Assembly: GCA_965214095.1 (NCBI GenBank)
Contig: OZ243938.1
Span: forward strand, 2,848,001 to 2,912,000
Origin: Candidatus Poribacteria bacterium
Lineage (GTDB): Bacteria > Poribacteria > WGA-4E > WGA-3G
DNA length: 64,000 nucleotides
Reading direction: 5' to 3'
Part shown: piece by piece, positions 1 through 64,000 of the stretch
How positions within the stretch are numbered: position 1 is the first letter of the stretch
How the letters are laid out: each line of letters begins with the position of its first letter
Position numbers and translations under genes: made by a program
Notes under the pieces: model-generated
The model's input: the letters and a program-made list of their open reading frames with translations, nothing else
Told to the model about the DNA's origin: nothing
Database searches by the model: none

Positions 1-1
1 T

Positions 2-3000
2 TCCTATCAATTAAGGTTGAAATTTGAAGTGCCGGGTTTAGAAGCTATAACAGCACATGCCGATGATACTTTTGTTGCTCTCATTCAACATGACGTTGTT
101 GAAATTTCTGAACCTATAGGTAGCCTGACATTGAAGTTCATTGATGCACAACGTGTTGACTTTGAAAACACCAGCGTAACATTGACAGATCCAAACGGTC
201 AGGAAATCCCTGTCACGCTTGAAGACAATGAAAACTCTCAACTAACGGTTCATTTCGTACCATTGACGCAAAGCGGTGTCTACACAATTTCTGTCACACC
301 ACAAGATATCGCAGGAAACGTAGCACAAACCGCTATCCGATATCAGTTCCGACTTGATACTACATTGCCATCAGTAAATTCTGTTCTCATTGATGGAAAA
401 GTAGGTTCAAATGTATACGTAAGGACCGCCGTTCCCAGAATCATCGCAGCTATCACCGATTCAATTGGTGTTGGGTTGTCTGTAGGAGATACCGGTTCTA
501 CTATTGTCGTTACCAATTCACAAGGCATACAGGTATCTGGAACTACGACCCTCAATGCAGCAAATCAGTTGACGTGGGTACCTATACCACTGCCAGTAGA
601 TGGTAGTGCTGATGGAGAATATACAGTTGTTATTACACCTGTTGATAAGGCAGGACGTACGGGTACTGCTGTCAGAAGGCAATTTATCTATGACACACAA
701 GCACCTCGGATAACCTCTGCGTCCCCCATAACGCTGCATGCACCTATTTCCTATCTCGGCAGTGGATTAAATCAGTTTGTTCTCACCGTTGAAGATGTGG
801 GACCGGCTGATATGGTGTTTGCCTCTCAAGTCGTAGCATTGATGGATGCAACAGGTAGACCTGTTCCAGCAAAGTTAACCAATGATGAACTAACAAATCA
901 GTTGTATTTGACGCTTGACACACCTTTTGCCAGTGATGGTAGTGCTGACGGTCCTTATACACTTAATGTACTTCTTACTGACAAGGCTGGTAATGGTTTA
1001 AGTACACGATTCAATTTAGTCTACGATTCAATCAGACCACAAGTGTCATCTGTTCAAGTCAATACTGCTGGAACACCTGTGGAGCTTACGCTAAATCAGG
1101 TTGCAGAACTTTCTGAATCTGTTGACACCATAACGATTAAGTTTAACGAAGCAACGCGGGTTGACTTTGAAAACACAAGTGTGTTTCTGCTTGATCCAAA
1201 TGACCAAGTGGTTCCCCTCACTGTAGGTGATGATGGCGTTTCTCAAATGACACTTAGTTTTGTTGCTTTGACGCAGATCGGCCAGTATACATTGTCTGTA
1301 ATACCTCAAGACATTGCAGGAAATGCCGTACAAAGTCCGATTCAATATGCGTTTAATCTTGAATTCATTCTCCCCGATGTTGAATCCGTTATCATTGGTG
1401 ATACAGTAACCTTGGGAAGTGGAGATGCGGCTTATGTCAATGCAGAAAACCTTGTAATTGTAGCGAATCTGCTTGACCCCGCTGGCACGGGACTATCTTT
1501 TGATCCTATTACCGGTTCTGAAATCATCGTGGCAACACTTGATGGAATAATCGTTCCAGGATCAGTAGCCACTAATGGAACTGACCTACTTGTGTGGAGA
1601 CCTATAACACTCTCCAACGATGGTAGTTCCGATGGCAGATACGCCGTATATGTTTATGCTGTTGACAAAAAGGGACGTGCGGCGAGTGCAGTCTACCGCG
1701 AGTTTGTTTATGACACACAAGAACCCGAGATAACAAACGCTTCACCGATGAACCTGAGTCAACCGGTCTCATATATCAGCCAGAGTTTAACGCAATTCCA
1801 ATTTACTATTCAGGATGTTGGACCTGCAGATTTGATGCTGGAAGATCAGGTAGTGACACTACGAAATCAAAATGGTGTTCTTGTGCCGACAAAGCTCACG
1901 AACGATACGAATAATCAACTCTTCCTCACACTTGACGAACCACTTCCACTTGATGGTAGTAGAGATGGTCAATATACCTTGGAAATAGCATTTTCCGATA
2001 GATCAGAGAATGTCCTTTCTATTAATCACCCAATTGTGTATGATACACAAGCACCCACACTTGTGAGCACAGTACCTGCCGATAGTGAACTTCTGACAGA
2101 AGATGTGTCACAGATACAGGTAAATCTTGATGATAAGGGTGAAAGCGGCATAGATTGGTCGCGTACAACGGTGACATTGATTGATCCGAACGGTATAACA
2201 ATTTCTGGCGATCTCTCCAGCGACGGAAAATCACGGTTGACTCTAAAAACAAATCAACTCGTAGCAGATGGAAGATACGTTATTCAAGTTCAAGCAATTG
2301 ACAGGGCGGGTAACGGATTTGGATCTGTTCATGAAAGTGATTTCTTACTCTCAAGACGATTACCTGCTATTGTTTCTACAGTCCCAACCACTGCTCCCAG
2401 AGATGAAGCGTATACAAATCAAGAAGTTGATGAGGTTGAAGTACTACTTGAAACTGTAGATACACGACATCTTTCAACAGTGCGTTTATTGAATGCTGAG
2501 GGACAAGTAATCGCGGGTCAGCAGCATCGGGAAACCGGAAAGTTAATTTATAGGTTAGTCCGTCCACTCGCAACGGATGGGTCTGAAGATGGCGATTATA
2601 CAATTGAATTTACACCAATAAGTTCATCTGGGCGTAGTGGTGCCGCACAAAGTCTGGTCTTCACCTATGATACACAATCACCTGAACTTGATCCCAAAGA
2701 TGTCCATCTTATCGTTGCAGAACAACAAGTGGATAATTCACTCGTTAGAATTCGCTTGGATATTACTGATAACCATGCAGGTGTGGATTGGGAAAACCTT
2801 GATATTGATTGGGTCACCTTTGAGCGGATTTCACCTAATTCTACTGACATAGATGGGAGTCTGTTATATGTGTCTGATGAACCAGAGCATCTTTTATTCA
2901 CTCTGAATGTCCCGCTCGCTGACGATGGGTCTGCAGATGGAAAATACAGAATTACCGTTACTCCCATTGACAAAGCTGGGAATGGAGATGAAACTTACGA

Positions 3001-4081
3001 GAAAGAATTTACCTACGACGCAAGTCCACCTGTCATCGACCCCAACTCACTGCTGTTAAATGAAACACCACTACTTACTGACATTGATGCTGACGATTAC
3101 CCAAGTGCAGTTTCAACCACAGGTGGTGTTGTTATTCAGGCGATTGTTTCTGACACCGGATTAGGCGTCAATCTATCACAATCACGTATCGTTGTAAGAA
3201 ATCCCAATGGTCAAGAACTCTCAGGAACCACCCGACAAAACGGGGTTGACACGTTGGTCTTCAAATCAGATGGGTTGAATATTGAAGGCATCTACCAAGT
3301 AACAGTCACCGCTACCGGCAATGACACTGAACAACTTGGTATTACGCCTCAAGGGTCTATTACTACAGCGTTCCTATACGAAACAACAGAACCAACTGCA
3401 GTTGTAACAGATGATGGCGGCAAAACGGAACTTACTGACGAAGCACTGCCATTAATCGGAACTGCTGCAGACCCTGAAGGTACCCGTAGAGCAGGACAAC
3501 AAGGTGAAAATGAAATACCAGTTCCTGCATCTGGTATATGGCTCGTTGAAATCGTTGGCACAGGACCCGATGGACAACCTATTGAACCGGTGCCAGCTGA
3601 GGACGACAGCAACGCACAACAAGAACCTTGGAGTCGTTGGAAGGTTGACTTCCTACCCACACGATCAGGGGATTACGATTTAGATATACGAGTCACTGAT
3701 AAAGCCGGGAACTATGCTGTATATGATTATGGAGAGGTCACAATGTCCGTTTCCTTTACGTTCAGTGGAGACACATTTGTTTGGCCAAACCCTTTACGCC
3801 AATCCAATGATGATGTCGGTTTCTTTTCTTTTGACCTCAACACATCGGATGAGACACTCACATTGAATCTTTACATTTATGATTGGAGCGGTGACATGGT
3901 TTACTCCAAGACTTATGACAGAATAACACCTGAACATCGGAATGGTAACGAAGTGAGTTGGCAATTGAAAAACAGTGCTGGAAACCGAGTCGCGCGCGGC
4001 ATTTACGTGTTCCGTTTAGAAGCAGTCGATGGAGCAGGAAATCGCGCTAACGTTGTCGGCAAGATACTTGTCGTTGACTAA
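2..4081 (+). CDS. Giant Ig-like repeat surface protein with C-terminal FlgD-Ig/T9SS-CTD-like domain; 5' end lies outside the window
   Basis: Frame is open back to base 2. Recurring ~110-aa beta-sandwich repeats (DGSxDGxYxxxVxxxDKAGN; YDTQxP). C-terminus WPNP...VARGIYVFRLEA...GKILVVD. Confidence 0.85.
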   Translation, partial: SYQLRLKFEVPGLEAITAHADDTFVALIQHDVVEISEPIGSLTLKFIDAQRVDFENTSVTLTDPNGQEIPVTLEDNENSQLTVHFVPLTQSGVYTISVTPQDIAGNVAQTAIRYQFRLDTTLPSVNSVLIDGKVGSNVYVRTAVPRIIAAITDSIGVGLSVGDTGSTIVVTNSQGIQVSGTTTLNAANQLTWVPIPLPVDGSADGEYTVVITPVDKAGRTGTAVRRQFIYDTQAPRITSASPITLHAPISYLGSGLNQFVLTVEDVGPADMVFASQVVALMDATGRPVPAKLTNDELTNQLYLTLDTPFASDGSADGPYTLNVLLTDKAGNGLSTRFNLVYDSIRPQVSSVQVNTAGTPVELTLNQVAELSESVDTITIKFNEATRVDFENTSVFLLDPNDQVVPLTVGDDGVSQMTLSFVALTQIGQYTLSVIPQDIAGNAVQSPIQYAFNLEFILPDVESVIIGDTVTLGSGDAAYVNAENLVIVANLLDPAGTGLSFDPITGSEIIVATLDGIIVPGSVATNGTDLLVWRPITLSNDGSSDGRYAVYVYAVDKKGRAASAVYREFVYDTQEPEITNASPMNLSQPVSYISQSLTQFQFTIQDVGPADLMLEDQVVTLRNQNGVLVPTKLTNDTNNQLFLTLDEPLPLDGSRDGQYTLEIAFSDRSENVLSINHPIVYDTQAPTLVSTVPADSELLTEDVSQIQVNLDDKGESGIDWSRTTVTLIDPNGITISGDLSSDGKSRLTLKTNQLVADGRYVIQVQAIDRAGNGFGSVHESDFLLSRRLPAIVSTVPTTAPRDEAYTNQEVDEVEVLLETVDTRHLSTVRLLNAEGQVIAGQQHRETGKLIYRLVRPLATDGSEDGDYTIEFTPISSSGRSGAAQSLVFTYDTQSPELDPKDVHLIVAEQQVDNSLVRIRLDITDNHAGVDWENLDIDWVTFERISPNSTDIDGSLLYVSDEPEHLLFTLNVPLADDGSADGKYRITVTPIDKAGNGDETYEKEFTYDASPPVIDPNSLLLNETPLLTDIDADDYPSAVSTTGGVVIQAIVSDTGLGVNLSQSRIVVRNPNGQELSGTTRQNGVDTLVFKSDGLNIEGIYQVTVTATGNDTEQLGITPQGSITTAFLYETTEPTAVVTDDGGKTELTDEALPLIGTAADPEGTRRAGQQGENEIPVPASGIWLVEIVGTGPDGQPIEPVPAEDDSNAQQEPWSRWKVDFLPTRSGDYDLDIRVTDKAGNYAVYDYGEVTMSVSFTFSGDTFVWPNPLRQSNDDVGFFSFDLNTSDETLTLNLYIYDWSGDMVYSKTYDRITPEHRNGNEVSWQLKNSAGNRVARGIYVFRLEAVDGAGNRANVVGKILVVD

Positions 4082-4121
4082 TACAGCTTCAAAACGGAAA
4101 TAAACGAAAAGGAGACAGATA

Positions 4122-5120
4122 ATGCACAAAAGTGTAGTTGTAGCAGTTCTAACCATTACCCTACTCCTAACCGGAGCATATAGTTTCGCAGATATCTCTG
4201 ACGGTGCTGGAACTGCGGGGGCAGCTTTTCTCAAAATCGAGCCTGGAAGCAGACCTGTTGGAATGGGTGGCGCGTTTACCGGACTGGCAAACGACATCAA
4301 TACCATATTTTGGAATCCCGCAGGTCTAACAACCATTCAGACACGGGAACTTACCGCAATGCAACACTTTTGGGTTGCAGATGTTAGCAGTCAGTCTATC
4401 GGATATGCCCAGCGAGCAAATAATATCGTTTGGGGTGCAAGTTTGGTAGGCAGTTTCACTGAAATTCCGCGCAGAACAGGTCCATCCGAAACTCCGGATA
4501 GTACCGTTACCGTCGGCGGGTTTGCTACTGGATTATCTCTTGCATATCCACTCGGCACATCCACTTCAATCGGAGGTTCAGCGAAGTTCATTTCACAGCA
4601 ATTGGATATACAAAATGTATACGGGGCAGCAGTAGACTTCGGCTTAATTACACACTTATTAGATAATAGACTCGGTATTGGATTGACCGCACAAAATGCT
4701 GGTATATTTTTTGAAGACTCTGAACGCGACGAAGATCTTCCCAGTGAATACCCACCACTTGCACTGCGTGCAGGATTTGCCTACAGATTATCACAGGGAG
4801 TTGAAATTGAAGGTGAAGAAGGGATGCAACAGCATGAATTATGGACATTCGTGGCAGATGCACATCTTCCTCTAATTGATGCAAATCCAAGTTTCCACTT
4901 CGGTGTTGAGAGATGGTTTTACAATATTATTGCCGCACGAATCGGTTATCGTATCGGACTAAACGAAAACCCAAATGATGGATTGTCAATCGGTATTGGA
5001 GTTAGAAAGAAAGGATTGGACTCCTTAGCAAATGTGGGTTTCCAATTTGATTATGCTTTCGTCCCACAATCCGATTTTGAAAGCAATTCACACCGAATAT
5101 CTATCATCACAAGGTTTTAG
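4122..5120 (+). CDS. PorV/PorQ family (UPF0164) outer-membrane beta-barrel protein
   Basis: Signal peptide, AAFLKIEPGSRPVGMGGAFTG...FWNPAGL family signature, C-terminal SHRISIITRF. RBS AAGGAG upstream. Confidence 0.85.
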   Translation: MHKSVVVAVLTITLLLTGAYSFADISDGAGTAGAAFLKIEPGSRPVGMGGAFTGLANDINTIFWNPAGLTTIQTRELTAMQHFWVADVSSQSIGYAQRANNIVWGASLVGSFTEIPRRTGPSETPDSTVTVGGFATGLSLAYPLGTSTSIGGSAKFISQQLDIQNVYGAAVDFGLITHLLDNRLGIGLTAQNAGIFFEDSERDEDLPSEYPPLALRAGFAYRLSQGVEIEGEEGMQQHELWTFVADAHLPLIDANPSFHFGVERWFYNIIAARIGYRIGLNENPNDGLSIGIGVRKKGLDSLANVGFQFDYAFVPQSDFESNSHRISIITRF

Positions 5121-5152
5121 AACACTATTTGACGATTGCTATACTACAGTTT

Positions 5153-5200
5153 AAAACACGTGGGGGAGGTATGATTTGTCATACCTCCCCCACGTGTTTT
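5153..5200. terminator. Bidirectional intrinsic terminator
   Basis: Perfect 22-bp stem AAAACACGTGGGGGAGGTATGA/TCATACCTCCCCCACGTGTTTT between convergent genes. Confidence 0.85.
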
Positions 5201-5228
5201 CTTTTAACACTAATCTTGTTTTTTGTCT

Positions 5229-6347
5229 CTACACACTCGCTTCAAGCATTCGCTCAATCGGTAAACGCGCTTTGTCAATCACCTCTGGATCAAGGGTGAC
5301 CTCATATTCGGATAGGTCGTCATCATTGTCAATCGCTTCTAAGATCTTTGCAATCTTGTCTAATCGTACTTTTGCCATGTGTGAACACCGCACAGAACAT
5401 GCCGTCCAAAACTGCACTTTGGGAAACTCCTGTGCTAAATTGGAGGTTAGTTCACATTCTGAAGCAACAAATGCACGGTCTAACATATCATTTTCTACAC
5501 GCGCACCAATATCCTTCATTATCTGACTGGTGCTTCCGTAGAAATCGGCTTCCTTTAGGACATTAGGACGACATTCCCAATGTGCATATAGTGATCGTTT
5601 CGGATGCCCTTTAGGAATTTCAAAGGAATCACGTATCGCGAGCAGATCAGAAAGCGTGAACCTTTCATGGACTTCACAAACCGCTCCGCGAGCAGTGTTA
5701 CCTTTTCCGGGATAAACAACAGTTTTGTCGTCTTTCAGTTCTTCTTCCAAATTCTGTGCGAAGAAGATATCCGGCACGAAAATCAACGTGTCTCCTGGCA
5801 TAGATTTAGCAATGTGTGCTGCATTTGCAGATGTGCAACAGATGTCGGATTCTGCTTTCGCATCCGCATAACTGTTCACATAAATCATTACGGGAGCACC
5901 CGGATATAGTTCTTTCAATTTTCGGACATCTTCAGCACCGAAGTTGTCAGCAAGAGAACATCCGGCTGTTTTGTCCGCTACTAACACGGTTTTATCTGGA
6001 CTCAGGATTTTTGCGGTTTCTGCCATGAACGGCACACCGTTAAAGATGAGGTAAGGAGACTCTGTTTTCGCAGCGAACATACTCAATCCAAGTGAATCCC
6101 CCTGTTCCTCTTTATCGGAGAGACCGAAAACCAAAGGTTCCATATAGTTGTGACCCAACATCACAACGTTATTTCTCTGTTTCAATGTTCGTATCTGATG
6201 TATCGTTTTTGCGTGGACTTCAATATCAAGAGACGTTAGACTCGGGTGGTGCCGATTATATAACTCGTTCTTAACGTCTTCAAGTGTCAATTCCTGACTA
6301 TTATTCTGCGCACTTTCCACCTGGGGAGAATTTCCCATAGGATCCAT
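5229..6347 (-). CDS. nadA: Quinolinate synthase A
   Basis: LGHNY, GDSLGL, GVPFMAETAKIL, AGCSLAD, YVNS, CCTSANA, CEVHERF, HWEC and GSTS motifs with the Fe-S cysteines. Start uncertain (track gives 6401). Confidence 0.93.
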   Translation of the reverse strand: MDPMGNSPQVESAQNNSQELTLEDVKNELYNRHHPSLTSLDIEVHAKTIHQIRTLKQRNNVVMLGHNYMEPLVFGLSDKEEQGDSLGLSMFAAKTESPYLIFNGVPFMAETAKILSPDKTVLVADKTAGCSLADNFGAEDVRKLKELYPGAPVMIYVNSYADAKAESDICCTSANAAHIAKSMPGDTLIFVPDIFFAQNLEEELKDDKTVVYPGKGNTARGAVCEVHERFTLSDLLAIRDSFEIPKGHPKRSLYAHWECRPNVLKEADFYGSTSQIMKDIGARVENDMLDRAFVASECELTSNLAQEFPKVQFWTACSVRCSHMAKVRLDKIAKILEAIDNDDDLSEYEVTLDPEVIDKARLPIERMLEASV

Positions 6348-6534
6348 GCTAATCACGCTCCAAGTTATTGCTAATCTAATGGTTAGATCTATCGCTTCCA
6401 CGTCTAATTATTATTTGATACGGACAGATACCATTTGATTAACGGGACTTCTTTATTCATATTAGGATACTCACTAAATTCAATTTTGTCAAGTATAACA
6501 CACAAAAATGCGAAAATTTTGCTATAATTGTAGT

Positions 6535-7104
6535 ATGAATCTCAAAAAAGTGCTTCATATTCTCATTATTGCCTGTTTAATTTGGAATTGTAGTTTTCCC
6601 GCAGAGGGAATCTCGGTTAAACTGAGAGGGAAACTGGCATTGGTTGGAATTCTTTCAGGCGTTGCATATTTGACACACACCCTTGTTAAACGCGATACAC
6701 AAACAGCGGAAGAATTAAAGTCACAACTCGGTCAAGCAGAACATATCATACAGATTGAACGTGGGTTTGACAGATGGGAGATACATCACTTCCCTGAACA
6801 GGCATATTATTTTTTAAATAACCGTTTCATTAGGAAAAAGGCAGCTAACGCCTTTTTCCTTAATCAAACATTTCATAATACTTTTGAGTGGCATCTTTTC
6901 TCGTATCATACATCAAATCGGAACAGAGTTGTTCCTTCAGCACTTACCGATATGACTTTTTTAGGGAACCCCAGGTGGTTGTCACTTTACCCTTTGCGTC
7001 AACTGCTAATCCATCAATCTGCAACTCCCTATCTTCATCGGTTGGCACGCGAACATTGGCTTGGACAGGATTCACCGCGTCCGTATTTGAGGTTACAAAA
7101 ATAG
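6535..7104 (+). CDS. Hypothetical membrane/exported protein
   Basis: Hydrophobic N-terminus and TATAAT just upstream. The 3' ~160 nt overlap the convergent gene, so the C-terminus is doubtful. Confidence 0.45.
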   Translation: MNLKKVLHILIIACLIWNCSFPAEGISVKLRGKLALVGILSGVAYLTHTLVKRDTQTAEELKSQLGQAEHIIQIERGFDRWEIHHFPEQAYYFLNNRFIRKKAANAFFLNQTFHNTFEWHLFSYHTSNRNRVVPSALTDMTFLGNPRWLSLYPLRQLLIHQSATPYLHRLAREHWLGQDSPRPYLRLQK

Positions 7105-7621
7105 CATCTAACTTTGCTGCATCTTCACGCACACCGATACGCAACACTGTTTCTCCTGGGTCATCAAACTCCCAAATGCGTTCATGTGTTCCTGCGTTTA
7201 ACCAGTGATTGATACGGTCCCAATGCCATGCGTTTCCATTTTGAACTGCCCAACGAAACTGCGTATTGTTTGTGGCTTGTGGGTCTTCGTCAGGATCAGC
7301 AGGTTGCCATGTCACCCAAAATGAATCACTGTTCCCATCCCAAGCGATGACATGTCCCCATAATGCATATTCACCATCTTCGGGAAGGTTGATGATAAAT
7401 TCTGCCCATCCTGTGCCACCACCCCCAGTTGCGGGTGCTCCGGGTCCCCAGATGTATTTGCCATCCGATGTATTTGGTTCGTCTTCAGCGATTACCATCG
7501 GTGCTTGAATGACATCTGCTAATTCTGCTTCCAAAGCAATTTCTACATCAGCAACAAGGACGGCAGTTGATAAGCATAAAATCAAAATGATTAGCATTGA
7601 AAAAATAGTAACGTATTTCAT
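6944..7621 (-). CDS. Secreted Trp/Asp-rich jelly-roll (CBM-like) protein with C-terminal TTTWxxLK motif
   Basis: Signal peptide, LEAE..., YALWGHVIAWDGNSDSFWV, REDAAKLD, ends KVTTTWGSLKKSYR. RBS AAGGAG. Confidence 0.75.
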   Translation of the reverse strand: MKYVTIFSMLIILILCLSTAVLVADVEIALEAELADVIQAPMVIAEDEPNTSDGKYIWGPGAPATGGGGTGWAEFIINLPEDGEYALWGHVIAWDGNSDSFWVTWQPADPDEDPQATNNTQFRWAVQNGNAWHWDRINHWLNAGTHERIWEFDDPGETVLRIGVREDAAKLDAIFVTSNTDAVNPVQANVRVPTDEDRELQIDGLAVDAKGKVTTTWGSLKKSYR

Positions 7622-7719
7622 CAAAAACTCCTTTTCTAATGACACATCATCTGCAGGCACACTTAGATTGCGTACTTACAGATGATGTTCTATTAACCAC
7701 AATATAGTACTATTTCAAA

Positions 7720-8367
7720 CTACCTTTGCGATTTGAGTTTTCCCCATGTTGTTGTAAGTTTTTCTTGCGGTTCAACAGGGGTTACATCTTCGGGACCAGG
7801 ATCCCGTGGATTAACTTCAGCCTGATCTGCGGAAAGGTTATCGGTAATGAAAATGACATCTAACATTGCAGCGTCTTCTCTGACAGCGATACGTAGGGTT
7901 GTTTCTCCAGCAGGAAGTTCCCATTCTCTTTCAAATGTGCCTCCGTCTAGCCAGTGGTTGATACGATCCCAATGCCAATCCTCTCCACCAGCAACAGCCC
8001 AACGGAACTCAGTGTTGTTTGTATCCTGTGGGTTTTCATCAGCATCAGCCGGTAGCCAATTTACCCAGAATGAGTCACTGTTGCCATCCCAAGCGATGAC
8101 TTTTGCCCATAAGGCATAAGTGCCTGCTTCTGGTAAAATAACAATTAATTCTAATCCGCCTTCGCCACCACCACCAGTTGCCCGTTCTCCTGGAGCCCAG
8201 ACAAATTTCCCGTCTGATGCATTTTCATCATCAGCGATAATCATCGGTTCATTTATCGTGTCAGCACTTTCTGCCTCAATTGCGCGGTCATAACTGTAAC
8301 CAATTCCTTGGGTAATCAGCAATCCGGCTATAAGTAGTATTCCTAAAATATGAATCTTGTTATACAT
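7720..8367 (-). CDS. Secreted jelly-roll protein, tandem paralog of 6944-7621
   Basis: Shares AWDGNSDSFWVxWxPADxDExPQ, FRWAV and WHWDRINHWL. Ends KLTTTWGKLKSQR. Confidence 0.8.
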   Translation of the reverse strand: MYNKIHILGILLIAGLLITQGIGYSYDRAIEAESADTINEPMIIADDENASDGKFVWAPGERATGGGGEGGLELIVILPEAGTYALWAKVIAWDGNSDSFWVNWLPADADENPQDTNNTEFRWAVAGGEDWHWDRINHWLDGGTFEREWELPAGETTLRIAVREDAAMLDVIFITDNLSADQAEVNPRDPGPEDVTPVEPQEKLTTTWGKLKSQR

Positions 8368-8411
8368 AAAAAATCTCCTTAATATTTGAAGTGATACATC
8401 ATGTCCACAAT

Positions 8412-9407
8412 CTAATGTTCATTAGGTTTCTGATGATTACTAAGGGTTTTAATTTTACCCCACTGTTGATATTGTAAAAATAACGGATTTATCGGTAATC
8501 CGGTAGAACTATGTTGCCATTTTGGTTGGGTTGCCCAACCGTCATTCTTGATGAGTTCACGACGATCACTGCCATCTGCATTCATCAAATGTATTACCCA
8601 TTTTGCATTTTGTTCTGATTGAAAGACTATCAAACTACCATCTGGCGAGAATGCGGGAAATGCTTCATCTATCTGTGTATCTGTCAGTGCTGTTTTGTTG
8701 CCACCCTCCGCATCCATAATGTAAAGATCAAAATCTGCCTGATCAACATCCTGCCGCATTGAGCAATATACAATATGTTTGCCATCAGGTGACCACGTAG
8801 CATAAGCATCCATAAAAGGCTGATGTGTCAGACGTTGCTCCTCGTGAGTTCCTATATTTATGGTATAGATGTCCCAATTTAATTCACGTTGTGAATGGAA
8901 AGCAACTTTTTTTCCATCTGGTGACCATGTTGGAATTACATCATCAAATTTGTTTTTTGTGAGATTTTTTACCACTCCACTCTTAATGTCTAAAATATAG
9001 ATATTGGAATGACCTTCACGATTTGAACTGAATGCTATAGACATCCCATTCGGTGCCCAAGAAGGTGCTTTATCTGTTGCTGGATGATGTGTTAACCTTC
9101 TCTGATCCGTGCCATCTGACCGCATCACATATATTTCGTGGTTATCATCACGGTTTGAGAAAAAAGCAATTTGCGTCCCATCCGGTGACCACGATGGATA
9201 ATAATCCGCTGCAGGATTGAACGTTAGATTTATGGGTATCTTTCCAACAGAATCTGTCAGATAGATGTCCCAGTTGCCGTCATTGTTTGAAGCAAAAGCA
9301 ATCGTTACCGGTGAGTGCGGTTCGCTGAAAGCAGGATCAATCGTCCCAATGCAAAAAAGGGATAATAGGAATATCAAACCACAAGAATATATTATCAAAA
9401 TCCGCAT
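8412..9407 (-). CDS. TolB-like PD40 beta-propeller secreted protein
   Basis: Repeated PxWSPDGxxIAFxS motifs and a signal peptide. C-terminal QQWGKIK variant of the shared motif. Confidence 0.85.
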   Translation of the reverse strand: MRILIIYSCGLIFLLSLFCIGTIDPAFSEPHSPVTIAFASNNDGNWDIYLTDSVGKIPINLTFNPAADYYPSWSPDGTQIAFFSNRDDNHEIYVMRSDGTDQRRLTHHPATDKAPSWAPNGMSIAFSSNREGHSNIYILDIKSGVVKNLTKNKFDDVIPTWSPDGKKVAFHSQRELNWDIYTINIGTHEEQRLTHQPFMDAYATWSPDGKHIVYCSMRQDVDQADFDLYIMDAEGGNKTALTDTQIDEAFPAFSPDGSLIVFQSEQNAKWVIHLMNADGSDRRELIKNDGWATQPKWQHSSTGLPINPLFLQYQQWGKIKTLSNHQKPNEH

Positions 9408-9587
9408 TTTTTGTCTATACAGTTTTTATCTATCAGAATCCTTCAATATTGACAATTCACTGTTATCAGTTGTGTTACCAATGTATACATTAGCAGACAT
9501 CCCATATAAATGCAAGATTCAAATCGGGTGTGGCAGGATTATATAGTTCTAAGTATTTTCCAAAATAGAGATGGACTGAAAGTTAAT

Positions 9588-9702
9588 CCCCAAGCCGGTA
9601 GGTGCGGTTTCCTAACCGCACCGGAACCCACAATAAAACTGACCGTGAAAGGTTTTAGCACAAATTCGGTGCGGTTAGGAAACCGCACCTACCGGCTTGG
9701 GG
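9588..9702. repeat. GTAG-type REP doublet (REPIN-like)
   Basis: 36-bp perfect inverted repeat CCCCAAGCCGGTAGGTGCGGTTTCCTAACCGCACCG; each arm is itself a hairpin preceded by GTAG. Confidence 0.85.
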
Positions 9703-9931
9703 CATTTAGCATTTGTGAAGGAATACATAAGAAAACCTTAAAACTAAAAAACCCTGTCTGAATATCCACACTCATTGACATATCAAATGAAAGATGATAG
9801 AATTTAGGTAGAGATTTCAATAGAATTGATAAAGTTAAAATACACCTTCCACATAAAAGTAGTTTACAATATTTCCCAGAGAACCCACTGCTGTATATGA
9901 CATACCATCTAGAAAATAGGAGAACTAACCG

Positions 9932-10090
9932 ATGAAAAACAGATGGTTTCCAATATTGATGACATTGTTGATAGCATTCCCAATTATGTCCTGTAGTCTC
10001 CAACAAGGTTCATTGGAGGATACGATATATGAACCACAGCAAAAGCGTATACACCAAGGTGTGAATGTTTCTCTGAGAAAATCGGCTTGA
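9932..10090 (+). pseudogene. 5' stub (52 codons) of the WD40 lipoprotein gene at 11448
   Basis: 9918-10081 is nearly identical to 11434-11597 (RBS plus MKNRWFPILMTLL...), then is abruptly truncated. Confidence 0.85.
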
Positions 10091-10150
10091 TCTTTTTAGC
10101 AACACATAAATACTCTATCTACCAATTTCTATTTTGAAAGGAGAAGCATC

Positions 10151-11308
10151 ATGAAATTTCTAAACTCCTGTGTGTTTATCACTTATGTCTTTATGACATT
10201 AATGCAATTCGGTTGTTTATCTGTTGGTGTAATGAACAGCGCGGAAAAATTAGTGGAAGCAAAGGATTACTATGGCGCAATAGAAGCCTATCAGAACATT
10301 ATTGATACAAAACCTCGAACTTCAGATGCGCGTGCAGCACAACTTGCCATCGGTGAAATCTACGTCAAACATATTGATCAGCCCGAGCACGGAATAAAAG
10401 CTTATGAAGCACTCATTGCTGAAGCACCTACAAGCGATGAAGCCGCAGAGTCACACTATCGCCTCGGGATACATGCCTTTTACCAAGAAAATATTGAAAC
10501 AGCGCAAACCCAATTCAGTATTATTGTTAATCAATTTTCCCATTTGGAATTAAGCAAAAAGGCACAGCTTTTGTTGGCAAGGTGTTATGAGAAAATTCAA
10601 AAATTTGAACAAGCTATAGAAGTGTATGATAATTTTGTTCAACAGAATCCACAAAGCAAACGCACACCACAAATTCTTGCATATAAAGCGCGAATCCAAC
10701 GAAAACACCTTAAGAATGATGAAGAAGCAATACGTACACTGCAATTATTGGTGAGAAAATACTATAATACTGAGAGTGTAGGGTCATACGTTAAAGAAGC
10801 ACAGAAAGTATTAAGCGAGTTCAATGTTACTCCTTTTGGGTTTGGTCCATATCCTGAAGTTCCTGTTGATTATCCCTATCAAGAACGACTTTGGGATAAT
10901 GCAACACCGGGACATGAGTTGTTAGTCCGAGTTCGAATTAAATTATGGAAACAGGGGATACAGACGACAGGTGCTACGTACGATAGTAATGGTTTCATTT
11001 ATCCAACTATTCCTGGTGTTCTTTATGTGAAATGGGTTTATTTTGAAGATGGAGACCCAAAGTATTATGGTCGAAGGTATACAGGCAGATTAAGCGGTGA
11101 TCCAGAAACTGCTGAAGAGTGGGAATCTTTATACATAACTGACAGTTGGTATGGTGCTGACCGGACACTTGAACGTACAGACATAACACCTGATAAAGTT
11201 GAGGAATCAGGTGTTACAGTATATGTGTACCCGAATGGCACAAGAGTTTATGAATACCCGGATGGCGGAATAGATCCTTACGAATTTCTCGGTTTATCAA
11301 GACAGTAA
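10151..11308 (+). CDS. TPR lipoprotein with uncharacterised C-terminal domain (copy 1)
   Basis: Lipobox-like QFGC, BamD-like TPR repeats, C-terminal PFGFGPYP...ELLVRVRIKLW domain. Confidence 0.85.
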   Translation: MKFLNSCVFITYVFMTLMQFGCLSVGVMNSAEKLVEAKDYYGAIEAYQNIIDTKPRTSDARAAQLAIGEIYVKHIDQPEHGIKAYEALIAEAPTSDEAAESHYRLGIHAFYQENIETAQTQFSIIVNQFSHLELSKKAQLLLARCYEKIQKFEQAIEVYDNFVQQNPQSKRTPQILAYKARIQRKHLKNDEEAIRTLQLLVRKYYNTESVGSYVKEAQKVLSEFNVTPFGFGPYPEVPVDYPYQERLWDNATPGHELLVRVRIKLWKQGIQTTGATYDSNGFIYPTIPGVLYVKWVYFEDGDPKYYGRRYTGRLSGDPETAEEWESLYITDSWYGADRTLERTDITPDKVEESGVTVYVYPNGTRVYEYPDGGIDPYEFLGLSRQ

Positions 11309-11447
11309 GTAATAAAGAAACTTTATCGTGTTTTTTTTATCGTTCACCATCTTCTACGTTAATAGAAATATAAGAAAATCAATAGTATGCCACAAGATTT
11401 ATAAAAGAACACTGAAGTGTTTAGAGCAAACACAGGAGAACTAACCG

Positions 11448-12440
11448 ATGAAAAACAGATGGTTTCCAATATTGATGACATTGTTGATAGCATTCCCAAT
11501 TATGTCCTGTAGTGTCCAACAAGGTTCATTGGAGGATACGATATATGAACCACAGCAAAAGCGTATACACCAAGACGTGAATGTTTCCCTGAGGAAATTA
11601 CAGGCTATTATGGATGTGCAGTTTTCACCCGATGGCACACTGCTCGCGATTGCGACGGACATTGGGATTTTGCTTTACAATACGAAGACTTATGGCAATC
11701 CTGAAATACTTAAAGGGCACACTGGTAATATATGGAGTATAGCGTTTCGTCCGGATGGAAAGGTGCTTGCCAGTGCAGGACAGGACAAAACTGTCCGTTT
11801 GTGGGACGTTAACAGTAGACAACAAATAAGAACCTTCGGAATAAACCTATGCCCTAGAACTAACATTGTGTTTAGTCCAGATGGAAAGATGCTCGCGAGT
11901 GGAGGTATGAATGATGATACGGTTGCTAACGCTTATCTGTGGGATGCGGATACAGGTAAAAGTTTACGTGCATTTTCTGGACGGACGGTTTCTGGACATA
12001 GGTTAGCAGTGATCGGTGTGGCATTGAGTCCGGATGGAAAAGTGCTCGCAAGTACGTATGATGATCAAACCGTCCGTCTATGGGATGTGAACACCGGAGA
12101 ACAAATTAGATTACTTACTATCAATGCCCACTTTGAACAAAAAATAAATTCCCTCGTAGGTATTAATGGTGAAGATGTGGCGTTCAGTCCGGATGGAAAC
12201 ACTATCGCAATTACTGGACCTTCTACCATCCATCTATGGGATACAGGCACAGGACAACACCATAGAATACTCCATAACGGACAGTATCCTGGACAGTATC
12301 CTGTTGAAGTAATAACAGATATAGCGTTCAGTCCGGATGGAAGTATCGCATGTATTGGTCGACTTGAAGCGCATGTATGGGATATGGAAACGGAAACACT
12401 CATCCACTTACTGATAGATATTACTGCTAATGGTTATTGA
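11448..12440 (+). CDS. WD40 repeat lipoprotein
   Basis: Lipobox IMSC and repeated FSPDGxxLAS...VRLWD units. Confidence 0.85.
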   Translation: MKNRWFPILMTLLIAFPIMSCSVQQGSLEDTIYEPQQKRIHQDVNVSLRKLQAIMDVQFSPDGTLLAIATDIGILLYNTKTYGNPEILKGHTGNIWSIAFRPDGKVLASAGQDKTVRLWDVNSRQQIRTFGINLCPRTNIVFSPDGKMLASGGMNDDTVANAYLWDADTGKSLRAFSGRTVSGHRLAVIGVALSPDGKVLASTYDDQTVRLWDVNTGEQIRLLTINAHFEQKINSLVGINGEDVAFSPDGNTIAITGPSTIHLWDTGTGQHHRILHNGQYPGQYPVEVITDIAFSPDGSIACIGRLEAHVWDMETETLIHLLIDITANGY

Positions 12441-12530
12441 TACTACCGCTGAGTAAACGGCATACCGAAACCAGCACCGCTTCACGTCAGTTTTGAATGA
12501 TCTCCTCGGCTTGATCTTTTTAGCAACACA
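12420..12530 (-). repeat. Degenerate copy of the comEC 3' end
   Basis: TAATGGTTATTGATACTACCGCTGAGTAAACGGCATACCGAAACCAGCACCGCTTCACGTCAGTTTTG aligns to 13995-14063. Confidence 0.8.
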
Positions 12531-12574
12531 TAAATACTCTATCTACCAATTTCTATTTTGAAAGGAGAAGCATC

Positions 12575-13732
12575 ATGAAATTTCTAAACTCCTGTGTGTT
12601 TATCACTTATGTCTTTATGACATTAATGCAATTCGGTTGTTTATCTGTTGGTGTAATGAACAGCGCGGAAAAATTAGTGGAAGCAAAGGATTACTATGGT
12701 GCAATAGAAGCCTATCAGAACATTATTGAGACAAAACCAGGAACTTCAGATGCGCGTGCAGCACAACTTGCCATCGGTGAAATCTACGTCAAACATATTG
12801 ATCAGTCCGAACACGGAATAAAAGCTTATGAAGCACTCATTGCTGAAGCACCTACAAGCGATGAAGCCGCAGAGTCACACTATCGCCTCGGGATACATGC
12901 CTTTTACCAAGAAAATATTGAAACAGCGCAAACCCAATTCAGTATTATTGTTAATCAATTTTCCCATTTGGAATTAAGCAAAAAGGCACAGCTTTTGTTG
13001 GCAAGGTGCTATGAGAAAATGCAAAAATTTGAACAAGCTATAGAAGTTTATGATAATTTTGTTCAACAGAACCCACAAAGCAAACGCACACCACAAATTC
13101 TTGCATATAAAGCGCGAATCCAACGAAAACACCTTAAGAATGATGAAAAGGCAATACGTACACTGCAATTATTAGTTAGAAAACACATCAGAATTGAGAG
13201 CGCACAACCGTACGTTACAGAAGCTATAAAAGAATTGATTGAAGCTAAAAAAGAACTGATTGAATTCAATCATTCTCCCTTTGGATTTGGTCCATATCCT
13301 AAAGTCCCTGTTGATTATCCTTATCGGGAAGAGGTACAGACTTGGGATGATTCCACACCGCGGCATGAATTGTTAGTCCGAGTCCGTATTAAGTTATGGG
13401 AACAGGGGATACAGACGGAAGGTGCTATGTTTGATAGTAATGGTCTCATTTATGTATCTATTCCTGGTGTTCTTTACGTGAAATGGGTTTATGGTGTACC
13501 TGGAGCCCCAAAGTATTATGGTCGACAGTATGCAGGTAGAATATTCGGTAATGGTGAAACTGCTAAAGAGTGGAAATCTTCATACTTAACTGATCGTAGA
13601 TTTGTGCGTACAGACATAACACCTGAAGAAATTGATGTGTCGGGGACGAAGGTTTATGTGTACCCAAATGGCACAAAAGTTTATGAATACCCGGATGGCG
13701 GAATAGATCCTTACGAATTTCTCGGTTTATGA
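12575..13732 (+). CDS. TPR lipoprotein (copy 2)
   Basis: First ~200 codons and 69 nt of upstream DNA are near-identical to copy 1. C-terminal domain diverged. Confidence 0.85.
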   Translation: MKFLNSCVFITYVFMTLMQFGCLSVGVMNSAEKLVEAKDYYGAIEAYQNIIETKPGTSDARAAQLAIGEIYVKHIDQSEHGIKAYEALIAEAPTSDEAAESHYRLGIHAFYQENIETAQTQFSIIVNQFSHLELSKKAQLLLARCYEKMQKFEQAIEVYDNFVQQNPQSKRTPQILAYKARIQRKHLKNDEKAIRTLQLLVRKHIRIESAQPYVTEAIKELIEAKKELIEFNHSPFGFGPYPKVPVDYPYREEVQTWDDSTPRHELLVRVRIKLWEQGIQTEGAMFDSNGLIYVSIPGVLYVKWVYGVPGAPKYYGRQYAGRIFGNGETAKEWKSSYLTDRRFVRTDITPEEIDVSGTKVYVYPNGTKVYEYPDGGIDPYEFLGL

Positions 13733-13789
13733 AGATAATAAGTAATTAAAGAAACTGTATCGTGTTTTTACTTTTATCGTTCACCATCT

Positions 13790-13976
13790 TCCGTCGGATG
13801 CGGACATGAACCATCACCACAGAAGCCTCTGGCACGGAAAGTATCCAGATCAGTATCCCATTATAGCAACAGATGTAGCGTTCAGTCCGGATGGAAAAAC
13901 TATCGCATGTGTTGGTTTCCGTGAAGCACATGTATGGGATATGGAAACGGAAACACTCATCCATTTACTGATAGAT
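13790..13976 (+). pseudogene. 3' remnant of the WD40 lipoprotein gene
   Basis: Aligns to ~12235-12420 (GCGTTCAGTCCGGATGGAA...TGGGATATGGAAACGGAAACACTCATCCA). 5' part deleted. Confidence 0.8.
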
Positions 13977-13993
13977 ACACATTGATATTACTG

Positions 13994-16453
13994 TTAATGG
14001 TTATTGATACTACCACTGGGTAAAACGGCATACCGAAACCAACACTGCTTCCCATCAGTTTTGAGTATAATCGCTCCGAGTCGATCTGTTCTTAGCTGCA
14101 CACAATTCCGTTCTTGATATCGTGCTACTACCTCTGCATGCGGTAATTGATAGCGGTTGTCTTTACCAAGCGAGAAAATAGCGTATCTCGGTTGCACCCT
14201 ATCCAAAAACCGCGCACTGCTGGAGCTGCGGCTACCATGATGCGGCACCTTCAGCACCTCTGACTGTAAATCTTGCTGAGACCTTATCAAACGCGTTTCA
14301 GCATTCATTTCAATGTCTCCTGTAAATAGAATATCCACCTCACCGTAGCTAAGTTTCAGAACGAGTGAGTCATCGTTCTTGTTCTCGTCCAGCAGATTGG
14401 TGGACGTTTCATCTATTGGGTGTAGGAGATTTAATTTTACATCCGCAGTCAATTCAATTTCACTTTTATATCGGAAAGAATAAGGAATATCACGCACCTT
14501 TGCTATGGTGCGTAGTCGCTGATGCGTTTGCGAATCAAGTGTCATGTCTGATATACCGAGAATATGTTTCACCCTATAGTTTTGTAGGATATGTCCAAGT
14601 CCGCCACCGTGGTCAAGGTCTGGATGTGTCAGCACCACTAAATCAAGTTGCTGAATACTGTTTGCATCAAGATAAGGTTCAATTATCTGTTCACCGACAT
14701 CATAATCAACTTGTCTTTGTTTCTTTTCATCAAAATAGGCGTGTTGAATTCCGCCATCAATCAATATTGTTCGTCTGTCTGGTAGTCTGACGACAGCAGC
14801 GTCCCCTTGACCGACATCAAGCGTAATCACTTCTAACAGACGACCTTTTTGATGGAGCGCACTGTCCCAAACCCAGATTGCGATGACTGAGAGTGTAATG
14901 AGACTTGCTATTCTCCAATGTTCATAAGCCTTTCGCCAATGTGTGACACCTAAAATTATGGCTATGTAGACAATGATGACACCTACTATCGGTGCTAACT
15001 TCATGATACCCCATTTTTGTCCAAAAATGCCGATGAGATCTAAAAAGATGAAGATGATTGCGTGGTTGACCATTGCCAAAAGTTTAGCAAGCGGCAGCCA
15101 GATAAATCCTATACATACCGATACCATGCCAACACAAACGATTAACGAAACAAGACCGACAGCGAAGGGACCGACGATTAGACCGAGTGGATATGCTCTG
15201 TAAAAATGATATGCGATGAGTGGTCCCGTGCCGAGTTGTGCTGCGAATGTTACAAGATAGGACAGTATCAACCATTTCACCGCTCTGTTTTTATATCTCA
15301 CGAAAGCGGGAATATCAATAGATTCAGGTTGTTCCCACAACTTCCGCAAAGGTTGTTCCATTTTCGGCACAAGATAGACGATAGAAGCCACTGCAACGAA
15401 GGACAACTGAAAGCCGACATCCCACACTTGAGTCGGGTTTATCAGTAGTAAAACTGATGCTGCAACTGCGAGTAGGTTATAAATATCGGCATCACGATCA
15501 ATGATAGATGCAAATAGGAATAGGATAGCCATGAGCGAGGCACGGAAAACAGATGGACGGAAACCGACTAAACACGCGTAAATGACAACTGCCAAAATCG
15601 TCAGCAAGGATACTATTTTCTTTGGCATACGAAATATTGATAGACCGAAATAACAAAAGAACGCCACGAGTCCGACATGCAAACCTGACACTGCCAACAC
15701 GTGAAAAGTGCCACTATTACGGAAGATGTCCAATGTCTCTGTTGGCACATCTCCCCGTTTTCCAAGTAGAACCCCTTTTAGCAATTCTGCGTTTAATTTT
15801 GTTGGATGGCTTCCTAACCCAGAATAAGCACTATCAATCACCCGTTCAGTTTTCAGTCGTAATGCTTCAATCCAACGTAGTGGTAAAACACCTGATTGCT
15901 CACCTATCTGTAGCAGACCTTTATGATTTATGATACCAGATACCTTTTGTCGATTAAGATATGCGCGATAGTCGAACCCACCCGGATTTCTCTGTGACTG
16001 CGGTTGACGTAACATACCTGTTAGTGTTAGGTGTTTCCCGTATCGTAGTGGCTGTGAATCCTGAAATCGTATCAACAACTTTGCCGACACTTTCTGCGTT
16101 GGATTGGATAGGAGTTGAGCTTGTCCTACGGCATAGCATGCGTCCCATGCCTCACCGCGTTCTGGTTGGTATACTGTCTTACCTGTGAAGCTAACAGGTT
16201 GGTCATAAAAATGTTGAGGAATTGTTGGGACGGTAGCAATTTCTAATCGCAGCATCCCACCTGCAAAGACTGCGACGTGAAGCAACACATAACAAATATA
16301 TTTTGAACGAGGTCTCATCAGGATGCTACCGATGAAGCATAGTAACACGAATACCCATATCCACAGGATTGGGATTGATATGTATTCACCTGCTATGATG
16401 CCAAAAAGGAACGGTATAAGAAAGAATAGAGCAGGACGTGGTTTGAGTTTCAT
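13994..16453 (-). CDS. comEC: DNA internalization competence protein ComEC/Rec2
   Basis: RNPGGFDY, HVLAVSGLHVG, GFQLSF, DVGQGDA, THPDLDHGGG, FTGDIE and KVPHHGS motifs. Confidence 0.95.
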   Translation of the reverse strand: MKLKPRPALFFLIPFLFGIIAGEYISIPILWIWVFVLLCFIGSILMRPRSKYICYVLLHVAVFAGGMLRLEIATVPTIPQHFYDQPVSFTGKTVYQPERGEAWDACYAVGQAQLLSNPTQKVSAKLLIRFQDSQPLRYGKHLTLTGMLRQPQSQRNPGGFDYRAYLNRQKVSGIINHKGLLQIGEQSGVLPLRWIEALRLKTERVIDSAYSGLGSHPTKLNAELLKGVLLGKRGDVPTETLDIFRNSGTFHVLAVSGLHVGLVAFFCYFGLSIFRMPKKIVSLLTILAVVIYACLVGFRPSVFRASLMAILFLFASIIDRDADIYNLLAVAASVLLLINPTQVWDVGFQLSFVAVASIVYLVPKMEQPLRKLWEQPESIDIPAFVRYKNRAVKWLILSYLVTFAAQLGTGPLIAYHFYRAYPLGLIVGPFAVGLVSLIVCVGMVSVCIGFIWLPLAKLLAMVNHAIIFIFLDLIGIFGQKWGIMKLAPIVGVIIVYIAIILGVTHWRKAYEHWRIASLITLSVIAIWVWDSALHQKGRLLEVITLDVGQGDAAVVRLPDRRTILIDGGIQHAYFDEKKQRQVDYDVGEQIIEPYLDANSIQQLDLVVLTHPDLDHGGGLGHILQNYRVKHILGISDMTLDSQTHQRLRTIAKVRDIPYSFRYKSEIELTADVKLNLLHPIDETSTNLLDENKNDDSLVLKLSYGEVDILFTGDIEMNAETRLIRSQQDLQSEVLKVPHHGSRSSSSARFLDRVQPRYAIFSLGKDNRYQLPHAEVVARYQERNCVQLRTDRLGAIILKTDGKQCWFRYAVLPSGSINNH

Positions 16454-16614
16454 TTTTGCTGTAATGTATTTGGTTGGGTATGCTATCTATTATATTGTGT
16501 GCGATGAAAAAATACAACGTTTATGTCTGGGTAAACATCTTGAATATTATCGTTATGCATGTTATATTGTAGTCATACGTAAACTGACAGATTTTGTAGA
16601 CAAAGGACCCTAAT

Positions 16615-17796
16615 TTGAACCAAGATATTCATACCTATTTTTTGCCACCACAAATTGAATTTGGGGAAGGTGCCATCGCAAACTTGGCTGAGCATGTTAC
16701 TACTTTCGGTGGTAAGAAACCTTTCATCGTTAGTGATACAGGAATCCAGAACGCGGGAATATTAGACCAAGCAACCGCACCGTTAGACGCAGCGAATATA
16801 CCTTATGCAAGCTATATTGACATTGAACCGAATCCCACGGATATTAGCATTACACAAGGGGTGGAGGTTTATCAGGAGGAAAAATGTGATGTTGTCATCG
16901 CAGTGGGTGGTGGCAGTGTGATGGATGCTGCAAAGGCAATTCGCCTCTTAACAACGCACACACCACCATTAGAACCCTATTATGTTGATTCGGATCGTGC
17001 GAACAAGATTCGAGGCGACATGCCACCTTTGATATGTGTGCCAACAACCGCCGGGACTGGTAGCGAAGTCTCTCAAGGTGCTATCATTACCGATACCTCG
17101 TTACAAACGACAAATAGATGGCGAAAACGTGCTATCATAACACGTTTCAATATGTCAAACCTCGCACTACTTGACCCAGTGTTAACTGTGGGAATGCCGC
17201 AGTCTTTGACAGCAGCAACAGGCATGGATGCTATCACACACGGGATTGAGGCGTATGTCGCAACGAAATATCACCCAATCTCAGAAGGCGTAGCATTGCA
17301 AGCAGTGAAGATGTTGGGAGCGAATATCCGAACAGCGTATCATCAAGGAGATGACCTGAAGGCACGGGGTGAGATGTTGTTAGCATCGTGTATGGGAGCG
17401 TTTGCGTTTCAGAAGGGACTTGGGGCAGTCCATTCCATTGCACATCAGTTGTCAACAGACGCACCGATTCCACACGGTGTTGCGAATGCCATTCTCTTAC
17501 CGCCTGTAATGGAGTTCAATTTGCCTCATGTGATTGACAAATACGCTGATATTGCTGTTGCATTGGGTGTCAATGTGGAAGGTATGTCTAAAGGTGAAGC
17601 AGCCTGTGCTGCGATTGACGAAATCCGTTCATTGAACGACGAACTCAAAATGCCTACAGGTTTAGGTGCAGCAGGATTAGACAGAGATAAACTACCAAAA
17701 CTTGCTGCCGATTCCATGCTTGACCACTGTCATAAATTCAATCCTCGGCGGTGCACAGAACAAGATATGCTGCATTTGCTTGAGGATGCCTTTTAA
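16615..17796 (+). CDS. Iron-containing alcohol dehydrogenase
   Basis: GGGSVMDAAK, PTTAGTGSEV, GMDAITHGIE, HSIAH and HGVANA motifs. Confidence 0.92.
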   Translation: MNQDIHTYFLPPQIEFGEGAIANLAEHVTTFGGKKPFIVSDTGIQNAGILDQATAPLDAANIPYASYIDIEPNPTDISITQGVEVYQEEKCDVVIAVGGGSVMDAAKAIRLLTTHTPPLEPYYVDSDRANKIRGDMPPLICVPTTAGTGSEVSQGAIITDTSLQTTNRWRKRAIITRFNMSNLALLDPVLTVGMPQSLTAATGMDAITHGIEAYVATKYHPISEGVALQAVKMLGANIRTAYHQGDDLKARGEMLLASCMGAFAFQKGLGAVHSIAHQLSTDAPIPHGVANAILLPPVMEFNLPHVIDKYADIAVALGVNVEGMSKGEAACAAIDEIRSLNDELKMPTGLGAAGLDRDKLPKLAADSMLDHCHKFNPRRCTEQDMLHLLEDAF

Positions 17797-17803
17797 GGTT
17801 ATG

Positions 17804-20017
17804 CTACGGAGACAGGTCAATAGGCACAATCCAACCCATTGTATTGGCAGGTTTATAGGTATTATCTCGCAGATAATCTGAGGTGTGCCACAAGCAAAGG
17901 CTTTTACCATCTGGCATCCAGACAATAGATGCAAGTTTCATAGATGTTCGGGCTATGGGGTATTTCTTACCTTTATCCAAGTCGTACACCCAAACCTTCC
18001 ATCGAAGTCCAGTACAATCTTCACGTTCTAAATATGCCAACAAGTTTCCATTCGGTGACCATGCGGGGGCAGTATGTTTGAGCACTTGGTGTTTTGTAGA
18101 CTTATTTGTAATCTCAACGAGATGAAGTCGTTTATCAAGAACAGGGTCTTGTCGGATACTGCCAGAAACCACATACGCGAGTCTTTTCCCATCGGATGAC
18201 CATTGCAACTGTCTGATCCGTTGATGTTGGGTTGCGATCTGTTGTAAACGTTCACCTTCTACATTTTGTATACGGATAGCCGCATAAGAAACCGTCCCGT
18301 TTCCGACTTCCTGATCTTGTGCTTCCTCAAAAGCAAGTATATCTCCATTTGATGACCAAGTAGGTGCTTGCATATAGGAATATGCATACCGAGATTGTTT
18401 GTATAGAACACGTGCTATTTCTCTGCCACCACTGCCATCACTATTGATCCGATAAATAATATCATGCCCTTTTTCTCTTCGCTTGAATGCCAATTGATTA
18501 GCGGTTGGTGACCATGCTGGGGCAGTACCTTTGATCAGTTTCTTGATATGTCCCAACTCCCAATCGGCAATATAGATATAACGTTCAACATCAACTTCAA
18601 CCTCAAGTGCTAACAAACGACTATCCAAAGACCAAGAAACATGTGGATTGTAAAACGCATCGGTATATAGTTTTTTCGCTTGTTTCCCCTCTTTATCCAT
18701 AATCCATAATTCGCTTGCTTTCCAATAACTCCCACTCAGGTCTGTTCTCTTTAGCATAGCGACGAGTTCACCATTTGGACTCCACTTTGGATATTCCGCG
18801 CCTTCAACTAAATGTAACACATGAGGTGTTCCGCAATAGTTTGTGTTAAACATAACACCATCGGTTTCCTCAAATTCGCCAAAGCCATCTCTATTTATCC
18901 AGACTGCTTCTGTGTTAGGAAGTTCAACCTGATACCAATCCCGTTCGGTTTGAACAATCGGCAAACTTGTACCATCATTGAGACGGTATAAAGGTGAATT
19001 ATCCTCTTTTTCGGCAAATACGGACGTATTATCTTGTGTAACGATACCGTGTTTACGTGAATCATCTGTAACTTGTGAACTTTCTGTTGCATTCGTAAAT
19101 GCATAGACTGAACCGTCTGTAGAGGAAATATAAAGGATACCGTCAGAAATTGCAGGTGCTGCATCAACAGGACCGGCAACCTGATGTGTCCATTCTGTTG
19201 TCTTGCTGGTCATATTGATTGCATGAATCTTCCCATCCCGCGAACCGATATAGACGTAATCGTTTGCCATGACAGGATAACTCTCACTCGCGAGCGTAAA
19301 ACTACGCCATAATTCAGCGTCGTAATTTGGTATTACAGGACGAAACTCTGCATTTGCACATCCGTATTCTACTCCGTTAATAGTGACCGTTCGTTGTCGT
19401 TCAGACTTGATTTTACCCGTGAATGCATCCAGCATATATATACGCGTAGGATATGCACCTGTGTAAACGATTCCATCAAATACAATCGGTGCTGAATCCA
19501 TCCATCCCTTCGTCTCATATTCCCATAACATATCACCTGTTTTGGCATCAAGTGCATATATTTTGTTGTCGCGTGTGTTAAAATAGACACGATTACCCCA
19601 TACCACTGCAGAAAATCGGATTGAACTACCAGCATCAAACACCCACTTTATACCCCATTCTTTGGCATTTAATGCATAGAGTTTCCCGTCTGCAGAACCG
19701 ATATAAACCGTATCGTTTGCAATGACAGATGAAGCCGTCACAGGTCCACCTGTCTTAAATTGCCATACTAAGTTGAATGGAGGTTTAAGTTTCTGATCCG
19801 AACTCTTTCCAGAGAACTGCAGGTCGTGCATGAACATGTGCCAATCTTCAGGACGCGGTAATTCAACAGGTTCAACAACTTCAGGAGCAACAGGTTTGGG
19901 GGATGACGGTTTGGATTTCTCTGAGTCCTCTTGCGAATTACAACTACATAGAAGGAGCAACGGAATGAGAAGAAATGTGAATGTTATGATGAGGCTTTGT
20001 TTTATGAGTTGGGACAT
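17804..20017 (-). CDS. Lipoprotein: PQQ/BamB-like propeller, SH3-like domain and TolB-like propeller
   Basis: Lipobox, YIGSxDGKxYA...W repeats, DWYQVELP, WSPxG repeats. Confidence 0.82.
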   Translation of the reverse strand: MSQLIKQSLIITFTFLLIPLLLLCSCNSQEDSEKSKPSSPKPVAPEVVEPVELPRPEDWHMFMHDLQFSGKSSDQKLKPPFNLVWQFKTGGPVTASSVIANDTVYIGSADGKLYALNAKEWGIKWVFDAGSSIRFSAVVWGNRVYFNTRDNKIYALDAKTGDMLWEYETKGWMDSAPIVFDGIVYTGAYPTRIYMLDAFTGKIKSERQRTVTINGVEYGCANAEFRPVIPNYDAELWRSFTLASESYPVMANDYVYIGSRDGKIHAINMTSKTTEWTHQVAGPVDAAPAISDGILYISSTDGSVYAFTNATESSQVTDDSRKHGIVTQDNTSVFAEKEDNSPLYRLNDGTSLPIVQTERDWYQVELPNTEAVWINRDGFGEFEETDGVMFNTNYCGTPHVLHLVEGAEYPKWSPNGELVAMLKRTDLSGSYWKASELWIMDKEGKQAKKLYTDAFYNPHVSWSLDSRLLALEVEVDVERYIYIADWELGHIKKLIKGTAPAWSPTANQLAFKRREKGHDIIYRINSDGSGGREIARVLYKQSRYAYSYMQAPTWSSNGDILAFEEAQDQEVGNGTVSYAAIRIQNVEGERLQQIATQHQRIRQLQWSSDGKRLAYVVSGSIRQDPVLDKRLHLVEITNKSTKHQVLKHTAPAWSPNGNLLAYLEREDCTGLRWKVWVYDLDKGKKYPIARTSMKLASIVWMPDGKSLCLWHTSDYLRDNTYKPANTMGWIVPIDLSP

Positions 20018-20073
20018 AGTATAGAAAATGACTCACATACAGAATTGTTGAAGTAACGGAAATTCATGCCTCT

Positions 20074-20102
20074 AATATAACATGTAGATAGTTATATGTC
20101 AA
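20074..20102 (-). promoter_or_regulatory. Sigma70-type promoter for 17804-20017
   Basis: Minus strand TTGACA-N17-TATATT with extended TG. Confidence 0.65.
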
Positions 20103-20181
20103 CGTCTGATCAGGATTATTTCGTTTTAAGATTTTGTTCAATATTACACGCGTTTATTTTGTTATGGGTTTGTATTCCTAT

Positions 20182-20230
20182 TTGTCTGAACCAGGATTTT
20201 CAGGATTATAGGATTGGCAGGATTATGAGT
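20182..20230 (+). repeat. Dispersed GTCTGAACCAGGATTTTCAGGATT repeat (copy 1)
   Basis: Same repeat at 39119, 41792, 45991 and, inverted, at 57575. Confidence 0.85.
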
Positions 20231-20320
20231 AATGACTACGAATCCTTAAAACTATGGCGAAGTATGAAATTATATCTACACTTTCTTTCTACGGTAGGTG
20301 AGGTTTCCTGACCTCAGCGA

Positions 20321-20422
20321 TATAGTGAATTATAATATAAGTTGACACTTTCGACCCACGGTAGGCGAGGTTTCCTAACCTCGCCGATGCAGCGTGTTCA
20401 AATAATTTCAAAATCTACTATA
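20321..20422. mobile_element. ~102-bp MITE (type A) with TATAGT...ACTATA ends and internal REP
   Basis: Near-identical to 41484-41586 and 55162-55264. Imperfect TIRs. Confidence 0.8.
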
Positions 20423-20577
20423 TGTAGAATTCATTCAATGATTTACCATAAATAACCCTGTCAGGTTGTGAAAACATCTTGAAATTGGATGCATAATATG
20501 TCATACTATAAAAAACATTAAACGCTAAATTACAGGAATAATAAGTATAGAACCACAATTTCACTTTGGAGGTTAAA

Positions 20578-21069
20578 ATGAAGATTCATAGATTTTTGGC
20601 AATGACATGTATTGTCATTTTTGTATGTGCATTGAGCATCGGTTGTGAACAAGCGTTTGGACCATTGATGTTTTCAATTGATGACACACTCATTCCAGAC
20701 GATGTAGACAAGAACCTACCTGAAATATCACCTGTAAGTAATTTGGAACACACGAGATACCGAATGCGAGTGGCAAGAGCTGTTTCTGATGACTCTAAAC
20801 TAATAGAATTAAGAAGTTTTATCGGGGATCATGGTGCACGCGTAACAGTGAAACTATACCTAAATCCTGCTCCGTTAGCTAAAGCAGCAGATGGTATGTC
20901 CATTACGGGTTACAAAATACTCAATGATGCGATCATTCTTGATGTCGTTGTAGTGAAAATCACAAAGGTCATAAATGAGACAACCACTTTGTTAGAATAT
21001 GAGGGGTTCATCGAAAAGAATCTATCTCGTCCCGAAGTGAAGATCGTTTATCTTGATGAAGGTATGTAG
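20578..21069 (+). CDS. Hypothetical lipoprotein
   Basis: RBS GGAGG and lipobox SIGC. Confidence 0.7.
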   Translation: MKIHRFLAMTCIVIFVCALSIGCEQAFGPLMFSIDDTLIPDDVDKNLPEISPVSNLEHTRYRMRVARAVSDDSKLIELRSFIGDHGARVTVKLYLNPAPLAKAADGMSITGYKILNDAIILDVVVVKITKVINETTTLLEYEGFIEKNLSRPEVKIVYLDEGM

Positions 21070-21139
21070 AAAGGTTTGGTCAGTGGATGTAGACTGGACA
21101 GATTACGCGGATTTTTAAGTTTGATTTTTCCATAATTCT

Positions 21140-21248
21140 GTTGCGAAGATTGTCGCTCCTACAAATGTCCGAGGCACAATGAATTGCGCCTCGGACATTC
21201 ATCTTACATAGACCTCATCAATGCTACTTTATTTATTAGAATTGGTAT
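21140..21248 (-). repeat. Inverted partial copy of MITE type C with REP hairpin
   Basis: Reverse complement matches 43428-43500 (ATACCAATTCTAA...GAGGTCT..GTAAGATGAATGTCCGAGGCGCAAT). Confidence 0.7.
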
Positions 21249-21258
21249 TATTTCTGCT

Positions 21259-22662
21259 TCAACGCCAGTCTCCAGTGACTTCCTCAAATGGCGCGACTGG
21301 TTCAAATGCCTCGTCGTAATCCCCACCATTGTGGCTAATCTTACAAGAGCGGAGCCATTCGCGCAGGTCCTTGCGAGTTTGTCCCATACGTTCATGTTGT
21401 TCATTTACCAAATTGGTCGTTTCTGACCGGTCTTTAATCATGTCAAAGCACAAATCTTCGCTGCCATCGCTTGATAGGTTAGTCAAGCATTTAAAACGGT
21501 TGTCCATCATTGCAATGGTCGGTGCGTCAAACATTGAGCCTTTTCCACTGTTGAACCGATACGGAATGGGAATGGGTCTTTCTGTCATGTTTCCTTTTAT
21601 GGTTGACAGTAGACTGATGCCGTCAATCGGACGACTATCTGGCATTTCATATTTCATCACCTCAGCGATTGTCGGGAAGTAATCCAACGTGCTACACGGC
21701 ATTTCCACCACGCGTCCAGGATCTGCATGACCTTGCCAGTGCAAGAATGCGGGTACACCCACGCCACCGTCAAACAAAGATCGCTTTCGTCCGCGCAAAC
21801 CGCCTGTTGATCCTCGGCTGCGTCCATTTCGACCTGTGCGTCCCTCGGGACCGTTGTCCGAACAGAACCATATCATAGTGTTTTGCGATACACCCCATGC
21901 TGCCAATGTGTGATACAATCGTCCCACCTGATCGTCTATGGCAGTGATACAGCCGTAATAGTGCTGCTCATCTTCGCTGTAATCAGAATACATGGCGCGA
22001 TATTCCGGTCCGGCAACAACTGGGGTATGGGGTGCATGAAACCAGATTGTTGCAAAGAACGGTTCAACATTTTCAACTGCTTGTTCAATAAATGGAATCG
22101 CTCGGTCCATCAAGACTCGGGAATCACATCCTTCCAGATTTTCCGTTGCCAGTTTTCCATTTTCGTAATAAGGTGATGCCCAGGGACGGTCTAAACGTTT
22201 TCCGTTCCCCTGTATACCCACTGCAGGATCCCAGGTGGGAACTGCATACTCAGTCGCAAAAGACGTATCATAATCCCGCTCCCACGGCGGAGCGTAATTG
22301 CGTGCTGGATTACGATTGGGTTTCCCCGAATAATTCGGATCAAGTGTACCCAGATGCCATTTGCCAAAATGTCCGGTTGTATAGCCATAGGATTTTAACA
22401 TTCGTGCCAATGTTATTTCTTGTGTGGGTAAGTGCCCGCGATTAGCATGTGTTACACCATATCGAAAATAATGTCGTCCAGTTAAACACGTGCCTCGCGT
22501 TGGCGAGCACACCGGTCCTCCCGCATAAAAGCGCGTGAATCGGATCCCATTGTTAGCCAGACGGTCCAAATTCGGAGTTTTGATGACTTCATTTCCGTTA
22601 AATCCCACATCGCCATATCCGAGGTCGTCACACATCATTAATATTATATTAGGTGGTTTCAT
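21259..22662 (-). CDS. Formylglycine-dependent (S1) sulfatase
   Basis: DDLGYGD, CSPTRGTCLTGR, GYTTGHFGKWHLG and SDNG motifs. Confidence 0.93.
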   Translation of the reverse strand: MKPPNIILMMCDDLGYGDVGFNGNEVIKTPNLDRLANNGIRFTRFYAGGPVCSPTRGTCLTGRHYFRYGVTHANRGHLPTQEITLARMLKSYGYTTGHFGKWHLGTLDPNYSGKPNRNPARNYAPPWERDYDTSFATEYAVPTWDPAVGIQGNGKRLDRPWASPYYENGKLATENLEGCDSRVLMDRAIPFIEQAVENVEPFFATIWFHAPHTPVVAGPEYRAMYSDYSEDEQHYYGCITAIDDQVGRLYHTLAAWGVSQNTMIWFCSDNGPEGRTGRNGRSRGSTGGLRGRKRSLFDGGVGVPAFLHWQGHADPGRVVEMPCSTLDYFPTIAEVMKYEMPDSRPIDGISLLSTIKGNMTERPIPIPYRFNSGKGSMFDAPTIAMMDNRFKCLTNLSSDGSEDLCFDMIKDRSETTNLVNEQHERMGQTRKDLREWLRSCKISHNGGDYDEAFEPVAPFEEVTGDWR

Positions 22663-22939
22663 TTTGCAGCCTCCATTTCTGTCCACTGTTCAGCATTCAG
22701 GTTTTATCTATGTTCATGGTCAATTTAATGTTGATCGACAGGCAATTTGTAAAGCGTTTGCTATGATAGATAATCTACACGAAACCTGAATTAATGTCAA
22801 ACCTCTTTATGTATGAACCAGAGGCATTCGGTCTATCTTTGTATTGACATTTTTTCTTAGACCTTTTATACTCTTGCTAACTCAACAATTGTCAGTTCCC
22901 AGTATTGTAAAGAACATCTATTTATCCAGGAGACAATAT

Positions 22940-25900
22940 ATGACAAAATCACACTTCTCAATTAACGTTTCATGGCATTTTTTGATGCGAGTTTCAATTT
23001 ATTTACTAGGCATTCTGTTGGCACTTGGTATGTCAGCATCCATCGGTCATGCTCAATCCCATCTCGTCTTCGTAGTGGGTGAAGGTGAGTATCGTTCCGA
23101 AGTAACGATGCCCGCATTAGCGCAGGTATTGAAAGAACACTACGGTTTCCAGACTACAGTTCTCATAGATAGTGAACTTCATGGCGGCGAAGGAAACAGC
23201 ATCAACGGACTTGAAGTCCTTGAAACCGCTGATCTACTCGTCTTGTATCTGCGATTCCGTCAACTCCCAGATGACCAACTTGCACTGCTGCAAAAATACA
23301 TTGACCGTGGTGGTCCCATTGTAGCTTTTCGCACGACAACACATGCTTTTGATTACGATGGAGATGATCCGCGAGCGGAGAAGTGGAACAGCTTCGGTGC
23401 CCGCGAACTTGGTGCGCCGTGGATACATCACTACGGACATGAGGCAAGCACAGATGCTACAACCATTGGTGAACATCCAATACTTGCAGGTGTGCGTCCT
23501 AAATTCCATGTCCGATCTTGGACGTACCATGTGCGTCCCGATTATCCACCGAAAGATGCCAACATCTTGGTGCAAGGACGACCTGTACTTCCGGAAGGAG
23601 AACGCGGAGGGGATGAGACGGTCAATCCGATTGCCTGGACACACACCCATTCTGGTGACGGACGTGTGTTCACAACGACAATGGGACATCCAGAGGACTT
23701 CAGCGTGAGCGATTTTCGTCGGTTGATTGTCAACGGTGTCTATTGGTGTCTTGAAACCGAAGCACCGCAACGATATGCTCCCGGTTGGCGTGCTAAAACC
23801 GGAGAACGGTGGCGAGATATGGATTATGGTCCATTCATCTCCACTGCCGTTGCCGCGAATGACAATAACCTTACATATAAAGGTATTGTTATTCCGCTTA
23901 CTCCTGATCATACTGGTGGTGCAGTAGCGTTTGACACTGACCTATTACGTTATTCTGCAGGTTGGATAGATGGACTGATTGACTTTGCTGATGTTGAATT
24001 TAACGGTTGGCATCAGAGTTACCCATCTATAGAAGGAAAACTGCTATGGGAAAATAAGGTGGAACCCGGATGGGCAAAAGATGATAGTTTTGAAGATACA
24101 CGAACCATTCCCTTCGGTCCGTTACCCAGAGATTGGGCTCATTGGAAGGGATTATATCTTCATGAGGACAAGGTTATTCTGTCTTATACGGTTGGGACTC
24201 GTTCGGTGTTGGAAACGCCATCACTTGAAAGCGGAGAAAAAGCGGACGCTTTTGCCAGAACTTTCCATCTCGGTCCCTCCACATCAAGTACACTTGTCCG
24301 TATCGCAACAATGGCTGACAGTGCCACAATTCTCTTACCCAAATTGTCACGTGGTGCTGCCATCGCTCTGTGTCCACAGGGTACAGAAGCTGGTGCCCCC
24401 GGCAGTCTTCTCGCTGCGTTGGTTGACGCACCAAAAGAAGCACATTTGGAGATAGTGAATGAGGAAATCCGGGTTAGGTTCCCGGCATCTCAGGAATCCA
24501 TCTCAGCCAAAGTTCTGATCACCTCAGCAGTTCAGGATAGACTTGACATAGACGCATGGAAAGAATTTGTTGAAACTTCCGCTCCTGTAATAGACCTAAC
24601 GACATTGATCAAAGGTGGGCCGCAACGTTGGACAGAAAAATTAAATACAACAGGACAGACTGATATGCAGCGAAAACTTAGACTGGAAACGTTGAAAATA
24701 GACCCCGGAACAACGACTTTACGGCTTGAAATAGATGGATACATCCCGAAAGTACTTTCAATGGATGACCTCTCTCCTGCCCCTGGTGACGTTGCCAATG
24801 CAGATCAGTACTTCGCTGTCTTGGTCCCATCTTCCAGCACTGGCAAGTCCGCGTCTGCGTTGGAACATAAGGATGATCCGACTTTGATCGGACACTGGCG
24901 TTTTGACGAGGGTGAAGGTTCACAAACCGTAAGTACCGCTCAGGAGAAGCAAACAATCTCCCTTGATGGTGTTCACTGGGAAGATGGACCGCAGGGCAAA
25001 TGTCTTGTATTTGGTGGTGATTCGGAAGCTCGTTTTGACCAAGACTTTGCACTTGATTTTGATACTACCGACCTAAGCTTTTCTGCATGGATTAACACAA
25101 AGGATGACGGTACAATCTTCGCTGAAACACTTGATGAACCAGAGTGGGTACCGGATGGCAAGACCTTTTTTATCCGAAATGGACAATTAGCATTTGATAT
25201 CGGTTGGGTCGGTGTCATCACAAGTAATACAGGAGAGGGTAAATCAGTCGTTGATGGTGCTTGGCATCATGTTGGATTGACGTGGCGGCATGAAACTGGT
25301 GCAGTGAAGTTGTTTTTGGATGGAGAGATTGTCGCAGAAGGCACTCTCAAGCCAGAAGATGATTTGGAAGATGACATATTACGACTCGGATATACTGCCG
25401 AAAATTTCCCACAATCTCCTCGGTTAGAAGGCAAACTTGATGAACTGCATCTCTACAACCGTGTCCTTTCATCTGACGAGATGCAGACGTTTTACCAAAG
25501 TCTTCAAGAGCCGCCTCTGATTGCTGCGGCTCTGGTAGAACCGATTGAGGGTGCGAAATGGACCCTCGACTCTGACAGTGTCACCCTACATCTATCAACA
25601 GACACTACTGCATCGGTTCTTACATGGGATGGCAGTGAACAGACGCTTCCAGATTTCGCTAAGTTGGCGGCAAATGATGGACGCGATCCAAACCAACCGT
25701 TCGCTATTGATAAGATAGATTGGCCGGAACAAAATCCGTGGGATTCGTGGATACGTTTCGGTGGGTTTGACTTCTTCCAAGATGGTAATCGCGCAGCACT
25801 TTCTACTTGGAACGGGGATGTCTGGACAGTTACCGGACTCAACGATGCTTTGGACTCTCTCACTTGGCAACGTGTCGCAACTGGACTGAATCAACCGTTG

Positions 25901-27049
25901 GGACTAAAAATTGTTGATGAACAGATTTACGTTGCTGGACGGGATCAGATCACCCGTCTCGTTGATCTTAACGGAGACGGTGAAACTGACTTCTATGAGA
26001 ACTTCAACAATGATGTTTACAATAGTGAACACTTCCACGAACAGGTTATGGACTTGCAAACCGATGAAGCTGGCAACTTCTATTTCATGAAATCCGCACG
26101 GCATGGACTACCCGCTCAACATCCACACCATGGCACACTCGTTAGAGTATCATCAGATGGAAAGAAATCCGACGTGCTCGCTTACGGATTTCGTGCCTCA
26201 AATGGACTTGGGATTAGTCCTGGTCCTACATTCTACGGTACAGATCAGGAAGGTTATTGGATGCCTGCTAATCGACTGAACCGTATCACTGCCCCCGGTA
26301 AATTTTACGGAAATCTATGGGGGTGGCATCCACCCGGTGGTCCACCTGATAGTTATGAACCGCCTCTCTGCTGGGTGGCTCCTTTTGTTGACCGTTCTCC
26401 TGCAACATTAGTCTGGGTTCCCACTGATATGTGGGGTGAAATGGGTGATTCTCTACTCTCAGTCAGCTATGGTACGGGGAAAGTATACGCGGTTCTTCAG
26501 CAAGAGATAGGGGAAACTGTACAAGGTGCTCTCACCGAAATGGGTTTAGAATTTCCCACAGGTGTGATGCGTGGACGATTCCATCCAATCACTGGAAACC
26601 TTTATATTGCGGGTTTATTCGGTTGGTCGTCGGAAAAACAGAGAGACACTGGATTCTATCGAATACGCATGACAGGTGCTCCACTGCGTACCCCCAAATC
26701 GTTCCGCGCTGTCAAAGACGGGTTAATCATTGATTTCTACACTCCACTTGAAGCAGAATCCGTAGCAAATTTAGAGAATTGGCGAGTACAAAGTTGGGAG
26801 TATCGGTGGTCTAAAAACTACGGTTCACCACAGTTGAAACGTTCTGGTGAAGAAGGTAGAGATGAACATACTGTTCAATCTGCTACACTCTCTGATGATG
26901 GCAAAACTGTTTTCCTGAAGATACCATCGCTTACGTCTACGATGCAGTTTCATGTTGTTATCAAGGGTAACTTTGCTGATGGTGTGCCGTTGGATTGTTA
27001 TTTGCATGGAACGATACAGGAGCTTGAAGAGGAGCACGACACTGAGTGA
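22940..27049 (+). CDS. Secreted multidomain protein: ThuA-like, DUF6797-like, LamG and beta-propeller
   Basis: ThuA motifs (GRVFTTTMGHPEDF), MDYGPF start of DUF6797-like region, LamG (GHWRFDEG, WHHV, LDELHLYNRVLS), GLNQPLGL propeller. RBS AGGAG. Confidence 0.78.
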   Translation: MTKSHFSINVSWHFLMRVSIYLLGILLALGMSASIGHAQSHLVFVVGEGEYRSEVTMPALAQVLKEHYGFQTTVLIDSELHGGEGNSINGLEVLETADLLVLYLRFRQLPDDQLALLQKYIDRGGPIVAFRTTTHAFDYDGDDPRAEKWNSFGARELGAPWIHHYGHEASTDATTIGEHPILAGVRPKFHVRSWTYHVRPDYPPKDANILVQGRPVLPEGERGGDETVNPIAWTHTHSGDGRVFTTTMGHPEDFSVSDFRRLIVNGVYWCLETEAPQRYAPGWRAKTGERWRDMDYGPFISTAVAANDNNLTYKGIVIPLTPDHTGGAVAFDTDLLRYSAGWIDGLIDFADVEFNGWHQSYPSIEGKLLWENKVEPGWAKDDSFEDTRTIPFGPLPRDWAHWKGLYLHEDKVILSYTVGTRSVLETPSLESGEKADAFARTFHLGPSTSSTLVRIATMADSATILLPKLSRGAAIALCPQGTEAGAPGSLLAALVDAPKEAHLEIVNEEIRVRFPASQESISAKVLITSAVQDRLDIDAWKEFVETSAPVIDLTTLIKGGPQRWTEKLNTTGQTDMQRKLRLETLKIDPGTTTLRLEIDGYIPKVLSMDDLSPAPGDVANADQYFAVLVPSSSTGKSASALEHKDDPTLIGHWRFDEGEGSQTVSTAQEKQTISLDGVHWEDGPQGKCLVFGGDSEARFDQDFALDFDTTDLSFSAWINTKDDGTIFAETLDEPEWVPDGKTFFIRNGQLAFDIGWVGVITSNTGEGKSVVDGAWHHVGLTWRHETGAVKLFLDGEIVAEGTLKPEDDLEDDILRLGYTAENFPQSPRLEGKLDELHLYNRVLSSDEMQTFYQSLQEPPLIAAALVEPIEGAKWTLDSDSVTLHLSTDTTASVLTWDGSEQTLPDFAKLAANDGRDPNQPFAIDKIDWPEQNPWDSWIRFGGFDFFQDGNRAALSTWNGDVWTVTGLNDALDSLTWQRVATGLNQPLGLKIVDEQIYVAGRDQITRLVDLNGDGETDFYENFNNDVYNSEHFHEQVMDLQTDEAGNFYFMKSARHGLPAQHPHHGTLVRVSSDGKKSDVLAYGFRASNGLGISPGPTFYGTDQEGYWMPANRLNRITAPGKFYGNLWGWHPPGGPPDSYEPPLCWVAPFVDRSPATLVWVPTDMWGEMGDSLLSVSYGTGKVYAVLQQEIGETVQGALTEMGLEFPTGVMRGRFHPITGNLYIAGLFGWSSEKQRDTGFYRIRMTGAPLRTPKSFRAVKDGLIIDFYTPLEAESVANLENWRVQSWEYRWSKNYGSPQLKRSGEEGRDEHTVQSATLSDDGKTVFLKIPSLTSTMQFHVVIKGNFADGVPLDCYLHGTIQELEEEHDTE

Positions 27050-27104
27050 ACTCAGTGCGAACGATTTTCAGTACGGTTAGAAAACCAAATCATTTACGTA
27101 AATT

Positions 27105-27230
27105 TATAGTGAATTATACATGCTCACTGCAGGAGTAAGTTCCGAATCGCTATTAAGTCCAATGTTAGTAAGGAATCGGAGTTTCCTTCTACAATCCAAC
27201 AATGTAGAATAAATTGTAAAACCTACTATG
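27105..27230. mobile_element. MITE with type-A-like ends and a different REP pair as cargo
   Basis: TATAGTGAATTATA ... TTGTAAAACCTACTAT enclosing GCAGGAGTAAGTTCCGAATCG and GAATCGGAGTTTCCTTCTAC. Confidence 0.65.
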
Positions 27231-27338
27231 GTACTCAATCGTCTGTATAAGAAACGTATTGACAGATCCACTTATATGTTTTACATTTTAACAGACAATC
27301 AGACTGAAACATGATGAAGATTGAAGGAGGTAAGATGC

Positions 27339-27746
27339 ATGAATGGCACAGAAAAAGTCGTAAAACACTTGGAAATGACACAAGCCATTATAAACCGTTT
27401 AGGACGCAACACTTTCCTCTTAAAAAGCTGGAGTATGACAATTCTCGTTGCAGCAATGGTCTTAATCGCTAGAGAAGACTTACAAAATCCATTTCTTGTA
27501 TTGGTTCTATTCCTTCCTATCGCTGGGTTTTGGATTTTGGACGGATACTTTCTCTGGCAGGAACGCTTGTGCCGACAAGTCTATGACGATATCCGAGAGC
27601 AAACTGACACCGATTTCAAGATGGAGCTTGGTAAACACAAAAATAAACCAAAGTGTAATTGGATCTCAGCGATTTTTTCAGTTACACTCATTATTTTTTA
27701 TCTGATAGAGGTACTATTTGTCGGTGCAATTGCGTATTTCTTCTAA
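27339..27746 (+). CDS. Small multi-TM membrane protein (KHLEMxQ...LDGYFLxQER family)
   Basis: KHLEMTQAIINRL, FLLKSW and FWILDGYFLWQER motifs with three hydrophobic segments. Confidence 0.75.
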   Translation: MNGTEKVVKHLEMTQAIINRLGRNTFLLKSWSMTILVAAMVLIAREDLQNPFLVLVLFLPIAGFWILDGYFLWQERLCRQVYDDIREQTDTDFKMELGKHKNKPKCNWISAIFSVTLIIFYLIEVLFVGAIAYFF

Positions 27747-28084
27747 TTGATGAATTTTTATGAGATTTGTGTTTTCAGTTTTAGGTTAGATTGAAACATG
27801 AAACCCATAGGTGTCAACTTAAGGAATTCCTAACATTGGAAACCTTCTCCTGTCCCGACCGAAGACATGTACAAAATTTTCACCCAGAACCTACACCATC
27901 CAACACGGCTCTAAGTATCCATTCCAACAATTTAATAGTTCAGTTTTATTGAAGTAACGAAAATCCGTTACCACTAATATAACATGTAGGCATCAATATC
28001 AACTTTTCTTGTAATTGTGCCAAATTTGTGATATTATTTTAACTTTACAATAAAACAAGATGTCAAGTTACACTCGGTGAAAAA

Positions 28085-29338
28085 ATGAATAAATTATTGG
28101 CAGACGTAGACCCAGAAATAGTAGAGATTGCCGCCAATGACTTAGCACGTCAGCAAAATACGTTGATGCTAATCCCCTCTGAGAACTATGCCAGTCGTGC
28201 CGTTATGGAAATACAAGGGAGTATCCTTGGGAATAAATATGCTGAAGGGTATCCCGGTGAGCGTTACTATAACGGTTGCGAGTTTATGGATAGTGTGGAA
28301 TCGCTTGCGATAGAACGTGCGAAAACACTTTTCGGTGCCGAACACGTTAACGTTCAACCGCATGCTGGCACACAAGCGAATATGGCAGCATACCATGCCT
28401 TGCTTGATCCGGGTGATACGATCTTAGCCATGACTCTCAGTCACGGTGGACATCTGAGCCACGGGGACAAAGTCAACTTTTCTGGACGTTATTACAATAT
28501 AGCGTCTTACGGTGTAGACGCAGAAACGGAACTGATTGACATGGACGTTGTAGGTCGCCTTGCCGAAGAACATCAACCGAAACTCATTGTTGTTGGGGCA
28601 ACTGCGTATCCTCGTCAATTTGACTTTGCTGCTTGGCGTGAAGTCGCAGATTCTGTGGACGCATACCTACTCGCAGACATCGCACATATTGCTGGACTTA
28701 TCGCAGGCGGTGCTCATCCAGATCCTGTCCCATATAGTGATGTGGTTACGACTACAACACACAAAACCTTACGCGGTCCTCGCGGTGCGATGATAATGTG
28801 TAAGGAAGAATATGCAGCGAAGATTGATAGAGCAGTATTCCCAGGTCTACAAGGCGGTCCTTTCCTGCACACAATCGCCGCAAGAGCAGTTGCTTTCAAA
28901 GAAGCAAGCGAACCAGAGTTTAAAACATATCAAGCACAAATAGTTAAAAATTCAAAAGCACTTGCATCAAGGTTAATTGAGAACGGATTCAGGTTAGTCA
29001 GTGGTGGCACAGAAAACCATTTGATGTTAATAGACTTAACTTCAAAATATGAAAAACTAAGCGGTAGGCAAGCAGCAGATCATCTTGAGGATGCGGGAAT
29101 TATTGCTAATAAAAACACTATTCCTTTCGACAAAAGGAAACCGAAAACAACAAGTGGCATCCGACTTGGCACACCTATGGTTACAACACGCGGCATGAAA
29201 GAAGATGAAATGATACAAATTGCAGATTTTATGACTGAGGCACTTGAAAACAGACTAAAAGCTTCTGTGAAAAAACGCATCCGAGAAAAAGTCAAAGAAT
29301 TCTGCGCGCAGTTCCCAATTTATGAATACCTGTCGTAA
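28085..29338 (+). CDS. glyA: Serine hydroxymethyltransferase
   Basis: [29 protein letters not shown] (PLP lysine) and SGIRLGTP motifs. Confidence 0.97.
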
Positions 29339-29375
29339 ACACAATTTCTATACTACAAACGATTATACCTAAAAG

Positions 29376-30749
29376 TTGGACTACAAATCTGCACTCGCCT
29401 ACATAGAACAGTTTATTGATTATGAAAGAAGTCCGGACTTCGCACGACAAGCGCGGTTTTACAATCTTAATCGTATAACGCAGTTATTAGAGTTGCTCGG
29501 AAATCCACACGAAAAATTAAATGTCATTCATGTCGCAGGGAGTAAAGGCAAAGGATCAACAGCAGCGATCATCGCATCAGTGCTAACACATGCGGGATAT
29601 AAAACGGGGTTGTATACCTCTCCACATTTGATAACACCACGGGAACGGTGTCGGATTAACAACGAACTTATATCAGAATCAGAAGTTGCTTGCTACATTG
29701 ACAAACTGAAACCTGCGATTGAAACCGTTTCCGATTCAGAATTCGGACGTGTTTCATTCTTTGAAATATACACAGCACTTGCCTTTACCTATTTTGCTGA
29801 TAAAGCAACAGATTTTGCTGTTATTGAAGTCGGACTGGGAGGACGACTTGACGCAACAAACATCGTTTCTCCGGTGGCAACTGTCATGACACCCATTGGT
29901 TTAGAACACACATCAATATTAGGAGATACCTATACTAAAATAGCGATTGAAAAAGCGGAGATAATCAAACAAGAGTGTCCGGTTGCAGTTGCCCCGCAAC
30001 ATCCTGATGCATACACTGTCATAGAAAGGGTAGCAAAAGAACGAAACGCACCAATTGTAGAAGTCAAAAATATAGTAGAAAAAAGATCCGATAATCCTGT
30101 TCTTAATTCAGACGGTGTAACTATAGCGCAACACTTTGATGTAGAAACTGATACAGAGACTTTTAGACAGCTCATGCTGCCACTATTAGGACACCATCAG
30201 TATATCAACGCTACGACTGCCATTGCTGCGATTGAGTGTCTGAAACAGAAAGGATATGAAATCACTAAAGATAGTGTATATGAAGGTTTTAAGAACGTAA
30301 CGTGGCATGGACGTATCCAGTTAATAAAGTCCTCACCACTTGTCGTGCTTGATGGAGCACACTCACCTATTTCTATGGAAGCACTCTGTAGCACTCTTCG
30401 TAACAATTTGCGTTACACTCAGGTGGTTTTTATCGTTAGTATTATGAAGGATAAGGATTTAGTAGCAATTGGCAATATTATCTCAAAAACAGCGGATTCC
30501 GTGATTGTAACACAAGTTCCCGACAACCCTCGTGTCCTATCTGCAGAAACAATACACGATGCTTGGTCGGGTTTATTCCAAAATATAAGAATCCATAAAA
30601 CCCCAAAAGAAGCAATCACAATGGGATTATCCTCAGCATCACCAACAGATTTAATTTGCGTGACAGGTTCCCTATACCTTGTCGGACAAGCACTCAAGTT
30701 TTTTAATTGGGAATATGAAAATAATAAAAGAGAGGTATTTAATGCGTGA
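29376..30749 (+). CDS. folC: Folylpolyglutamate synthase/dihydrofolate synthase
   Basis: HVAGSKGKGST, YTSPHL, EVGLGGRLDATN, LDGAH and TGSLYLVG motifs. Confidence 0.95.
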   Translation: MDYKSALAYIEQFIDYERSPDFARQARFYNLNRITQLLELLGNPHEKLNVIHVAGSKGKGSTAAIIASVLTHAGYKTGLYTSPHLITPRERCRINNELISESEVACYIDKLKPAIETVSDSEFGRVSFFEIYTALAFTYFADKATDFAVIEVGLGGRLDATNIVSPVATVMTPIGLEHTSILGDTYTKIAIEKAEIIKQECPVAVAPQHPDAYTVIERVAKERNAPIVEVKNIVEKRSDNPVLNSDGVTIAQHFDVETDTETFRQLMLPLLGHHQYINATTAIAAIECLKQKGYEITKDSVYEGFKNVTWHGRIQLIKSSPLVVLDGAHSPISMEALCSTLRNNLRYTQVVFIVSIMKDKDLVAIGNIISKTADSVIVTQVPDNPRVLSAETIHDAWSGLFQNIRIHKTPKEAITMGLSSASPTDLICVTGSLYLVGQALKFFNWEYENNKREVFNA

Positions 30750-33132
30750 AATCATTTGCAAAAGACGGTGGCTAAATTGGAAGTTAATTCTAATCTGCCT
30801 AACTGTATTCTGTTTAGCCACCGTGGCTTTTGCCCAATCAGACACCAATCTGGAAAATCCTCCCGTGCCTTTAGTTTGGTGGATTGCACCGATCGGTTCA
30901 CTTATTGCTTTAGGTTTCGCATACCATTTCTATCGTTCCGTAATGAAACAGGACGAAGGAAATGAAACAATGCGTGAAATTGCACAATCTGTCCGTGAAG
31001 GTGCAATGGCATATCTTCGGCAACAATATAAAGTGGTCGGCATCGTCTTTGCTGTCCTGTGTCTCATCTTTATCTTCATGGCTTTCGTCCTTAAAGCACA
31101 GAACCAGGTGGTACCTTTTGCTTTCCTAACAGGAGGCTTTTTTTCTGGTCTCTGCGGTTTCCTCGGCATGAAAACCGCAACCAATGCATCCGCCCGGACA
31201 ACAAGTGCAGCGATGAAAGGACTCAACGCTGGTTTACGGGTTTCCTTCCGTGCTGGTGCGGTGATGGGATTGATAGTCGTTGGCTTTGCACTCCTTGACA
31301 TCACTGGATGGTTTCTCATACTCTATTACATCTTCCCAAAAATCTCTTGGATAGGTGAAGACTTTTTAGGTAAAAACCCGTTACCCCAAATTACAGTGAT
31401 TATGCTTAGTTTCGGAATGGGTGCTTCCACACAAGCACTGTTCGCTCGTGTTGGCGGTGGTATCTATACGAAAGCAGCGGATGTCGGTGCTGACCTCGTT
31501 GGAAAAGTTGAGGCAGGCATACCTGAGGATGATCCGCGTAATCCTGCTGTTATCGCTGATAATGTTGGCGATAATGTTGGTGATGTGGCTGGCATGGGTG
31601 CTGACCTATACGAATCTTATGCAGGTTCTATTCTTGCAACAGCTGCCCTCGGTGTCGCTGCTGTTGCAGCTAAAGATTATGGTAATCTTTCCCTACAACT
31701 GAAATACCTCTCTGCCCCCATGATTATCGCTGGTATCGGTGTGCTTCTCTCTATTTTAGGTATCTATATGGTGCGTACAAAAGAGGGAGCGACGATGAAA
31801 CAGCTGATGGGTTCGCTTAATCTCGGTATCAACGGGAGTGCTCTCGGTATAGCAATAATCTCTCTCCCTGTTTTACTCTATTTAGGAAAAGAAGAGGGTT
31901 TTAATAACGAATGGCAAATCTGGGGAGCAATTGTCGCTGGACTTGTAGCTGGATTAGTTATCGGTAAAGTCACTGAAATTTTTACTTCCCATGAATATAA
32001 ACCGACACGCGCAATCGCCAAACAAGCACAAACAGGACCGGCAACAGTGATTATTGAAGGCGTTGCTGTTGGAATGGAATCAACCGCGATTCCAGTTTTA
32101 ACCATTATCGCAGCAGTTGCCATTAGTTACTATCTTCCCGGAGGATCAACCGAACCCTTGATGGGACTTTACGGTGTCGGTATTGCTGCTGTCGGCATGC
32201 TGGCAACACTCGGTATTACACTTGCCACTGATGCTTACGGACCTATTGCAGATAACGCTGGCGGAAACGCAGAGATGGCAAAACTGGATGAAAGCGTTAG
32301 AGAACGCACAGATCAGTTAGATGCACTCGGTAATACAACTGCCGCAACAGGCAAGGGTTTCGCAATCGGTTCAGCCGCACTCACAGCACTTGCACTACTC
32401 GCAGCTTATCTTGAAGAAATTCGGCACGGCCTCATCCATTTAGCAGGCAAAGAACAACTCAATATCCCCGGTGAAGGGAATATCAATACTTTAGAAGTTA
32501 CGGTGAGCCAATTTATGGATTACTATAATGTCACATTGATGAATCCGCAAGTTCTCATTGGTCTGTTTCTCGGGGCAGTGATGGCATTCTATTTCTGCGC
32601 CTTGACGATGAAGGCTGTTGGACGCGCTGCAGGTGCTATGGTAGAAGAAGTTCGTCGTCAATTTCGTGAAAACCCCGGCATTATGAAAGGTGAAGTGAAA
32701 CCTGACTACGCACGATGTGTTAGTATTTCTACTGTCGGTGCACAACGTGAGATGATTTATCCATCGCTCATTGCGATTGTTGTGCCTGTTGCTGTCGGAT
32801 TACTATTTAATGTTGCAGGCGTACTCGGATTACTCGCGGGCGGGTTGGCAACAGGTTTCGTTTTGGCTATTATGATGGCAAACGCTGGCGGTGCTTGGGA
32901 CAACGCGAAAAAGTTTATTGAAGAAGGTAAACATAAAGAAGAATACGGTGAAAAAGGTTCCGAACAGCACAAAGCCACTATTGTTGGGGATACCGTCGGA
33001 GATCCGTTTAAAGACACCTCCGGTCCTTCGCTTAACATCTTGATTAAGTTGATGTCAATGGTTTCTGTTGTGTTTGCTGGCCTCATCGCAAAATATGGTG
33101 GTGTGTTCAGCACTTGGTTAGGTATGCAATAG
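30742..33132 (+). CDS. hppA: Membrane-bound ion-translocating pyrophosphatase (K+-dependent type)
   Basis: GGGIYTKAADVGADLVGKVE, DNVGDNVGD, DAYGPIADNAGG, GNTTAA and GDTVGDPFKDTSGP motifs. Confidence 0.96.
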   Translation: MREIICKRRWLNWKLILICLTVFCLATVAFAQSDTNLENPPVPLVWWIAPIGSLIALGFAYHFYRSVMKQDEGNETMREIAQSVREGAMAYLRQQYKVVGIVFAVLCLIFIFMAFVLKAQNQVVPFAFLTGGFFSGLCGFLGMKTATNASARTTSAAMKGLNAGLRVSFRAGAVMGLIVVGFALLDITGWFLILYYIFPKISWIGEDFLGKNPLPQITVIMLSFGMGASTQALFARVGGGIYTKAADVGADLVGKVEAGIPEDDPRNPAVIADNVGDNVGDVAGMGADLYESYAGSILATAALGVAAVAAKDYGNLSLQLKYLSAPMIIAGIGVLLSILGIYMVRTKEGATMKQLMGSLNLGINGSALGIAIISLPVLLYLGKEEGFNNEWQIWGAIVAGLVAGLVIGKVTEIFTSHEYKPTRAIAKQAQTGPATVIIEGVAVGMESTAIPVLTIIAAVAISYYLPGGSTEPLMGLYGVGIAAVGMLATLGITLATDAYGPIADNAGGNAEMAKLDESVRERTDQLDALGNTTAATGKGFAIGSAALTALALLAAYLEEIRHGLIHLAGKEQLNIPGEGNINTLEVTVSQFMDYYNVTLMNPQVLIGLFLGAVMAFYFCALTMKAVGRAAGAMVEEVRRQFRENPGIMKGEVKPDYARCVSISTVGAQREMIYPSLIAIVVPVAVGLLFNVAGVLGLLAGGLATGFVLAIMMANAGGAWDNAKKFIEEGKHKEEYGEKGSEQHKATIVGDTVGDPFKDTSGPSLNILIKLMSMVSVVFAGLIAKYGGVFSTWLGMQ

Positions 33133-33158
33133 TTAGCGTCTGAAAAAGGAATATAAGC

Positions 33159-33674
33159 ATGAAACTGAATTTTTCTATCGGTTTTATTTTGAGTTTGCTG
33201 ATTCTGTTGACAATAGGTTGTCAGCGGTTACAGAATCAGATGAAGGCGGATCCTGATGATACTTCTGTATCCGTTGATGACGTTGATTCGGCTGATATTG
33301 CTTATACAGGAAAAGTTTTCATCGGAGATGCTGAAGACAGATTCGGAACAGACGAATTTGTAGTGAATTCTGCTACCATTACAGATGATACGTTAACTGT
33401 CAGTGTATCTTACAGTGGTGGGTGCGAAACACATGAATTTACCTTAATTGCATCGGAATCTTTCCTTGAATCGTTTCCTGTGCAACTCCATGTTTCCCTT
33501 GCGCACAATGCTAACGGGGACGCATGTGAAGCCTATCCAACTGAAGAATACCAATTTGATCTAACACCGATTAAAAACATGTATCAAGAGGCTTACCGAC
33601 AGGAAGCGGGTACAATCATTTTACGCCTGAAAGACGCACCGAACACAGATCTTGTTTATGAATTCACGATGTAG
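33159..33674 (+). CDS. Hypothetical lipoprotein (YSGGC...HNA..D.CEA motif)
   Basis: Lipobox TIGC and conserved Cys pair. Confidence 0.7.
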   Translation: MKLNFSIGFILSLLILLTIGCQRLQNQMKADPDDTSVSVDDVDSADIAYTGKVFIGDAEDRFGTDEFVVNSATITDDTLTVSVSYSGGCETHEFTLIASESFLESFPVQLHVSLAHNANGDACEAYPTEEYQFDLTPIKNMYQEAYRQEAGTIILRLKDAPNTDLVYEFTM

Positions 33675-33814
33675 TGGAGTGTCCATTCGGACAAGATTAG
33701 TGTAGACAGAACAGTAGTCATAATTATGTCATAATTATCAAGTCTTGGTATTTTTAGAAAATCATTTTCGTTTCTACGCATCCTTTTTTTAGCATTTAGA
33801 AGGAGAACCAGCCA

Positions 33815-35494
33815 ATGTCCAATAAATTGAAACCCCGTAGTTATGTGATTACCGATGGACCTGACCGTGCCGCCGCACGCACCATGCTTATGTTTGGTGA
33901 TGAAGGACTGACACCAGAAGACCTTGACAAACCGATTATCGGGGTGGCAAATACGTGGATTGAAATCGGTCCCTGTAACTTCCACTTGAGACGACTCGGT
34001 GCAAAGGTCAAACAAGGCATACGCGATGCGGGTGGTACACCTCTGGAATTCAACACCGTCAGTATTTCCGATGGTATTACAATGGGTACAGAGGGGATGA
34101 AGACCTCGCTTATTAGTAGGGAAATCGTAGCTGACTCTATTGAGTTAGTCTCTATTGGCAATATGTTTGATGCTGTTGTAGCACTATGCGGATGCGACAA
34201 AACTGTCCCTGGTACCGTTATGGCATTAGCGCGTTTAGATATTCCATCACTCACATTATACGGCGGATCAATTATGCCCGGTAAATTTCAGGGACGGGAT
34301 GTCACCATTCAAGATGTCTTTGAAGCGGTCGGTCAACATGCGGAAGGCACTATCACAGTAGAGGACTTGGACGATCTGATTAGTAAAGGATGTCCGGGGC
34401 CAGGTGCTTGCGGTGGACAATTCACTGCTAATACAATGGCTACTGCTGTTGAGATGTTGGGTATTGCTCCAATGGGTAGCGGTAGCGTGCCAGCTGCCAT
34501 AGAAGAAAAGGACGATGAGGCATACAAAGCCGGACAACTCGTTATGGATATGCTTGCTGCTGACCGTCGTCCAAGTCAGATTATTACCCGAAAGTCACTT
34601 GAGAATGCTATTACATCAGTTGCTGCGACAGGCGGTTCTACGAATGGTGTTCTCCATCTCCTTGCTATCGCTCACGAAGCGCAAATCCCGTTGACACTTG
34701 AGGACTTCCACACTATTAGTCAGAGAACACCCGTTATGGCAGACTTAAAACCCGGTGGACAGTTTGTCGCTACTGACTTGTATGAAGCGGGTGGGATTCA
34801 GTTCTTAGCAAAACGCCTCGCAGAAGCAGGACTAATCCATACAGATGAACTCACCGTTACAGGGAAAACCATCGGTGAAGAAGCCAACGCTGCCACCGAA
34901 ACCGATGGACAACAAGTTGTCAGAACAGTGGATTCTCCCCTGAAACCGACAGGCGGGTTTGCTATATTGAGAGGCAATCTTGCACCTGACGGATGTGTGA
35001 TCAAGTTAGCAGGTCAGAAAAAAACAATCCATCGCGGTCCGGCACGTATCTTTGAACGTGAAGAGGACACTTTCGCTGCCATAAAAGATGGGAAAATTAA
35101 ACCCGGTGATGTTGTTGTTATCCGATATGAAGGACCTACTGGTGGTCCCGGTATGCGTGAGATGTTAGGTGTGACCGCGGCAATCGTCGGGGCAGGTCTG
35201 AGTGAAGATGTTGCATTAATGACAGATGGCAGATTCTCTGGAGCAACGCACGGCTTCATGATATGCCATGTGGCACCAGAAGCTGCAAAAGGCGGTCCCA
35301 TCGCTATTCTCCAAGAAAACGACGAAATCGTGATTGATGCTGAAGCACGCAGAATTGATGTCACACTCACCGATGCTGAAATTCAAACACGTTTTGAGAA
35401 ATGGACACCTCCCGAACCTCCCTATAAACGCGGCGTGATGGCAAAATATGCCAACTCTGTTTCATCTGCATCTGAAGGTGCTGTGACAGGATAA
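33815..35494 (+). CDS. ilvD: Dihydroxy-acid dehydratase
   Basis: [35 protein letters not shown] and TDGRFSG motifs. Confidence 0.96.
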
Positions 35495-35548
35495 ATTCAG
35501 TTTATCCCATTCACAAACACAACATACAGTTCAATGCTTTCTATCTGT

Positions 35549-35575
35549 GGGACAGGTCTACGTGCTTGTCCCTTT
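35549..35575 (+). terminator. Putative intrinsic terminator after ilvD
   Basis: GGGACAGG-loop-CTTGTCCC followed by TTTG. Confidence 0.5.
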
Positions 35576-35633
35576 GTGGTTAAGCATTAAATCAGAAAAA
35601 CACTTGCAAGATCCTCACTAATTTAGTAAAATA

Positions 35634-35789
35634 ATGTCTGAAAAACAAATGAAACCCGTTATCTGGGTTGGGGATTCTAAAAGGAGGGATCAAAACTCCA
35701 AAAAAGAGATTGATTTGATTCGAGATCGTTTGAATTGGGCAAAAGAACTTGCTCAGGAGCAAAACGAAAATGAGCAAAGAACAAATTGA
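35634..35789 (+). pseudogene. Internally deleted RelE/HigB (Gp49-like) toxin; 51-aa in-frame remnant
   Basis: MSEKQMKPVIWVGDSK...KKEIDLIRDRLNWAKEL keeps only the family N- and C-terminal motifs. Overlaps the antitoxin start. Confidence 0.7.
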
Positions 35790-36108
35790 ATATGAAATAG
35801 GTAGTGGAAACGTATTCAAGGATTTAGGATTTCCTAATCCTGAGGAAGAACTCTTGAAAGTTCGTGTTGCTTCCCTTATTTACAATATTATTACTAAACG
35901 TGGTTTAAAACGAGGTGAAGCATCCAATATTCTGGGTATCAGTAAGTCTGACCTTTCAACAATTTTGAAAGGTAGACTCGCTGACTGTTCACTTGATCAA
36001 TTGCTATCACTACTTGGAAAATTAGATCACGATATTGAGATCGTGCTACACAAAAGACCTTCCAACACACCACCCGCTGGACTCCGCATATCCACATCCA
36101 CTGATTAA
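35770..36108 (+). CDS. XRE/HigA-like HTH antitoxin
   Basis: GSGNVFKDLGFPNPEE N-terminus, HTH, SLDQLLSLLGKLDHDIEI. Confidence 0.85.
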   Translation: MSKEQIEYEIGSGNVFKDLGFPNPEEELLKVRVASLIYNIITKRGLKRGEASNILGISKSDLSTILKGRLADCSLDQLLSLLGKLDHDIEIVLHKRPSNTPPAGLRISTSTD

Positions 36109-36127
36109 TTTCTACCCACATACAATT

Positions 36128-37108
36128 ATGGATAACGAAGCACATATCTTCCACATCCAGACAGAACATAAAGGTAAAAGGTTGGATAGATTCCTAATCA
36201 GTGCAACCGAAGATGTGTCGCGCACCTATCTCCAGAAACTGATACGTGAGGGGGCTGTCACCGTAAACGATAAAGTCTCCAAACAACCGAGTCGGACACT
36301 CCGCGTTGGAGACCAAGTTTGCATTTCGTTTCCCGAATCCCAACCTTTGGAAACTGGACAACCTGAAGATATCCCACTTGACATCCTCTATGAAGATAGC
36401 CATTTAATTGTGTTGAACAAATCCGCAGGGATGCTCGTTCATCCTGCAAGTGGTGTGAATACCGGGACACTCGTCAACGCGCTCCTGGCACACTGCAGCG
36501 ACCTATCTGGCATCGGTGGTGTAGAAAGACCCGGTATTGTCCATAGATTAGACAAAGACACGTCAGGTGTGCTCGTAGTCGCAAAAACAGATGTTGTGCA
36601 TCGTGGATTGTCCGTGCAGTTTGAAAAACATACCATTACCCGTCAATATGTTGCTGTTGTTTGCGGCATTCCATCTGAAGTCATTGGAACGATTGATGCG
36701 CAAATCGCCCGTAGTAGACGTGACCGTCGACGGATGACCACAGTTAAAAACAACGGCAGGCATGCAGTTACGCATTATCAAGTATTAGAAATATACAACA
36801 AATTCTCTCTCGTTCAACTCACATTGGAAACAGGACGGTTACATCAAATACGTGTGCATCTACAGCATATTGGACACCCGGTTGCAGGTGATGCCATCTA
36901 TGGAGGAGAACAACGCGCTATGAACGACGCGGATACACTTCCAATAAAACATGCACTTATACGTCTGAAACGTCAAGCATTGCATGCGCGCACCCTTCAA
37001 TTTGAGCATCCTATCTTGAATGATACTTTGATGTTTTCTGCACCAAAGCCAGCAGATATGCACCGACTTATTGAGGCATTGCGAACATTAACACGAGCGC
37101 ATTTATAG
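36128..37108 (+). CDS. rluD: RluA-family 23S rRNA pseudouridine synthase
   Basis: S4 domain RLDRFL, RPGIVHRLDKDTSG, GRxHQIRVH and RQALHA motifs. Confidence 0.9.
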   Translation: MDNEAHIFHIQTEHKGKRLDRFLISATEDVSRTYLQKLIREGAVTVNDKVSKQPSRTLRVGDQVCISFPESQPLETGQPEDIPLDILYEDSHLIVLNKSAGMLVHPASGVNTGTLVNALLAHCSDLSGIGGVERPGIVHRLDKDTSGVLVVAKTDVVHRGLSVQFEKHTITRQYVAVVCGIPSEVIGTIDAQIARSRRDRRRMTTVKNNGRHAVTHYQVLEIYNKFSLVQLTLETGRLHQIRVHLQHIGHPVAGDAIYGGEQRAMNDADTLPIKHALIRLKRQALHARTLQFEHPILNDTLMFSAPKPADMHRLIEALRTLTRAHL

Positions 37109-37118
37109 GAGAGTGATT

Positions 37119-38105
37119 ATGGAATATGTCAATTTTGGTAAAGCAGGGGTTAAGGTAAGTCCACTCGCTTTAGGATTAGGATTAAGAGGACAAGCAGACG
37201 AAAACGCCGCACAACGTTTGATTGAGCATGCGATTGACAACGGTATCAATCTCATTGATTGTGCAAACATATATGGCCCAATGGATGATCGTGATAATAT
37301 TGGTCGTTCAGAGGTAATTCTCGGTAAAGCAATTAAAGGGAAACGAGATAATGTGGTGATTACTTCCAAAGTCTGCAGCCATATTGGGCAAGGTCCGAAT
37401 GACTATGGGTTATCGCGTTACCACATCATGCGGGAGATAGATCGAACATTGACGCGTATCGGCACTGACCACATTGATGTCTACCTGATTCACGTTCCGG
37501 ACGACACTACACCGCAAGAGGAGACAATCCGTGCATTAGACGATCTCGTGCGTTCTGGTAAGGTGCGATACCTTGGGTGCTGTAATCATCAGGCATGGCA
37601 GGTCTGTAAAGCACTCTGGATTGCGGATAGTATCAACACGACACCTTATATGTGTGTTCAAAATATGTATAACCTCCTTAATCGAGATTTGGAGACTGAG
37701 ATGTTCGGATTGGTGCGTGAGGAGGGTCTTGGCGTGATGAGTTATAGTCCGTTGTCAGTTGGTCTATTGAGTGGTGTCTATTCTCCTGATGAACCGCCAC
37801 CTGATGGCACATTGTGGGCAAGACGTTATCCAGAAGAATATGAACGGCGGATGCGTGGGGCAACGGGAAAGGTAATTGCTACCCTCAAACGGCTTGCAGA
37901 TGCGTTAGGAAAGACACCTGCTCAACTTGCAGTGGCATGGGTTGTATCACACCCCGAAGTCTCCGTGGCTATCAGTGGAAGCGATACGATTGAACAACTG
38001 GACGACACCCTTGGTGGTGTTGGATGGGAATTAGATGCGGCTGTTCGTGAGGAATTAGATGAGGTATCGCTTTCGTTTGTGCGTTTGACCGCACCACCTT
38101 TTTAA
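37119..38105 (+). CDS. Aldo/keto reductase
   Basis: IDCANIYG, SEVILG, DHIDVYLIH, GKVRYLG and YSPL motifs. Confidence 0.92.
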   Translation: MEYVNFGKAGVKVSPLALGLGLRGQADENAAQRLIEHAIDNGINLIDCANIYGPMDDRDNIGRSEVILGKAIKGKRDNVVITSKVCSHIGQGPNDYGLSRYHIMREIDRTLTRIGTDHIDVYLIHVPDDTTPQEETIRALDDLVRSGKVRYLGCCNHQAWQVCKALWIADSINTTPYMCVQNMYNLLNRDLETEMFGLVREEGLGVMSYSPLSVGLLSGVYSPDEPPPDGTLWARRYPEEYERRMRGATGKVIATLKRLADALGKTPAQLAVAWVVSHPEVSVAISGSDTIEQLDDTLGGVGWELDAAVREELDEVSLSFVRLTAPPF

Positions 38106-38173
38106 TGTTTGAGCCAAGAGGTACCCGTTATTGAAGGCAAGAACATAGCACCCTTGCCTTCAATAGTGATTTG

Positions 38174-38974
38174 TTATCTTTTGAGTTTTGCCCAAGTAGT
38201 TGTGAGCTTACCAGATGGTGCGACATCAGCGAGTTCATCAAACCCGTTGTCCATGATTTTCTGAATATCGTCTTCACTGAGAACGGCACCAATGATAGCG
38301 ACTTCGTCAAGGATACCGATGTATCTTCCGGCATACCCGTGTCCGATGAATAGGTTTAGCTCACTGGCTTTGGAATCTCCGCATGGATGTGCTCCACATT
38401 TATTCCATGTTCCGTTTGCTACAACTTCCCCATCTTTATACATTAGATACTGGCGTTTATCAACATCTCTGACATGAGCGATGTGCATCCATTGATCATC
38501 CACGATCGTTCCTACAGGTGGTCTTTGTACTTCTACATAGGGTTCACAATTTCCACCGCAATCACCCCAGTAAAAACTCATCGTACCGTTTACTTCCTGT
38601 GTCAAACAACCTTCGCCACCGAAGGACTTACAGACGATGTTTTTACGCCCCGCAGCAACGTTTTCAGGTTTAGACCAAAAGACAATTGTAACACTCCCAT
38701 CAAATTGAAGCGATTCTGCATTGCCCAAATCAATGTAACCTGACCCATCAAATTCAAGTGCATCCCCATATTTCCCGTCCACCCATTTCAAGTCATTTAC
38801 AAATTCACCATCATGTTCGTTTTCAGTGGAATCTTTGGCAATGTCACCGTTTCCCTCATCGAATTTCCATACACCTATATATGTTTCTGGATCTAACTTA
38901 GCAGAACTCAAAGAGACTAAAAAGCATGTAACGAATACGGTGATTGTAAGAATACATGATAATCTAAGTTTCAT
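38174..38974 (-). CDS. Secreted LamG domain protein with C-terminal TTTWxxLK motif
   Basis: WKFDEGNG, GKYGDALEFDG, WMHIA, GILDEVAI. Ends GKLTTTWAKLKR. Confidence 0.88.
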   Translation of the reverse strand: MKLRLSCILTITVFVTCFLVSLSSAKLDPETYIGVWKFDEGNGDIAKDSTENEHDGEFVNDLKWVDGKYGDALEFDGSGYIDLGNAESLQFDGSVTIVFWSKPENVAAGRKNIVCKSFGGEGCLTQEVNGTMSFYWGDCGGNCEPYVEVQRPPVGTIVDDQWMHIAHVRDVDKRQYLMYKDGEVVANGTWNKCGAHPCGDSKASELNLFIGHGYAGRYIGILDEVAIIGAVLSEDDIQKIMDNGFDELADVAPSGKLTTTWAKLKR

Positions 38975-39118
38975 CGGTTTTTCTCCTTATAGTTAATTTT
39001 GATGTGAGATCGAAAAATAGGTCTGTTGAAAAGATGAGAACCTATATGGTATTAAGGGGAATGGAATGATCAATACCAAAAAGACTACTCAATGAAACTA
39101 TAGCAATTATTACTAATT

Positions 39119-39205
39119 TTGTCTGAACCAGGATTTTCAGGATTAGTAGATGGACAGGATTATGACTCTGAAGTTTCAGAGTGCTTTTGATAACAGAAGC
39201 TGCTA
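39119..39205 (+). repeat. Dispersed GTCTGAACCAGGATT repeat (copy 2)
   Basis: Matches the 41792 and 45991 copies over ~70-90 nt. Confidence 0.85.
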
Positions 39206-39373
39206 TGGGACAGAAAAACAACGGACAATCCAAATCAACACCGAATACTCGTATGGTATTCATCGGGGTTGGAAACCCATCTATCAAGAGAAGGTCTTCC
39301 TAAATCTATGTACAAATGATCCAATGTTCGTAGGCGTGCTTTGTAAGTGCGCCTAAGGTTTAGTCAGAAATTC

Positions 39374-41263
39374 CTATTCCTCCCTGTCTGACGAGAGTTC
39401 CCATAGCAACACGGTGCCATCCCAGCTTCCGCTTGCGAGGGTCTTACCATCTGCACTGAAAACAACGCTTGTAACACTACTCGTATGTCCTGTCAACGTC
39501 AAAAGATGTGTGCCTGTTCGCACATCCCAAAGACGGATGGTGTTGTCCCAACTCCCACTTGCGAGTATCTTTCCATCAGGACTAAATACAACACTATCTA
39601 CATTATTCCTATGTCCCACCAAATCCCTAATATATGTCCCTGTCTGCATATCCCACAAGCACACTCTATCGTCCCAACTTCCACTTGCGAGTATCTTTCC
39701 ATCGGGACTAAACGCAACGCCACCGACTCTATGATCATGTGTTATCAATTCGCGAATAGATGCCCCTGTCTGCGCATCCCACAAACGCATGGTACCATCC
39801 CAACTTCCACTTGCCAGTGTCTTTCCATCTGGACTGAAAACTACACTAACGATTTCATCCGTATGTCCTGTGAGTTTCCGAATAGATGTCCCTGATTGCA
39901 TATCCCACAAAAGCAAAGTATTCTCAGCACCTTGACTTGCAAGTATTTTACCATCCGGACTAAATGCAATGCTCTTAATGCCATCCGTATCCTCTTTGAG
40001 TTTTTGCAGGGGTGTACCTGTTTGCACATCCCATATATACACAGTGTCGTCATCTGCTGAATAGCTTGCACTTGCAAGTGTTTTGCCATCTGGACTGAAC
40101 GCTACACAAGATATCTCCCACGTATGTCCTACCAACACATGAAATGGTCGTGCAGTCTCAATATCCCACAAAAGCACGGAATTATCCATCCATCCGCCGC
40201 TTGCAAGTTTAGAACCGTCAGAATTGATCGCTACACACCTAACTCTACTGGTATGACCTGTTGTTAGTTCCCGAAGATGTTCACCCGTGTTCACATCCCA
40301 TAGACACACGGCTTCGCCAATACTGCTTGTTGTAAGTGTCCTACCATCTGGACTGAACGCAATGCTGATGGTATCATCCGTATGCATTTTTAATACCTGT
40401 AGGGATTCCCCGGATTCCACATCCCAAAGACAAACTCTCTTATCCCACACGCCCGCACTTGCAATTGTCTTACCATCCGGACTGAATTCAACATCAACAA
40501 CTCCACCCGCTGTATGTCCTTTCAACGTTCTTAGAGATGCGCCAGTTTCCGTATCCCACAGTCGGACGGTTCTATCCCAGCTTGTACTTGCAAGTATCTT
40601 GCCATTACGACTAAACGCAACTGCCAAGAGATGCTTCTCATGTCCTATGAGAGTTCGTAGAGATTTACCAGTCTGCACTTCCCATAAACGGGCTGTATTA
40701 TCCCAACTGGCACTGGCAATTGTCTTGTCATCAGGACTAATAGCAACACCCCATATCCTTTGCGTGTGTCCTGTAAGTGTCTGCAGTGATGCCCCTGTTC
40801 GCACATCCCATATACGAACCGTAGTATCGTCACTCCCACTCACCAATATCTCTCCATTTGAACTAAACACAACGCTATTTACATCATTGCTGTGTCCAGA
40901 CATTGACATGAGATGCATACCTGTTCTTGCATCCCACAAACGGACAGAAGCATCTTCACTTCCACTCGCAATTGTAAATCCATCTGGACTGAAAGACACG
41001 CTTTTCACTCCAGATGTATGTCCTGTAAGGAGGTTAAGTTCCTCTCCTGTTTGTGCGTCATAAATCCAAATCCCTATACTACTTGCTACTGCTATACGTT
41101 TCCCATCTGGGGAATATGTAATTTCTTTTATTGAACCTTTGCCGAGACGTACCTTTGCGCCATCAGGTAACCCCCATTGTGTGTAATCTTTAGCATAGAT
41201 GCTTGGTGCTAAAAGGGATATTGAAAGCCCAAAAATAAAAACCGAAAACAATAATTTTTTCAC
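39374..41263 (-). CDS. Secreted WD40 repeat protein (~14 repeats)
   Basis: Regular GH...FSPDGKxLASGSWD...LWD repeats. Likely GTG start at 41263 after AAGGA. N-terminal DYTQWGLPDGAKVRLGKG. Confidence 0.92.
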   Translation of the reverse strand: MKKLLFSVFIFGLSISLLAPSIYAKDYTQWGLPDGAKVRLGKGSIKEITYSPDGKRIAVASSIGIWIYDAQTGEELNLLTGHTSGVKSVSFSPDGFTIASGSEDASVRLWDARTGMHLMSMSGHSNDVNSVVFSSNGEILVSGSDDTTVRIWDVRTGASLQTLTGHTQRIWGVAISPDDKTIASASWDNTARLWEVQTGKSLRTLIGHEKHLLAVAFSRNGKILASTSWDRTVRLWDTETGASLRTLKGHTAGGVVDVEFSPDGKTIASAGVWDKRVCLWDVESGESLQVLKMHTDDTISIAFSPDGRTLTTSSIGEAVCLWDVNTGEHLRELTTGHTSRVRCVAINSDGSKLASGGWMDNSVLLWDIETARPFHVLVGHTWEISCVAFSPDGKTLASASYSADDDTVYIWDVQTGTPLQKLKEDTDGIKSIAFSPDGKILASQGAENTLLLWDMQSGTSIRKLTGHTDEIVSVVFSPDGKTLASGSWDGTMRLWDAQTGASIRELITHDHRVGGVAFSPDGKILASGSWDDRVCLWDMQTGTYIRDLVGHRNNVDSVVFSPDGKILASGSWDNTIRLWDVRTGTHLLTLTGHTSSVTSVVFSADGKTLASGSWDGTVLLWELSSDREE

Positions 41264-41281
41264 TATAAATTTGTCCTTCTT

Positions 41282-41419
41282 TATAGTAAAAACCATAATT
41301 ATTTACACACGACGGTAGGTTCGGTTTCCTAACCGAACCGGTGTTTGTTCAGTCTCATAGATAGGGTTAGGAAACCGCATCTACCGGGGAGCGTGCATGT
41401 ATTTTTACATTTTACTATA
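41282..41419. mobile_element. MITE type B (TATAGT...ACTATA) with REP doublet
   Basis: Homologous to 49843-50008. Confidence 0.75.
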
Positions 41420-41483
41420 AATGTTTTTGCTTGACGGCATTGCCTGTTTACTGTTACGCAGGTAATGGATGCACAAATTGATA

Positions 41484-41586
41484 TATAGTGAATTATAAAT
41501 ATAAGTTGACACTTTCGTCCCACGGTAGGCGAGGTTTCCTAACCTCGCCGATGCAGAGTGTTCAAGTAATTTCAAAATCTACTATA
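41484..41586. mobile_element. MITE type A (copy 2)
   Basis: Near-identical to 20321-20422 and 55162-55264. Confidence 0.8.
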
Positions 41587-41791
41587 TATGGTAAATAATC
41601 ATTTAGGTTGGTAAGAGATGTTGGATGTGTTTTAGATGGACGGGGTATGTGGATTAGGAAGGACAAACTCATATATTGCTGCAAATATTTTTTATAGGTA
41701 GGGAGAAATGGTGATAGTTTTATTATTTTCTTTGCTTTTAAGTGTGGTTAGGAAACCACACCATGGGTGTCAATTCAGTGAATTCCACTTA

Positions 41792-41886
41792 GTCTGAACC
41801 AGGATTTTCAGGATTAGTAGATGGACAGGATTATGGATCTGAAGTTTCAGAGTGATTTTGATATGATAGGCTGCTCTGATGTTGAA
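41792..41886 (+). repeat. Dispersed GTCTGAACCAGGATT repeat (copy 3)
   Basis: Direct match to the other copies. Confidence 0.85.
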
Positions 41887-41967
41887 GGGTTTTGTAAGCC
41901 CGTATATTTAGACTTTCAAAATCGGGGTTAGAAACCCCTCCAACAAAAGAAAGATGGCTATCATTTT

Positions 41968-43404
41968 CTAATGCATATCTACAGAAAAAATATAACTCAG
42001 TATTGTCACCAAGATATAAATTGCTACTAATACGACTCCAAATGGACGTTTCAATTGGCTTCCTGAAACGAAGATGCCGATTCGGAAGACGATCAGAATA
42101 ATCACCATTGCAGGAAATAGGAATTGGAAGAATTTGCCTGATGCTTGCAAACCTATAGGTGTCGCAGCCGCAGATACACCCGCAACAAAAAGCACATTCA
42201 GAATGTCCGCACCGATTATGTTGCCGACTGCCAACTCACCATGCCCGCGTCTGACTGCTGTGATCGCTGTTACAAGTTCCGGCAACGATGTACCAAATGC
42301 GACTAGGGTTGCTGCTACAATCTCCTCCGGAACATTAAATCTTATTGCAAGTGTTTTCACTGTTGGGATGAGAATTTGCGCGGAAATAACCACAATTGCA
42401 ATTGATCCGATAAGTTTAAATAGGGTAACAAACGTGCTTGATCTCTTGTGTTCTGTTTCTTCATCATTTTCAGGTTCAGGTTCAGACGTGATTGCACCTG
42501 CCCATCGAATAGATTGCCATATATATAAACCTAATAGAATAACGAAAACAATGCCTATGTATTGATGGAGAGTCCCGCCTTGACTGAATACTTTCGCTGG
42601 AGATGACCAAGGAAAACAGGCTAATACCATGAGAATACCAGCACTCACCTGAACATTGGACAAACGGGATGCTAACTCTCTATTGAACGATAAGGGAGCA
42701 ATCAGTGAAGCCAACCCTAAAATCAATCCTGTATCACATATAATTGATCCAACAGCATTGCCAAGAGCAAGTCCCGGTTCTCCTTGTATAGCCGATAGTA
42801 CGGAAACTGCCGCTTCGGGTGTTGTTGTTCCAATACTTACAATTGTCGCACCGATAACAGCCTTGCCTAACCCCCACTGCGAAGATAACACCACCGCCTC
42901 GTCAACAAGCCAATCTGCCCCTTTGCCGAGTGAAAAAAGACACACTGCAACAATCAATAAAAGTGGCAGGATGTGGACATTTCTTATTCTAAATTCCAAC
43001 CAATCTGCTTTGATAAGTCTTGCAAGTTCTGCGACTGCATCTTTGTCTTGCATCAGACTGTGGAAGTCTACGTCATTGAATATTGCTTGGACTCCGTTAT
43101 CTTCTTTTAAAAGCGTTATGAAGTCTTCATCTATTTTATCTGATATTTCCTTTAAATCTTCAGGGTTCGTAAACAATTGGGTTAGATCTTTCTGGATCAA
43201 TACTGTGTGAATTTCTGGTTCCTTAAATTCTTTTAAAGCATCGGACAGAACATTTTTTATTTTATTCTGTTTTAGTGTTTCCTTGTGACTCTCAAGTATC
43301 TTTTCAACCAAAGAGTCATCTTGGCCGACAGCTGATTGTATGACGAAACTCTGTAAAATACAAAACAATATAATTATACAACTGACATAAGTTCGTTTTT
43401 TCAT
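41968..43404 (-). CDS. Ca2+/cation antiporter (YrbG-like) with extra N-terminal exported helical domain
   Basis: Alpha-1 GTTTPE/GNAVGS and alpha-2 GTSLPE/GNIIGA repeats. About 135 extra N-terminal residues with signal peptide. Confidence 0.88.
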   Translation of the reverse strand: MKKRTYVSCIIILFCILQSFVIQSAVGQDDSLVEKILESHKETLKQNKIKNVLSDALKEFKEPEIHTVLIQKDLTQLFTNPEDLKEISDKIDEDFITLLKEDNGVQAIFNDVDFHSLMQDKDAVAELARLIKADWLEFRIRNVHILPLLLIVAVCLFSLGKGADWLVDEAVVLSSQWGLGKAVIGATIVSIGTTTPEAAVSVLSAIQGEPGLALGNAVGSIICDTGLILGLASLIAPLSFNRELASRLSNVQVSAGILMVLACFPWSSPAKVFSQGGTLHQYIGIVFVILLGLYIWQSIRWAGAITSEPEPENDEETEHKRSSTFVTLFKLIGSIAIVVISAQILIPTVKTLAIRFNVPEEIVAATLVAFGTSLPELVTAITAVRRGHGELAVGNIIGADILNVLFVAGVSAAATPIGLQASGKFFQFLFPAMVIILIVFRIGIFVSGSQLKRPFGVVLVAIYILVTILSYIFSVDMH

Positions 43405-43427
43405 TACTCCTCCGTGTTAGACTGATG

Positions 43428-43554
43428 ATACCAATTCTAACAAATAAAATAGCATTTATGAGGTCTCTGTAAGATGAATGTCCGAGGCGCAATGAATTGC
43501 GCGACTACAAACCAACTATTTCTTTAATGGTCCGTTCTTAATTAGAAATGGTAT
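43428..43554. mobile_element. MITE type C (ATACCAATTCTAA...TTAGAAATGGTAT) with REP hairpin
   Basis: 13-bp imperfect TIRs. Internal GCGCAATGAATTGCGC-GACTAC also seen near 21170 and 49805. Confidence 0.7.
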
Positions 43555-43575
43555 AAGACATTCTGTGCAAGACAA

Positions 43576-43600
43576 AGGCGGGGTACAGAGACCCCGCCCT
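43576..43600 (-). terminator. Intrinsic terminator after katG
   Basis: GGCGGGGT-loop-ACCCCGCC stem, then TTTG on the minus strand. Confidence 0.6.
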
Positions 43601-43616
43601 ACAATCAAATACTGGT

Positions 43617-45824
<2,208 letters not shown>

Positions 45825-45909
45825 CTACATTCTTACTCATCTATTCTTTGAAGTATTCTTCTATTAAGGGCTATTAAGGGTATCCTTAATCAACATTGTA
45901 GGTTTATTA

Positions 45910-45938
45910 ATTATACTTGTTATTGACCTTAATATCAA
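45910..45938 (-). promoter_or_regulatory. Sigma70 promoter of katG
   Basis: Minus strand TTGATA-N17-TATAAT. Confidence 0.7.
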
Positions 45939-45958
45939 GTATTTACTTTTTTGGGAGG

Positions 45959-45980
45959 GTGTGTAAAGTTTTTGCACCAT
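45959..45980. promoter_or_regulatory. Putative operator, imperfect palindrome (copy 1)
   Basis: GTGTGTAAAGTTTTTGCACCAT, 21/22 identical to 59215-59236. Confidence 0.55.
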
Positions 45981-45990
45981 AAACGTTAAT

Positions 45991-46085
45991 TTGTCTGAAC
46001 CAAGATTTTCAGGATTAGTAGATTTACAGGATTGTGAGTCTGAAGTTTCAGAGTGCTTTGATAGGATGAGCGGCTCCGATGTTGA
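45991..46085 (+). repeat. Dispersed GTCTGAACCAGGATT repeat (copy 4)
   Basis: Direct match to the 41792 copy. Confidence 0.85.
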
Positions 46086-46117
46086 TAAACAACATCCAAG
46101 CGGTTTTGAAACGATTA

Positions 46118-49100
46118 TTATTTCTGTGGTATTGCCTTATTGATTGTTAAATCATCAAAAGGTTGTCCGTTTTTGTCCGTAATGCGGAGGATAAAAGCAC
46201 ATGCGCCTTCAACATTACACACCTTCACGAGGATACTGTTCTTACCTTGTTTGAGTGTGACAGGAATGATATATGTATCAAGTCTAACAGCAAAGGTTTT
46301 AGTATGTGTGAATTCCTCTTTGCCGTTTAGCCATAATTTTCCTTGGTCGTCACTATCAAACCTTAGTTGGACTTCACGTTCATCAGGTGAGATAACGGTA
46401 GCGAAGGTGTAGAAGACTTGCCAATCAACATTCTTTTCACCGAGATGGATATAACCGTTTAACCCTGTATCGTTGAACTTTTTCCAACTGACTGGTCCAT
46501 TCTGTCCATCATATTTTGTAGTGAGGTCAATTTCCGTGATGTCTTCGGGTATGTATACAGTATCAAAGCCGGTCCCGCCTGCGTTGTCAAACGGACCAAG
46601 TTCCATCCATGCATCTTCTGTTATGAAACCAGTTTTTTGAATATGCTCATCTGCCTGTTCATGCAGACCATATTCACGATAATATTCGGCTAAACCGAAA
46701 TGTGTACCAATCCAAAGTCTCAGGCTATTGGGTTGATTTGGGTCAAGTTCAGCAATCATATTATCAATTTTTTGGATATACATATCTGCCTTTTCATTTA
46801 TGCCGTTATCCCGATAATATGTAATTAGACTGAGGTAGGCATTTAACTGAAGACTTAGACTTTCTGTCGTAAGGTTTCTCATTAGGATATCTATTTTCTC
46901 AATATGCTCATCTGCTTTCTCATCCATTCCATTATCGTGATAGAATTTAGCGAGAACAAGGTGTGCATTCAATTGGATGCTCCGACTATCTGCAAATGCG
47001 TCAATCAATTTATTTACCATGTCAGCGAAACCTTCTTTACCTTCAATATCTTTACCGATTTTGCCAATTCTTGCGAATAAATGACGGTGAAAACTTGGTG
47101 GTGTAATGACATTCTGTCCTCTCTGATAATCTGCAGCGGATAAGTATTTCACAAATTCCCCATACGCGTGTTCATACCATTCATTAGCGAGATATATCTC
47201 ACCGTTCCACAGGACATGATCAGAGATTTTTGGCTTTTGTGCTGAATGTTCAAGGATTTGTAACACATTTTCAGGTGATTGTTCTTCAGTGGCAGGGTTC
47301 ACATTAGGTTTAAGTTCTTGATTCTCTGCGTATGCATTCCTGATTACTTGATCCCAATCCCACAGTAGAATATTACCGCCTCCAACACTGAGAAGCGTCT
47401 TATGATCTGGTAAAAATATCAAATCTCCCACAGCCACGGAATGTCCATCAAGTGTGATAAGTTTATCTCCGGTCGCTACATCCCACAACCGAATTTTCCC
47501 ACCCCAGTAACCGACAATAAGTACTTTATTATCTGGTGAAAAGATAAATGTATCTCCATCTTCTTCTTCAGAAAAAAGCAATTCCTTAAAGTGAGGTTGT
47601 TTCGCTCTTCCTATGATACGTATCCGTTTCGTACTGCGGACAGCAATTAACGAACTGTCTGAAGAAAATACAAACTGATGTATAGGTTCTCGTTTTTTAT
47701 CGTTATCTGTCAATTCTGGAAAGAAAGAACTTAACTCCGTTCCAGTTTCCGTATCCCACAGTTGTACATGTCCACCTGATGTACCACTGACAATCCTCTC
47801 CCCATCTGGTGAAAATTCTACAGTTCTGATAAAAGGTTTGTCTTCATCGGAATCTTCATCAATGTCTGAGGTAATTATTTCACGTTTTTCACCGGTTTCT
47901 ATATTCAACAAGTAGATTTTATTGACAGCACCTTGTGCTAAGATTTTTCCATCAGGCGAAAACACCTCTCCAACACCCCATGGGAAAGACTTTAGTTCAC
48001 GTCCTGTGTTAACATCATTCAGACGTAGTACCCAATCATTAAAGTGTGGCTTAGTCGGGTCGGTTTGTTTACCGTGATTGAGCAGTTTGGTTCCATCTGG
48101 TGTGAACACATACGTTCTGTAAGTATTCCAATACAAATGTCCCTCAAGTACTGCTTTGATTATAGAAGTTGTTTTTTGAGTATTCTTCAGATCCCAAACA
48201 GTGATTATACCTTTGTTTGATACACTCACAAAACTTGTTCCATCATTTAATGCAGCTGTCGATCTTATCCACATGTGTCCAGTAATTTTGTTCTGTACTG
48301 GTCTTCTTGTCTCAATATCCCAAAATCGGACTGTACCATCGGCACTCCCGCTTGCGAGTGTTTTGCCATCTGGTGAAAAAGTTAATTGTTCAACAATGCT
48401 GAGATGACCTGTGAAGGTAGCAATAAATTCCCCTGTAAGACTGTTCCACAATTTGATAGTACTATCTTCACTACCACAAGCAAGCAGTGAACCGTCTGGA
48501 GAGAATGCCAATGAAGACGGTCTACTGTTCCTCTCGTTCTTCATAGGGTTTCCTACGATCTCTTTTCCATTTTCCGTTGATACACTCCACATGTTCCCTT
48601 CTATAGGCTTTTGTAGAACAATTAACTCTGCTCCTGTGGTTGTATCCCATATTTGTACTGTAGTATCCAGATTTCCAGTAGCGAGTTTTGTTCTGTCTGA
48701 AGAGAATTCCATAGTCAGTGCTTTGTTTGTCTTAGTGAAATAATTAGGCAAACTAACTTCTTTCCCAAATTTCCTAAACGTTGTTAACTTCTTACCTGTC
48801 GTAGTGTCCCACAACTCAATTTTTCCATCATTACTTCCGATAGCGATTCTATCTTCTGTAAGTGCGTAACTTTCAAGGTGCATGTATCCAGGTCTTTTTC
48901 CCAGATTTGTCGTTATCGTCTCTCCAGTTTCTACATCAATCCAATATATGTTTTCTCTTGACATGCTGAGACATACAAGCGTTTTGCTATCATTTGTGAA
49001 CCGCAACGTTTTCGCAGGAGGCAACTCATCTTGTAACGCTACTTTTCTCCCTGTAGTAACTTCCCGTATTTCAATTCCTGTTTCAAGCGGACTCCCACCA

Positions 49101-49639
49101 AAACTGGTGACTGGGTCTCCACCAGCAGATGCCATAAAGCGACCATCAGGTGAATACGCAATTGCTCTACTCATTCCGAGTAATAATGAAATCTCTTCAC
49201 CTGTTGCCACATCGTAAATCCAGACACCGGTATTACTACCCACTACCATTTGTCTGCCATCTGGTGAAAACTGAATTGTTCCCAGTCCTCCCTTTCCCAG
49301 ACGCATTTTCGCTCCTTTTGGCAGATTCCATTGTGGATAATTCTCCATTTTATTTTCTTCATCTGCGTCTACAGATGGTGGTTGTGTATTATCAGGTTGT
49401 TTTTTAGTAACAGGATTTTCTTGTTGCGCGAAAGCATTTCCTTGGAATAGTGCAAAATTATTGCCTTTTCCAAAACCTAACATCATTAACACTACCACGC
49501 AGGAAACGGTAGCGGTTAACCATGGGACAAATGGATTACTTGTAGATGGGGCAACAGGTTTTGTTTGTGAAATCTCACACATGATTTTGTCAGTAAGATT
49601 TGGTGTGATTTTGAATTTTGCTAATGCTTTTCTTATCAT
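46118..49639 (-). CDS. Membrane-anchored WD40 protein with helical repeats and C-terminal beta-sandwich domain
   Basis: TM segment, QWNLPKGAKMRLGKG, many WD40 repeats, 3 TPR-like repeats, then WMELGPFDN...SDDQGKLWLNG...LKQGKNSILVKV. Confidence 0.85.
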   Translation of the reverse strand: MIRKALAKFKITPNLTDKIMCEISQTKPVAPSTSNPFVPWLTATVSCVVVLMMLGFGKGNNFALFQGNAFAQQENPVTKKQPDNTQPPSVDADEENKMENYPQWNLPKGAKMRLGKGGLGTIQFSPDGRQMVVGSNTGVWIYDVATGEEISLLLGMSRAIAYSPDGRFMASAGGDPVTSFGGSPLETGIEIREVTTGRKVALQDELPPAKTLRFTNDSKTLVCLSMSRENIYWIDVETGETITTNLGKRPGYMHLESYALTEDRIAIGSNDGKIELWDTTTGKKLTTFRKFGKEVSLPNYFTKTNKALTMEFSSDRTKLATGNLDTTVQIWDTTTGAELIVLQKPIEGNMWSVSTENGKEIVGNPMKNERNSRPSSLAFSPDGSLLACGSEDSTIKLWNSLTGEFIATFTGHLSIVEQLTFSPDGKTLASGSADGTVRFWDIETRRPVQNKITGHMWIRSTAALNDGTSFVSVSNKGIITVWDLKNTQKTTSIIKAVLEGHLYWNTYRTYVFTPDGTKLLNHGKQTDPTKPHFNDWVLRLNDVNTGRELKSFPWGVGEVFSPDGKILAQGAVNKIYLLNIETGEKREIITSDIDEDSDEDKPFIRTVEFSPDGERIVSGTSGGHVQLWDTETGTELSSFFPELTDNDKKREPIHQFVFSSDSSLIAVRSTKRIRIIGRAKQPHFKELLFSEEEDGDTFIFSPDNKVLIVGYWGGKIRLWDVATGDKLITLDGHSVAVGDLIFLPDHKTLLSVGGGNILLWDWDQVIRNAYAENQELKPNVNPATEEQSPENVLQILEHSAQKPKISDHVLWNGEIYLANEWYEHAYGEFVKYLSAADYQRGQNVITPPSFHRHLFARIGKIGKDIEGKEGFADMVNKLIDAFADSRSIQLNAHLVLAKFYHDNGMDEKADEHIEKIDILMRNLTTESLSLQLNAYLSLITYYRDNGINEKADMYIQKIDNMIAELDPNQPNSLRLWIGTHFGLAEYYREYGLHEQADEHIQKTGFITEDAWMELGPFDNAGGTGFDTVYIPEDITEIDLTTKYDGQNGPVSWKKFNDTGLNGYIHLGEKNVDWQVFYTFATVISPDEREVQLRFDSDDQGKLWLNGKEEFTHTKTFAVRLDTYIIPVTLKQGKNSILVKVCNVEGACAFILRITDKNGQPFDDLTINKAIPQK

Positions 49640-49842
49640 GGTTCGTGCTTCCTCAAACTTTGTTTTTTGGGGTTAAGGTGACTGTATACGGTCTATGTTA
49701 GTATACGTAGAACTCACCTTTTGTCTGAATCGCGGAATAAGAGGTGTCTCACAGTTTTGGTCAACATGGGTGATTATATGGTAGATTTCAGAGCAAATGT
49801 AAGAGGCGCAATGAATTGCGCGACTACGAACGTGTTTTTTGT

Positions 49843-50008
49843 TATAGTTAAAACCGTAATTATTTACACACTACGGTAGGTTCGGTTTCCTAACCGAACC
49901 GGTGTTTGTTCAGTCTCGTAGTCAGGCAGAATGCGCGTATGGCATTCTGCATTGGTTAGTAAACCGCATCTACTGGGAAGTGTGCACGGATTTTTACATT
50001 TCGCTATA
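49843..50008. mobile_element. MITE type B (copy 2) with an additional nested hairpin
   Basis: Matches 41282-41419 plus inserted GTAGTCAGGCAGAATGCGCGTATGGCATTCTGC. Confidence 0.72.
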
Positions 50009-50049
50009 ATGAGAATCGATCAATTAGAAATGGTATTATATATGTATTG

Positions 50050-50137
50050 AAAAAGCAAAGGTGCTGCCTAACAAATGGTATGGTATAGTGCTGATGATTG
50101 CAGCTTCCACCTATCAATTGTTATTAGACAACACCTT
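50050..50137 (-). terminator. Long imperfect hairpin plus U-tract ending the ferredoxin cluster
   Basis: AAGGUGUUGUCUAA...UUAGGCAGCACCUU stem followed by UGCUUUUU on the minus strand. Confidence 0.6.
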
Positions 50138-50172
50138 AGTTTTGACTTACATTCTGTCAATTCGGTGTTATT

Positions 50173-50436
50173 TTACTCGAAATAGTCAGCGTTGATTTCA
50201 ATGAAATGCTCCCATTCCTCTGGAACATCTTCTTCCATGAAGATAGCCTCAACGGGACATTCCGGTTCACACACGCCACAATCGATGCATTCTTCGGGAT
50301 CAATATAGAGCATTTCAACTTCTTCAAAGTCGTCAGGTGCATCTGTTGGATGTGGGTGAATGCAATCTACTGGACACACATCAACACAAGAACTGTCTTT
50401 TTCGTCAATGCAAGGTTCGCAAATTACATAGGTCAT
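50173..50436 (-). CDS. Dicluster (FdxA-like) ferredoxin 3
   Basis: CEPC-x7-CVDVCP and CIDCGVCEPECP motifs; acidic. Confidence 0.93.
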   Translation of the reverse strand: MTYVICEPCIDEKDSSCVDVCPVDCIHPHPTDAPDDFEEVEMLYIDPEECIDCGVCEPECPVEAIFMEEDVPEEWEHFIEINADYFE

Positions 50437-50478
50437 ATTGTAGTTCTCCTTTCAAGTGATATAAGATAATTTTTTCAC

Positions 50479-50757
50479 TTAAACACTGGGTTGTTGTTCG
50501 TAATAATCAGCGTTTATTTTTATGTAATGCTCCCATTTTTCGGGAACATCCTCATCAAGAAATATAGCCTCCACAGGACATTCCAGTTCACACACGCCAC
50601 ATTCAATACATGTATCCGGGTCAATAAAGAGTTGGTTTACACCTTCAAAATCGTCTGCTTCATACTCAGGGATTGGTCTTATGGATTCACAGGGGCAGAC
50701 ATCTACACAAGAAGCGTCTTTTTCGTCAATACAAGGTTCACAAATTACATAAGTCAC
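50479..50757 (-). CDS. Dicluster ferredoxin 2
   Basis: CEPC...CVDVCPCES and CIECGVCELECP. GTG start with RBS. Confidence 0.92.
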   Translation of the reverse strand: MTYVICEPCIDEKDASCVDVCPCESIRPIPEYEADDFEGVNQLFIDPDTCIECGVCELECPVEAIFLDEDVPEKWEHYIKINADYYEQQPSV

Positions 50758-50809
50758 TGTGTGCTCTCCTATTATTATATACTATTTTCCTAATTTGTCA
50801 AATAAATGT

Positions 50810-51076
50810 TTATTCTTGAAAGTAATCAGCGTTTATTTCTATGAAATGTTCCCACTCTTCTGGCACTTCATCATCTACAAAAATTGCTTCAACAGGACAT
50901 TCTGGAACACAAGCATGGCAGTCAATGCATTCTTCTGGGTCAATGTAAAGTTGTTCTACTTCTTCAAATTTGTCTGGGTCTCCATCTTTCATTGGGTGAA
51001 TGCACTCAACTGGACACACCTCAGCACAAATATGGTCTTTTACGTCAATACATGGTTCGCAAATTACATAAGTCAT
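50810..51076 (-). CDS. Dicluster ferredoxin 1
   Basis: CEPC...CAEVCPVEC and CIDCHACVPECP motifs. Confidence 0.93.
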   Translation of the reverse strand: MTYVICEPCIDVKDHICAEVCPVECIHPMKDGDPDKFEEVEQLYIDPEECIDCHACVPECPVEAIFVDDEVPEEWEHFIEINADYFQE

Positions 51077-51169
51077 TTTCTATTCTCCTTTTATATGTTT
51101 GCTAATTACATTCGTTTATATTAGGTTGAATTCTGCATGCGATTATTTCCGACAAGGCAATGTATATGT

Positions 51170-51913
51170 TCAAATCAGTGGTAGAGCAGTATTCACTTGA
51201 GCAGAATGCCAATGTAATTTCTTGTTCTCAACGTCATTAGAGTAAGTATAACCACCTTGAACAAAACGGATACCTACCATTATCTCTAACCGCATAGCAA
51301 TTTCCTTCACCTCGGCGATATCTATTTCCACGTCTTTATCTTTCTCAACAAAAAAACCATTATGGAGTAAGCGGACTTGTAACCCATGTTCTTTCAGTGA
51401 AGTTGCCAGACGATTTGCTAATGTTTCTACATCAGAATACTGAAGTTCAGCACCGTCTTTCTGATTATATAAACTAAATCCGTTATGACGCACTTCAACG
51501 TGTAAACCTTCTTTTTCTACCAGCAATTCCAGTTGGGTCATATCCTCATCACGATAGATGATTCCCTCATTTGCCAAAACTTGCAATTCATACTCACGAT
51601 CAACTACTTTCAAGGGAAGTGTCCGTTCTGCGATTAAGGATGTGAGTATTTCCTTTATTTCTGGTGCACGATGTGTTTCTAATGCAAGACAAGTTATCGC
51701 ATCTTCCATATTGGACGTAGTTCTTCCAACGGAAATAGAATGACTCTTTCCACAACCGTTCATCCATTGCTTTATTATTTTGTCCATACCTTCTTGTGTT
51801 TCTTGAAAAGCATTGTCACTAACCAATTGTGGACCACTATTATAAGCAACGATTGATAGTCCAAGTTCATTGATTAGATTGTCTATTACTTTTTTGACAT
51901 CATTTGGATTCAT
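51170..51913 (-). CDS. Uncharacterised repeat protein, paralog 4 (MxPNxV family)
   Basis: Homologous to the three upstream ORFs. RBS GAGG. Confidence 0.8.
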   Translation of the reverse strand: MNPNDVKKVIDNLINELGLSIVAYNSGPQLVSDNAFQETQEGMDKIIKQWMNGCGKSHSISVGRTTSNMEDAITCLALETHRAPEIKEILTSLIAERTLPLKVVDREYELQVLANEGIIYRDEDMTQLELLVEKEGLHVEVRHNGFSLYNQKDGAELQYSDVETLANRLATSLKEHGLQVRLLHNGFFVEKDKDVEIDIAEVKEIAMRLEIMVGIRFVQGGYTYSNDVENKKLHWHSAQVNTALPLI

Positions 51914-51945
51914 GGTTCGTCCTCTTGCTGCAAAGTTTGTTTCGT

Positions 51946-52782
51946 TTAATAAGGGCGCGAAGTAAAGAGAGTTACAGTATTCCAGTTTATTTCAGATGTC
52001 CATTCGGGTTTTACATCCTTTTCAGGCCCCATACCATAACCACTTGCGGAGTATGCAATACCTGTCATTAACATTAAACGGGATGCCAATTCCTTTACCT
52101 CCGCGATATCTACTTCATCTTCTTGGTTCTTCTCTAAATTGAAACCATTCTGAATTAATCTCACTTGCGTTCCGGACTTTTCTATTACCGAATGCAAACG
52201 ATCTACTATTTTCTGAACCTTTGAGAATTGGATGTCAGGAGAACCATTCTCTGTTCGCGTTAAATCAAAACCACCATGGTAAACTGGAACGTTTATGTCT
52301 TCTTTTTTAAGTAAGGTTTCTAATTCAATCATTTCCTCATCACGGTAGTTCTTTACATCAGCAAGAATAAACACATGAAACCCACGATAGAATATTTCAA
52401 GTGGTAAATCTCGTTCTGCAATTAAGGTTTTCAAGATCTCCCTCACTTCTGAAATTCGTTGTGTGTCTGAAGCGAAGTATTCTATTTCTTCACAAATCTC
52501 AGATATAGTTTTTCCTATAGAGATATGGTGGTTTCTATGGTTTTTGTATAAACCGAAAAATTCCCTAGTCTTAGCAAACCATTCTTGCACTGCTTGAGGA
52601 ATTTCGTCGTTTTCATCTCTATCCAGATCCATCCACAGTTGAAGTATATTCTCCAGCCGTTCTCTTGAAACTACCGATTCGTCTTTGCTCACCAATAAAG
52701 GACCGCAATTGAACAGTGTAACGGGTAAGGCAAAATCGCTAATTGAAGATTTCAGTAATTTCTTAACATCATTTGGATTCAT
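51946..52782 (-). CDS. Uncharacterised repeat protein, paralog 3
   Basis: MNPNDVKKLL, ILKTLIAERDLPL, DIAEVKELASRL. Confidence 0.8.
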   Translation of the reverse strand: MNPNDVKKLLKSSISDFALPVTLFNCGPLLVSKDESVVSRERLENILQLWMDLDRDENDEIPQAVQEWFAKTREFFGLYKNHRNHHISIGKTISEICEEIEYFASDTQRISEVREILKTLIAERDLPLEIFYRGFHVFILADVKNYRDEEMIELETLLKKEDINVPVYHGGFDLTRTENGSPDIQFSKVQKIVDRLHSVIEKSGTQVRLIQNGFNLEKNQEDEVDIAEVKELASRLMLMTGIAYSASGYGMGPEKDVKPEWTSEINWNTVTLFTSRPY

Positions 52783-52869
52783 GGTTTATCCTCTTTTGAT
52801 AGATTGTTGTTCTTAAGCTTTGAGTCGTTCAGATCAACATGAATGTGAATTCCGTACCTGAGTTGACAA

Positions 52870-53613
52870 CTATGGCAAAGCAGTATTTATATCTGCATGT
52901 GTCCAGTGGATTTTTGTATCCAAGCCTGGCACTTTGTACCCGTAGTCTCCTTGGATATATCGGATACCTACCATAACACCTAATCGATATGTGAGTTCCT
53001 TCACTTCTGCAATCTCTATTGCGTCTTCTTGACTTTTGATCAGTTTAAAACCATCATGGAGTAAATATACATGTAGTCCGTGTCTTACCAAAAGAGACGC
53101 GAGATGATTTGCCAATGTATTGACTGCCGACAACATTACCTCAGGTCTATCTTCCTTCTGGCGTAAACTAAAGCCGCTATGACGTACTGGAATATCTAAA
53201 CCTTCCTCCTCCAAATATGTTTCCAGTGTTATCATATTTTCACTCCGATAGTCTATCCCTTCATCAGTTAGAATTTCTAATCGAAAACCTCTATCAACAA
53301 CAGTCAAAGGCAGTGCTTGCTCAGCAATTAGAGATTTCAATATATCCCATACCTCTGTTGTGCGATGTGTGTCTAAAGCAAGACACTTTGTTGCATCATC
53401 TCTCTTTTGCATAGGCAGTCCTACAGAAATGACCCAACTACAGTTATGTTTATTAGACCAGAAATTTAACAGATTCTTTACTCGTGATCGAGTTGAATAA
53501 CTTCCTGGACCGAAAATCAAAACAGGTCCATTGTGAGAAACAGACACATGGATAGGTAGATTGAGTTCAGCGATTAGAGTGTTTACAATTTCATAAACCT
53601 TGTTTGGATTCAC
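52870..53613 (-). CDS. Uncharacterised repeat protein, paralog 2
   Basis: GTG start after AAGGAG. ILKSLIAEQALPL, EIAEVKELTYRL. Confidence 0.8.
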   Translation of the reverse strand: MNPNKVYEIVNTLIAELNLPIHVSVSHNGPVLIFGPGSYSTRSRVKNLLNFWSNKHNCSWVISVGLPMQKRDDATKCLALDTHRTTEVWDILKSLIAEQALPLTVVDRGFRLEILTDEGIDYRSENMITLETYLEEEGLDIPVRHSGFSLRQKEDRPEVMLSAVNTLANHLASLLVRHGLHVYLLHDGFKLIKSQEDAIEIAEVKELTYRLGVMVGIRYIQGDYGYKVPGLDTKIHWTHADINTALP

Positions 53614-53671
53614 AATTCTGTCTCCTTTCTTTCAATCAGCATTGTTGTCAAATTTAGTGATACAGATCAAT

Positions 53672-54382
53672 TCAACGTCTGGGGAACCGCCATAATGAAA
53701 TACGGATATTTGCACCTGTACACTTTGTAGTTTTGAATGTATCCTCAGAGGTAGGTGTATTGTATGAATCCAGGACATAATTGATACCCGTGGCATCATC
53801 AATCCGTTTCGCAATTTTTCTCACTTCTGAGATAGGTATATTGGCTTCGGTAGATTTCTCTAATCTAAATCCACGATGAAACAATTTTACCTTGATGTTT
53901 TTCTCATTTAATTTTGTCTCAAAGTAATTCGTTACTTTTTTAAGTGCTTCAAGTAGTCCCTCAGTGTCCTGTTTTTTCTCTAATCTAAATCCACCGTGTA
54001 GAATTTTAACTGGATAACGCGTTGTGTCATTCTTATCCAATGAAACTAATCGAAAACCTTGATTAGTATTGCAGATAGGTAATTTCTGTTCTGCTATGAT
54101 GGATTCAATAAGTGCTTCTACCTTAAATGAATCCAACAATTCAATCGTAACTGCGTCAGGATCGGTTTTGGAATAGAATTCCATGATATCTTCTCTACCC
54201 GGATGACGCGTGTAAAACTTTCCGTCTTTGTTCCATTGATGGATTACATCTTTGATGCGACCTTCTGTCGTATTATCAGATGTAGAGGGATTTTGAGATG
54301 GAACTATATCAATTAATTCCATCGGAATCCCTTCCTGAACAATTAAGGTCTTTAGCAATTCCTTGACATCATTCGGTGTCAT
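53672..54382 (-). CDS. Uncharacterised repeat protein, paralog 1 (most divergent)
   Basis: MTPNDVKELL, IIAEQKLP, three GFRL motifs, ISEVRKIAKRI. Confidence 0.78.
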   Translation of the reverse strand: MTPNDVKELLKTLIVQEGIPMELIDIVPSQNPSTSDNTTEGRIKDVIHQWNKDGKFYTRHPGREDIMEFYSKTDPDAVTIELLDSFKVEALIESIIAEQKLPICNTNQGFRLVSLDKNDTTRYPVKILHGGFRLEKKQDTEGLLEALKKVTNYFETKLNEKNIKVKLFHRGFRLEKSTEANIPISEVRKIAKRIDDATGINYVLDSYNTPTSEDTFKTTKCTGANIRISLWRFPRR

Positions 54383-54400
54383 GTGCGTGCTCCTTTTAGA

Positions 54401-54432
54401 GTAAGAATGTAATTCGATTGAAAAGGTTACAT
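54401..54432 (-). promoter_or_regulatory. Putative ECF sigma promoter (copy B)
   Basis: ATGTAACCTTT-N10-TACATTCTTAC, directly upstream of the RBS of paralog 1. Confidence 0.75.
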
Positions 54433-54439
54433 CATAATC

Positions 54440-55054
54440 TCATTTTGTTTTCTGCGTTGCCTCTTTCCTAAAAATATTATCAAAATCACCGGGATATTCT
54501 TCCTTCATCCAAGCGACAACTTTTTTCTTGGCACGATGCAAGCGAACTTTCGTTGCCGACACTGTTATTTCCAGCTTTTTTGCTATTTCTTCCAAAGTCA
54601 TTTTGGGATTGGCGAGTTTCAATTCAAACACATCCTGTTCGGAAATTGGTAGTCGTTGTGACAGGGCATAGACAATCTCCATCTGTTCTTTTGCGATGAG
54701 GCGATAGATTGGTGAACGATGCTCAAGGTCTACCAAATATGCTTCTGGATTTCCTTCAATTGAACCGATTTCAAGTTTTCTCTGCTCTTTACGGAAGTGT
54801 GCTGCAATGAGTTGATGCGCGATGCTATACAACCAACTGGAAAAACTTTTGGGATTCCGAAGTGTGCTGAGATTCTGATGCACCTTAATAAATGTCTCTT
54901 GTACAAGGTCTTGCGCGGTTTCCCAATTGCCAACCCGTCTATAGAAGAAACTGAGAAGTGGACCTTCGTAACGGTGATAAAGGATTTCAAATGCTCCATC
55001 ATCATCAACGTCTAAATTTTGATGTACCAATTCTTCATCGTGGTAATCTTCCAT
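54440..55054 (-). CDS. ECF (sigma-70 group 4) RNA polymerase sigma factor
   Basis: AFEILYHRY, AQDLVQETF, FSSWLYSIA (region 2) and EEIAKKLEITVSATKVRLHRA (region 4). Confidence 0.93.
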   Translation of the reverse strand: MEDYHDEELVHQNLDVDDDGAFEILYHRYEGPLLSFFYRRVGNWETAQDLVQETFIKVHQNLSTLRNPKSFSSWLYSIAHQLIAAHFRKEQRKLEIGSIEGNPEAYLVDLEHRSPIYRLIAKEQMEIVYALSQRLPISEQDVFELKLANPKMTLEEIAKKLEITVSATKVRLHRAKKKVVAWMKEEYPGDFDNIFRKEATQKTK

Positions 55055-55088
55055 AACATCACACCTATTGGGCTGTTAATCTAAAAAT

Positions 55089-55148
55089 CGGGAATCGGAG
55101 TTCCCACCTGCAATACACAAGAGTCTGTAGGAGCGATCTCCGAATCGC
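55089..55148. repeat. REP-like hairpins (GAATCGGAG family)
   Basis: GGGAATCGGAGTTCCC and GTAGGAGCGATCTCCGAATCGC. Relatives at 27128-27192 and 63530-63597. Confidence 0.65.
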
Positions 55149-55161
55149 AACCTACTACTGT

Positions 55162-55264
55162 TGTAGTGAATTATAAATATAAGTTGACACTTTCGCCCCA
55201 CGGTAGGCGAGGTTTCCTAACCTCGCCGATGCAGAGTGTTCAAGTAATTTCAAAATCTACTATA
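55162..55264. mobile_element. MITE type A (copy 3)
   Basis: Near-identical to 41484-41586. Confidence 0.8.
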
Positions 55265-55308
55265 ATGAGACACATGCTTATTGTAAAGTTAGCAAAATGA
55301 TTTTATAT

Positions 55309-55340
55309 GTAAGAATGTATATCGGATAGAAAGGTTACAT
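55309..55340 (-). promoter_or_regulatory. Putative ECF sigma autoregulatory promoter (copy A)
   Basis: ATGTAACCTTT-N10-TACATTCTTAC, with arms and spacing identical to copy B. Confidence 0.75.
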
Positions 55341-55455
55341 ATTTGCGATAAATTTTAACAGAGTTCAGACAAAAATCCGCTATTCAGAAAATATCTTGCA
55401 TTTTCAAACAAAATAGGATATATTAAACAACAGAAACACAAATCGGAAAACACGA

Positions 55456-55723
55456 ATGAAAGCAGTTTTTAAAATCATAATTATCCTACTCTCCCCTGCC
55501 TTGCCCACGCAGGTGTCGTCAAAACAATCTACTTCTATCCCAAAGACAGAACACCGCAGGCAGACATAAACGACACATTAGACTCCTATATGAAAACCGC
55601 CCAAGCCTTCTTCGCCACAGTGCAGGAAACCCACGGATACAATAGGAAAACCTTCACATTAGAAACGGGAGTAGACGGCAAAGTCTCTGTCACTCACTTT
55701 GAAGGCGCGTTTGACCTCGCTTG
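55456..55723 (+). pseudogene. Frameshifted, truncated secreted-protein gene
   Basis: Signal peptide MKAVFKIIIILL, then a shifted frame reading IYFYPKDRTPQADINDTLD...HGYNRKTFTLET and an early stop. Confidence 0.6.
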
Positions 55724-55848
55724 AAATCACAGACACAACTTTTCCAATCTCCATTTTGATGAGTTTGAGCAGAACCAACATAGGAATATGCTGATCGGAT
55801 TTGCGGGGTTTTCCTTGAAGTTGAGCAATCCTGAGGGTTTCTTAGTGG

Positions 55849-56481
55849 ATGTCATCGGAAATCTGGATGGTGACCCCAGCACAAAGGATGAACCCGCTTG
55901 GCAGATGCCCAGTTGGCACTGCGACGAACAGTGCGCGCACTTCGTTGATGCGGCGTTATGCGACTGAGACGCTCCTGCCGTTGGATGGCACTGACCTCAA
56001 CAGTTGGAGACGCACTGCCGATTTTCCGTTAGCGGTTAGAACATACTGGGGCAGCGCAACCGACATCGGCAATCCCGGCTATAGAGGCAGCGGCACCTTA
56101 CCCGTCACCCTCTCCACCTTCCGTGCCGATCTCACCCACAAAGGCGCGATACTGTCGTGGACAACGGAATCGGAGATTGACAACGCAGGGTTCCATATCC
56201 TCCGCAGTGAGACGCGAGACGGCGTATTCAAAGTCATTACATCCAAGTTGATTCAAGGTGCAGGCACTACCGCTAAACGCAGCAGTTACACGTGGACAGA
56301 CACCACTATCCGTCCCAACACGCGGTATTATTATCGGATAGAGGATGTGTCATTTGCAGGTATTCGGCAAGTATCTGGGAGTGTTAGGTTGCGGGGTTTT
56401 GTCAGTCCGAGTGAAGGGATCTCACCTCATGGGCAGCAATTAAACAGCGGTAAGTCTCCGCTTGATTTCACCTCTTCATAG
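55849..56481 (+). pseudogene. 3' fragment of a large secreted protein (LPVTLS..F / WTTESExDNAGF module), frameshifted
   Basis: Lacks the N-terminus. The terminal motif appears in an alternative frame as DLTSWAAIKQR*. Confidence 0.65.
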
Positions 56482-56592
56482 TAGTAGGCACGCTCCGCGT
56501 GCCGTTCTTACATTGTGCCGTTCTTACATTCAGCTCCAGCGGGGCAGCATGCGCGTGTAACATGCTGCATGAGGTGTATCAAATACACAACT

Positions 56593-57519
56593 TTACCGCA
56601 TCTTACCATCCTTAAACCGTGCAATAGCCCCGCGTTCAGCAAGTTCTGCTTTCGCATAATGTGCCGGCATCTGAGACGACTTCCACCGACCCGCCACCTG
56701 CATATCAACAACAGTCGCACCCGCAGAAGCAAGCGACATCGCAGAACCCACACGTAACGAATGCCCAGAAATAAACCCTTCAACGCCTGCATTTAATGCC
56801 CGTTTTTGAATGATACGTCGCGCAGAATGATCGTGCAACCTATTTTGCTGAATATGTCCACCACGGCGAATCTGCCTGAACAACGCACCGCTCTCAACAC
56901 CGCGCCCCTCAAGATATTTTGCCAGAATGATCCGTGTTCTATCACACACATACAGACTATCGCCGCGCCCCTCTTGGTCAGACTTTGATGTGTGAACTGT
57001 CAACGTCCTATCCCCCAAGTCTTCAACATCCACCGCCACCACCTCACTGATACGCAACAGGCAATCGCTCATCAGACGTATCATCCCAGAGTCTCGCAAG
57101 CCGGCAAGCGTGCCATCGGTTTCAGCCTGAATACAGACGCGTTCCACATCTTGCCAAATCAGACCATCCACCTGTCCGCGTCCCCTTGCTTTACCATCGC
57201 GTCGGATACCCGCCAAAGTTGCGTTTGTGATCGGCATCGCAAAATCCCCACCGACCTCGTGTTTCAACTGCCATTTCACTGCAGCTACCACCTGCGAAAT
57301 CGTTGATGGAGATTTCCCATTTTCGTGCAGTTCAGTCAGATACGCAGCCAGCAAACCATCGGACAACGTCTCACCTGCGGGTTTCCAATTTTCAATCGCT
57401 TGCAGTGCACGTTGATATGCCTTCTTCGTATTATCCGCAATACTGGAATGTATCAGATTTTTGATTTTCGGTCGTATTTCATCGATGGATGATTGTCGTT
57501 TCTCAAGAGCTGTTTCCAT
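56593..57519 (-). CDS. Tyrosine recombinase/integrase (Cre-like)
   Basis: RDSGMI...LRISE, SKSDQEG, SGHSLRVG, GRWKS..MPAHY catalytic residues. Confidence 0.92.
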   Translation of the reverse strand: METALEKRQSSIDEIRPKIKNLIHSSIADNTKKAYQRALQAIENWKPAGETLSDGLLAAYLTELHENGKSPSTISQVVAAVKWQLKHEVGGDFAMPITNATLAGIRRDGKARGRGQVDGLIWQDVERVCIQAETDGTLAGLRDSGMIRLMSDCLLRISEVVAVDVEDLGDRTLTVHTSKSDQEGRGDSLYVCDRTRIILAKYLEGRGVESGALFRQIRRGGHIQQNRLHDHSARRIIQKRALNAGVEGFISGHSLRVGSAMSLASAGATVVDMQVAGRWKSSQMPAHYAKAELAERGAIARFKDGKMR

Positions 57520-57574
57520 TTAAATCACCAAAGAATAAACGTCAACTTGTGAATAGGAACTTTGGAGAGCCAAA

Positions 57575-57622
57575 CTCATAATCCTGTCCATCTACCAATC
57601 CTGAAAATCCTGGTTCAGACAA
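57575..57622 (-). repeat. Dispersed GTCTGAACCAGGATT repeat (copy 5, inverted)
   Basis: CATAATCCTGTCCATCTACCAATCCTGAAAATCCTGGTTCAGACAA. Confidence 0.85.
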
Positions 57623-57626
57623 CCCG

Positions 57627-57914
57627 TCACGCAATGGGTGGCTTGCCCCTACGTTCAAACAATTCATTCAACGCATCTCCAAGGATCTCCTGAAGGTTCT
57701 TGTCCTCCTCCGCAGCAATCACGCGTAACTGCCGATGTACCTCTGGCGAAAAATATCCTGAGATATTCTTCTTCCCACGCCGTGAAGGTGCAACATTCTC
57801 CTTATGTTTCGTATCGTTAGACACAGACTCTATCGTTGTTGCAGAATCTGCAACCTGCTGTTGAACCTCATTATCCTTGATAACATCCGCCGGATTCACC
57901 TTCTTTTTAGACAT
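57627..57914 (-). CDS. Ribbon-helix-helix protein (type Ib partition ParB/ParG-like)
   Basis: PSRRGKKNISGYFSPEVHRQLRVIAAEEDKNLQEILGDALNELF; follows a parA remnant. Confidence 0.8.
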   Translation of the reverse strand: MSKKKVNPADVIKDNEVQQQVADSATTIESVSNDTKHKENVAPSRRGKKNISGYFSPEVHRQLRVIAAEEDKNLQEILGDALNELFERRGKPPIA

Positions 57915-57966
57915 AATGTCCTCCTAAATCATCAAAAAGAAGGGTGCGGCATAACACCGCACCGCC

Positions 57967-58128
57967 TCATCTAACCAACCTACAACCCCATTTCGCGGCA
58001 CTTGACTGCGGGTCAAGGTCAAGCAAAACGGTCAAATGTCCTGCCGTCTCCGCTGCAACAGCGAGGTTCGTCGCAAGCGTTGTTTTCCCTGTTCCCCCTT
58101 TACGTGACAATATCGCAAGCGTCTTCAT
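57967..58128 (-). pseudogene. parA: Truncated ParA ATPase (first ~48 codons)
   Basis: MKTLAILSRKGGTGKTTLATNLAVAA...LLDLDPQSSAAKW then stop. RBS AAGGAG. Confidence 0.85.
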
Positions 58129-58176
58129 CAGTTCTCCTTATGTGTGGACATGTGAGCCGCGCTTAAATGTAACTAA

Positions 58177-58227
58177 CGCTTGCATGAAAGGAGTAGTTAC
58201 ATGAAAGATATGCTTACATGAAAGCAA
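58177..58227. repeat. Three 17-bp-period direct repeats (CATGAAAG core), putative parS/operator
   Basis: CATGAAAG at 58183, 58200 and 58217, upstream of parA. Confidence 0.65.
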
Positions 58228-58284
58228 CCTGTCAGATTCAGCCAATTCCCACGATAGGCAACACTTCCACAATAGGAAATCGCG

Positions 58285-59058
58285 CTATTTCATAAAACGC
58301 CATTTTAGGTTCGCCCAAGTCGTTGCCAACTTATCGCGCGGGGTTACAGAAAGCACTTTTTCAACCCCGATCTCCATCAACTCCTGTATTTCTTTTTGAG
58401 TACGTTCGATGTTAGAAATCCGCACATCATCCAATATACCATCAAGATATGGATTCGCACCGCGACCCAACCATACTACATTATCATTTGGGGCAATTTC
58501 CCCACCTATCTCCTTTTCGTTATCCAACTTACCATCAATATAAAGCTTACCGACACCAGTCTCCGAATCGTAAGTACCGGCAATATGTACCCATTTAGAA
58601 ATCGGTAAATCTACGTCACTCAAAACAGCCGCTCCCCCATTCGCTCTGGTGACTCTGAGTTCTGCTTTCCGATTGTCGCGGGGTCCTACTTTGTATGTTG
58701 ACCCTTTCGTGACACCAGTACCCCCGGAAACTGATTCTGCTCTCAAAAATAACCACATTTCCACGGTTACAGCTTCAACCAAATCAAGGGAGACATCGTC
58801 AGCGATTTCCACAAAATCTTCCTGTGCCTCACCACCGAAATCCAGACCACGACGAAATTTACCATTACGCCACTCAGCACCCATGATTTTGCCATCGTTT
58901 CCATTACCAGAAAGGTCTTTCACCACATCGCCATCAATGGATTCAAATGTATACAGAAGCACAGTGTGTCTATCTTGAGCAAAGGTTGGTTGGCTGATAA
59001 TACAGAAAAACAGTATCACTAGTATCAACCAATTTTTTATATCTATTAAGTTATACAT
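58285..59058 (-). CDS. Secreted LamG domain protein with C-terminal TTWxxLK motif
   Basis: DLSGNGNDG, WVHIAGTYD, GILDDVRIS. Ends KLATTWANLKWRFMK. Confidence 0.88.
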   Translation of the reverse strand: MYNLIDIKNWLILVILFFCIISQPTFAQDRHTVLLYTFESIDGDVVKDLSGNGNDGKIMGAEWRNGKFRRGLDFGGEAQEDFVEIADDVSLDLVEAVTVEMWLFLRAESVSGGTGVTKGSTYKVGPRDNRKAELRVTRANGGAAVLSDVDLPISKWVHIAGTYDSETGVGKLYIDGKLDNEKEIGGEIAPNDNVVWLGRGANPYLDGILDDVRISNIERTQKEIQELMEIGVEKVLSVTPRDKLATTWANLKWRFMK

Positions 59059-59214
59059 GGATAGTCTCCTTGTAGAACAATATGCTCTTGTTTGGTTCTG
59101 CAGTCTGCAGACAATTCCATCTTACAAAAGCTAATTCTGAATTTTATTAAAATGATACTCTTTCATAAGTTAACATTAAGTCACACTTTTATCAAGTAAA
59201 TACATGTGAATAAA

Positions 59215-59236
59215 GTGTGTAAAGTTCTTGCACCAT
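59215..59236. promoter_or_regulatory. Putative operator (copy 2)
   Basis: GTGTGTAAAGTTCTTGCACCAT, upstream of TTGATA-N17-TAACTT (59195-59167, minus strand). Confidence 0.5.
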
Positions 59237-60220
59237 CAACAATAGTTTATCAGGTGATAAATGTCGTTTATACTATTATTTATTGGTGTAGCGGTCAGTA
59301 GATAGAGTGCTTTTTCTTTGGCAATATCCATCAATAACTTACCACGGTTGGAGCTTGCATTCCGAAAATGGTGTGCTTCATCTATGAGAATTACATCTAC
59401 CCGTTCCTGAAAATGCTCAAGATCATCTTCACTGATACCTCCCTTACGACCAAAGTCTGTATGCAGTTTATGATCGTAGTGATCTCTAAGCAAACGTCTA
59501 TATTTTGACTTTTTGGTATTGTGAGAGTGTTTGGTAAATTACGGATTCGTTTTCTTCCCAATCGTCAGCAGGTTTTTCGCGTCCTTCAAAATATGCGTGA
59601 AGTGCTTTTGCATAGATAGTAAAAGGCGGATGTTTTTTGAGGTGTCGTTCAATAGTGCGTAGCAGCTCTGCTTTAACTTCGGTTCCTTCCTCCCAACGTT
59701 CCTCGTACCATTTACGAAGTTTTCCAATATGTGTGTCATCGGTAATGAAAGTGTTTAATTCGACGTTTTAGGTAAGACCAGGTGTAGTAAAGTTTGAACT
59801 ACCGACGGTAGAAAAATTGACAGGACTTGAAGGTTCGGCTTGCATCAAATTGAGTTTTGCATGGAATTTTGCATTGTCATATATGCGAATCAGGATTCTT
59901 CCACGTCGAATTGCAGTGCGAACATCCGCAAGTCCTTGTAGGGTATCATCCTTTTCTTTTACGGATTCTAAGTTTTCCTCGGTAACTTTTTGCAATGCTT
60001 CAATAAGATGTTCCTTTGTCCGCCTTGACGTTTCGTCTCCCATAATGATTAGAATCCCGTCAAGGTGTTGCCACGTTTTTCCGAGTGATAAGAACGCACC
60101 GATTTCAAATGTACCTGTCGCTATATCTAAGTTGACACTTTTCAATATAAGGGTTTCAAGGACTTTTAGGAGTGTATTATCATTTACATTATCAATTATT
60201 GTTGGTATCTGCATGCACAT
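59236..60220 (-). pseudogene. Degraded PLD-domain + SNF2-type DEAH helicase (restriction/defence type)
   Basis: FHAK and GSSNFT PLD motifs. In-frame TAA at 59768-59770, then NVELN.... An internal deletion precedes ILIDEAHHFRN and LLTATPINN. 3' truncated. Confidence 0.82.
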
Positions 60221-60277
60221 CTCACTTTTTGTATAGTTTATTTAGTAAATCATACAAAATGAAATTTGTTAAGCAAT

Positions 60278-61480
60278 TTATTGGGTGTGTATGTAAGCAT
60301 CCAACAAACCCGTATCAATATCCACACCGAAACCAGGAGCATCCTTGACTGTGAAAAACCCATCACGAGGAGAAGGACGTAAAAGACGATACAACTCGTT
60401 TTCAACATCATTACGGGAGGGACCAAATGTCTCCGCCATACACGGCATCGGTAGGCATGCCGTGAGATGCAACCCCCACGGTGTGCCTGCTTGATGCAGC
60501 CACGTCGGTATGTGCTGATCGGCAGCTTCGCGGGCAATACGCAAGCATTCTGTAAATCCACCTGCCCAACTCACATCCGGTTGAATCATGTCGGCTGCAT
60601 TCCATCGTAGCAGTTCACGGAAGCCGTACCGTGTGAATTCATGTTCACCAGAGACAATCCATGTCGGATCAATTTCTTTCACTAACTGTGCCATACCAGC
60701 ATAATCGTCAAGCGGTATCGGTTCCTCAATCCATTTGAGATTGAGATCAGCGGTTTCGTTAGCGAAACGGAGGGTGTAGTCTACATCCCAACGGAGATAG
60801 ATGTCTGTCATGAGTTCTACATTGGAACCGATGACATGACGTGCTGTGTGTATCATCTCAAGATTTTGATGGAAACCATCTTCGCCTTCAGCGAGACCGT
60901 TTCTCAGTGGGAGTTTGCAGGCAGTGAACCCGTTCTCAGCATAATAGCCAATATCTGCGCCTGTTGCATACGCAGGTATTTGAAGCAGCGGTGTATCTGT
61001 GAAAAGACTAAAAACAGGTGCATCTAATATCTTTCCACATAGGTCTACGAGGGCAAGTTCTATCCCGCTTAATGCATAGATGACGAGTCCGCGCCGTCCA
61101 TAAATTGAGGTGACGTGATATAGGTGTTCCCAAATATCCTCTACATCAAATGGGTCGCGTCCGAGCACAAAGTGTTGCAGATGTTTGTCAATAATCATTG
61201 CCCCTGCAAGTCCTCCGCCACCAAGACCGTATCCTTTGAGACCTTTATCAGTTGTAATCTCTACGATGAGCGCGCCTGCTTGTGCTGCAAAAGGTCCACG
61301 CCAATCTACATGGGCATTCTTGGGAGTTGTTTGTCTCGGTATTTCACCTTTGGCAAAGCCGAGAGTCGGCATAGCACGCGGGTTTAGGTTGACGTTCCAA
61401 GTGCGGATACCTGCTACTACGTGCTGTGTTGTAGCACGTGTTTTCCATTCTGTGCTAAGAGTGTTTTCGTTGTTCTGCAT
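60278..61480 (-). CDS. Mandelate racemase/enolase-superfamily acid-sugar dehydratase (rhamnonate dehydratase-like)
   Basis: YGRRGL..ALSGIELALVDL, LMTD, WIEEP, GEHEFTRYGF, QPDVSWAGG and PGFGVD motifs. Confidence 0.88.
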   Translation of the reverse strand: MQNNENTLSTEWKTRATTQHVVAGIRTWNVNLNPRAMPTLGFAKGEIPRQTTPKNAHVDWRGPFAAQAGALIVEITTDKGLKGYGLGGGGLAGAMIIDKHLQHFVLGRDPFDVEDIWEHLYHVTSIYGRRGLVIYALSGIELALVDLCGKILDAPVFSLFTDTPLLQIPAYATGADIGYYAENGFTACKLPLRNGLAEGEDGFHQNLEMIHTARHVIGSNVELMTDIYLRWDVDYTLRFANETADLNLKWIEEPIPLDDYAGMAQLVKEIDPTWIVSGEHEFTRYGFRELLRWNAADMIQPDVSWAGGFTECLRIAREAADQHIPTWLHQAGTPWGLHLTACLPMPCMAETFGPSRNDVENELYRLLRPSPRDGFFTVKDAPGFGVDIDTGLLDAYIHTQ

Positions 61481-61522
61481 AATTTTTCCCTATAGCTCGT
61501 ATATAGTGGTTAATCTCGAAAA

Positions 61523-63475
61523 TCAACGTGGTAGGGCATGATACCCGATACCAGTAAAGAAACCGATCAACATCCAGATTGCTACCATCACATACTCCCC
61601 GAAGATTAAGCCAAAAGCAATTGGACGAATCTTACGATATGTCAACGGACCACCGAATTTAAGAGCAAAGTATTTTATACCCCATCCAATCATAATGGAA
61701 GACCATAGATGGAACGAGGGATATGTCGCACCTAATAGGTAGCCAATCGGATGGAGTGACCACCAGACGAAGCTTTGACGCATCCAGAGCATAAAGCCGG
61801 TGAAACCTGCTCCTGCGATCATACTGTAGACTTCAAGCCAGTTTGTTTCTGATGGAAACTGTATGAGTTTGTTCGTTCTATTGAAATATGCCCGTGGTGC
61901 ATTTACAAAGGGCCAACTCTGAAGGAACAGCGCGCCTTTGTCATAAACCAGTGTCAATGTCGCATAAACAGAAACCAACACCGCAACAACGATAGAGATG
62001 GCGAGAATCGGTACGATGCGTCTACGGACAAGATTAACTTCATCGGCTGCCTTGAAACTGTGCAGGAAGTTTGGCATCATGAATTCACCCCAATCCCGCA
62101 GGAACGTCCGCTGGAAACTGAGAACAGCCAGGCTTTTTTGTCCCATTGCACCTGAGCCGACCGTAAAATTGATGTAGTCGGATGGGAAGAAAGGGGCTTG
62201 CACAAGGAGTAGACCACCATTTACCACCATCCATGATAACACAACAGATGTGATGAAGATGGAAAGTAAAACGACAAACGCTACCCACGCAGTTATGCCG
62301 GCAAACATAAAAAATCCAACGAGTGTAGCAAACCCAAGCAGAAAACCGAGGAGTGCTAAACGATATGGGATAGGTTCATCAGAATCGTCAACCGTTCGAC
62401 TTTCAGTTGTGGCACGTAAGCCGAATGTCTTCCTGATAATAGATGCAATATGTTCCCGTCCACCCCAGAAAACAGCAGGTACAAAGACAAGAAACCCTCC
62501 CATGACCTGACGGCTACAACTTGCCCACGGTCCCAGTCCGAAACTGGTTGCACTCATGATGATATATTGTAATTTGAAAAACAGGAAGAAGAACCAGAGA
62601 CTGAATGACACTTCAAGCGTAAGCAACGCAGCCACCCCGATAACCGAGAAATAGATTGCAATGTTCATCGCTGGCCACATTCCGAGCGTATGCCACGGCT
62701 TTTCTGTGAAGGCGCGGTGGATGTTGTATAACAAAGGTATTTCTGGGACGTTTGGAAAGTGTGCGTGCATACCGTTGAGAAAATGTATCAGCACAGGAAA
62801 TGCCATGCCTGCCCACAACAACTTGTTCTTGAAGAATGCGTTAAGCAGCGTGCCACGTTCAGGTTCCGCAGCGAGCTGCACCGGAATCTGGACTAAGGGA
62901 AATGAGAACCTTTCACGTTCTATCCACTGTTTACGTAGGATTGTGGCAAGGCAGATGGTTGTGAAATAGAAGACGAGAACAAATAAACCCCATATCAGCA
63001 ACGGTTTGATCCATGGTGACCACGGCACGCCACCCCCTGCTGAAAGTCCTTCATAGAAATCTGTTACCGCTTGTGTATCCGTGACTACCATCCACTCTGG
63101 TATGTGGGGTTGTAGTGTTTCTGCCCAATCGTTTTCTGGAGTTGTGAAATAACTGAGTGCTACAAGGCATGGCAGCAAGAACTGGAGCAGCCCCATTGAT
63201 GGAATGCCGACTGCGACAATCAGCATCATCCAGATGACTGTCAGTTCCAGAGCGGAGAACGAAAAGCGACTGCTTCGTGTCAGTAGACGTAGTGGGAGGT
63301 TGACAACGAAAACGAGTAGGAGTAACCCGAAGATGGAACCGACAGGGAGGTGATTACCCGATATCTTTGAGTTTTCCAGAAAGTAGTTGTTGTAAGGGGT
63401 GATTGCACAGATTGCCCCGACTAAGAATAGTCCTACAAGGATGGCAGAGAATCGGATTTTGGGGCGGCGTGACAT
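61523..63475 (-). CDS. DUF6785/DUF6784-type polytopic membrane protein
   Basis: LRKQWIERERFSFPLVQIP and WWSLHPIGYLL motifs; many TM helices. Confidence 0.78.
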   Translation of the reverse strand: MSRRPKIRFSAILVGLFLVGAICAITPYNNYFLENSKISGNHLPVGSIFGLLLLVFVVNLPLRLLTRSSRFSFSALELTVIWMMLIVAVGIPSMGLLQFLLPCLVALSYFTTPENDWAETLQPHIPEWMVVTDTQAVTDFYEGLSAGGGVPWSPWIKPLLIWGLFVLVFYFTTICLATILRKQWIERERFSFPLVQIPVQLAAEPERGTLLNAFFKNKLLWAGMAFPVLIHFLNGMHAHFPNVPEIPLLYNIHRAFTEKPWHTLGMWPAMNIAIYFSVIGVAALLTLEVSFSLWFFFLFFKLQYIIMSATSFGLGPWASCSRQVMGGFLVFVPAVFWGGREHIASIIRKTFGLRATTESRTVDDSDEPIPYRLALLGFLLGFATLVGFFMFAGITAWVAFVVLLSIFITSVVLSWMVVNGGLLLVQAPFFPSDYINFTVGSGAMGQKSLAVLSFQRTFLRDWGEFMMPNFLHSFKAADEVNLVRRRIVPILAISIVVAVLVSVYATLTLVYDKGALFLQSWPFVNAPRAYFNRTNKLIQFPSETNWLEVYSMIAGAGFTGFMLWMRQSFVWWSLHPIGYLLGATYPSFHLWSSIMIGWGIKYFALKFGGPLTYRKIRPIAFGLIFGEYVMVAIWMLIGFFTGIGYHALPR

Positions 63476-63529
63476 TTTGGTTTTTCTCTGTTTTAGGCGA
63501 CCTTGGGACTAAGGAGCATTTGTAAGGTC

Positions 63530-63597
63530 ACGATTCGGAGATCGCTCCTACAAGAGATGGATTTCCTTCGTAGGAGGGAACTCCGATACCCGACTAT
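63530..63597. repeat. Divergent REP pair
   Basis: CGATTCGGAGATCGCTCCTAC and GTAGGAGGGAACTCCGATACCCGAC. Confidence 0.6.
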
Positions 63598-63614
63598 TCT
63601 TCCAGTTTCCTATC

Positions 63615-64000
63615 TTACTCTCCTTCAGGTTCGTCACGAAGGACAGGATTATAGAGGCAGAGCTCAGCGTCTACGATTCTGCCATCAGGTAAGGTATAGG
63701 CGTTCGGTGTGCCTCTACCCCACGATGCTTTCCAATCTTTGCTGCGTTCTTTATCTATTTCCTTCTGTTGTTCAACATCTTCCCATTCAAATCCGCTCAT
63801 GAGTTGTTCATGTAGAGATGCTTCCAATTCACTGAGTTCAGGTTTTCCAGTCAGATTTTCAAATTCCTCGGGGTCGTTTTCCAAATCAAACAGGATGGAC
63901 TCGTCTTCAGGGAAAGCGACATATTTGTACCGAGGCGTTCTCAACATCCGCATTGGGCCGGTTGTTTGGGGTGCCCAATATTCGCTGATGGCAGTGTTTC
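63615..64000 (-). CDS. Sulfatase C-terminal part; gene starts beyond the window
   Basis: ISEY...RMLRTPRYKYV...LFDLENDPEEFENL. Confidence 0.75.
   Translation of the reverse strand, partial: NTAISEYWAPQTTGPMRMLRTPRYKYVAFPEDESILFDLENDPEEFENLTGKPELSELEASLHEQLMSGFEWEDVEQQKEIDKERSKDWKASWGRGTPNAYTLPDGRIVDAELCLYNPVLRDEPEGE

Follow-up and report, generated by a model that had tools for sequence, protein, structure and literature searches.

Organization of the locus

The window analysed here, a stretch of 64,000 nucleotides from a sponge-symbiont-type Candidatus Poribacteria genome, contains on its minus strand (50058-55339) genes for an ECF sigma factor, four paralogous proteins that we call PAR and three ferredoxins, followed by a terminator-like hairpin. 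Listed in the direction of transcription, the features are:

55310..55339, minus strand: P1, ECF-type promoter-like motif (exact pattern), 255 nt upstream of the sigma start
54440-55054, minus strand: ECF (group IV) sigma-70 factor, 204 aa (Pfam and TIGR02937)
54402..54431, minus strand: P2, the same motif again, lying after the stop codon of sigma and upstream of W1, with AAGGAG and ATG next to it downstream
53672-54382, minus strand: PAR-A (W1), 236 aa, pI 8.4, always the first gene after P2
52870-53613, minus strand: PAR-B (W2), 247 aa, GTG start (ORF, alignment and tree)
51946-52782, minus strand: PAR-C (W3), 278 aa, with an insertion of ~27 aa after the second helix
51170-51913, minus strand: PAR-B (W4), 247 aa, the paralog modelled confidently with AF2
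50810-51076, minus strand: ferredoxin 1, 88 aa, FdxA-like (Pfam Fer4 and Fer4_7; NF045480)
50774..50801, minus strand: P3, perfect sigma-70 consensus TTGACA-N16-TATAAT (12/12 match), with 16 nt between its end and the start of ferredoxin 2
50479-50757, minus strand: ferredoxin 2, 92 aa, divergent clade (profiles, alignment and tree)
50173-50436, minus strand: ferredoxin 3, 87 aa (NF045480, PDB sequence matches and tree)
50049..50137, minus strand: long terminator-like hairpin (stem 50137-50058), with a U-run after the stem

An earlier sequence-only reading had described eight co-oriented genes closed by a hairpin. All eight ORFs were found in the order that it gave, with intergenic gaps of 32-93 nt and an AGGAG-like ribosome-binding site in each, and RNA folding of the hairpin gave -33.1 kcal/mol (z -3.86), with none of 200 shuffled sequences as stable. 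Transcription of the locus is hinted at by matching contigs in 4/4 RNA-library runs of a single study, although, as the search tool itself warns, presence in such a library does not prove transcription. These contigs derive from relatives, mostly 90-99% alike; one carries the three ferredoxin genes, the sigma and PAR-A genes are also covered, and gene boundaries are spanned by one contig from sigma to PAR-A and by one from ferredoxin 1 to a PAR gene.

The sigma factor is indeed of the ECF type, scoring 84.5 bits against TIGR02937 (sigma70-ECF, cut-off 42.9) and containing the Pfam domains Sigma70_r2 (2.4e-18) and Sigma70_r4_2 (4.7e-08). Its C-terminus is a conserved tail of ~20 aa, AWMKxEYPGEFDxIF, in which W182, E186, Y187, P188 and F191 are invariant in the ortholog alignment. 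The first reading had remarked that no membrane anti-sigma gene follows sigma; the window's operon encodes no recognisable anti-sigma factor, and no conserved kinase or two-component gene accompanies sigma across the 21 loci compared below.

PAR proteins and ferredoxins

The motifs from which the four PAR proteins had been recognised as paralogs recur as invariant alignment columns, which include M1, P3, N4, V6, I-A-E-x-x-L-P, G-F-x-L and I-x-E-V. A phylogenetic tree resolves them into three orthogroups, and the 21 PAR-A orthologs in first position are 50-85% identical. Each paralog has two cysteines, none of them in an invariant column, and no TM-like segment (maximum Kyte-Doolittle score over 19 residues, 1.0-1.3). 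They match no characterised family, with no Pfam hit above cut-off and none in NCBIfam or PHROGs, the only PADLOC row being at chance level (W3, E 0.0095). The AF2 model of W4 (pLDDT 93.2, pTM 0.88) consists of six helix plus beta-hairpin units, and that of W1 (pLDDT 71.4) has the same helix-hairpin topology. The architecture is built on repeated units of ~35-40 aa, of which U1, U3, U4 and U5 of W4 are mutually homologous (hhalign probability 90-98% for U1-U3, U3-U4, U3-U5 and U4-U5). Searches against family, PDB and viral fold sets returned no significant match; neither a matching fold nor a fusion partner came up in the profile and structure searches, nor did a cofactor motif or a catalytic signature. 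The PAR proteins are predicted to be soluble, cofactor-less alpha/beta repeat proteins. Only 16 clusters in a library of 1.84 billion proteins match them (E<=0.001), and the collection searched contains 224 homologs, for which Candidatus Poribacteria is the sole organism that any source names.

The three ferredoxins are acidic (pI about 4.05), as had been noted, but not near-identical, their pairwise identity being 61-76%. Ferredoxin 1 has the cysteine pattern CxxCx7CxxxCP plus CxxCxxCxxxCP and belongs in the tree to a divergent, module-specific clade; it scores 85.9 bits on NF045480 (FdxA_Actino) and ferredoxin 3 scores 95.4, both under the cut-off of 125. Ferredoxin 3, the slowest-evolving copy and the nearest to the ferredoxins of genomes devoid of the module, matches 2v2k (3.5e-25), 1bc6 ("7-FE FERREDOXIN", 1.1e-23) and 1h98 over nearly its full length, as well as Azotobacter ferredoxin I PDB entries named 7Fe. 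Judging from these sequence likenesses, the module ferredoxins probably carry 7Fe-type clusters. They can be called dedicated to the module only in part, as this short ferredoxin family occurs in 116/121 genomes of the phylum sample, module-less ones included, and ferredoxin 2 has a sigma-70-type promoter of its own. The P3 consensus, with a variable spacer, lies before the orthologous ferredoxin in 13/14 loci of this genus, and its -10 box is only 14-17 nt from the start codon, which implies a very short transcript leader. Because the family is widespread and ferredoxins 2 and 3 are served by their own promoter, the ferredoxin genes may owe their place at the 3' end in part to history and not to function; the copy numbers of PAR (1-6) and ferredoxin (1-3) do not track each other across loci.

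A private promoter motif and a conserved module

P1 and P2 are copies of a 30-nt ECF-type promoter-like motif, TGTAACCTTT-N12-CATTCTTA, which has two matches in the window and none in any of 100 shuffles. They are also its sole two matches in the whole 5.25-Mb genome, so that the regulon appears essentially confined to the locus, and a PWM made from 42 sites scores both of them at 46.3 bits and the next best genomic site at 17.1. In 21/21 loci (20 fetched plus that of the window) one copy lies upstream of sigma and another between sigma and the first PAR gene, an arrangement which suggests that this sigma factor reads the motif. Third copies of the motif occur in relatives, where in 4/10 fetched cases they precede a protein of ~810 aa of a TPR-redoxin group (two of the four assigned by Pfam, the remainder judged by their N-terminal sequence).

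Gene order is equally constant: sigma, PAR (1-6 copies) and ferredoxin (1-3 copies) follow one another on one strand in 21/21 loci, and PAR homologs elsewhere are always linked to sigma and ferredoxin genes, a linkage that, like the absence of a characterised family for PAR, is in keeping with the candidate new system of the sequence-only reading. In the phylum sample (n=121), PAR, the sigma ortholog (E<=1e-30) and the promoter motif are each found in 51 genomes confined to two genera, with identical tallies by genus (30/31 in g1, 20/45 in g2 and 0 in the 17 others). Three genomes deviate: one with a single motif copy and neither sigma nor PAR (G009), one with sigma and PAR but not the exact motif (G102) and one with fragments only (G112). 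These counts are not independent events because the related genomes are close kin. The synteny, the equal tallies and the private promoter uphold the idea of a self-contained, sigma-centred unit, which needs qualification for the ferredoxins given their widespread family and P3. Just upstream of the module, and only in the window, there are a tyrosine recombinase gene, an RHH antitoxin-like gene and a ParA fragment.

A frequent neighbour of the module is a gene whose cytoplasmic product combines TPR with Redoxin/AhpC-TSA and bears a WCGPC motif. This gene adjoins the module in 12/21 loci; in seven of these it lies between P1 and sigma, co-oriented with the latter, and an eighth locus retains a remnant. 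It is absent from the window's locus, although paralogs exist elsewhere in the same genome, none of them with the promoter motif by pattern and PWM scan. This adjacency points to a role of the module in redox or thiol stress, in keeping with the redox theme earlier proposed from the ferredoxins.

A probable autoregulated redox regulon

We consider it moderately probable that the locus is a lineage-restricted, self-contained and autoregulated ECF sigma regulon with PAR proteins and ferredoxins as its output and a role in redox or thiol stress. The sigma factor would read two near-identical promoters, with a TGTAAC-type -35, a CATTC-type -10 and AAC-N16-CAT geometry: from P1 it would activate its own gene, in a positive autoregulation, and from P2 the four PAR genes, with read-through into the ferredoxin genes as far as the terminator hairpin. 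The output of this switch, and not its inhibitor, would be the PAR proteins and ferredoxin 1, whereas ferredoxins 2 and 3 would additionally be expressed from the constitutive sigma-70-type P3 and ferredoxin 3 probably doubles as the general 7Fe ferredoxin of the cell. The module likely has its role in the cytoplasmic response to redox or thiol/oxidative stress, in which it would provide additional oxygen-tolerant 7Fe-type ferredoxin and, in many relatives, the TPR-redoxin. As for the PAR proteins, of which PAR-A is obligatory and PAR-B/C vary in number, our best guess is that they bind the co-expressed ferredoxins, or the partners of these, as adaptors or scaffolds.

The sequence-only reading had conjectured that the paralogs may be soluble sensor/anti-sigma proteins or parts of a hetero-oligomer. 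Along such lines, PAR-A might itself be a new soluble anti-sigma factor that binds sigma, perhaps at its C-terminal tail, and releases it upon a redox cue, PAR-B/C being modulators or decoys and the ferredoxins a sensed or output component. PAR-A always comes directly after sigma, is apparently single-copy, is the most conserved paralog and the only basic one (pI 8.4 versus 4.9-6.0); the invariant short tail beyond region 4 offers a possible docking site, gains and losses of sigma and PAR coincide, and the window's operon encodes no other candidate inhibitor. However, ECF/anti-sigma pairs are usually co-translated, without an intervening sigma-dependent promoter, and here P2 separates sigma from PAR-A in 21/21 loci, so that PAR-A would be in excess of sigma upon induction. 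Moreover, PAR-A has neither a ZAS motif nor a conserved cysteine, and its predicted alpha/beta repeat fold differs from the helical class I anti-sigma domain. We regard this role as unlikely.

Somewhat less likely still is that the TPR-redoxin is a redox-sensing regulator of sigma, with its WCGPC motif working by thiol-switch logic like that of RsrA/RshA (in this genome in trans, from the paralogs), and PAR proteins and ferredoxins pure output. Its position between P1 and sigma, its own copy of the sigma promoter in four further genomes and its combination of a protein-binding TPR with a thioredoxin-fold domain would suit such a function, as would the paralogs in this genome. Yet the gene is missing from 9/21 loci, that of the window among them, no copy in this genome has the promoter motif, and proteins of the Redoxin/AhpC-TSA kind usually act as enzymes and are common among the outputs of regulons. 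Very improbable is that a mobile or defence island carries the cluster as cargo, the PAR paralogs being recognition or immunity-like proteins that diversify and have no relation to redox metabolism: despite the patchy presence in genus g2, a paralog number of 1 to 7 in the genome sample and the recombinase, antitoxin-like and ParA genes nearby, that recombinase neighbourhood is seen in 1/21 loci, PADLOC and PHROGs gave nothing beyond the chance-level W3 row, and many loci have common chromosomal neighbours, with secreted-protein genes upstream and three conserved genes downstream whose first residues suggest adenylosuccinate synthetase and the ribosomal proteins S9 and L13.

Comparison with known systems

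The alpha-beta-beta repeats of GspL, GspM, PilO and PulM, from type II secretion and type IV pilus assembly, resemble PAR in repeating a helix and a beta-hairpin into a helix-backed sheet (VIA-align Z 5.2-6.2 over 74-112 residues, a range that the tool takes as a common arrangement), but PAR proteins are cytoplasmic, have six units instead of two and show no sequence similarity to them. The module ferredoxins share the cysteine pattern of the 7Fe FdxA-type proteins (2v2k, 1bc6, 1h98 and Azotobacter ferredoxin I) and align with such PDB chains over nearly their full length (E 1e-17 to 3.5e-25). They differ in being shorter (87-92 aa), with an insertion of ~10 residues between the cluster motifs, in scoring under the NCBIfam equivalog cut-offs and in occurring as three tandem paralogs, of which two evolve fast.

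The ECF sigma regulons SigR-RsrA of Streptomyces and SigH-RshA of mycobacteria respond to thiol or oxidative stress and are autoregulated. They have in common with the module a group IV sigma factor reduced to sigma-2 and sigma-4, a promoter of its own kind before the sigma gene, a cytoplasmic location and a thioredoxin-fold gene in the regulon (here in many relatives). In contrast, the module has no ZAS or other recognisable anti-sigma factor, and its regulon is, by motif, a single locus whose main products are an orphan repeat family and ferredoxins. Some ECF sigma factors work without a cognate anti-sigma and are controlled by C-terminal extensions, transcription or phosphorylation; like them, the sigma factor of the module has no adjacent anti-sigma gene and a conserved segment beyond region 4, although its tail of ~20 residues is much shorter than their regulatory extensions of ~100 residues and no conserved kinase or two-component gene stands beside it.

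Promoters of Bacillus subtilis sigma-X, sigma-W and sigma-M have a TGTAAC or TGAAAC -35, a spacer of 16-17 nt and a CGxx -10. P1 and P2 share with them the TGTAAC -35, the T-rich stretch after AAC and the AAC-N16 distance to the -10, which is here CATTC instead of CGTC/CGTA, and their conservation extends over ~30 nt. What is new in the module is this private ECF-type promoter, paired around the gene of the sigma factor that probably reads it.

An ECF sigma factor operon with conserved gene order

Eight closely spaced genes lie on the minus strand of window 50058–55339, as had been claimed from the sequence alone: a gene for an ECF sigma factor, four genes for paralogous orphan proteins (W1 to W4, collectively PAR) and three genes for small ferredoxins, together referred to here as the module. 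The gaps between them measure only 32–93 nt, and an AGGAG-like ribosome-binding site closes each.

Features of the module (window coordinates)
55310–55339, minus strand: P1, copy of an ECF-type promoter-like motif, 255 nt 5' of the sigma start
54440–55054, minus strand: ECF sigma factor (Pfam and TIGR02937)
54402–54431, minus strand: P2, second motif copy, in the intergenic gap between sigma and W1, followed by AAGGAG and then ATG
53672–54382, minus strand: W1, PAR paralog (orthogroup PAR-A)
52870–53613, minus strand: W2, PAR paralog (PAR-B)
51946–52782, minus strand: W3, PAR paralog (PAR-C)
51170–51913, minus strand: W4, PAR paralog (PAR-B)
50810–51076, minus strand: ferredoxin 1
50774–50801, minus strand: P3, sigma-70-type promoter, a perfect TTGACA-N16-TATAAT whose end is 16 nt upstream of ferredoxin 2
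50479–50757, minus strand: ferredoxin 2
50173–50436, minus strand: ferredoxin 3

The sigma factor (204 aa) contains PF04542 at residues 25–92 and PF08281 at residues 127–178 and no further sigma domains in Pfam, that is, the ECF arrangement of regions 2 and 4, without regions 1.1 or 3, at a length of about 200 aa. It scores 84.5 bits against the ECF superfamily model TIGR02937 (cut-off 42.9), and none of the NCBIfam equivalog or subfamily models reaches its own cut-off. No class of alternative sigma factors is larger than the ECF class, whose members are usually, though not obligatorily, encoded together with an anti-sigma factor. Searches with Pfam and NCBIfam and a scan for transmembrane segments agreed with the sequence-only reading that no membrane anti-sigma gene accompanies this one, since they detected no anti-sigma, ZAS or transmembrane protein in the operon.

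The long hairpin said to close the operon is also present after the last ferredoxin gene, in imperfect form (stem 50137–50058, followed by a U-run; −33.1 kcal/mol, z −3.86). It emerged from RNA folding; searching 49640–50180 for inverted repeats with exact seeds returned none.

PAR genes occur in 51 of 121 sampled genomes of the phylum, namely in 30/31 genomes of the window's genus (g1), in 20/45 of a second genus (g2) and in none from 17 other genera, always in tandem and in one to seven copies. Sigma orthologs (E ≤ 1e-30) are found in 51/121 genomes with tallies matching those of PAR, one genome (G112) having only fragments of both; these co-distribution counts are non-independent events because the genomes are close kin. 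Gene order is equally stable: sigma, one to six PAR genes and one to three ferredoxin genes follow each other on one strand in all 21 loci compared (20 fetched from relatives plus the window).

A duplicated promoter motif specific to the locus

Alignment of the regions 5' of the sigma gene exposed a 30-nt motif, TGTAACCTTT-N12-CATTCTTA, which matches the window twice, at P1 and P2, versus no match in any of 100 shuffles. The 5.25-Mb genome contains no other match to the pattern, and a weight matrix built from 42 sites gives P1 and P2 46.3 bits each, compared with 17.1 for the next best genomic site. Three looser cores (e.g. GTAACC-N14-16-CATTC) matched the genome 9, 13 and 3 times; the count for the first is close to the chance estimate, and the two correctly spaced matches outside the locus lie within genes on the opposite strand, so that we did not count such sites as regulon members.

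P1 and P2 are both kept in 21/21 loci, and the motif was found in 51/121 sampled genomes (g1 30/31, g2 20/45), usually exactly twice per genome. In layout it combines a −35 element reading TGTAAC with T-rich sequence and AAC-N16-CAT, an arrangement that we take to be shared with ECF promoters, for example those for B. subtilis sigma-X and sigma-W. TGTAACC-N15-CATTC precedes the sigma gene in 21/21 loci, with the AAC −35 element and the spacing of about 16 nt expected of ECF autoregulation. We infer that the module sigma factor itself reads this motif. P1 would then ensure positive autoregulation of sigma, and P2 would drive PAR and the ferredoxins strongly.

In some relatives the motif occurs a third time, elsewhere in the genome (ten copies, L056–L065, from G018, G026, G042, G046, G056, G069, G076, G083, G097 and G116). 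Four of the ten precede TPR-like double-redoxin proteins of about 810 aa (two examined with Pfam, the other two judged from their N-terminal sequence) that belong to the same group as the TPR-redoxin, a protein with TPR and Redoxin/AhpC-TSA domains adjoining the module in some relatives; another four precede secreted WD40 proteins of about 630 aa (one of them examined with Pfam); of the last two, one stands before a WD40 gene and the other before no obvious target. Some relatives thus have regulon members beyond the locus, and this genome has none.

The PAR proteins

The motifs listed in the sequence-only reading correspond to invariant columns of the four-paralog alignment. W2–W4 are 25–30% identical to W1, and W2 and W3 share 47% and 39% identity with W4, respectively. 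A tree of 124 sequences, built by a quick method, resolved three orthogroups: PAR-A (W1-like), PAR-B (W2/W4-like) and PAR-C (W3-like). PAR-A is mildly basic (pI 8.4) and the remaining paralogs acidic; the ferredoxins are strongly acidic, with a pI near 4.05. Within this genome the family is restricted to this locus.

Two other early claims, that PAR proteins lack transmembrane helices and belong to no recognised family, held: none has a TM-like segment, Pfam gave no match above cut-off and NCBIfam and PHROGs no match. A hit of W4 to PF22863 (TraI_middle) was discarded, as it reached 24.4 bits (gathering threshold 27.6) over 34 residues in one of the four paralogs. The PAR profile retrieved 224 proteins from a collection of 5.8 billion, Candidatus Poribacteria being the sole organism named by any source. 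In a library of 1.84 billion representative proteins it matched 16 at E ≤ 0.001, none longer than 279 aa and several far shorter, which we read as probable family members or fragments; no fused or distant forms appeared in that search.

The AlphaFold2 model of W4 (pLDDT 93.2, pTM 0.88, 77-sequence alignment) consists of six successive helix-plus-hairpin units. Comparison of units with hhalign gave probabilities of 90–98% for the pairs U1-U3, U3-U4, U3-U5 and U4-U5, 58% for U1-U4 and 7.5% for U1-U5; units 1, 3, 4 and 5 are thus mutually homologous, and internal repetition of a unit of about 35–40 aa therefore gave rise to the family. The hallmark of the unit is LIAExxLP at the end of the helix, followed by a hairpin with HxGFxLxK, and a conserved pair of histidines (H143 and H184 in W4) occupies equivalent hairpins. 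The PAR-A model (pLDDT 71.4, 21 sequences) has the topology of W4 minus one helix.

Foldseek comparison of the W4 model with the PDB retrieved nothing at E ≤ 0.001 (best 9.1e-3, TM below 0.2). Its top rows were chains of BmrR (E 9e-3 to 3e-2, probability ≤0.10, TM ≤0.17), whose C-terminal domain is GyrI-like; a GyrI-like/SHS2 repeat domain was among the identities considered for PAR. Among 48,161 chains, the highest VIA-align score was Z 6.9, for an unrelated chain; all rows stayed below Z 8, a range in which, according to the tool, likeness may only reflect a common arrangement. BFVD contained no match at E ≤ 0.001, ESM Atlas no usable match, and the alignment profile reached a best E of 0.068 among PDB sequences; such weak or absent fold matches are no proof of a new fold. 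The arrangements most like PAR are the alpha-beta-beta domains of GspL, GspM, PilO and PulM, at Z 5.2–6.2, within that range. In their own systems these domains mediate homo- and heterodimerisation; we treat the likeness as a lead, not as evidence.

Could PAR-A be a new soluble anti-sigma factor? Its adjacency to sigma, its co-distribution with it and the conserved tail of the sigma factor speak in favour, but the position of P2 and the predicted fold point the other way, and we find the idea rather unlikely. As to known types, PAR has no Pfam or NCBIfam anti-sigma match, its predicted fold alternates helices and beta-hairpins instead of forming a helical domain, and, with no invariant cysteine column in the alignment, it does not present the HxxxCxxC zinc motif; class I anti-sigma and ZAS identities were accordingly rejected.

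The ferredoxins

The three ferredoxins are not near-identical, as first described, but share 61–76% pairwise identity. All contain CxxCx7CxxxCP and CxxCxxCxxxCP (invariant C6, C9, C17, C21, C50, C53, C56 and C60) and have the size (about 80–105 aa) and cysteine motifs of FdxA. Their best scores against NF045480/NF045490 (95.4, 85.9 and 78.6 bits, over profile positions 1–77 or 1–79 of 107) are below the equivalog cut-off of 125, and we therefore call them FdxA-like, not equivalogs. Ferredoxin 3, the copy compared with the PDB, aligns almost end to end with chains that the PDB names 7Fe ferredoxin (2v2k, E 3.5e-25; 1bc6, E 1.1e-23; Azotobacter ferredoxin I). From this similarity we infer one [3Fe-4S] and one [4Fe-4S] cluster.

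As a family these ferredoxins are not module-specific, and the proposal that they are dedicated to it survives only in part. The short ferredoxin family (E ≤ 1e-20) is present in 116/121 genomes, including those without sigma and PAR, and this genome has, besides the three copies at the locus, one distant FdxA-like match elsewhere. A FastTree phylogeny of 69 ferredoxins (midpoint-rooted, support values left aside) separates positions 1, 2 and 3; position-3 sequences have short branches and fall close to the copies from module-less genomes, and positions 1 and 2 are divergent. A P3-type consensus with variable spacer is found 14–17 nt 5' of the orthologous ferredoxin in 13/14 g1 loci and 0/7 g2 loci. 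Given the tree and P3, the stress-specific copy would in our reading be ferredoxin 1, with dual control of ferredoxins 2 and 3 to judge from the promoters; ferredoxin 3 is probably the general ferredoxin of the organism.

In two of the 21 loci, both from g2 (L041:6436-6696 and L042:6413-6673, minus strand), a module ferredoxin has an in-frame TGA at the second cysteine of CxxCxxCxxxCP, its frame being otherwise intact and conserved; the codon may encode a selenocysteine ligand or mark a recent break. The three ORFs of the window are uninterrupted and have cysteine at that position.

Flanking genes and repeated elements

A TPR-redoxin of about 437 aa, with TPR repeats and a Redoxin/AhpC-TSA thioredoxin-fold domain bearing WCGPC, lies between P1 and sigma in 7/21 loci, with a remnant in an eighth. 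When flanking ORFs were clustered, members of this group adjoined the module on one side or the other in 12/21 loci. We take it as cytoplasmic because its N-terminus lacks a signal peptide by eye. Its proximity to sigma could suggest a thiol-switch regulator of the sigma factor, but that role would have to be exercised in trans in this genome, where the locus has no TPR-redoxin gene and the redoxin paralogs encoded elsewhere lack the motif, and we regard it as doubtful. Outside the window, at G000:C1:1822390-1828924, lies a tandem cluster of large TPR-redoxin paralogs with multiple domains (800- and 1214-aa open frames), adjoined by weak Fer4-like matches.

Genes flanking the module (window coordinates)
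58285–59058, minus strand: Laminin_G_3 (concanavalin-like lectin) protein, 257 aa
57967–58128, minus strand: short ParA-like fragment, read from its first residues only
57627–57914, minus strand: RHH antitoxin-like gene
56593–57519, minus strand: tyrosine recombinase (Phage_integrase)
46118–49639, minus strand: WD40 beta-propeller protein, 1173 aa, directly downstream of the module

Upstream of P1, the recombinase, RHH and ParA-like genes could be what remains of a mobile element that altered the locus on this side; in many relatives TPR-redoxin or conserved secreted-protein genes occupy the same place. The Laminin_G_3 protein, with a hydrophobic N-terminus that is signal-peptide-like by eye, is unrelated to the module. 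The WD40 protein has a single N-terminal TM helix (Kyte-Doolittle 2.01, residue 37), and similar large WD40 proteins lie 3' of the module in about 8/21 loci. In relatives, four WD40 ORFs homologous to it gave matches to the sigma query as well (three immediately follow the module), and these may thus be sigma-tether-propeller fusions; the window copy has no sigma part.

We also noticed a REP-like palindromic element, with loop GGTTAGGAAACC flanked by complementary arms, at 49879–49900 (downstream of the operon) and at about 55205–55236 (in the sigma 5' leader), and further at 9606, 9673, 20369, 41323, 41365, 41533 and 41746. The loop 12-mer has 668 copies in the genome versus about 0.6 expected, 500 of them with complementary flanks.

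Module sequences in RNA libraries

Module contigs were found in four RNA-library runs from one study, derived from relatives mostly 90–99% alike. One covers all three ferredoxin genes (50156–51053) and others sigma and PAR-A, with one contig bridging sigma and PAR-A and another ferredoxin 1 and a PAR gene. Presence in such libraries is no proof of transcription, and the contigs give no levels, ends or strand. They leave W2, W3 and most of W4 uncovered, which says nothing about expression because they come from relatives with other paralog sets. These contigs pile up at both REP-like places, in the leader and downstream of the operon, and skip about 101 nt of the leader (55162–55264) adjoining the mapped REP-like copy.

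A putative self-contained redox-stress switch

We consider it reasonably probable that the module is a self-contained, positively autoregulated ECF switch with PAR and additional 7Fe-type ferredoxin as its outputs, joined in many relatives by a redoxin. It would serve a cytoplasmic response to redox or thiol stress, in which PAR would act as a soluble binding or scaffold protein. A bolder and quite improbable variant makes PAR a previously unseen fold family that links transcription to the redox state of the ferredoxin pool: PAR-A would hold sigma by its conserved C-terminal tail and release it when PAR-A or PAR-B/C engage reduced or damaged ferredoxin. If true, this would be a soluble ferredoxin-sensing anti-sigma system without relatives outside two sponge-associated Poribacteria genera. 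That the module is mobile or defence cargo is scarcely credible; a PADLOC search of PAR gave a single chance-level row.

The module occurs in just two genera, both from a sponge-associated phylum without cultured members, and is tied to ferredoxins and a thioredoxin-fold protein; it may therefore reflect adaptation to the fluctuating oxygen of host tissue. The targets form an abundant, well-folded family without known relatives and thus offer a clean entry point to a new function. An ECF sigma factor without anti-sigma and with a one-locus regulon would also be a useful minimal switch for understanding and engineering orthogonal transcription, sigma, promoter and targets all being readable here from sequence. 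At the level of titles and abstract openings, the literature on Poribacteria and on ECF sigma and ferredoxin contexts contained no account of this operon. Autoregulated ECF regulons are a known kind of system; what is unusual here is the combination of no recognisable anti-sigma factor, a motif-defined regulon of a single locus, a promoter duplicated after the sigma gene, and orphan targets with an unmatched fold.
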